Assembly (NCBI RefSeq): GCF_963506605.1 | Contig: NC_083276.1 | Span: forward strand, 85,498,001 to 85,562,000 | Reading direction: 5' to 3' | DNA: 64,000 nucleotides | From: Zootoca vivipara | Lineage: Eukaryota | Position numbers and translations under genes: made by a program | In this document: positions 1 to 64,000 of the stretch, in pieces | Layout of the letters: each line of letters begins with the position of its first letter | How positions within the stretch are numbered: position 1 is the stretch's first letter | Notes under the pieces: generated by a model | Told to the model about the DNA's origin: nothing | Databases searched by the model: none | Seen by the model: the letters and a program-made list of their open reading frames with translations, nothing else

Positions 1-611
1 GCCTACAGCAATTATAGAGGCGTTTAGGAACCAGAGGCCTATAGCAACCTGTCACTCTGGACTACAAGTTTCAGTATCCCTGATCACTGTCCATGCTGGC
101 CACCACTCCCCGCCTTTCAGGGCAATTTTATATAAAGTGCTTGTTCCTAGCTATGAAGTATTCACACATATTTGTTCTCTCACACACAGCAGTTCTCTGG
201 CACATGACTCAACATTCCACCACTTCAATGATCTGGGGTGTTGAATTGGACAACAATGCAGACAAATGAACAAAGCAGGAAATGAAGTAATTAACCATAT
301 TAGAGCCAAGCAGAATTATGTCAGAACAACACATTATAGCAACCAAACTTAGTGGTGGGGAAACGAGCAGTGCTTTTCCAGATTGTGTGAAAGAGAAAAA
401 GAGAGGAGCAAGAGGAGAAGAAAGATCTCAGCTCTGATAAACTTCTACCACAATCAATCAAAATGCCAAAAAGCGCAGATAGGAAAACAATACAGTCAAA
501 TTCTTAATGATTCCCCCCAGCTTGTACCCAATTAAATTGAATGTCGTTTGTACCGAGGATGGAAAGGTGGTGGTGGTGTGGAGTGGAAAGTAAGGGAGCT
601 TTTCACCCTTA

Positions 612-4106
<3,495 letters not shown>

Positions 4107-4660
4107 CCCGCCGCGCGTGAAAAGGGGCGTCAAGCGAGGCTGCCTTCTTGCTGCTGCCCCCGTTGGTAGGTAGGCAGGTGCCCGAGTGGGAGCTGCCCAG
4201 AGAGCAAGACGCCTCCTCCGCGGATAGCACCGCAAAAGGAAGAAGAAAGGGCTTGGCGCAGCCTTCCTCTTCCTGGGGCGAGAGAGGAGAGAGGGAGGGA
4301 GGGAAGGAGGCGGGCTTTTCTGCGGCCTCCGCTTTTAATAAGCCGAGCGCAAAGGAGGGCAAAAGGGTTGCTTTTAGGATGTGTCACCACGCGTGTGGCG
4401 CCTTCATCATCCCTCCGTCCGGTCGTGCCAACTCAGGTCGCACGCAGCCGAGATGGACGTCTCTGGCGGCAAGGGAAGCGGGACTTGGCTTTTTTCTTTT
4501 TTCTTTGCAGGGTGGGGATCCGCCTGCTGCAACCCGGCAACCCCTCTCAAACAGAACCGGAGGGATGGAAGTTTGACGGAAAATAGAAGTACTGGTTGTC
4601 CATAGGTATATATGCGACACTCGATTTCTCATCGTTGATATACTGGCCGCGAGGGATGAA

Positions 4661-4749
4661 CATAGCTGCCAAGTTATCCCTTTTTTAAGGGATTTCCCCT
4701 TATGCTGAATAGGCTTCCTCGCGAGAAAAGGGAAAACTTGGCAGCTATG
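4661..4749. mobile_element. 89-bp hAT-like MITE at the edge of the CNPPD1 promoter
   Basis: 24-bp TIR CATAGCTGCCAAGTTWTCCCTTTT and a perfect 8-bp TSD GGGATGAA (4653-4660 / 4750-4757). Confidence 0.88.
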
Positions 4750-5930
4750 GGGATGAACACATCTATACGAAATAGTCCTTTGAGCGAGCGTGTCAAGAGG
4801 ATGGATCCTGGCACATCACGATGCTATTTTTTCCTACACCTGTAATAAGAGAGTATTTCTTGTTTAGGCAAGCAAGCCTATCCAGACATGTAACTTTATT
4901 TTGGACATTTATGTTAAAACTGCTGTTTTTATCTGTATTGTGATAAATGTTATGTCTGTTTGCTTTTAAAGTTTGATATTATCAGTACTTTAATATATAC
5001 AGTATTTTATATTGTTTTATGTAATCTGCTTAGAGGTTTTTGTTGAAAAAGCAGGATATAAATCTTGTTAAATTGGACCCCATGTGTACCAATTTGATTA
5101 TTCACGCTACAAATAATCATAAATTGAAATGGTGGGAGGAATGGAAGATAACCCTTTTGTCCATTGTGATCATTCTGAAAGTGCATAGAACATACTGTGG
5201 CACGTTTGTGTTCCGCCATCCTTCTGTCTCCAAAACAGAATCTCCTCATGGTTACCAAGTACTTCCTTTCAGTGGAGGTAAATGATATTTTGTACTGAGG
5301 CATTGCAATAGATATAGAGATTTCTCACTTTCTCTTTACTGTACAGTACATCCAACAGACAACATGTTATGCTAAAAATGATTCTGGCCTTGTATAGGTA
5401 TCTTGCCCAAAGAAGCCTACTACCACCAAGCCATTGAGTGTCTGACATGCCATAAACTCTGATATGACCAGAGCCACATGTGTACATTACTTTTCTGAAG
5501 GCAGTTAATAGCACACTGCACAAACAGAAGTCGTGAGAGGGAGCTCCCAGGATTTGATCTTGGTTCCACTTCCCAAAGCACAAGGTTAAAGTTGGTTATT
5601 ATTCCCAATTTCTTATTTCTAGTCCCTACAAAAATTCAAAACAGCAGCATAAACAGCCTCAATAAAGAACTGAAGTTTATACAATGCCTCTATAATACAT
5701 GTAACCACAGTCTGGCAAGCAACCTGGCAATGAGAATATTACACCTGTAACGATCACACCAGCAGTAAAGGAATTTGGATTTTATCTTTCCATAAGAGTC
5801 TGTTTCTCATTTCTTCAACTGCTTTGTTAGGCTCTGTTCACAAAACAGTCCTTCAGTTTATTAGATGTACTTCAAGTCAAGTCGTCAAGTCAGCAGCATT
5901 CCTTGTGCTCATTCACATAAAGGAGTAATT

Positions 5931-6233
5931 AAAAATGACTATTACTCATACTTTAATCTAAGCACAACCACGAGGTCTCCTGATTAGGCATTCGGTTTGT
6001 GGTGTTGAATGTTGTCTGTTAACTGTTCTATCCTGTTTTCCCTTTGTTTAAACCATTCATGAACCAAGAACTTATACATTGACTGCATAATGAACCATAT
6101 GTTGTAGATATTACTCCACATTTATTATGCTATTTTTGTGATATACAAAGGACATGAGAAAACTTGGTATACTTATTTGTATAACATTCTTGTTTTTAAA
6201 ATGCAATAAAAAGTTATTCAAAAACGAAAAGAA
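5931..6233 (+). mobile_element. 5'-truncated L1-like 3' end
   Basis: AT-rich segment ending in AATAAA plus an A-rich tail, flanked by the near-direct repeat AAAAGGAGTAATT / AAAATGAGTAATT. Confidence 0.5.
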
Positions 6234-6249
6234 AAAATGAGTAATTTTA

Positions 6250-6545
6250 GCATGTAAGCTTTTTAGTTCTCCAGAAATTGTTCATCAGACTAGATGGTAA
6301 ACAAAGCAGGGGAAAGAGAGAGGGGGGAAAGTTAGGTAAAGAATGAAAGTGCATCGTTCAATCTTAAGCCTTCTGCAAGATACTGTACCTTTTGGCTTTG
6401 CTACCAGTCTACATTTTCTCCCTCCCACCCTGCTGTTTACCTTATTTTGCCTGATGAAGACTTCTGGAGAATTCAAAAGCTTGCACGCCATTTTCTGACA
6501 TTTTTGTTGCCCTAATTAATATGTTGCGCTAATATAGGTTTTGGA
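6250..6545. mobile_element. Penelope-like remnant with an inverted pair of decayed hammerhead motifs
   Basis: CTGATGA..TTCTGGAGAA..AAAAGCTT occurs on plus (~6451-6482) and inverted on minus (~6256-6288). Confidence 0.6.
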
Positions 6546-6701
6546 ATGTTGCAGTATTGTGAGGTGTGTATTTTATTTTATTTTTAGTGAGGAATGTTTC
6601 GTCTTGGCTCCACCTCTACGCTGCAAGCTGTCAGAAGCCACTTTCTCTGCCATAGTCCCCACCTGCAATATAAGGACAATGGATGGTGTTACTATTGGTA
6701 G

Positions 6702-6949
6702 TCCTGCCAGCCTAGCAGTTCGAAAGCACGTCAAAGTGCAAGTCGATAAATAGGTACCGCTACAGCGGGAAGGTAAACGGCGTTTCCGTGTGCTGCTCTG
6801 GTTCGACAGAAGCGGCTTTGACTTGTAATGCTGGCCACATGACCTGGAAGCTGTACGCCGGCTCCCTCGGCCAATAACGCGAGATGAGCGCTGCAACCTC
6901 AGAGTCGGTCACAACTGGACCTAATGGTCAGGGGTCCCTTTACCTTTAT
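6702..6949 (+). mobile_element. Sauria SINE (Squam1), 5'-truncated
   Basis: Ends in GGGGTCCCTTTACCTTT, TSD TATTGGTAG (6693-6701 / 6950-6958), homologous to the other four copies. Confidence 0.88.
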
Positions 6950-7084
6950 TATTGGTAGAGCAATTCTTAAAACGTTTCAAACCCATTTTTAAATACACAC
7001 ACAGACATTTTTCCACACGAAATAACCTGAGTTAAAAAAGAATACGACTCGTCCCTTCTTTGCTGGTGTTTATTTTCTTTTTAG

Positions 7085-7935
7085 AAGGGAGCGGCGGGCA
7101 GTCCACTCGCAGCTATAATTTCTCCATGGTTTTCCAATAGACAGCCTTTTCCTTTTCGCCCTAGAAGCGGAGGGTTGAAACAGCCTCAAAAGAAACCCGG
7201 GATTTCGATTTCTACAGGAAACCGAATAGTAGTCGCTCTCAACTTTTCCTATCTCTATTCTTGAATTGCAGCGACTGGGCGGCTTGCGCATGCGTGTCGC
7301 ATGAAAACATCCCGCTTCAAGTTCCGAGGCCGATGCACGTGATCGCTGAGTCGCTCTGCCTCGGCGTTTGTAGGGCTGCTGCTGCTTCCGGCCGCGGCTG
7401 TCAGGAGGACTCCTCGCTCCTCCCCCGCCCCCTTCCTGATCGGTGGCTGAAGAGATGGCGAGCGGCGGCGGCGGCGGCGGCAGCTCGGATGTCCCGGCGG
7501 CAGAGGCAGGGGAGCCGGTGCCGGTGCCCGGTGCCTGCGCGGCCGGAGGCGAGGAGGAAGAGGAGGAGGAGCAGGAGGTCTTGGCTCTGGCCGTCCACCT
7601 GAGACGGCGCCTGAGGGGCTGGGAGGCGACGGTGGCCGCCGTGCAGCGGCTGCTGGTCTGGGAGAGGCCGCCGCAGAGCCTGGCCGGGGCCGCCGCGCTC
7701 GGAGCTGCTCTGTGGTGAGAGGAGGCGGAAGCCACTCGGGGTGGGGGGGTGGGCGCAGGATGGGGCCCCGGGAGGTAGCGCGCGCGGATGGGGTGTTGCT
7801 CTTATGCGTGGCAGCGGCGGCGGTTAGGAACCGCACGAAGGGGGCTGAAAGTAGAGCCGGCAGGTAGATGGGGTCGTGGATGCGCCTGACGTGGTTTTAG
7901 CTGGTTCTCTCGGCGAGAGAAAGCAGGCGCGGCTG
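7085..7935 (+). promoter_or_regulatory. CpG island / promoter of RETREG2 with NRF1-like, E-box, ETS and GC-box motifs
   Basis: TGCGCATGCG at 7285-7294, CACGTG at 7336-7341, CTTCCGG at 7385-7391, CCCCCGCCCC at 7422-7431, with high CpG density. Confidence 0.75.
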
Positions 7936-10900
7936 CAAGAGAGCCCTGGCCTTAGGGTCACCTATCCTGCTGCAAATTTAATACCACATAGAGCTATTCT
8001 CCTACGTGTGCTTACTTGGGAGTAGGCCCCTATTGAAATCCATTGGGTAAAGGTGGATAAGCTTGTGCTCCTCATAATCTTCCAGTTGTCTGCAGGGAAG
8101 CTTTCTAAGGGAAAGGAGTTGCCAGTCTGATGTGAGGTGGGCCTATGTGGCAGCTTTAGGGTAGCGTTTTCTGATGTGGGTCAAGGGTAGGATTGCTCTC
8201 TCACGCACAGTAAATGAGCAAATAGTATTTCACAGTTATAGCTCAGGAATAGCTGTTCTGTTTCATTCTGAGTGTCTGCCATGCATTATTTTGGAATAGG
8301 TTGATAGCCCCATGTGATTATGTTTTGCTTATGTATGTAACCCTTCCCTTCTCTAAGGATCTCAGGATTGCATATATAGGGTTTCTCTGGCTATTCTCAT
8401 AGCAACCCTGTAGGGTTGGTTGAGCTTAGTAATAATGAGTTGCCCAAGTCAGTAAGCCGGAGTTTGGACCAAGATCTCCCCAAATCAATCAAAACACACA
8501 TTCAATTTGTGCAAAGATTTTGGTTGGGACATTTGGAAATAGGTTTCTTGAGGTTAGGGAATTGTGGGGAAAGGTACCGTGTAGGCTTGTATGAGGAATG
8601 GAGCTTTGTTCAAGGGAAGTGGAATAGGTAAGAAATTTGCAGTTATGGAAGGGAATCTAGGGCTGTGAAGTTGAATGGTAGTTGCAAGGAAGAGATCTGG
8701 TAAAATGTAGTTATACAGTGGTGATGGAAAGGCCTTGCAACAGGTAAAACTACACAGTGCATGTGTAAAAGATAAAAGTTGATATGAGCAATAAAGCATT
8801 TGAGAATGGAGGATATTTGGTTGTGACTTCCCTCAATGGCCAAGGATTATCCTATTTTAAAGGAGGCACAGGTGTGCAGGGACATCCCCCACAAGTTGGA
8901 GTCATTCTGAAAAGAGCAGCACTTCTTCCAGAAGTAAGAGCAATGTGAAGGAACACTGAGATGAATTACTAATTGATAGTGGGTGGAATGTGCATTAAGT
9001 TTGTATGACTGTCTGGATCACTACCCCAGCCCCAAAGTAATTCAGATGGGCCTTTAAATGTTATCTGACTTTTGGATTCTTTCCCTTATCTTCTGAAAGT
9101 TAAAAAAGAACTGCTAGATACCTTTAAAACCAACAGATCTCTGGACCCCATACTTTTGCCCAGTTTTTGTATCACTCTCCTTCTAGCAATCTAGAAGTTT
9201 CTGTTTGGAAACAACAACAAATCATAAAAGCAATGTAAATCCTTCTTTTGTGGTTCTTCATTAGTCTGAGAAAAGTGGTGATTCTAAATATTCTCTCCTG
9301 GGGACCAATATTCTCTCCTGGGGACCAATTTTCTCCCTATGAAGGGAGGCAGTTAGATGACTTTAAAATAATGGACCCTGAAAGCTTTAGTCAAAGAAAT
9401 TCATAACATCTTTGCATCTTCATGTATTGTAGACCTCCAAAAATTGTGACATGACATGAGTGATTTAAGAGATAGGAAAGAATGGGAAACTTTCATTTGC
9501 TCCTGCTTGGCACTACCATTACATTTTGAAGCAGTTTTCTTTACCTTTATAAACAAATCCAGAATGGTGCCTCAAGTTATAATTATCATTCAAAGAGGAA
9601 TTGCATGTTGGAAGTGGAAAGATGTTGGGTCAGCTGTCTAGTGAAAAAATGATTGCACCCTCCTGTAGCAAACTCTTGCTTGTCTAATTGTTAAAATTTA
9701 TCCCAGATGTCTGGGGGGGGGGAAGTAAGTTCAACAGCCTTCCCCCTGGATTACTTGCTTATTTCAGAAATAAGAATCTACTTTACAGGGAGTCAGTACT
9801 GGGCTCAGCAGGTCAATGGTCTACTACTTTCACTGGCAGAGAGACTCTAGAGTCGCAAGTCAAAAACCTTCCCAGCCCTAGTCCCTGAGACTCTTAACTG
9901 GCGATAGCAGGGACTTAACATTGGACTTTCTACATGCCACACATGTACTCTGCCTATGAGCTATAGAGAAGAGTATAGAACAAGCTGCATGCATGAGTCA
10001 GTAATGGGGTTCCCTCCTTGAGATTTGTCTGTCTGAGACTACTGCTGGTCTTTTATGGATGAAATGTTGTTGCCCCTGGCCACAGTGCAGTCATGGATTG
10101 ATTAAGTCCCAGGTGGACCCAAGAAGGCTTCGCTTTGAGGCATATTTTGTGGCATCTTCTACACTTGATCTAACAAGAATTGCAGTCACAAGCTTAGGAT
10201 GTGGGACTTAACATTGGTTGGGTTTAGCGTCATGTAGACTTCCCTCTTCATTCTCAAAGTATAAACAGACCTCTCCCTGACGCACGGGTGGTGCCAAGAG
10301 CGCCTCCAGGACTTGGCTTGTGATAAACACGGACTGCTACCAGCAGCTGCAGATAATTGGAGACTCGCCCAGGAGTGTTTCTACTTAGAATTTGTGCACT
10401 CACTGTGTACGACCCAAATGGTTCATACTATCCCCAGCTTGGGCCTGGTAGCTTAGTAGTAACCCCTGGCAATGTGCCAGGCTGTTAGTAAGCCCTACAA
10501 GCGGCTAGAGGCCCTCTGCCAGTTGTGCTCTTGTTAAGCCTGCAGTGGATGAGAACTGTAGTGCTAGCACATTCCTCGCTTTCTGCCTATCCTGCCTCTG
10601 CGCACACAGCAACATTGAACAAGCCCGTGTGGTGGAATCCAGCATACAGCGGGGGGAGGGGGGCATCCTGTTTACTCTTGCACAGACAATGAGCTGACTG
10701 TCAACAGAGCAGATTCACAGGCTGGAGTCAAGCAGGGATTGGTAGTACACTTCCAGAGACTGGTTTGTAGAGATGTTAATTTAAACTAGAAATGTTTTTT
10801 GTTATAATACTTAATAACAATGTAAGAGAAGGGAGAATGACCCTGCCAGAAAAGATTTTCTCATTAAAAGAAGAAAAATTATCAAACAGTAATATTTACA

Positions 10901-13900
10901 GGACTAGAAAGAGAAGAAAACATAACATAAAAGAAGCCAGCAGCATATTTTTTAGTTACCTGCCATGCTCGGGCTAATATATTTCAAATTACCAGGCGCC
11001 ACCAACATCATTTTTCTAGTTGACTGGATGCCTGTAATTTTTAAACCTTCAATTACATAGAGTACAGGTCTCTAAACTGTACACTCATGGTCCAATGCAT
11101 AGAAATCCAGTGTCTATAATAGATTTCAGTTGGAAGCTGTATGCAAGACTTTCAAGGATGTGAACTTCTGCCAGTGATAGCTCAGATAGGTAGAAAATAA
11201 AAAGGAACTGGGGTGCACATCCCATTCCCACAATAAGCTTTGGGTGAACAGAAGAGTATATTTTATCAGAGTGCATTAACTCATTTCTTGCCCAACACTT
11301 TGGTTCAGTGTGTTTATGTCAATAATAGACAAAATGTGTAAACAGAAAAATTAGGAATTTGGTGTTTCCACCTCAAATTGTGGTTTGGACCACCCCAAAT
11401 CATAGATTCACACATGCAGGATAATGTTATCTAGAGATGACAGACTCATAGACTCATATCTAATGCAAGTTTTTTAAACACAGGACACTGTCAAATGTGT
11501 TGGTCTAAGGCCATTGTCAATGATAGCCAAGCACATGTAGAAAAGAATAAAGAACTGGGGAAGGGATGCAGTTAACTTTGGTATATCACAAATCATCCAC
11601 ATCTGCAGGGTGGTACTCTCTAGGATAGCATAGAGTCACATCAAGCCCAATGCTTTTTGGAGTAGCAAGGTGCTATCAATTGCATGGGTCTACACCAGGG
11701 GTCAGCAACCTTTTTCAGCCGTGGGCTGGTCCACCGTCCCTCAGACCATGTGGTGGGCCGAACTATATTTTGGGGGGGAAATAAAAATGAACGAATTCCT
11801 ATGCCCCACAAATAACCCAGAGATGCATTTTAACTAAAAGGACACATTCTACTCATGTAAAAACACGCTGATTCCCGGACCATCCGTGGGACGGATTGAA
11901 AAGGCGATTGGGCTGAATCCGGCCCATGGGCCTGAGGTTTCCTACCCCTGGTCTACACCAATAATTGTCAAAATATGTACAACTCTACTGCTGGACGTGT
12001 GAGTATATGGTTTGGTGGTTCCTAAGTTCCATCTTATTTTTTTACACATTTTCGTTGTCGTTGGCATAGTTTCACACCACACAGTGTCTTGTGTCCAAGC
12101 ACTGTGTTGCTAGACCAAATGCAATTTGGGTGTAACCATTGTGGTCCAAAGCAAGTTTGGGTTGCACAAACCCAGTTCCTTATTCTTTTCTACATTTGTT
12201 GGCTATTAATTATTTGTTATATTAGAATAATATAATTTCTAAAATTGGCTATCATTGGACTACATAGAAATTTATAATCTGACATAAATTTTATGGATGT
12301 CATTCTTCATGAGATAGGTGCTGCAGCAGAGTGACAGACAGTTATTTTGCAAAATAGCTTCCACAAACGTACCAACGGGCACATGATGTCTACTGATGTT
12401 TCCCCTTTCTGACCTACCGTATCTCCTATGTCATCCAAGTGGAAATTGCTTTCAGTAATGACTTTGCTCCTGAAATTTATTATAGGACACTGGTCTATAG
12501 TGTTGGACTTGGACTTTGAAAACTTTGAAATGTACTCTAGCATTTGACATAATGTGGCCTAGATCAGGCATAGGCAAACTCGGCCCTCCCGATGTTTCGA
12601 GACTAGAATTCCCATCATCCCTGACCACTGGTCCTGTTAGCTACGGATGATGGGAGTTGTAGTCCCAAAACATATGGAGGGCCAAGTTTGCCTATGCCTG
12701 GGCTAGATCAAGGGCCACTGGCCTAGTGCCAAGGTACCTGCAAAGGCTTTCACTGGTGCCCCAGATACTGAGCTTAAGTAAGTAAGTAAGTAAGTCTCTA
12801 GCCCTTCTAGAAAGGAAGTTATGGGGTAAAATGTGCAGGTACTTTCTCAGCAATTTCTGTGAAATGAGAGTGAGAGTGAGATGGCCTCCTTTAATGTATC
12901 TCTTTGTCCCTGTAACTTTCCAGGCTGTTTTCCTCCACTTCGTTGCGTCCTCTATTCCTCCTCAGCATGGGCCTTATTGGTGTTCTCCTGTTGGAGAGAT
13001 GGAAGCCTCAATTCCTGTTGGATTTCTCAGGTAAGTGAAGTAGTGAAGGTTGTACAAGTAAAGGAAGTGTTGTAGTTCTGGAGCAGGGATAATCTTGGTT
13101 GATTCTTGCACTCTTGCAAGTTCAGTTCATTCCTTCCTGTCCTGCTGTGATTTCCTGCTGATCAAGCCTTGAACTAACACTTCCCCCCCTTTTGCTGTAC
13201 AGTACTACACTGAATAAAGAGTAGCAAGTACAGTAATGTTGTTCCCATCCCTGCCTAGGAACCAGCATTGCATTGAGGATGGGGAATTGCTGATTTGGCA
13301 AACAACCATTGCCTTCTTGAGATAGTTTGTTTCTGCAAAGCTAATTCTGTTTTACACCTTAATAGAAATCAAAGCAAGTTTTGCCACAGACTGTCTGGTT
13401 CACATGGAACACCACTGAGAATTGGAATTCTTTGGACTAAAGGCACTTGGTTAATATTTGCTGGGGGGTTTTCTTCATCATCTCTTTGCTTCTGCTCATG
13501 TTGAGAATGCATATTAGAACACCTTTCTGTTTGTTGAGGGCAGTCATGTGAGAAATGCTGTTTGGCTGAAAGATTAAATGTAGCAATTTGTTTTGTACAG
13601 TTAGATCTTAAGGAGTGTGGATGTAACTGCCTGCAAGTCTTAACCATTTTTGGATTAAATAGGTGGTATCATGAGTGCCTGAGTGAGAACCAGGCAACTG
13701 TGGTGTTGGCCTACAATGTCTAATGTCTTTCCTTCACTGTCCTCAAGAAATACACCCTTGGTGAGCTCAGCATGTGGTGCACCAGGGGCTAGCCTTTTGT
13801 TGGTCCAAGTGGAATCCACATAGTGGAATCTCTACTCAACTCTTCTTAGGACACTTTTTAGGACACATATGAGCAACAACTTGCAGTGTCTGGTTTTCAA

Positions 13901-16900
13901 TAATCAGTATGTATGAGGTTTCACAGTATCTGCAATCCTGCAAGAAAGAAGCTGATCACAAGATGTTAGAGGGAGTCTATTGTCTGGATTTAATATTGAA
14001 TTGACTTAATCAACCCTGCTGTGCCCAGACATCAAACCCTAAACAAAATACTGGCAGGGAGTGGTTAAGAAAAACAGAGACCTAGGTGCCCTGTTCAAGC
14101 AGGACTTGTAAAAACATTGCAGCCCAGAAGATTGGATCACACACTCTTCTTGTGCAGTAAGGTGTATCATGTCAGTTTCACTTTGTGATTTTTGAAATTC
14201 CCATGTCACAGAATGATTCAAAGCACCAGTTATATCACTCTTAGCAACAGACTTCTGCTTTAATCTTCCTGTGCTGGAGGAATTTCCTTTAGAGTAGCAG
14301 GATCAGCATCATTTTATTTTTATGTTAAATATTACTTGAGTTAAGTTAAGGCTGTTTTGTTCCAGATAACTGCTGGCAAAGAGCAGAGTTGCTGTGGGGT
14401 TACATAAGACAAAATAGTAGGCCAGCCATGGTGAGCTGAGGATTATTTTCTTCCTACTTTTGTTAAACGACCTGGTGAGCAGAACTACCATCCATCTGAT
14501 TTATGTAAGATCAACTGACAAGCCATCTATCCAAGAAGCATGTAATGTTGACCCTCATAACTGACACAGTCATCCTGATTGGATCCCAGGCGGATTCTGT
14601 TGTGATCCTTATGAATCGTATTGGAGCTGTATCATTAAATAGAAATGCAGCTTCCTCTCTTGGTTTGAAGGACCAAGAAGAGCAATTCTGAACATGATGA
14701 ACATTTTTCATATGCAGAATAGAGCCAAGTTTATAGAGAAACTGTACTGAGAAATTCACTGTGGATTCAAGGTTAATAACTTGCTGTTGCAGTGGACTGA
14801 GATTTCTGTGTGATCCTTCAGGCCCATCGGACTGCTACACAAGGTGAAGCTATTGTTAAATGAGCAGCACAGTGCCCCTGCCAGAGCTAAGAAAGTCAAA
14901 GGCTGCATTAGCTTCCTTGTTGGTGCATTAGGAGGTACAAAACAGAGTGGTGTAAATAGTTGCGTTCCTACTGCCCCAGTACATGATGCCTGGATTCAGT
15001 ACTCTGGCAAGCAACAGAACTGAAATAACAGGCAAGCACAGTAGCCCATGTATTTGGAGCTGGCGTAAACAAACATTACAGCCAAGCTTCTGTGTTAACA
15101 ATAGTAGCTTTTCACACTCCTGAAATGGGCCCAAGATTTTTCATGTGGGCAGTGGCTGCTGCAATGCCTGAGTACCCACCAGAATCTCTGCTGCCCAAGG
15201 AAGATGGTGATTGGCTCCCTCTGTTAGGGCTGATTGCCTGGAATCTGGGTCACAGACTTAACAAGATTGCTTTTCGACGCTTCACTGCTCTATTCACCAG
15301 CCTGTCAGCTCTGTGTATGTGGCCCAGGGGAAACCCCTGAGCTAGCCCCAAGCGCTGTAGCTTGTATAGACTGTGTGCAGCTGACTGCACATTATAAATA
15401 ACAGCATAGCACGTCAACTACACTAGTCAGTCACATCTGATGAGCTTTGAATTCTAGCTTCAAATCTCTAATGCAAAAGAGCTTATTCACACACCTTCTC
15501 TACAACTAGGCTCAAACAAAGGTCACATGTTAAGGTGCTCCCTGAGTGGCTTTGTAAAGCTAGGGTTTCTTTTTTTCTCACATAACATATTTTATTGAAA
15601 TTGGAAGAAAATACAAAGATTGATATCAGGTATCTTTTTATAAGACTAAAAAACTATTCTAAATAAAAATACAAATCAGAAAGAAAAGGGGGGAAACAAG
15701 ATGAAGAAGAAAAAAGAAAAAAGGGGGGGATGAGAAAACAAGAACTTCTGATTCCTCATCTGTCAGCTATATGTAGAAAATTATTCAACATATCCACTCC
15801 AAGATAAACACCCAACAAATCTACTTTGTAGAAACCAAAGCCAAGGTTTCTTCATCCTTCCAAAGCAATCCAACTTCTACATCAAGAACATTCCAATTCT
15901 GTGCCCAAACTTAGTTATTCGAGTAAATGTGTGGCTTACGTAGTGTATACCTTCTCAGTTTTGATTACATCTGAATCAGTTCAGGAAGTTTGTTCAAAGT
16001 GCAGACTTCTTTGATGAGTGTGGGGTATACGGCAGAGGAAAAGCTGAATGCATGTATAGGAGTGTGATTTGAGGTGGCATTGGAAAGAGGACACAAATAC
16101 TTTTGCATCCTGGAACTTTGTGTGAACCCTGTCTCTTTCCAAAGTGAATATTTAAACACAAGAGTAAGGGAAATGCTTTTGGAAATAATATAAGGAGCTA
16201 CCGGAGATTCTCACATAAAATATTTCGTACCAACAGCCCTGCCCAGAGCACTCTCCCCACCCTTTTGAGTTTGCTCAGACTTTGGTGATTGCTTACTGGC
16301 AAAATATGTTAGTATTCAAACCTGTTGGCCAGAGCTATGAGAGAGAAAGTTCCTCAGCAGAGGCGGGCTGTGCTCTGTTTCAGAACTCCCCCTTCCACAG
16401 TTGCAATTTTGTTAGTTGGAGTATGTCTTGGGACATCAAACAATGCAGATCTTCTGTAGTTGTGTGTGTGGAGCTACATAGAACATGATAGCTCTGTTGG
16501 TTAGAGCATGGTGCTGATAATACCAAGGTTGCAGGTTTGTGTTAGCAGCAGCCTGCCCTAACCAACTGAGCTATCATGCTCTAAGTGCTGAAGGCCAGGC
16601 TGCTGAAGGAAGTAACCTCTAGCATTTAAACTGTCACACTTCAATTACTGCTTAGCTGAATTATATTTTTCTTCTTTCTCCTACAGTGCAGCCATTAGAG
16701 GAACCTGGAGGAGACAGGTAGGTTTGCTTTGTATTGTCTTCATAGTGGAGTCGGTTCTTGCCACCCTTCTGCCTTGCCTGCTCTCTTTTACTCAGTATTT
16801 TGACCTGTGTCATGACCTGAGAATTGCTTCCCCAAATGGGTTTGTAGGGCTCCTTACTTATTTCCCTTCATTAATGGGGTCAGGTTTTGTTCTGTTTTCG

Positions 16901-19900
16901 GTTTCTAGAATTTGGAAGAGTCAGATGGATGCCTTCTCCGGGTTTAATGGCATTTCAAGGCCAAGAGGAGGTGCTCAATTGCAGCCATCACCTACTGGAT
17001 GGATGTCTGTCCTGAAAATGCCACCTGAGGCTTAGGAGGCATAGGGATCCAAGAAAGGAATGTAGGAAGGAATTAACAGTTGTGCTGTGGCAGTCGTTTC
17101 ATCAGCACAAGCCTTTCAGTTTCTCGGACGGAACAATCTCCCATCTCCCCCTGCCCCTGGTCTGGGAGGGTCTCCCAATCTTCCCAGGGCTGATTTCTCT
17201 GTGGGGTGGGAGTCCTGTTCCACAGGCAGATGTTCTTGTGCAAGTTTCTGTTAGCAGGACTAGTTAGTTGAATCCTGCCCCTTGTGGGTGGGCTTCACCT
17301 AACCAGCCCCATCGGTGAAAGCCCTGCTCAAGCACTTTGCTTGTGGCTTTCCCTCCTCTCTTCCCCCCACCCCTCAACTTGGCTCTGGGGGAGTTGTAGG
17401 AACCAATGAGGGGAGAGGCAAGCTGGATTACTTACACATATGGAACAATTGAAAGAGGTCAACATCTGGCCATAACTTTGTTCCACAACAACTTTGATAG
17501 CTTTCTGTTAATGCTGCCTGCAGGAAGTGATTCTCTGTTGCTTGTGGCAAGCATACCTGGAAGGTCTATAGTACTGATACATTGTTTCCATCCCTGTAGT
17601 GACAGTGAGATGGCAAGAGCACAGCCTCACCTGTTAAGTGTCCCAGAACTCTGTCGTTTCCTGGCAGAGAGCTGGATTACCTTCAGATTGTACCTTCAGG
17701 AGCTGCTGCAATACAAGAGGCAAAACCCTGCTAAGGTAAGCTGGGAGTCATCAGGCCCTTGCAGGAAAAATCCTAAAACATGGCTACTTTCACCCATGGC
17801 GCCTTTGGGCCGTGGCTTGTTAACACAAACATGCATATTCAAATACATTTATTCAAATACAAATACATATTCAGAGTTGCTCCTAGCACTTAGGGCTGTT
17901 TCATACTGGATTATTTTTCTACATGGATATTGCTTCACTTTAAGAAAGGATGTGCATACACAACAATATGTGGTGTAAACATTGTATTCCCAACAATTTT
18001 AAGGGAATCTAGTATTCTTCACAATATATGTGGAAACAAAAAATGGGAATAGGGTTTTAACCAAGTATGCCAGTACAGACAAGGTACAGTGTGTTCCAGA
18101 AACTATCCTGAGAAAAATAGCTGAGGGCAGACATACCGTTCGCCTGCACATATGTGTTGATGTTGCTTTGTAGATGTCACTTCTTTGTTTCTTTTTCCTC
18201 TGCTCTCACCCAGTTCTGTTTTGTAATCCAAAATGCATAATGTGATATATTTGTGTTGCAACTCTGTTCTTGACATTTGTCTTTCATTGCAGAGGTGCAT
18301 TTCTATGTAGTGGCCTCATTCCTGCATTGAAATGTGAGATTGCTGCTTGCAGCAGTTGCTCCATATAATCAGTAAATGAGCAGTTCTGGCCCTGAAAAGA
18401 ATTCACATTTTCTTGCTGTAATATCTGGGATTTATGAGCATAGATGGCAAGTAGGTCTCTCTATAGATTAATTAATGGCCTGTCCTTGGAGGAGAAAGCA
18501 TTACCTTATATTATATAGTCAAGATCAGTTAAATGGAAAGCAGGTAGAGAGGGGATTAATGTATGGGCCTTATTTTATCTCAGGATGAGGGAAGTCCTGA
18601 AATCTGTTCCAGTCACCTTTTGCCAGTGGTAAATTTCTTCCATTTCCATTGACAGCCTTAATAGTGAATCAAACACATACTCCTTTCAGAGTGTTGGGAT
18701 TGGCATAGAAAAAATCAGGCTTTTTCCTCTTGTAGTCAGCTATTTGCCCATTTGCCAGTTACTTTCAGACAAGCAGCTTGCTGTTGCAGGTACTTCTGGA
18801 TCCCCACCCAGCTCTGTTATAACACTACCTGGTAGCAGCACCTGGGAGCAAAAGAGTAGCCAATCGTTCTGGAATGGCAGAAGCACAAAGCATGTAAAAT
18901 GGCTGTGTGGGCGAATACAAGCAGTTACTAATGAAAACAAGGCTCTTTGGGATTGGGGGCGTCTCTTGAGCCATTGCAAAGGTGGCTATTGGCTGTCCTG
19001 GGAATGCTTCCACTGTGTTAAACCTTTCTTCTCTATCTCCTTTTGCCTTGTACTTCCAGTTTTGTGCCAGAGTCTGCTCAGGATGCTTGATCTTAGCAAT
19101 AGTAGGACACTATGTTCCTGGAATCATGATTTCCTACATTGTCTGTGAGTATAACTGGGCTGTTTGTATCCCTTAAAACTAGACATGTGACTTAACTAAG
19201 CATATGAACAGGAATTTTCTTTATCCAGCTCATTTAAAATAAATTAAAAGCACGTAATAATTCCGACACCTTGTGGGGCACAGGGACACAGATTGAATTG
19301 AATAAGGCTCAGCTGGTAGAGGGCTAGACACTGATTATTCTTATGGAGCATTGGCTGCCTCTTTGTCCCTGAGAATACATGCTTCTAACACTTTCTGGAT
19401 TGTCTCCAGTGCTCAGTATCTTGCTGTGGCCTCTGGTGGTGTACCATGAACTTATCCAGAGGATGTACACACGCTTGGAGCCCATTCTGATGAAACTGGA
19501 CTACAGCATGAAGGTGGAGACCTTGCATCTTAAACATGAAAAGAAAAGTAAGACAACAGCTCAACAGTACCTGAAATGCATAGCTTTTGATGATAGGATG
19601 CAGGACGTAAGTCCCAGCAAGTAAAAATTAGAAACTGGGCTGGCTAGCTAATCACTGGAGATGACTGGATTTTAATGTGCATTAGTGTCCAGTACTGTGA
19701 GGAAGCACAGTCTGTATGAAGCATCTGATGAAATATTCCCTTGGTCCTCTTCTTATAGGACTAGTTCCACTGATGTCCCATTAAGCATTTTGTATGTGTT
19801 TTCTAACAGAGCGTCAAGGAAAGAGTGAGCCCGAAGCTGGCAATGAGCCGATGGCAGAGACTGAAAGTGAGAGTGAGGCGGAACTGTCTGGGTATTCTCC

Positions 19901-22900
19901 AGTGGTAAGAGCATGGGAAGGGATACATGTTGGTGTTGAGCTTCATTCCCAAGAATTCATTTCTTTCAAGTGATGTGAGCTTGCTTGCAGGGTTGGAAGG
20001 TTTGAGATCTATCTCTCAGGGTTTAGGTGGAAGAGTTAGTCTTGGAGGATAGCTCTTCCTGATTATTGCCAGCACTAATTGTATTTCCATTCAGTAAACG
20101 GTTAATATTATTAGTGCATCCCTCTTTGAAATCCATCCTCTGAAATGTCCTCATGCTCCTCCATTTTGCAGGTGGATGTGAAGAAGACAGCTCTGGCGTT
20201 GTCAATTACAGACTCTGAGCTCTCTGATGAGGAGGCCTCTATCCTGGAGAGTGGAGGCTTCACCGTCTCCAGAGCTACCACACCACAGCTGACCGACGTG
20301 TCTGAAGGTGCCATTTTCTTACTCCCCAAACCCAAATGCTACATATTATTTGGGGCCACTGTGTAGTAGAGTACAAGTTGTGTATTCCCTTCTAGAGTGT
20401 TCAGAGATGAAAACTAGGATATGTAGGGTAGTTGTTGGGCTTAGAATTCATGAGAATGATGAACTTTAGGCTGAAAAATACCAAAATCAAATTTGATTCC
20501 TGATTTCCAGGCTTTGAGTGGCCCCTGAATACAGCTATCTTCACCAGGAAACATGGATGTACTTGTTTACTATATTTTTTACATGTTACCGTGCAGAGTC
20601 CAGTGTCTTTATTATTTCTTGATTGATGATAGACATCCAGGACTGTTCTGTAACTTGCAGGCCATTGGGAGAATGCGAGTAGCTCCCTTACTATGGTTAC
20701 CGGTGCCACACACAAACAGCCCCAAGTTCTTCTGCAGCATTGTTAAGTCTTCGGGGATTAGCTGTCCACTCTAGGCTCTCCTTGCCAGAGCTTTGATCCC
20801 CCTACACTCTTCTCCCCCACCCTCTAAGATGAACAGCGGACATTACCAAGGCAACATATTTCACTGAGGCTGTCCTTGAGGCTGTAAGCCAAAAAGACCC
20901 ACTTCTTCAACCAATCCATTTCCTTGTCACCCTAGCCTTGCCTTACATCAGGAGTGGTCAACCTTTTTAGACCAAGGGCAGCATATTCTCTCTACCAGTG
21001 ATTGGTGGGCTGAGCAGAAAATGTAAATTTTGCCTTTGTATAGTAGGCTACTTTTTAAACACACTTGCACACCCATTTCTCTCCTCCATCCAGGTCAGCA
21101 AGAGACAGTATCAGAATTTAGTGACACATCCCAGCCAGGCAAAAACACTCAAGGAAGGGTACAAACCAAGGCTGGTGAGAGGTGTGGCTTTGGGAGAGAA
21201 GGGTATGGTGCAGTAGGAAGTGTAGCCTTACCAAATCCTGAGGACCAGATGGAGAGGCTTAGAAGGCTGTATCTGGCCCCTGAACCTGAGCTTCCTTTCC
21301 CCTTAACATAACTTTTATTCATTTGCAAGCCTCCTACCCCCAACCCATACACAACAGTGTAAATTGTAAACCAGAAAGGACCATATTTTAATGCAGAAAC
21401 TAGCACACTTGTACTATATAGATGTTGTAGTAGCTAGTGGTAATGTGGTATCATTACTGCTAAATCTCTGTGTATGTGAAAATCCAAAGTATTGGATCTT
21501 GTTCCATAATAGCTCATTTACACACTTAGAAGTAGCAGTTGCAGCCATTTCCACTGCAGTAGCATGCAGAGCTTTTCCTGAGGCTTTACCAATGAGGAAG
21601 AACCTGGTGGAGTAACTTCAGGGAGCCCCAGCCTGCAATGCTAAGTATGATTGTTGTTGTTTGTATAGTGTCTTAGAGTGCTTTGAAGCACACCAGCTTT
21701 GTTATCATGTTATCCTACCTGCCTTGTATGATAGGTTGTTGCCATGGTGCATGTTGGCACCAATGACGTGGGGAAATGTCATGTAACCCTGGAAACACAA
21801 TTTAGGTAGCTAAGTTGAGAGCCAGGACCTTCATGGTAGCTTTATCTTAAATGCTACCCTTTCCATGCACAGGACCAGCTAGACAGGCAGGGTTGAGTAG
21901 TTCAATGTATGGATGAGATGGTGAAGAGGTTTGGATTTGTTAAGCACTGGGAAATGTTCTGGGGCAACCCAGGCCTTTACAGAAGGGACAGGCTCCATTT
22001 CAGCCAGGACAGAACCAGACTGTATATGCTTAAAGTCTAAAAGGTGGCAGAGCAGCTATTCAGCTGTTTGCTGGGAGAAAGCCACTTGAAGCTGAGGAGC
22101 ATCTTGTTTGGGGCAAACCACCCAGGGGAATCCAGGAAATTACAGGGTGGTTAGATTAATGTCTCTTCTGGGAAAACTGGTGGCAAGCATAATTAAAGAT
22201 TGGAATACCAAGCATATAAGGACAAGCCTTGCTGAGGCAGAAGCAGTGTGGCTTCTGCAAGGGTATGTCCTGTGTTTGAGAATGTCAGCAAGCACATAGA
22301 GAGGGAGAAAGAAGTGATCCAGTTGGCATAGTGTACTTAAACTTTCAAAAAGCCATTGACAGAGTCCCTTGCCCAAGACTCCTGATTAGGTTTAGCAGCT
22401 GTGAAATAAGAGGACATGCTGTTATAGATCAGGGCTGGTTAAGAAACAGTGGAGAGTAGAAATTAATGAAGGGTTTTCCCAATCGGTTGTAGGAAGCGGG
22501 GTCCACAAAGGTTTGGTGTTGGCACCGGTGCTTTTTAAACTTGTTCATAAATGATCTAGAGTTGGGCGTGAACAATAAGGTAGCCAAGTTTGCTGCTGAT
22601 ACTAAATTGTTTGGGGTGCTTAAAACAGAAAGGAATTGCAATGCGCTTCAAAAGTAGACATTAAAATTGGAAATGCAATTAAATGTAAGCAATGTAAGAT
22701 TATGCATGGTGTAGAGAAAGAAAGGTGTTTCTCATAATACAAAAATCTGAGGACATGTAATGAAGCTAAATGTTGGAAGATTCAGAACAGACAAGAGAAG
22801 GTTCACATAGCACATAGTTTAAACTATGGAATTAGTTCCAACAAGACGTAGTAATGGCCACCAATGTAGATGGATTTAAAAGACAAATTTCTGGATGATA

Positions 22901-24301
22901 AAGCTATCAATGGCTGCTGGCCACAACGGCTTTGTTCACTGTCCACTAGTGTGTCTGAATTCCAGTTGCTGGGAGTTCCAAGCAGGAAGAGTGCTGTTTC
23001 ACTCATGTCCTGCTTAACCCTAACCCTAACCCTTCTCATAGGCATATAAGAACAGGATGCAGGACTAGATGGGGCTTAGGTCTGATTCAGCAAGGCTGTT
23101 CTTATGTTTTTATTGCCCCCATATTGTAGTGCAGGGGGCAGGAGTGAGAATGAGATAGTGGTGGTACATCTAAAGCACCTAACGAGTACATGGCAAAAGT
23201 GAGATTCAAACCAAGGAGTTCCTGATTTGTACACACTCACCATAGCCACTATGATACGCAGCTCTCATACACCAGCATTAACATGCATGATACTGCATAC
23301 ATTTACCAGCTCAAATTTGTCCTGATGAGATGATTGAACAAGAAAGAAAGAAAAGCAGTAGCAAGATCATCGTGTGGTTGGTGACTTTTAATTAGGGAGG
23401 ACAACTGTAGAACAGCAGCAGCTGACCTGTTAATGAGAGAATAGGAAAGAACATTTCTGTGCAAGGTCAGGATAAGACGATAAGGAGGCACACAAAGGCA
23501 AGTAGAGTAGGTGTATTCAGAAAACAGACTAGCAGGTGAGCTTGGAATGCCAGTTGACAATTGAGAACAGGGAATTCTGGGGTGTTTGGGGAGGCCATGT
23601 TCATACTCCCAATATGCTTTTCAGATCTGGACCAGCAGAGCCTTCCCAGTGAGCCAGAAGAGTCCTTCTCCAAGGACTTGGCAGAGTTTCCTTCTGTGGA
23701 AGAGTTTCATTCCAGAGACTTGGGACCACCCAGTGAGGATGACAACTTTGCAGTGCCTGCCCACACTGCCCACCAACTGGACTCTGCTGAGAAAGACGGT
23801 GTGGCGGCAGCAGCCATGAGTTCAGACACATCCATCCTGTGCCTGGCCTCACCCCTGCACTTTGTAAATACGCACTTCAACGGGAACGGGCAGGCAGTGG
23901 CAGGAGGAGCCCTGGAGCCCCAGCCTGTCACTGCCCAAGGCCTGGGGCTGCACATCGATTCACTGAGCCAAGAGATTGTCACCACCGCTATCAGTACAGT
24001 AGTGCAGAACACTCTGTCAGCCCTGCTCCGCTCCTCTGAGGACGAGGGGCCTTCTCTCTCTGAGTTCCTGCCCACTGAGCCCGAGGAGAGACTGAGCTTC
24101 CAGGCCCAGCTGTCTGAGAGTGCAGAGGTGGGGGCGGCCTCTCTGCCTGGGGGGGAGGAGGAGGAGGAAGCTGATGATTTCGAGCTGCTTGATCAGAGGG
24201 AGCTGGAGCAGATGGATGCGGAGCTTGGCCTTTCTGGAGAGACAGAGGCTCCAGCGACACCGGCTCTCCCTCCTGAAGAAGAATCCTTGCCCACCTCCTA
24301 G
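7455..24301 (+). CDS. RETREG2: Reticulophagy regulator 2 (FAM134A), ER-phagy receptor, 554 aa; exons 7455-7714, 12924-13030, 16687-16717, 17600-17735, 19060-19144, 19410-19547, 19810-19904, 20172-20307, 23625-24301
   Basis: The spliced ORF is 1665 nt, all junctions GT-AG with consistent phase. Diagnostic peptides: [85 protein letters not shown], and the C-terminal LIR motif DDFELL (24173-24190). Confidence 0.96.
11696..11950. mobile_element. 255-bp non-autonomous hAT-Charlie element (OC1-like)
   Basis: Ends CAGGGGT..ACCCCTG with a perfect TSD GTCTACAC (11688-11695 / 11951-11958). The family name is from memory only. Confidence 0.85.
12565..12700. mobile_element. 136-bp hAT MITE, same family with variant TIR
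   Basis: TIR CAGGCATAGGCAAACT, TSD GCCTAGAT/GGCTAGAT, and an interior shared with 1693-1828. Confidence 0.88.
15571..15836 (-). mobile_element. 5'-truncated L1-like 3' UTR fragment
   Basis: The minus strand shows a pyrimidine tract, AATAAA and an A-tail. Degenerate TSD AAAGCTAGGGTTTCT / AAAGCCAAGGTTTCT. Confidence 0.55.
16479..16583. repeat. Foldback of a tRNA-derived SINE head
   Basis: 29-bp inverted repeat (16479-16507 / 16555-16583, 26 of 29 matching) built on a tRNA-like 5' half. Confidence 0.65.
21720..23105 (+). mobile_element. Degraded CR1-type LINE fragments in RETREG2 intron 8
   Basis: Remnant peptides HVGTND (ORF1 esterase-like), [12 protein letters not shown] and [15 protein letters not shown] (RT-like), with frameshifts and stops. 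Confidence 0.7.
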
Positions 24302-26619
24302 GTCTCACTGCTCCCCTGTATTTCTGCAGCTGCAAGGGAAGGACAAGTGAATACACAGCAGAGTTTGGTCTGTGCTGACTGGGGACGGCAAAACATCCAC
24401 ATTCAGTGTGTTATGTCTGGAATAGTGAGTCCTCTTCCTAGTGTTGGCCTTCCCGGCAGGGTGTTGCGTCTTGCCCACGCTTCCTAGTGGTGATGCAGTC
24501 TTTTTGGTCTGCTGCTGCAATTTGTCTGTCTTTGTCTATTTGTTTTGTTTTTTTGCACGCCGCATCCTCAGCTAGTTATCCCCGCTGCTCGCACCCACTG
24601 TTCATGCCCACACACACCCCAGTAGGAAGGAAAGCGGTTTTATTGGATGGAGGGGGTGCCAGAGGGTCTACATTGTAAATATTTTTATGAAAACATTGGT
24701 TTGTTTAGTTGGGAAGAGGGAGAAGAGATTGGTGGTATGGAGAAAATGGGTTGAGGTGTGTTTTCCCCCTTGAGTTAGAAATTTGGGGGTGGATGGGAAG
24801 TAGGGCTTCAAATGAGACATCATGTGGAGTATATTTGCTGTCAGGACAAGATGAGGGGGCAAAATTGAGCTTTGCTGCCCACCTTGTACAAGAATAGCAG
24901 CTGCTTTTGCACTTCCGAGCACTTACTTTCACCCTACAACCCAATTTCCTTTATTCAGTTGTGTGAATATGACACCTGATTTGGGCTCCAGGAAGTGGAT
25001 AGTCTGGTCCTGTAGGTTCTCAACTCCAATGCCAGGCTCCCTGCAGGCTCTTTAATCCACTTGGGAAAACACAAAGCAATTTGCAGTGACTTGAAAGCTT
25101 CCTCTTCCACTTCTGCTGCTGCACTTTAAAAACAAAATCCCCTTAGATCTACTTGTTGTCACCTTTCTCTAAGGCCTGGCCGAGCCAGTTCTGCCCTATG
25201 ATGCACCCTGGCCAGAGCACAATCTTCTGCTGCACTCAGCCTTGCCAGGGAAAAGAGCAGGGCAGCTTGAAAAGGAACAATGCATGTGGGACATTGGGAA
25301 GAACGTTCTCCAACTGAAAGAAGCCCTCTAGGCTTATCTCCACTCCACTCCCACTCTCAAATCACTTTTGAAACCTCAGGGGATTCACTCTTTATAGTCT
25401 TTTGCTAATTGGAGTAGTGTGCCCATTTACGTTCTCAGGAGAAAGAAGGAACTAAATGGGAGTGGCGGATTTTGGTTTTTTTTTCTCCAAAGGTGGTTAC
25501 TGCCCCTGATATCTATTGCTGCTTGCACAGGTTTGCAGAATATTAATTCTAGGATCTGGTGGCTGAGTCTTTCAAATATTGATTTTAAGTTGTAATGATA
25601 AAGTGGTTTTTTTATTGTATGGAAACAGAGATGCCCCCTATTGGGTGTGTATCTTTGTTAAGAGGCAGCAGTCTGTATTCAGTAATCGCGTTCTCGACTG
25701 AGTGGATACTGCTTGCTCCCAGTAATGGATCTCATTTTTTGCCTGTTTTCCAACGATTGCTGGAGAAGCCAGGTGGGTTGGGGAGTGTCATGAATTGGCC
25801 ATTTTCTTACTGTTGAAAATTTTCAAGCTGGGCACTTCTGGGCAATTCCTGATGCTTTCACATTCTCACAAGTGACTGTAGCTTTGCAGATGCAGGCTCT
25901 GAAGCTGTGATAGCTTGTCCTGCAGGCCTCAACATTTTAAACTGCACTTCTGAGAGTTTCTGACCAAGGTGAAGGTGCTGCCTCTCAGTGGGAGAGGCCA
26001 CCAATCAATTCCAAGCACATTTGCAAGACCCCAGTTCTTGCCTTTTGCACCCTTCAAGTTTCATTGCTTGCCGAGTCAGTCACTGGCCCACTCTTTGTAT
26101 TGAGGATGGCTGCCTGTCTCAGGTTCCTTCAGTCATGGGGCGATGATTTTCTTAAAATGCAAAATGATCTTGTTCTCCAGAGTTGGTTTCCTTTCTGACC
26201 TGTGTTGCTTGCCCCAGCCCAGCCCAGCCTGAGTCAAATGTTGTGGGGTGGATGTCTGTTAAAACAGCTTCCTCCTAATGTCTGCACTTTGGAAATGGGC
26301 AGCCACATGGCACTGAGTGTGGAGCTTGCTCGCCTTTGTGTTGTGTCCTGAGCACAAATTTTGCTATCCCTACCACCAGCCAGAAGCCCTAGCTTTCCCA
26401 TTCTGGTGCAGGAGGCATGTTATATGTTTGTGTTTTTCTCTGAAGCTCTAAGCTGTCTTCCTCTTCTTTGGTGGCAACAGCGCCATACTGCTCCATGATA
26501 GGGGCCTTCTGAGGAAGGGCTGGGAGGTTGCTATGTCACCCAGGAAAGGCAGAGGGCTTTGAACTGTGTAGCGGTGTTTATTCTATGGCTAAATATTTAA
26601 AACAAACTGTAGTATTTTT

Positions 26620-26625
26620 AATAAA
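26620..26625 (+). terminator. Likely RETREG2 polyadenylation signal (3' UTR ~2.3 kb)
   Basis: AATAAA in an AT-rich context, followed by TG/T-rich sequence. Confidence 0.6.
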
Positions 26626-28330
26626 AAAGGTTCAAAGATGTGAATTTTGGGTTAAAAGTTCTAACACTTTATCTTATCCAATCACCCAGAAACCCCACCT
26701 GGCCCTTTCCCTACCCCTTTCTCAATTTCCCAGGTATCCCTGATGCACTGGGATCTGGCAGCCATTTTAAGCCTATGTCCAGGTAGTTATTATCCTATTT
26801 ATGGTCTTTCCTGATAGTATTCAGTATTTCATTGCACATGCATTGCAGCTCCACTAAGACTCCATTGTTCACTCAATTCAGGAAGTTACGGTATGTCCAG
26901 TGTTCAGTAACTGCTGTAGGTGAGCAGCTGGCACAACCTTGAACAGAAGGCAAGATGGCAATAATGCTACACAAGCCATCATATCCTTTAGTATCTTCTT
27001 AGTTCCAGTTCTCACAACCACCCAAAGTTGTAATAAGCATGTGCCTTGTACTATGTCAGGATCCAGGTGGGAATATACACAATTGCATGCTGTACCATAC
27101 AGTTTTGTTTGTTGTTGAAAACTAGTGCATTTGGAGTGCAGAATAGAACTTTGCTCTTCATGCTAATGGACACGACAGCTTGAGATGCTGCTGTTTCCCT
27201 TTATTGCCTCTCATTTAACTGCTACCCTAAGATAACTGAGAAGTCTGTAAAGCCTATTAACATCAGGTGTCTTTTGAGGTTGGATATCTGGGTAAAGTAA
27301 AGGAACAGAGATACAGCTATAACTCCTAACTCATCTAACCTAAGATCTCCCATGCAATCTGGAAACCATTGTTAGTTCAGCTTCCTTTTCTGCTAGATTC
27401 TCAAAGCAAGTAGATTAATCCAGTTTAGCTGCTTTTGATTCCATGGGCTCTACACCTTGTGTTCCAGGAGTTTAGCCCCCATGCACAGCAAAGATGGACT
27501 TTCCAAACAAATGGTGCAAAGCTTATAAGTTAACTACAGGTGCATTGGGTTCTTAAGCATATGGGCTGCATTCTCTTCAGACAGGCTTCCAAGGACCACC
27601 TGCTAGTGCTGATGATTGTAAATTTTAACTTTGAACTGTAGGTTCTTTCTATCCTACATCCAGGCAAGCAAAGGGCTTGGACACAATGCTAGGACACATT
27701 TCAGCCAGGCAAAAACACTCAAGCGGGACTGCTAAGGGCTGTGAAGAAGAGTCCTAAGCATTAGATAGTGAGGATTGCATTTTGGGCCCGAGCCTGAATT
27801 TTCTTATCTTAGACACACTGCATGATACAGTAACTCTCACAAAAGCCTGCTTTTATTTGAGTGTAAGATTATGGCTTACATATCCACATTTATGCAGAAG
27901 TAAGCCCTACAATGTTCAGCAAAGCTTTTTTTACAGCTAAATGTGTTTAGAATTGCAACCTTACTTTTGTTCATTTGTACATTCCCCCCTAATCCCCAAC
28001 ACAAATACGGGAGATAATTTTGCATGTTCAATTTTTAACAAATGTTTCAAGTTAGGTAGATTATGTGGCAAAATGTTCATATAGTTTCTGCATATTCTAT
28101 GTGTTTTTGGCATAGGGTGTAATTCAGTGCAGTGGTGTAGTTATGCATGGAATGAGGTCCCCAGTCCTCTAGCACAGATTGTAGGGGAAGAGAGCCCTGT
28201 TGCATGAGTGGATGCCATTTTGCGCCCACAACTTAATTTTTAAGACCTCTGGGTGGGTTTTCAAAATTCTTCAATCAGCTGCCTCTAGGCTACATCCATA
28301 TGGAGGAACATGTGAGAAGACAAACCAGGT

Positions 28331-28336
28331 TTTATT
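28331..28336 (-). terminator. Likely STK36 polyadenylation signal
   Basis: TTTATT on the plus strand, ~720 nt past the stop codon. A second candidate lies at 28547-28552. Confidence 0.5.
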
Positions 28337-29056
28337 ACAAAAGCACACTATTAAATATAAAAAAAACAAGAGACTAACTGGGTCAGGGTCCTAGTCAAAG
28401 AAAAACTGAAAAAAATAATGCATGCAATCCATTACAGTTGATCAGAGGCTCCAGGAGGGATACTATAACTTATCAAAAACTGAAGATGCTTCCTTTCTTC
28501 TGACCCACAACTTAACCTGCAAAAATCAAAGCAAAAGAGGAACTACTTTATTCTGGCCAGCAATGCCACTGTTCTCTTTTCTGCTTTTAAGTAGGGATGC
28601 TTGGTGACTTGTGGCTGTCCACTCTTCTTCTTCTTCAAGGGGAAAGGAAGAAATTCTCAGGAAAAAACCCAACAACTTCATGAAAGACCAGTATCCCAAG
28701 GCACTTAATGTAGAGTGCACTGAGTTAGGATTTTTGCTACACATGAGCTACACGTCTTGTTTAGGTAGGAGAACACAGCAGCTTGGCTTTTTCCGTGGAT
28801 GGTTCATAGCAGGAAAATGGTGCTTGGAAGGTTTCCTTACTGAACAGCAGACTGCGGCACCTCTGTTCGGATGATGTAAAACAGAGTTCTGCTTCCAACT
28901 ACTTCCAACTTCAGCTAGAAAGACTAGTGCACTCTTGACATTTTGGCATATTGAAGACCATTCCAAGACAGTAGCTGCAATGATATTTCAGCTCCATGGT
29001 TCTCCAAACCTCTGGTGTTTGGAAGGAAGAGAGCATATTGGAACCCTCTTGAATTC

Positions 29057-32000
29057 TCAGGCACTGTGTGCAGGCTGCAGGAGGTGGATCAATTTCTTAC
29101 AATGCCTTGATGATGAGGGCCGTGGGCTGCTGTAGGCACTAGTCTGAGGTTTGTTACATGAAAGTGCTTCCAACTTTTCACTTGCTCCGAGTGACACCAG
29201 CACCTGGAAAGGAGATTGGGACAGATATATGTTGTGCCCTGACATAGCCTATTGTGCTAAGCTATGTAGGGCACTACCACAATTACTTTGAGAAGGCCTG
29301 TGTTTTTAATCCTGCCTCCAACAACACGTCCGCATTATCATGACACTGTGGTGGAACGTCCATCTACTGCAAGTAATGCACAGCTGATTGAGGAATCTGT
29401 TATGTTGGGGATGGGACTGAAAACAAGGCCCCCCCTTTGAGTAATTATGGTAACTCCCTCAATGTGAATAACACAGTATTAGGACTCTATAGAGAGTCTC
29501 ATAACTCCAGTGTATCTTTAACATTTGGTACCGAGAAAGATGTCATTCTGACAGAGCTGTTCAATAGTGGAACGAACAGACTCTCACGAGAGGTGCTGGA
29601 CTCTCCTTCCCTGGAAGTTGTTAAACGGAGGTTGGATGGCCACTTGTCACATATGATCTAGTTGAGATTCCTGCATTGTAGGGGGTTGGGCTAGATGACC
29701 CTCAGGAACCCTTCCAACTTTACAATTCTATGATTTTGGGGGAACACAGTCATGTTTTCATAGAAAGGGGACTAGCAACTTAGAGTTGTATTCAGTGTAC
29801 TGTCAGTGCAAGGCCTTTTGGCTGTGCAAAGTAACTCCTCTTCCTCCCTGCATACCCTCTAAATCTGTTACGGGGCTTCCACAGCCATCCAAAGCAAATT
29901 TGGGGAAGGTGTGAGGTGCACAAGAATCAAGGAGAGTTCCACTGCACAGATGCCAATCCTGCACTAACAGAGCAAGTGCATTGGATACCACCCTTACACA
30001 TAAAAAGTGATGATTGTAACTAGGTAAAGGAAGAATGAGATCTACTGTTGGATGACCTAATATAAGCTCAGGGACACTTTGAACCAACAGAAAGTTATCA
30101 TGGAAAAAACATCTATTCCTTGAGAATCCACTTGCTTTGTCACTGGCTGTTTGTAACGTGCTTCTGCCATAGAAAGGAGGGGTCAAGACAATATGGCAGC
30201 TAATAGCAGCAACGAACTCTCAAGGTCCCCCCCCTAACAAGAACCTACCAATGACATTTTCTTTTTTTGCCCCAATGTACAAACCTCAATTCTTGACCAG
30301 CAAGCAAAGCTTCATTATCCTCAACAACCATGGCAGGTAACCTTGTAATAAGGCTTCCGTTATGCATTGTCAGGAATTAACTGAAGCACAATAAATCTGA
30401 CTGCTGGTTTATTAAGGCCTGCCCTCAGCTGGCCGAGTCTTTTCCCTCCACAGTTGCTGAACTAATACCTGGTGGATCCTGGGCTGCTGGCCAATAGATC
30501 GAAGAGCAATGAGTGCTGCCTCTTGCACAGCTGGTTGCGAATCATGGCAGGCCATATCCAATAGACGACCAGGTACCCTGCTCTGGATCAGCAAATCCTC
30601 CAGTTCCACCGACTGGCAGCCCAAGTTGCCCAGTGCTGAAGCCGCATTACAGCGGGTCTTGGCTTGCGGATCACTCAGGAGCTGAACAACCCAAGGGACT
30701 GCTTTGCTGAGGGCTGGAGTAAGAGGGCCAGCCTGGTAGGCTGCATTGCCGACAGCAAAGCTGGCTGAGCGGCGCACATGTTCGTCCTCATCTGAAAGGC
30801 GTTCCAGCAGATGTTCCAGCAGCCCAATCTGGTCCTGCAGAACCTGGGGAAACCCCTGTCTGTGGCGCAGCAAGTTCCCCAAAAGGCTGCACGTTTTGGC
30901 ACGAACTGGGCACTCTTGGTGGCACAGCAGGTGGCTCAGTGGCTGGGAAGCAGAGTCTGAACCACATAGGAGTCTCTGTAGGAAAGGCAGGTGAGCTGGA
31001 CTGGCCCGGGCTATGTGGGTAAGCAGGGAGAGCAAGTCTGCAGTAAGGGCTACTTGGTCTGATAGCAAAACGGCAGACAAGAAGGCAACAGCATGCTTTG
31101 AGGCAGCCACCCCCACCACCTGCTCAATGACTCCCTCGTCGCTCAGCACCAAGTGGCACAGGAGACTCAATGGCAACTCAGTCTCTGAGAAGGGAAGGTG
31201 GTGAATGCAGGCCTACAAAGAAAGCAAAAGCAGAATAGTGTCTCGAAGTGTGCATACCAGTATGAAGTTGGCACCAACAAAGTTGTGTTTGTGCAAAGAC
31301 TTCTGCTTATGCAATGGAACTTCGTTTCCTCACCCTAGCCACAAAATCTATTTGTAGTCTTTCCACAAACTGGACAACTTCGTTGGACATATCTCTGAAC
31401 CTTTATCATTCCAAAAATGTTTTCCATTAAGGGTAAAAATCCCCTTATGCTTTTATGAGGCTGGCATTTCCATCCCTTCCCCAGCCTACAACCACCTTCA
31501 AAAAAGGCATTTGGTACCTCATTTTATGAAAAGCAGTTTTTTTAGTGCATCCACATAAGCACAGCTACTATGCATCACGATGAAAGGCATTGCTTTGTGT
31601 GGAGCAGGACAACTGGTGTGGCTAAGGCAGAGTCTGCATCCTTGGGCAAAGGGGGAAAAGAGAGCTAAGATCCTTCCCCCTGGCTTCCCTTTTCTAGTGC
31701 TTAGACGACCATCATGAGAAAAGCTTTACCTGGAGTAACCGTGCAGGGATTTCAGAGTCCCTTAGACCTGTTGTGATAAGCTCTAAAGTTTCAGGGTCCA
31801 TGTCCAGAGCAAAGGGGAAACAGAACAGCTGGCAAATTTGGAGCACAACAGCTGACACCAGCTCTGGGTCACCATCCTCTCGCATCTGCCTGTAAGAGGG
31901 AGGAAAGCCTTCATAGTGAGGTGTTAACTTCCAGCTGTAAGTATATTTGGGCTGCAATAGTAAGGTCCAGATGCTTGAAGGAAACAGCCTAGTGAAACAA

Positions 32001-35000
32001 TATCTATTAGTAACCATGCCACAAGAACAGTAAGGGGAGGGTTGTTGCTCAATATGCATATTTTGCATGCAAAATGTCCCAGGTTCAGTCCCCATATGAG
32101 AAAGAAGTCTGAAACCCTGGAGAGCCTCTATCTGTCAAGTGTAAACAATAAATGAAAATGAGATAGACTAATAGTCTATCTTGGTAAAAGGCAACATCCT
32201 ATATTCCATCTGCCCTTCCCTGGCCTTCAGCCATTACATGCTGGTTTTAAGGGATGTCTTGAACCAAAAGTTAATTGCTCTGAGCCAAACCACTGCTTTT
32301 CCTAAAAGAAGCAAATATGCTCAAGTTACGTTATACCAAAGCAGAAATAGGCTTAATGTGCACACCTTATTTTGATTGTAATTTTTGGAATTAGGAATCA
32401 AATACATCGGCGAAGTTTGGAAAGAGGGCAAGGAATAAGGTGTACATAGGGATGCTGTAATAATAAGCTGAAACTGAGGAGAGTTTGGGAGATGTGCAGA
32501 GCACAACTTGTGCCTCTTTCTAATCTAATCTAATCTAATCCAATCCATTGGCCTGCTCAATAAAAACCTTTACCGACAAGTATAATCCTTAAAAACTTCA
32601 TCTTTAATATAAAAACAGGTTGTTAGAAAGCCGAATTCAGCTGCATGTATCTGGAACATTCCTGAGATTGAACATAGGGACACAGAAGGTTGCATATCAT
32701 CCATTTCTGCGTCTTGGGGCAGCTTTCTTGCTGAAAATGGGAGTTGGTAAGAAGGGGAGGAGCTAAACCAAAATCAGGGGTTGGGGAGATTGTATTGCTG
32801 TGCTGTGTTTGGATAAATTACTGTAGAAATTGGAGTTCTTGGTGAAGTCCAGAAATAAACAGTAAACTGCAAGAACTCGGGCCAGGAGGAAGATGAATTT
32901 CAAGTAAGTCTTCAAAAGGTTTTATTTATGTAACGATAGGATGAATTCAAATAGGAATCAATTCCAGTATGATAGTGAGGCAAATAAAAATTATTCCAGT
33001 GAAAAAATCCCAGGACAAGGCCCTGTTTCACCAATTCTTCATCAGCAATGTTTTAATGGTCAGAGTGTACCAAGTATGTTTGCCAAGTATTTTTTCACTG
33101 GAATTAATTTTTATTTGCCTCACTATCATACTGGAATTGATTCCTATTTGAATTCATCCTATCATTACATAAATATAACCTTTTGAAGACTTACTTGAAA
33201 TTCATCTTCCTCCTGGCCCGAGTTCTTGTAATTTATCGTGTTTGGATAAATGAAAAGTATGTTTCTATGCAGCAGCCCTCTGCCCTCGTCCCACTCTAGC
33301 AGCATTTAGTTTAGTTCCTTCTATAGCTCAGCCCTGGATTTATCACTCACGTTTGTGCCAAGTGAGTCAGGAAGTCAGGTTCAAGCAGCTTGCTCAGGGT
33401 TGCCATCATGACCCCATTGGGCTGGCCCAGCTGGAGAAGGCACTGGTGAGGCTCTCGTGTGAAGATGAAGAGGGCTAAGTTGAGGAAGAGCAAGGTTCCT
33501 ACAGCAGGGAAAGTATGAGCGATTACCCCTTAGCCACCTATTCAATGTCCCCTTGCCTTTCCCAATCGGAGAGGTGACGGCCAGAACCAGGCCTGGCACC
33601 ATGGAAAGACTGTGGGCATCCTTATGTACAGCCTCACAAAGATGAACCTCCTCAGCTCTGTCTTCTGACACGTAAATAGCAAGAGGAAACACCCAAGAGG
33701 CAATTTGGGGTGGTTCTCACTAAAGGAAAGCCACTTTGTACCTTGTGGTGAGATGAGGTTCCAGTATGGCTCTGGTGCCTGCTGGCCAGCTCTCGGGGTC
33801 TCTCCTTCCATCACTGGCTCCTGAGAAGTCAAGTGGAGCACCATGGCAAAGCGATGCCACACGATGCCCCAGAGTTCGGAGGTAGCAAACTCCCGCACTA
33901 CTGCTGCATCTCCCTGACAGAAGAGGAACAAGCCCCAGAGCAGTGAGATGGGAACCCAAACACCCTATTCTGCATTGCGTCTCAGGGATTTGGCTCATCG
34001 GAGACACCTTAATTTCATGGATGTTCCCTCTGTAGCCTGACAGACCTAAACCCTTTCTGACTGGACCTCTCTTCCCACCTTATATTTTCAAAGATGGAAC
34101 AGAGTCAATCCTGCAGAATCCTTAGACTCTGCTTTTGTTTTATTACATTTAAACTATAACAATATATTTTAATTGGGTGGAAGCAAACTTCTAGTCCATA
34201 AGAGGAAAAAAACAATGTGGTAATATATAGGTGGCTATAGGTGAGAATTTGGCTGTAGTTTCTTCACATGCACAAATATACATACACAGCAAATTGTAGA
34301 TATGAATAGTGCAATGTCCTCAACAGTATTTTTTTAAATTTTCAAATTCTATAGAAAGAACTGAGCCACTTGGCTTGGAAATTATCATATCTGTATAACT
34401 ATGTTAGCAAACTGGGTTGTTTAGCTCCAGTTCTAGACTCAGCTGTCTTTCTCTATCTCAGCGTTACCCAACCTGGTGCCCTCCAGATGTTTGGGACTCC
34501 GTCTCCCATCAGCCCCTGTTAAGCGTAGATTAGAAAATGGTTGAGGTGATGACAATTGTGGCCCAAAACATTGAGGATGCCAGGTTGGGGAGGGCTGCTC
34601 TATCCTTTGACCCAAAGTGGCCTTTCCAGTTGTGGATAGGGCAACCTCCAAGGAAGTCCATGAACAGACAGGATAGCACCTGGATGAGAGCCAGTTCCCT
34701 ACTGCCAAGAGCTGAGGAGCTACACACGGCCCTGGCGGAATTAAGCAGGCCATTTCTTACCCTACCCCATTTTGCTTCACCTAACAGCAAATACTTTCCC
34801 TAATACCTCCTGGATCATTTGTGTACATCCTCTTGAGCAGCCTTTGCCAACCAGGTGCCCCCAGATGTTAGACCATAACTGTTGGACCACATGCTGGCTG
34901 GGGCTAATGGGAGTTACAATCTAGCAACATCTGGAGATCAAGTTGGCCAATGCTGCTCTAATGAATGCAAGGGAGCTGCTTTGTGGAGCATGAGGTCATA

Positions 35001-38000
35001 CCTGGCTTAATAGCTGCAGCATCAAGAGCAGGAGCCCATCATAGAAGCCGGCTCCCATGGGAGGTGGCAGGCATAGCTGAAAGACACCAAGAAAAAGGAC
35101 TAGACCTGAGACAGTGAACTGGCATGGCAAGCATGATGCAGCCAGTGGCCTATGTGTCCTGATTTGCCCCTGTCTGTCTGGAGCTGGTTTCTTACCTCCG
35201 CAGGTTCTGTGAATACAGTAGCTATAATGGCCATGGCTTCCTCTTGCCTGAGCATCACAGTGGCACCATTTTGAATGAAGTATGTCAGCAGCAATCCTGC
35301 AGCACTCTGCATAAGAAAGAGAGACCCCTCTGTGTGCAGGAACGGCCAGAATGCCTTCTTTACTTGCACTGGATGCAAAACTAGTTATTAGACTCCCAGC
35401 AGGAATGGCAATGCTGCTTTCTCCTTTATAGTCTACAGAAGTCCAACTCCGATACCTCTGGCATGACAGGGTAACAGGCAGACCATGCCAGTATCTAGTA
35501 CACACTTGTGGGACATGTGGGAATAGTGGGATACCTCTTTTTCACAGCTTGTGATGCTCTGTCTACTATACCTCCAACTGTGTGGGGGAAGATAACAGCC
35601 TGGTCCTTTCCTTAACCTTTGTGAGAATCCATCACTCACCATCAGGTGCAGTGTGGAAGAGTTTCTCTTGAGCACAACCCTACAGCTGGGGCTACTGACA
35701 ATCAGATTACACATATGGGGTAAAAGAATCTATATAGACAGTTCTAAACTACCCCGGAGTAGAGATTACTCACTAAAACAGAGGTAGCTGTTGCATGGTT
35801 GAAAAGAGCCATGGTGTCCTTCAGCACTATTTCATACCTAAACCACAATCAAAGAAATAACAGCATTAGAAGGATGAAGCAACGAATGCCAAGGCCCTCA
35901 TCTTCAAAGCTAGCAATACTCGCAAGACACTTAAGTTTGTGCCTGGAAAAAGAATGGCAGCCGAAAACTAAGACTGGGGCTGCACTCTGGCTCAAAAATG
36001 TGGTTATGTCATGTAGCGGCTTCAGTGGAATCTTAAAAACCAGTAATTTCATTTTCTAAACATCAAGAAAACTTCTTGGCAACATTGTTGCTCACTGCTG
36101 GGTAGTTTCTGCTTCAGACTAAGAAACCATCAGTTCGGCATGGCTTACAGTCACCAGAAGTCTAGTCCTTAACACAGGTGCCAGCTCTCTCTTCATGTAT
36201 AAGGTAAAGGTAAAGGACCCCTGACAGTTATGTCCAGTCGCAAACGACTCTGGGGTTGCGGTGCTCATCTCGCCGAGGGAGCTGACGTTTGTCCACAAAC
36301 AGTTTTTTGGGGTGATGTGGCCAGCATGACTAAGCTGCTTCTGGTGAAACCAGAGCAGCACACGGGAATGTTGTTTACCTTCCCACTGGAGTTGTACCTA
36401 ATTATCTACTTGCACCTTGATGTGCTTTCAAACTGCTAGGTTGGCAAGAGCTGGGACTAAGCAACGGGAGCTCACCCCGTCATGGGGATTCGAACCGCTG
36501 ACCTTCCGATCGGCAAGCCCTAGGCTCAGTGGTTTAGATCACAGTGCCACCTGTGTCTCCTTATGTATACTCTGTGTAAATATCTGGGAGGCTATTGCTA
36601 CTGGACCCCACTCTGGGCAAGCTGCTCCTGAGTTTAGGGCAGCTACAGCAAACATTAAAGGAGCGTAGTGGGAGGAATGTATTTGCTTACAGAGCAGGGT
36701 GAAGCACCATTGCACATCTTCCTGCAAAACATCTCTTGACTGGCACGTTTTGCGATGGGGCTTATCCCTCAAAACCAAAGTTGTGTTGAGAGATTTCCAG
36801 AGAAATGCAGATCAGTTTCCCTTTTTTGTCAAGCGCCTCCCCATTGGAGCACTGACTCTCCTTACTTCTTGCCAATCCACTTCTTGCCAATCCACACCAC
36901 TTAAGTCTCTGTGAGCCCTTTCCCTTGTTCCCAAGCAGTCAAGGCAAGAATGTGAATGGTGCCAAAGCAACAACACTTACTGAGGTGGGAGGATCTGTAG
37001 CTGGAGCAGCAGGAGGGAGAAGAGTCTCAGGGAGGCTTCAGCTGCCTGTATTTGTGCCACTTCAGTCAGTGGGACCTTTCAAAGAGACAAGGCTCAGTCC
37101 TGAAACACTGACCCCACAAACCATCACCTTTCCATCCCATATCCACTCCAAAGAGAAGAACTTCCTGGTTGGTTGCGAGCGCCGGCGGCTGTGGGAGAGA
37201 TTCCTCCCAGTCCTTTGAGGGGTTCTGGGGGGTCTGCAGAGCGCGCAGCCCCCCGAAACTTCGGATAGAGAGTTCCGAAGGCTTGGGGAACCCGGCAGTT
37301 GTCTTTTTTTTGCCTCCCTTCCCCCCGAAGAGCTCTAATAAGAGTCCGAGAGCGGGAAGGTGGAAGGCACGGCACAGCGGGTACAGCGCTTTCCCTTAAA
37401 GGAGAAGCTCCGTTTACTGGCGGCGGAACAGCAACCAATCTCCTTCAAAATCTACAATATCAACATGGAACCATCTGGCCATCGTGAGTAATGAATCTAA
37501 AAAGCTTTTAAAGTCTCTAATTTGGACGGATTTGGTCAAAGGGGAACCTAAAATTTATGGAGGTCGGGTTCTTCCCTCCCCCCTGTGGAAGATTGAAAGC
37601 AAAGACAGTCTCCGCAGCACTTTAACCATAAAGCTTTGTAACTTTATTTCTTGGACTTTGAACTATCTAAAAGAGAGCAGGGCTCTGGAAAATACCCTGC
37701 AGTGGACAGCAATATTTACATTTGAGATTGCTTGCTCAAACTGGAAGCGGGACTTCGTTCTGATCTCTCTAGCCGTTCGCCATTGTGACGGCACAAAAGA
37801 AATTTCCATATGAACTTCTGTTTACCCCTTGACAGGCTTTGATCTGCCTGCAACTTTCCTTGGAGGATTTAAGGATGTTTTCCCCCCCTATTTTATAGAC
37901 TATGCGACGTATCGACTTTTGAGCTATAAAGTGACTGTGTGAAATATTGTTCCTTTGCCTTGTTCCTTTGTCTTGAATTATTTTAATGAGCCAGTTTCAG

Positions 38001-41000
38001 TTTCAACATACAGGCAAGCATACAGAGACTGTGTTATAAGTTAGCAGTTTGGAACTCTCGTGCCAGCATTGACCTTGAAAAGACTGCCAGCTTCCACTTG
38101 TTTATACTATTTCACTGATAAAAAGACATCTGGACTACTGGCGGTGAAAGAGCTCTTACTGACTGACTTGAAGCAATCTATTGAGTGGAATTTTCCGCTG
38201 AACGGCTTGCTCTTTCACTAGACTGAATGGTTTATATTCTATTTTGTTGCTTTGATTAAAAGACATCTGAACTACTGGCTGAGACAGAGGGCTTAAGGCC
38301 TAAGTTGGGATTACTATCTGAGTGGAAATTTTTATTGAACTGTGTGCTTTGAGATTGGATTGATTGGAAGTATGGCTGGAACAGAGACTGGCAAAGAGAC
38401 TGGCAAAGGAAAGAAAAAATCATCCATCTCTGCTACTTTGGAGGAGCAAATCTTAAGTGCTCTTGATCGAAATTCGAGAGAACAACAACGGACTACTGAG
38501 GAACTTCGAAAATTGCGGGAGGAAGTGGGTGCAATTTCTAAGGATATTGCGCAGGTGAGAGCACAGGTGACTGGTGTGGAGAAGAGACTGGACCATCTCG
38601 AGGAGGAAAAGGTACCTGACTTGGAGAAGCAAGCCTACAAGACCAAAGTGGACTTAGCTTTTGTACAACTACGTCAAAAAGAAGGGAATCTCAGGATAAG
38701 AGCGTTCCCAAATATTGAGAAGAGTGATCTGAAAGAGGCAATAATTGAAGAATTTGTGAAGGCCTGGAACCTATCAAAGGAAGAGCTAGAAGGACAAATG
38801 ATAAAAGCATTTAGGTTTGGAGCAAAATCAAAAGGAGACAAGAAACTGATTAGTGATTGCTTGGTGTCATTTCAAACAAGAGAACAAAGAGATAGAATTC
38901 TGGGCCTACACTACGAGAAGACCTTAAAGGTGCAAGGAGCGCCAATAATAATTTTTAAAGACCTTCCAAAAATTTTTTTGGACCTGAGATCCCAATATTC
39001 GGATTTGGTAGCCATCTTGAAGAGACAAGGGATCAATTATAAGTGGGAATTGCCGGAGGGCTTGAATTTTCAATTTCAACAGAAAAAGATAAAGATCAGG
39101 TCAGAACAGCAGAAGAGAGAATTTCTTCAGCAACACGAGAGAGAGTTGTCAAGAGTTGGGTTAGCAACCTCCACCCCGGGCCAACCAGGACACCCGATTG
39201 AGTTGGATTCAGATTCCTTCTTGGGAGCAGGAGCTGCGGCAGCAATTTAGAGATGTCACTGAGGATTTTGTCATGGAATTCGAATGGCTTGAATTTAAAA
39301 CGGAAAAGGAATGAAGTTTACCATACCTTAGCAAAACAAAGATTGGACATAATATGCCTTCAGGAAACTCATATTACAAGAGCACATCAAAGACTTTTAA
39401 AGAATAATAAATTTGGAGAAGAATTTATTTCTTCGGATGATGTCAAAAAGAGAGGTGTGGTGATTTACGTGAAAGAAAAATTAAAGCCAAAGTTAATATT
39501 TAAAGATGAAGAAGGGAGATACGTAGCAGTGGAAATCTCATCGCAAGGCGAAAAATTGTTGATTCTGGGAGTTTATGCACCAAATGATGGAAAATCGGAG
39601 TTTTTTAAGAAATTGCATAACAAACTCTTGGACTATTTGGATTACAAATTATGCTTAATGGGAGACATGAATGGAGTGGTCTCTACATTAATGGACAGAT
39701 CACAAAGACAGTCTTGCACCAAAGAAGGAAGACTACCAAAGTCTTTCTTTGATTTGATTGAAAATTTTGATCTGATTGATACTTGGAGATTGAAAAATCC
39801 ATTGGAAAAAGACCAGACTTTTTTCTCAAATTCTCAACAATCGTGGAGTCGTCTCGATTACATATGGATTACAAGAGAGTTAGGACCAAAAATAAACAAT
39901 GTTGAGATCTGCCCAAGAACTTGCTCCGACCATAATGCTGTACTATTAGATCTAAGGGTATCTCTCCAGGGAACTTTCAGATGGAGAATGAACGACGCGT
40001 TAACAAGAAATGAGAAAGTAGTGGAGAAAGCCCAAAAAGTATTGAAAGATTATTTTGAGATAAATTTAAGGTCTACAACGGAGAAAAAAATTGTATGGGA
40101 TGCCAGCAAAGCTGTGATGAGAGGATTTCTAATTCAACAAAATGCTATAAAGAAAAAAGAAGCCAATGCAAATAAAGAAAAGATTCTAAATCAAATGAAA
40201 GAAAAAGAAAAGAAACTGAGGGAAAATCCTAAAAATCAACAGGTGCAGAAAGAAATTAAGGCATTGCAAGTTCAATTTTCTAAATTGATGAATCAAGAAA
40301 TTGAATCTAAAATTAAATGGATGAAACAGAAAGCCTTTGAGTCAGCAAATAAATGTGGAAAGTTACTGGCATGGCAATTGAAGAAGAGGCAGAAATTGAA
40401 CACTATTGTAAGTTTAGTGCAAGATGGAAAGCATCTGGAGCACCCGACAGAGATACAAAAAGCTTTTCAGAAGTATTTTAAACAATTGTATAAACAGGAA
40501 AATCAAAATAAAGAGGAAGTGGAGCAATTCTTGGACAAATTTGGGCTGCATAGAATCCCAGAAGAGAACAAATCCCTACTGTCTCAACAGATATCAACGC
40601 AAGAAGTGGAATATGCTATACAACAAATGCAGTCGGGCAAGACCCCAGGACCGGATGGTTTGACAGATGCATATTATAAGACAATGAAAGATTGGTTAGT
40701 TCAACCTTTGAAGGATTTATGCAATGAAATTTTGAATGGAGGAGAGGCCCCTGAATCTTGGAAAGAGGCTTACATTACTCTGATACCAAAACCGGACACG
40801 GATAGAACGCAAGTTAAGAATTATCGCCCAATATCCCTACTTAATGTGGATTATAAAATATTTGCTAACATTTTAGCCTCCAGATTGAAAAAGGTTTTGA
40901 AAGACTTTATACATCAAGATCAAGCTGGCTTCCTTCCGGGGAGGCATTTGAAAGATAATATTAGGAATATAGTTGACATTTTGGAAATGCTGGAGCAGAA

Positions 41001-44000
41001 GATAAACAAAAAAGCCATTCTTATGTTTATAGATGCGGAAAAGGCGTTTGACAATATTTCTTGGCTATTTCTAAAAAGAAATTTAGAAAAAATGGGAATG
41101 GGCAATGGTTTTCTGAATGGAGTAAAAGCAATCTATTCAGAGCAAAAAGCTAAGATAATCGTGAATAATATGGTGTCAGATGAGATTAGAATTGAGAAAG
41201 GTACAAGACAAGGGTGCCCTCTCTCTCCTTTGCTTTTTATATCGGTCCTGGAAGTCCTGCTTGACAGGATTAGAAAAGATGATGAAATAAAAGGTGTAAC
41301 TGTAGGGAAGAGACAATATAAACTTAAAGCCTTTGCGGATGATTTGGTGTTAACTTTACAAGAGCCAGAGTCCAGTGTACAGAGGGCTCTGGAAGTTATT
41401 CAAGAGTTTGGAAGGGTAGCAGGTTTCAAATTGAATAAATCCAAAACTAAAGTACTAGATAAAAATTTGAATAAGGAAGAGAGAGAGAAATTGCAAGAAA
41501 CAACTGGTTTATCTTTTGTTAAAAAAGTGAAATACCTTGGAGTGTATATGACTGCAAAAAATTTAAATTTGTTTAAAGATAATTATGTGAAATTATGGAA
41601 TGAAGTTAAGGATTTAGAAACGTGGACCAACCTGAAATTGTCTTTATTGGGCCGTATAGCAACGATTAAGATGAATGTATTGCCAAAGATGTTGTTTTTA
41701 TTTCAATCATTACCAATAATTGAAAAGCTGAGTTGTTTTAAAGAATGGCAAAAGGTGCTATCAAAATTTATATGGCAAGGGAAGAAGCCAAGAATCAAAT
41801 ATAAGATATTGACTGATGATAAACAAAGAGGAGGCTTCTCTCTACCTGATTTTAAAATTTACTATGAAGCAGCTGCCTTTTGCTGGTTGAAAGAGTGGTT
41901 TACATTGGAAAACGCTGATATTTTGGACTTAGAAGGTTATGATAATGTTCATGGTTGGCATGCATATGTGTGGTACGATAAGGTTAAGGCCCATGGAAGT
42001 TTTAAAAGGCACATTGTTAGAAATTCACTGTTCAAGGTTTGGTCCAGATATAAAGATTTATTAGAAAGAAAAACGCCAAATTGGCTCTCGCCTTTGGAGG
42101 CCAAGGTTCGCAAAAGATTAAATATGGAGACCGGTTGGTTGAAATATAGAGATTTGTTGATTCAAGATGGAGACCAATTTAAATTAAAAACATATGAGGA
42201 GTTGAAAGGTAAATTGGATGATTGGCTCCAATACCATCAGATAAATGAAGCGTTTAAAATGGATAGAGTAATTGGCTTTCAAATTGAGAGGTCAAAGGTG
42301 GAAACAGAATTGTTAGAACCTAAGACGAAAATACTTTCGAGAATGTATAAATTGCTGCTAGAATGGCATACAAAAGATGAACAAACTAAAAATGCTATGA
42401 TTTTGTGGGCAAAGGATGTGGGACATAATATTATGATAGAGGATTGGGAAAAGTTGTGGAAGGAAAATATTAGATTTACTGCGTGTAGTTTATTAAAGGA
42501 GAATATAATGAAAATGATGTACAGATGGTACCTTACACCAGAAAAGCTAGCAAAGATTTACCACAACAATGACAATAAATGTTGGAAATGTAAGAAAGAA
42601 ATAGGTTCATTTTACCACATGTGGTGGACATGTCCACTGGTGAATGACTTCTGGAATAAGATTTATAATGAACTTAAGAAAGTGCTAAAAGGCACATTGG
42701 TGAAGAGACCAGAGGCATTCCTAGTGGGCATTGTAGGGAAGGAGATTCCCAAGAGAAAGGTATCCTTTTTCATGTATGCCACTGCAGCTGCGAGACTGTT
42801 GATCGCTAAATACTGGAAGCAGCAAACGTTACCAACGATTGATGAATGGCAGATGAAGATGATGGAATTTATGGAATTGGCAGAGATGACCGGACGAATC
42901 CGTAACCAGGGAGAACAAGCAATTGAAGAAGAGTGGAAAGATTTTAAATTGTATTTAAAAAAATACGCTAAAGTAATATTTTAAGAATAGAAATTAAGTG
43001 GTAAATAAATCTGTGGATTAGGTAAAAGAGGTTATTTTAGAATAGAAAATAAGAATTTAGTATTAAAAGTGAATATTTAGAGGTAGAATTTGCTAAATTG
43101 GAAGTGTGTTTGAGAAACACAGGGACGGGAACCCGAGGAGGTCCCAATATACACTGTGATAAAGATAAGTTATATAGTTTTCTATTTTTTCTTTTTTATT
43201 TTCTGGTTTTTTCTGTTTTTCCTGACTTTTGTATTTTTGCTTTTTTGTATTTCCCCCATCCCTTCTAAACCTTTGTAAATCACTTTTCTATTGTGAAAAT
43301 CAATAAATATCTATCTAAAAAAAATAAAAATATCCACTCCAAAGAGAAGCTACCCAATGTTCCTCTCACAATGTTTTGCTCTAAAACCATGGTTATCTCA
43401 GTTCCCCTCCCCTGCCCATGCCAATCATGTTGGAACGCCTCTCCTGTTTCCACACCATCCTTTCCCTGATACAGTTTCCCGTTCCTTGTTCATTAACTCT
43501 CGAACCCCAGCATCTCTGGTTAAAAAAGGATCAGGGAGCAGGTTGATGAGAAAGACCCCCTGATTGAGACCAGGGAAAGCCACTTCCAGTGAAAGTGGAC
43601 AATATCAGATGGAAAAATAGTCTGACCTGGTAAGAGGCAGCTTCCTTTCTCCCCCACCCCACCTTCTTAGGGCTGAGACTTTGCATGTGTTCATGATGAG
43701 GCAGTTCTCTTTGCAGTTTCAGAATAAATAAATACCTTGCCTTCCAGGGCACAGATCAGGGAACTCAGCCTTTCTGGAGTTGCTAAGCAATGGCACAGAG
43801 TCGGACTGACATGGCAACAGGCATACAGGACCTGGGTGATGGAAATGCAAAGCAATATCAGACCACCGAGGCACCATCACTTTCTTCCCCAGTGAGGAGG
43901 GAAAAGGGAATGCATTAAGGCAAGTTGCCTCCAAGGATAAGATGCCCTGGGCACCAATTCCCCAACTCCCAGAGAAGCAAAAGGAACATGGGGAGATGTG

Positions 44001-47000
44001 TTACCTTCATCCCATTGAGAGAAGAGGCAGAGTGCTCAATTCCTGAGAGAAGACTTGGCAACAGGTCATTATCTTTCTCAATGAGCTTCTCGGCTACTTG
44101 CTGAGAGATCTGCAATGGAAATCCCTTGCCTTCAGTGCTAACACCATTATCAGTTTCCACCACTTGAGGGAGCTATATAGCCAACTTCTTAGAAACATAA
44201 ATGCCAATAAAACTCCCACCTGCTTTTTGGCCTTATGACATGTGCTGTGCCCTCCTGGGATGCCGCAGGATGCAGCTAGGGCTGCAGTAGAGGCAGCTGC
44301 CAAGTGTTCACTCCACTCTTGCACTGCCTTTGCTTCTTTGGGAAACACTGTTGGGGAGCAAACATAATACACCAAGTAAGGTTAAATACACCAACTAGAA
44401 GTGGAACAGAAATGCCACTTACAATGATATTATCTATTATTGTCTATTTTTATTTGTTTCTTTTTTCACAAAGTGGACCCAAAGCAACTTACAGTAGTTG
44501 TACAAATATTAAAACTAAAACAGAATAAAAACCTAAAAATGCACCCTCCATATAAAAGGGAGGTCTACTGCATCCATCCTACCTTTAACCCATCAAATTA
44601 AGAGTGAAAAGGTAAAAAACATTTTTGCCTGGCACATAAAAATAGAGATGGCACTAGGCTTGCCTCTCTGGGCAGAGCATTCCATAATTAGGCAGCCACC
44701 ACTGAAAAGGCCTATTCTCATAGAATTGTAGAGTTGGAAGGGACCCCAAGGTTCATCTAGTCCAACCCCCTGCAATACAGGAATCTCAACTAAAGCATTC
44801 ATGATAGATGACCAAACAACCTCTACTTAAAAACCTCAAAGGAAGAAGAGTCCACAACCTCCCAAGAGAGACCACTCCACTGTTGAACAGCTCCTACTAT
44901 CAGAAAGTTCTTCCAGATGTTTAGTCTGGAATCAGGAGGCATTTTGCAGTCAGATGGGCACATTCTCCACAGCATTTGTTACCTTTCTGAGCTGGCTGCT
45001 TACAGCTAGCCCCATGGCAGAGCACATCCAGAAGGGGGTGATGCTCCTCAAACAAGCTGGTGTAAAAGGGAATGGAGATGGATGGGCAGGCACAATCCAT
45101 GCTCTCACACAAGTGGGTGAAGCACTGTAAGGATAGGAGACAAGGGATTCTGTTGCAGTGAGGATAGTATAGGTCTGGGAGTTGTGGGGAGCCTAGAGCA
45201 AGAGTGGGGAGACTTTTTCAACCTGAGGCCCGCATTCCCTCCTGGGCAACCTTCCAGAAGCCATATGCTATGCTGGATGTAGCCAAAGGCAAAAGAGGGC
45301 ACAGAAATGAATGCACTACAAATATCATGTTATGTATTTTGGGATGAAGGAACAATAGCTGCTCCTCATCTTTAAAAAAGTCAAACTCCAGGTTGGAACT
45401 CATTTCTGTCCCAAGCCTTAAAACACACAGGTTCCAGGGGTAGGCAGGGAGAAGTTAACATTAAATTGAGAATAAAACTGAATTAAATGTAATATAGTTT
45501 CCCTTAAATTAAATTTAGTGAAATTAATTTGAGCATTAAGCACTAAAAGGATGCTTAAGGGAGAGGGAGAGAGGGTGAGACAAGATGAAGATGAGTAGAC
45601 CAGGAGAAAGGAGGCTTGAAAAGGACCCTTACCATCAGGCTTTGTTCTTGTAGCCTGCTCTCTTGGTCTGCGGGCTGAGCCAGCAGTGAAGGTAACAGGG
45701 CAAGGAAGCGACTGGCAGAACTGTGGAATGCCTGCAAACTAGAGAAGTATCTGTGTTTATAGATTTGACATAGAAGCTTAGCCTTGAAACATGGCAATGA
45801 GCTCAACACAGGCACTCAGATTCTCCCTTTCTTTGGCCACTACTGTATAACTGTGTAATGCTCAGAACCTGTATGATGACAGGTAACTAAGGACATTATA
45901 TGCCAGTTCTCAGACTAAATAATGGCACAAGGCATCAGTGTGTGGAATGAAACTGCTTCTTTTTGGTCTTTACTGTATTCATGCACAATGTGCTTTAATT
46001 TTGCCTACTCCCATACTGCCAACAACATAGCATAATTCACCTTCATATCTCATCTGCCATGAAAGTGCCTTACCTTTGCTTATTTCCACTCTGCTGTCGG
46101 TTGAAATCACTGGCAAAGTAGGCCGACAGGACAGTGATTAAGTCTATCAGTAGGGTGATATACCAGGGCTGCTGTGGGAAAGAGAGAGAGGTATGTGTTC
46201 TTGGGGCTGGATTCCAACTGGTTGGGTGCCCCATAGAAAGAACCAGTAATCAAGAAGAACTATCGGAATAATCTGCCAAGGTAAGAAGAATGGGAGGAGG
46301 AGGAAACTAACAGAGTTCTGAGTAAAGTGGGTTGAATTCTGTGCCAAATTTAGCCTTTGTACAGATGGACAGAATCTGTAGAGGAAAGACTGTTTTCCAT
46401 TAAAGTGTAAACTCCATGCAGCACAAAATTTGGAAGCAAAGAATGAGGCTTTTAAATAATCTCACCAATAAAAGTTTTTAGTTCCCAGAGTTATCCACAT
46501 ATATTTTAAACATGCTGGTATCAGCTGTGGTAAGGTCAGACACCCTGGCCTGAAGGTTTCAAGCAACCAGGTGATTAAGTTACTCAGCCAAGCCCTTGGT
46601 TCCTAACCCCTTGTCCACCATTCATACCTCCTCCCCTTCCTAGCTGCTTATGACTCTTGTCAAAATATCCCAGATTCTGCAGAACACTCTGACAGTGCTT
46701 TTAACCTTGGGCAAGTTAAATACTTTTACATAATGAACCTTCTTTAAAAAAAACAAAAACAAATACTATATGCTTAGTTTGGATTATAGTCCAATAAGAA
46801 CAAGGTCCAAATAACAGCCTGCTATGCACCTAGATGCTTTAACTCTTCAAAATGCAAGTACCCGACATGGTGTCCTCCAGATAATGTGGTCATCATCCCT
46901 GACCATTGGCCATGCTGGGAGGGAGGGAGTTGTAGTCCACAGCATCTGGAGGGCACCACGTTGGCTACACCCTGTTTTGGCGAATGCCTCTTCTCTACCT

Positions 47001-50000
47001 GCTTGATGTTGATACTCTCCAGGATGCTTCCCGCTAGCTCCACGAGGAAGTGGGATAATCCTGTGTCACTGCAGAAGTTGTACAACAGCTCTGTGTCACA
47101 GCGGGTACCTAACAAGTTGCCAATAACATGGAGGGCAGGGCGAAGATGGGAAGCTCCCTCCAGCATTCCCTCCAGCACCTGTATAAGGAGAAGGGGTAAA
47201 TGTACATAGGACATGCAACTCTTCCCCATTCAGGGCAAGAGTCATGGCAGAAACAGAGACCTTCCCCACACCAATGCCTAAGGTGCTCTAGAAACACCAC
47301 GCAAACCACTGATCCCACAGTCACTCCAATCTTCAACAGCATCACAGCACACCCTTGTCACCCCAGAATTCATCCATGAGATGCTGCTCCCAACTAAAGA
47401 GTTAACAGCATGCCCAGCTTCCTTTCTAGGATCCACACATTTTTACAAGACCTCTATACCCTGTCAATTCTTAAGAGTCTCCATCTTTCCAAGCTGTCCC
47501 TAGTCTCTATGTATGTGGCTCATCATGTACTAGCTGAAAGGTCAAAACTACCAAAGGAGTTCAACAAGGAAAGAGTTTTTCCACCAGTTTCTTTCCTCTT
47601 CTCTCTGTAGGAAATCTCACTTAGCTTCTGAAGGACATACCCAGCAAACAGCAAACATACCGTGTGTGTGTGCGCGCGCACGTTTAGCTCTTCCCTACAA
47701 CTCACCTGCTGTCCAGAATCTTTGAGTCGGGCATGGATGCGCTGCACAAAAGCAGGGTCTCCCAGAAGGCTCAGTGGGGCACTCAGCTGCACATGGGCAG
47801 GATCTGTGGCATCTATCAGGTGCTGCCACTCCTCATCGCTATCCAACTCCTAAGAGGCAAGACTGAGTCATTGAGGACCTCCACCATCAGAAAGCCAGGA
47901 AAGTACTTCCTTGCAGCTATGCAAAAGACTGTGGTACCTGGCCATGCGCTCACCTCAGTCTCCAGATCCACAGTGTCAATGCTGCGTCTGCCTCGTGCTT
48001 CTGCTCTGCCACTTTCTGGCCTCAGCTCTGGGAATTCCCGCTCATAATCCTGTGTGATCCGATTCTCTCTGTCCATGAAGAGGGATGAGGTGCTGAAGGC
48101 AGGCTACACAGCAATGAAATGTTCTCACCCCAGCTTTGGTCTTCTCTTGTAAAGGACCCCTGGACAGTTAAGTCCAGTCAAAGGTGACTATGGAGTGCGG
48201 CACTCACCTCACTTTAAGGCCGAGGGAGCCAGTGTTTGTCTGCAGACAGCTTTCCAGGTCATGTGGCCAGCATGACTAAATCGCTTCTGGTGCAACGGGA
48301 CACCAGAGAGCACAGAAATGCCATTTACCTTCCCCCTGCAGCGATACCTATTTATCTACTCACACTGGTATGCTTTCGAACTGCTAGGTTGGCAGAAGCT
48401 GGGACATATATATGTCAGCTAATTCAGTTGTTTCCAGTGTTGTCTTGGTCATTTGGTATTACTTAGAGCAACAGAATCTCTATCTGAAAATCCTGCAAGC
48501 TGGAACTTACGTTTCTATGTATAACCTCATCCAGAGCTGTTTTGCTGAGCCTATGACTTCTACAGCAGTAAAAGATTTGGACCTTTCTGATTCTGTGTGG
48601 TGTCTAGTATTGCAAGCTTTAGATCTACACTTCCACTGCACATGTATCATATACCACATTCCCAACAAAATAAACACATTTCAACTCCTCCTTCTCACCG
48701 AGGTGTGGGGGAAGATTCCTTTTCCTCCCACTCCATTCCCTTTCCTCCAAGGCTAGGGTGCCTCTGTTCTCCAGCTGCCCGATTCGCTTCTCTGGGATCT
48801 GTCTGAGCAAGGCAGGCTTTGCGTGTGTGGCTCTGGACCCCCTTGGGGGTTTCTTCCTTAAACGAAGCCCTGGATTTCCCCATCTCCTGTAAGAAGTCAA
48901 GCAACACAGGAAGGTTCTAATGGACCAGACCCCACCATACCGTAAGGCGCCTTGCCAGCAATGGGGCTACCTGCCTCTCACCTTTCTCCGAGCCTCCTGG
49001 GCCATCTTCTGCCGTGCTTTCCTCAAGATCTTGGACTGGCCACTGTGAGGGGCCAGTGAGTGTGTCTGCTGGTCTTTCAGGGCCTGCAGTTCAGGAGGCA
49101 GTTTGCTGGTGAAAGGGTTGGTAATGCCTTGATCTGCTGTGTCATCAATCACTGCAAAAGAAAAGGTCCATGCGGTGACTGGGCTTGCTTGAATTGGGCT
49201 CTGTAAGGAAAGGCAGATGCAGGAGCCAGATGGGGGGAAATTGCAAGTAAGCATGGCAGCTGGTACTCACCAGTGACTCGCCCTGCAATGAAGGGGTGAT
49301 AGAGTAGCTCTGGCCAGGACAGGCGCTGCCGAGGGTCTTTCATCAACAGGCCTTGCAAGAAGCTCTACACAGAAATGAGAGATGGTCACTTGCACATCCT
49401 CACACCACTTACCGTCAATAACCCCAACTGCTAATTTTACCAGGAAAACCTTGGAGCCAATGAAATTCCTTGGTCGCTGTGGGAAGAGTCTATTCAATTC
49501 ATGCATACAAAAAGCACATTTTCTAGAATGTTCCCATTTTTTTCATTTTTAAGTTTCTAGCTCTGAAGATTACTGAAAAAAGTCTTGCAAACATGGCTGC
49601 ATATTCTGCCTTAAGAAAGAAACCTGGTGGCCCCAATACCACCAAAACATGTTTGCACACAGAACTACATTCCTTGGCACAGATGTAGCAATGTGGTGTC
49701 CTTCAGGCATTGTGGACAACATTTCCTTAACCACTGGACATGCTGGCTGTGGCTGATGCAGTCAAAATCATTGGGGGGCATCCCTGCCTTAGCAAGTACA
49801 CTCTTATCCCAGTCTAATCCCCACAGGCAGTGGGGTAGGATAAGGATTGGAGAATGCACTTAAAAACTGCATTTCTACCTTCCAGAAATACACACCAACA
49901 GCGTGAAAGAGGCTAAGTGGCATGAGTGAACAAAATCTAAGGTGTTCAAGATTCCAAGGAGAGAACAAACTCAAACCACAGATACATACAGTGTAATGTC

Positions 50001-60700: not shown

Positions 60701-61697
60701 GACATCCTGTCTTGTAGCAGAAGAGAGAGCTTTGATATTTGCATCCTAGGCAATTCTTTTAAAGTGCCGATGATTCTTGTTGCTGGCAATTTTGCAAGTT
60801 ACTATAGGGAAATATTTAAGGAGCAAAGCCTGGGGAAGACAGATGGGGCGACATCGATATATTAATTCCTGTGGGATCTTTGCCACTCAGACTGAGAATC
60901 AAGCCTGTTTGGTTTATGCATTTTCTGCCCTTCATTTTGGTCTCTATCCTTTTTAGCCCCCAGATACCACTGAACATGAACAAGTAGCCATCTCAGAAAA
61001 TGTTCTGGATACTGACAAGGAACTGAAGCCATCAGTAGGCTCAGAACATACCCAAGGAACTGCAGAGGCTGCTGTTCCAGTGAGGAATGAACCCGAAAAA
61101 CCAGAGAGACCTTCTGTCCCTTTGCATTTCCATAGCAAGAGAGAGAGGACTCGTGAGGAGAAACCATCTATACAAGGCCCTGGCTGGCAGCTGCGCTACA
61201 AGTCACTGGAGACACCAGCAGAAACTCATTGTCTTCTCACTGTTGAGGGAAAATCGAGAACCTTCAGTAGAAGACCCAACTGGAGAAAGGAGAGGGGACA
61301 GCGAAGCTGTGGGAGGTACAATCAAGACTTCTCAAAATCTTGCAGCAGAGACCAAGTGTCTTCATTGGTGGAGAAAAAAGAGCTGTGCACCAGAGGAATC
61401 TCACCAACCAAAGAGGGAATGTATTTGAGAGAGGAGAAAAATATTGTGGGGAAATGGACGCAGGAACAGAAAAGTCAAGCCCATGACAGCGAGGAAGTAA
61501 ACTTGGAGGTTAGCCATAATGAGCTCAGGGGGTCGGCCAAGTGGCAGGGTCGCCGTGGGATGCAGGATTGCAGGCAGTGGGAAAAGACCAAGGGCAGAGA
61601 ACATGGATCTTATATTAAAGTGTCAAGAGGCCGAGGACACACCACATTGAACTCAAGGAGAGAGCCGCAGAGCCAAGAGACTGAGGATGGCTCCTAG
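54632..61697 (+). CDS. RNF25: E3 ubiquitin ligase RNF25 (RWD + RING-H2), 514 aa; exons 54632-54681, 56390-56464, 57031-57133, 57227-57294, 58009-58078, 58180-58251, 58661-58801, 59704-59793, 60481-60615, 60957-61697
   Basis: RWD domain: LPSEVEVLESIYLDEL and YPNEVP. RING-H2: CVIC..CYHYFHSRC..CPVC. Also GGIIDPEAERNRYFISLQ. The spliced ORF is 1545 nt with canonical junctions, and the gene is head-to-head with STK36 as in human. Confidence 0.95.
55598..55847 (-). mobile_element. Sauria SINE, 5'-truncated
   Basis: Homologous to the other copies. Confidence 0.87.
56600..56735. mobile_element. 136-bp hAT MITE, same family, opposite orientation to 1693-1828
   Basis: TIR CAGGCATCYCCAAACT and a perfect TSD GACTACAG (56592-56599 / 56736-56743). 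Confidence 0.9.
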
Positions 61698-61907
61698 CAG
61701 GCAGGAGTTGAGGCTTGAGGGGCTTTTTCTAGGGGTAAACACTGATGATTTTGTTGTGCTGTCAACCATTGGCCTTGATTGTAAGGAAAAGCAGATCTGT
61801 CTTGAAATTCTCCTCTGGGCCATGGGCAGTTTATGTCTAGCAAAGTAGGGGTATATTGTCCTCAGAGATCAGAATTACTGTCTGTGGACTGTAGTAATTA
61901 ACTGAAT

Positions 61908-62070
61908 AATAAATGGTAGCCAAATGCTATTGCCCATCGGTAAACTGTAGGATCTTACAGTGAATCAGCACTGTGTAGAGGACTGTTTGAGGCTGAATCA
62001 CTGAACTAAAAGCCAAGCTTGAAAAATAACTATTAAGTAACCCTGTTTTAAAATAGGTGCTAAAAATAAA
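61908..62070 (+). terminator. Candidate RNF25 polyadenylation signals
   Basis: AATAAA at 61908-61913 and 62065-62070. Confidence 0.5.
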
Positions 62071-63935
62071 AGGGAGTACAGGTCTCTTTGTTTACTGTCC
62101 AGAAGTATGGAGAGGACTTGTCAAATAGTGTCACTATTTTTAGACATGCCTTGTTGATGGCATTGGCATATGTGAAAAGAGTGGACTTGAATCAATACTG
62201 ACTTGGTGGCTGTTGACCACAGAGGGTTCTTTAAGCCCCACAACTGTGGCCAGACTGAAAGTTGGGGTCTCCCACTGCCTCATTGTAATTGGCTAATGTT
62301 CAGTAGTGATTGACCTTGAACTGCAAAAATCAAACATTTCTATTCTAAAGGGCCTTTAAATTATAAGAAGTCCAACTCCTTAGTCACCTGGTAGTTGGAT
62401 TTGGAGATAGTATTGACGTCAGAGGCTTCAGCTTCTGGTACAGCAAGGCTCTTGTGTTTGCCTATTTTCACAAATGTGATATCCTGCAATGGTCTACTAA
62501 CTGCAATTCTGCCCAGGGTTCACGTGACTTATGTTTTGGATCTTGTCATCTTTGATTAGAGCCAATTTTGGCTTTTGTTGGGGTGAGATGTCTCTCATGC
62601 TCAACTGTCTTTCCCTTCCTAACTTTATGGCTGTGTGTATGTGCATTCACCCACACACCATTCATGAACAGCTCCACTCTCCATTTGGAAGGGTAATACC
62701 AATGTACCTACCTATTTTTAGGCTACACAGTCCCTGTCATCTCCCTCAGCAAAATGCAGCCTTGTCTTCATGGGTATTTCTGCTCAGAGGAGGAGTCTGT
62801 AGCAATATGGAGTACATGTGGCCACTATGCAAACATTTTGAGCAGACTTTCCTCCGCTTATATTTCTATTTTGTCACATATTTATGGCCTTCCTCTCCCC
62901 ACAACAATTTTTACCCTAGCCTAGGATGTGTGAAAGTTCCCAAGCTGCTTAAATTCCTTATATGTCTGCAAAATGTCCCCCACCCCTCCCCCACTGAAGC
63001 TTTGTCAGACTTCATAATTTTCCTTTTCTGCTTAGCCACAGTAACATTGTGTGTTAACTTTACATTGTGTGATAACTTTACACAGTTGCCAAAATGAGCT
63101 TACAATAGAAGTGTGACTGATTTTAAATCAGTTCATGCTAGAGGCTAAATGATGTCATTTGTCATAGCACATGGATGCATGCACATAAACCAGTTTGAGC
63201 AGTTCTGCCTATTAAAAAGGATTGATGTGAGATTGATTTACCTCCCTGCACTGTGGTGAGGTGTAATTTGTGGTGATGTGATGCAAAACAGGAGTATTAA
63301 AAGCAATTTGTTTGAGTAAACCAATCTATGACTCTCTTTCATGGATAAAGAACATAGCTGCTGCTGTGCTGCGTGTGATGAGACCATTCAACAGTATTGC
63401 CTCCCTGCAGATGGTTTCTAACCTATGACCCAAGTAGTTTATGACCTCTTAGCTAAAATGAGGTACCTTTTGATTATAAATGAAAAACAATCGGGTTCTA
63501 ATCTAGACATCTCTCTGTTGGATTCATATTTTCTTTTTCTTTTCTTTTTTGTAAACTATTCTTCTAAGGAGAAAGGCTGCTTCATTTTGCACCAGTTGAA
63601 ACTTCTGAGCAAAAATGAATGGTAGCCTACATAGAATATAAAACATGGGTAACACAGTATCTAGATCCTGATTGGCTTTTCTGGACAGGGTTATAATATA
63701 GACATAGGTCCAGGTCCAGAAATACCTAAAAGCTATACATCTTGAGGACTGGGGAAGTTAAACACCTCCTGTTATAGGTGCTTATGTTTCTTTTATCCAG
63801 TCCCTGAGCATGGCCAGCCACACCCCATCAGCACAGAAACTACAGGATCTGGTCCAGATTGGGGTGGGGGTAGGGACCTGATTGTTCTCAACTTCCTTAT
63901 ATTGCTGGTTTCAGGCATCTGCAAATTGTCTCCCA

Positions 63936-64000
63936 GTTGTTGTTGTTTAGTCGTTTAGTCGTGTCCGACTCTTCGTGACCCCATGGACCATAGCACGCCA
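63936..64000 (-). mobile_element. Bov-B (RTE) LINE 3' end, continuing off the right edge
   Basis: The minus strand reads GGGGTCACGAAGAGTCGGACACGACTAAACGACTAAACAACAACAAC, the remembered Bov-B terminus. Confidence 0.8.

Follow-up and report, generated by a model that had tools for sequence, protein, structure and literature searches.

A spliced Penelope-like insertion in lizard STK36 and a candidate hammerhead whose helix I coincides with a 3' splice site

An intron of STK36 in the lizard Zootoca vivipara contains a long foldback with a hammerhead-like motif in its loop, raising the question of what this structure is, whether the motif can act as a ribozyme and whether either bears on the host gene. 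We analysed the surrounding 64,000 nucleotides (the window), in which the host gene was recognized from an exon matching Podarcis STK36 at 98-99%. Tblastn on the window together with GT/AG ends defined a 1461-nt intron (33350 to 31890, minus strand) that holds the insertion in sense orientation, beginning 99-122 nt past the STK36 donor and thus close to the ~110 nt given in the initial annotation. The foldback arms at 32870-33008 (left) and 33089-33228 are reverse-complementary in exact blocks of 52, 11, 59 and 16 nt, and re-computation returned the same two substitutions and one indel between them as described before. The STK36-sense strand of the foldback folded at -248 kcal/mol. An exact 14-bp direct repeat brackets the insertion as a target-site duplication, with one copy at 32805-32818 on the element's 3' side and the other at 33238-33251 on its 5' side. 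Taken with the evidence below, it is highly probable that the locus is a spliced 5' copy of a Penelope-like element, inserted with an inverted fragment and the 14-bp target duplication, and that its hammerhead is likely dead, helix I having lost its 5' strand through splicing.

The loop contains CUGAUGA...GAAAC...GUC at 33045 to 33014 (minus strand), the sole match to the hammerhead regular expression on either strand of the 64 kb. Compared with the consensus in the supplement of PMC4209133, the segment 33014-33045 reads as a type I minimal hammerhead core made up of CUGAUGA, an extra A, a helix II of 1-2 bp, GAAA, a self-complementary helix III and GUC, and the core proposed earlier was upheld as a Penelope-type minimal hammerhead. 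The proposed 1-bp A-U helix II was not, since its A corresponds to the additional base that lies unpaired between positions 9 and 10.1. Across the family CUGANGA, the extra base, a G10.1-C11.1 pair, GAAA, the palindrome and NUH are all present; in the window copy this pair has become G-U through a C-to-T change at a CpG (C11.1), where 27 of 29 sister copies have C. Helix II is 1-2 bp in both window copy and family, short of several base pairs, compared with 3-8 bp in the accessible part of the PMC4209133 alignment. A search with hammerhead models, one of the checks suggested in the initial annotation, gave no Rfam hammerhead match over 30000-36000 at E values up to 10. For helix III, pairing between two molecules was predicted at -18.9 kcal/mol and a hairpin within one molecule at 0; no second hammerhead core that could serve as a dimer partner was found in the 64-kb window. 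An ATG inside the core, opening a 43-codon frame by eye, was considered as an ORF start and rejected, as it is missing from those subfamilies that have ACG, AAG or AGG there.

A 22-nt stretch over helix III had 132 exact matches in the genome and its reversed control had 0, indicating that the hammerhead match did not arise by chance. A looser core pattern gave 498 genome matches, a figure that depends on a fixed 12-nt gap and includes inverted arms and duplicates. Among the best 40 of 654 candidates from a genome search, 39 other loci matched most of the 265-nt unit (window 33084 to 32816, minus strand) at 91-97%. All copy statistics given here derive from one genome; they make the STK36 insertion one short copy among hundreds left by a Neptune-type Penelope-like element. 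At L111-L116 (G000 C2 4.80-5.09 Mb) a single insertion is present six times in near-identical form with the same flanks, pointing to a local segmental repeat. Over 271 nt, 5 positions set the window copy apart from the majority sequence of 29 sisters, one of them the C11.1 change; the insertion, as anticipated in the initial annotation, is young.

An inverted 5' piece of 23-216 nt was present in 43 of 75 spliced loci and measured at least 100 nt in 25 of the 75, while a crude script found an exact flank repeat of at least 10 nt in 23 of them. The right arm at STK36 is a piece of this kind, an inverted partial copy of element exon 2 (33089-33237, plus strand) whose last 10 nt mirror the 3' junction, and the left arm lies within exon 2 itself. 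Inverted arms thus arise routinely as by-products of insertion in this family, and because such pieces are so frequent the long stem, common in the family, gives no pointer to a role in STK36. A reading in which STK36 has adopted the foldback to control its editing or splicing would draw on a near-perfect 139-bp stem ~120 nt from the donor and on the donor-like GTAAGT that this stem buries; yet the insertion is young, stems of comparable size are frequent among the 75 loci and no sign of selection was seen, making adoption very unlikely. The GTAAGT itself (33194, minus strand) comes from the inverted arm and lies 156 nt past the true STK36 donor, inside the long stem. An assembly artefact, to which the 98% similarity of the arms might be attributed, deserves virtually no credence, given the three differences between the arms, the target duplication that brackets both and the same layout at many loci. 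We regard the STK36 locus as probably an ordinary dead insertion.

Other repeats populate the window. Another STK36 intron contains, in antisense, a pair of long open frames (303 and 1260 aa; 38339-42984, plus strand) that look like a nearly intact LINE that we take to be of L1 type. A dispersed repeat at 36193-36457, 48149-48405, 52456-52745, 55589-55846 and 6702-6947 is presumably a Sauria SINE, and palindromic MITE-like repeats of ~150 nt occur at 1686-1835, 12559-12706, 56594-56740 and 50285-50425. A 247-aa frame at 23558-24301 (plus strand) ends in an acidic stretch with DDFELL and resembles the last exon of RETREG2/FAM134A.

Copies retrieved through sequence upstream of the unit contained ~340 nt between exon 1 and the core. 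The insert begins GTAAG and ends TTCCAG directly before C3 of the hammerhead core, and the 31 copies in which both ends were found carry an intron of 63-430 nt with a GT donor and an AG acceptor. In the window copy the 340-nt GT-AG intron of its sisters (L032, L035, L036, L038-L040 and L054) is missing exactly at 33045/33046 (minus strand). This splice junction joins a 39-nt element exon 1 (33046-33084, minus strand) to exon 2, the remainder of which (32816-33006, minus strand) is 5' UTR of the element, contains at 32926 on the minus strand the AATAAA reported previously as lying downstream, and stops a few bases short of where the ORF begins in L231.

Spliced and unspliced copies coexist throughout the family. 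Genome-wide, 80 exact spliced junctions were found for the young subfamily and 148 acceptor-type cores for all subfamilies. Counted by eye, the first 100 of the 498 core matches comprised 77 with an exon-1 end and 23 with an acceptor before C3; of the leading 30 among 132 young-subfamily matches, 26 were spliced, 3 ended early and 1 was unspliced. When 164 exon-2 sequences were clustered with the junction ignored, each of the 7 clusters with at least 6 members held both forms, and every spliced group had the exon-1 terminus characteristic of the subfamily to which it belonged. That a GT-AG segment was lost exactly in at least five subfamilies is most readily explained if splicing preceded reverse transcription. 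We rejected DNA-level deletion as an account of the missing introns, since their ends have just 1 nt in common and five or more subfamilies, with introns of different length, lost them exactly. Because genomic copies are precisely spliced, sense RNA processed by the spliceosome has served as template, at least for the spliced copies.

The 3' splice site TTCCAG adjoins C3 and, by its position and pairing, provides helix I with its 5' strand. For the subfamily of the window copy, a 7-bp pairing (-6.8 kcal/mol) was predicted between the intron end and the nucleotides that follow the cleavage site. The corresponding 3' strand of the window copy (CUGGGAU, 33007-33013, minus strand) lacks this partner, and the end of exon 1 provides 1 bp at +0.1 kcal/mol; the one surviving G-C pair is below a helix I of at least 2-3 bp. 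We compared 125 distinct contexts from loci L001-L160, which are related, were gathered in several searches and hence are not independent: 59 of the 61 acceptor-type contexts had 3-7 contiguous helix I base pairs (only 3 bp in 39 of the 61), against 0-1 bp in 64 of 64 non-acceptor contexts. In dimer cofolds the unspliced RNA formed helices I and III (-36.5), whereas the window copy formed no helix I (-28.7). A full helix I is thus confined to the unspliced sequence, both forms being present in genomic DNA, and the question raised earlier of whether the family consensus has a pairable helix I can be answered in the affirmative, but for the unspliced form only. The initial annotation also suspected that a poorly paired helix I might leave this copy inactive; inactivity is indeed probable, but helix I fails through copying from spliced RNA and not through decay. 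Since the copy is spliced and helix I keeps 1 bp, it is likely unable to cleave, and removal of the intron likely switches the ribozyme off in mRNA.

The pattern of variation was examined across the family. In 10 subfamily representatives the three bases after the cleavage site were invariant CUG, although in 4 of these sequences the search pattern had imposed the first base; all 27 columns that follow showed variation. Position 7 and loop II vary across the family, and catalytic positions are mostly constant. No compensatory change in helix I was seen among the copies; none would be possible, because splicing fixes CAG.

The parent element was recognized from an ORF upstream of intron-bearing copies. 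L081 contains a 675-aa open frame that matches RVT_1 (E 4.8e-8) and has DKG and YIDD motifs plus CIYAWICPCQKMYIG, read by eye. It also has a linker of the form CxxCxxC and a GIY-YIG-like motif that contains two cysteines. This frame, combining reverse transcriptase and a nuclease-like motif, is the linked ORF that the initial annotation had proposed to look for; together with the repeat family and the inverted 5' piece it bears out the reading of the foldback as a Penelope-type insertion with an inverted fragment. Pfam returned no GIY-YIG match on the L081 frame and 0 families on 3' fragments of the ORF from three proteins, and a PDB sequence search with the L081 protein returned 0 matches. 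The linker HFKCGRCNVC, found in L052, L054 and L081, corresponds to the CX2-5CxxC feature that the available text of PMC8557442 gives as common to Neptune and Nematis. The layout agrees with both and the linker alone does not separate them, and on the strength of the vertebrate host we provisionally assign the element to the Neptune type. The element has a separate upstream ORF. In four copies (L085:6522, L082:6399, L231:6617 and L232:6352 (minus)) two element ORFs overlap, with the reverse transcriptase frame at -1 to the upstream one, and G GAU UUU, which resembles a -1 frameshift site, lies within the overlap in all four.

An ORF search yielded 26 loci, 21 of which matched the ORF end; 18 of these 21 have a downstream core, in every case with an acceptor, and 3 have no core. 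In L231 a spliced junction is followed by exon 2 and then, 219 nt after C3, by the ATG and coding start, a layout that places the intron and the hammerhead in the 5' UTR. A hammerhead pseudo-LTR therefore occurs on both sides of the ORF, as 18 downstream repeats and, in L231, as the one upstream junction joined to the ORF. Because 18 of 18 downstream repeats keep the intron and the spliced copies are 5' pieces, intron retention appears to depend on position within the element.

The ends of copies carry information on how they were made. Among 74 spliced loci (one duplicate dropped, and loci beyond L130 picked for their spliced appearance), the 5' end lies 36-46 nt ahead of the junction in 45, while 25 fall short of this range and 4 exceed it, reaching at most 74 nt. 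The longer copies alone carry a TTTAA(A/G) box, which in L098 is 70 nt upstream of the donor and in others is similarly placed. The 5' boundary falls ~30 nt past this box and is therefore likely a capped transcription start, ~40 nt before the junction as judged from copy ends only, with which the start of exon 1 in the window copy would coincide. Unspliced copies behaved differently: among the first 30 of 148, 24 had no donor match, mostly breaking off inside the intron, and of the 6 that reach the donor motif none stops at the start-site boundary and 5 extend at least 70 nt. The 3' ends of 30 matches fell at 191-199 nt after C3 in 13 cases, six of them duplicates of one locus, and at 224-228 nt in 6, two preferred ends that fit the optional 30-40 bp tail of endonuclease-bearing Penelope-like elements and resemble the pair of internal start sites and the tail of the Anolis element PAc (PMC11167929). 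Spliced copies mostly end just before the ORF start, and copies run ~190-230 nt beyond the cleavage site, implying that their templates were uncut.

Spliced copies outnumber unspliced ones by ~3 to 1 and have a fixed 5' end, as a self-propagating non-autonomous family of SINE-like or retrozyme-like repeats descended from a few spliced masters might. We nevertheless consider such a family quite unlikely: the spliced copies are without the upstream TTTAA box and the intron, they occur in at least five subfamilies and match the unspliced form of each, no head-to-tail arrays were seen, and copy ends do not coincide with the cleavage site. The copies are single or inverted, not head-to-tail monomers, with ends at the start of exon 1 and 190-230 nt past C3. 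They are more readily understood as one-off 5' copies of spliced element mRNA.

Use of the element intron in vivo was assessed at L035 in three raw RNA runs carrying the same species label, ~6% of each being read, plus one contig set. In all, 20 reads (13, 2 and 5) skip the 340-nt intron, and they were rejected as proof of splicing since spliced DNA copies exist and could be their source. A further 194 and 18 reads join the element donor to a host exon 1.1 kb downstream, and the element intron donor is therefore used in vivo. No pile-up of read ends was seen anywhere at L035, including the cleavage site, where coverage was thin and the libraries were fragmented, and this absence was not counted for or against cleavage. 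A host transcript includes as one of its exons a 92-nt piece of the repeat (L035:1472-1563), spliced in through an acceptor within the repeat and out through the donor of the element intron; it was represented by ~240 reads in X13 and 17-18 in X14, its upstream exon lies near L222:5967 and the next at L035:2641, and it looks like a 5' UTR exon. L040, also considered as the exonised copy, was rejected in favour of L035.

These observations can be assembled into a model in which a promoter in the pseudo-LTR would start the RNA ~40 nt before the intron. As read from DNA, the spliceosomal intron ends exactly at C3, such that the CAG of its acceptor doubles as helix I. Unspliced RNA is predicted to fold a full ribozyme, probably by dimerising via the palindrome of helix III and perhaps aided by element protein; spliced mRNA could not fold it, and the message would be protected. 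Copy ends, and analogy with the PAc element discussed below, suggest that the element protein primes reverse transcription internally in the RNA, a little ahead of where the ORF begins. Such priming on spliced mRNA would yield short dead-end copies like the one in STK36, and on read-through RNA, priming in the downstream, intron-holding repeat would yield ORF-bearing copies that keep the intron. The inverted arm may stem from a second priming event or a template switch during insertion, with no role in STK36.

We tentatively propose that lizard Neptune elements carry a splicing-gated ribozyme, in which the 3' splice site is also the substrate-binding strand and splicing would compete with self-cleavage, sparing spliced RNA and cutting unspliced RNA; this is a possibility in which our confidence is limited. 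The short helices weigh against cleavage: in 39 of 61 unspliced contexts helix I has no more than 3 bp, and helix II has 1-2 bp. They are consistent with a motif that never cleaves in vivo, being instead a conserved fold or protein-binding site, or tuning the 3' splice site by pairing its AG, with the loss of helix I incidental. That no reads end at the site in L035 agrees with this, as do the unaffected in vitro insertion of PAc hammerhead mutants and the lack of reads ending at the PAc site in the available text of PMC11167929, and hammerhead function in these elements is termed unclear in the portion of PMC8557442 at hand. We judge a motif without in vivo cleavage somewhat unlikely, however: the variation at position 7 and loop II falls at positions that a working hammerhead tolerates, and the PAc motif, according to the same part of PMC11167929, cleaves with protein and shows C3/G8 rescue. 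If the splicing gate is real, then together with position-dependent intron retention it would give Penelope hammerheads a job and provide a simple reason for kept introns.

Comparison with known systems places the lizard family among Penelope-like elements with partly similar arrangements. The Neptune clade, as described in the accessible parts of PMC8557442 and PMC12602865, shares the C-terminal GIY-YIG with CCHH, the CX2-5CxxC linker, inverted 5' copies and a tail, and killifish Neptune also has a separate upstream ORF; those same parts report no intron or hammerhead overlap for Neptune. Animal non-LTR retrozymes resemble the lizard copies in being short, non-coding hammerhead repeats related to Penelope pseudo-LTRs, but in the available sections of bioRxiv 10.64898/2026.07.22.740005 and PMC7761336 they are tandem monomers bounded by the cleavage site, whereas the lizard copies are single and spliced and their ends ignore it. 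PAc, a Poseidon element of Anolis carolinensis, is likewise a lizard Penelope-like element with a hammerhead at the repeat-ORF junction, and its reverse transcription starts inside the RNA at two tail-defining sites, on an uncut template (PMC11167929, text available in part). Its hammerhead, per the same portion, cuts only with protein and is dispensable for in vitro insertion. PAc differs in clade and in having its ORF start inside the hammerhead, as opposed to ~220 nt downstream in the lizard Neptune-type element, and the available portion of the main text of PMC11167929 makes no mention of splicing or an element intron. Our literature search returned no report of this splice-site/hammerhead arrangement in reptiles; the family or its intron may be catalogued in Repbase or Dfam.

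The closest parallel is Penelope of D. virilis, which has a 5' UTR intron within the pseudo-LTR, an extra base before helix II and a palindromic helix III (accessible parts of PMC4209133 and PMC2377424). There, the intron's 3' end maps to the 5' side of helix I and the spliced and unspliced hammerheads differ (PMC4209133, in part). Both D. virilis forms share four bases before C3 and hence the same 2-bp helix I, whereas the lizard junction falls at C3 and leaves one G-C pair; judged from the available part of PMC4209133, D. virilis Penelope has a weaker version of the same overlap. Its intron is retained in genomic copies, unlike in the lizard, where spliced genomic copies are the majority, and its promoter is internal and TATA-less, in contrast to the putative upstream TTTAA box of the lizard element (PMC4209133 and PMC2377424, both in part). 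The role of Penelope hammerheads and the reason for kept introns are posed as open questions in the available text of PMC8557442, and an antisense template was proposed for intron retention, and left untested, in PMC3846280. The spliced lizard copies rule out such a template for themselves, and spliced 5' copies set against intron-bearing downstream repeats offer a simpler account of retention. The family, in which helix I of a hammerhead seems to be a splice site, is a variant worth testing, and it provides natural matched pairs of spliced and unspliced 46-nt ribozymes for direct assay.
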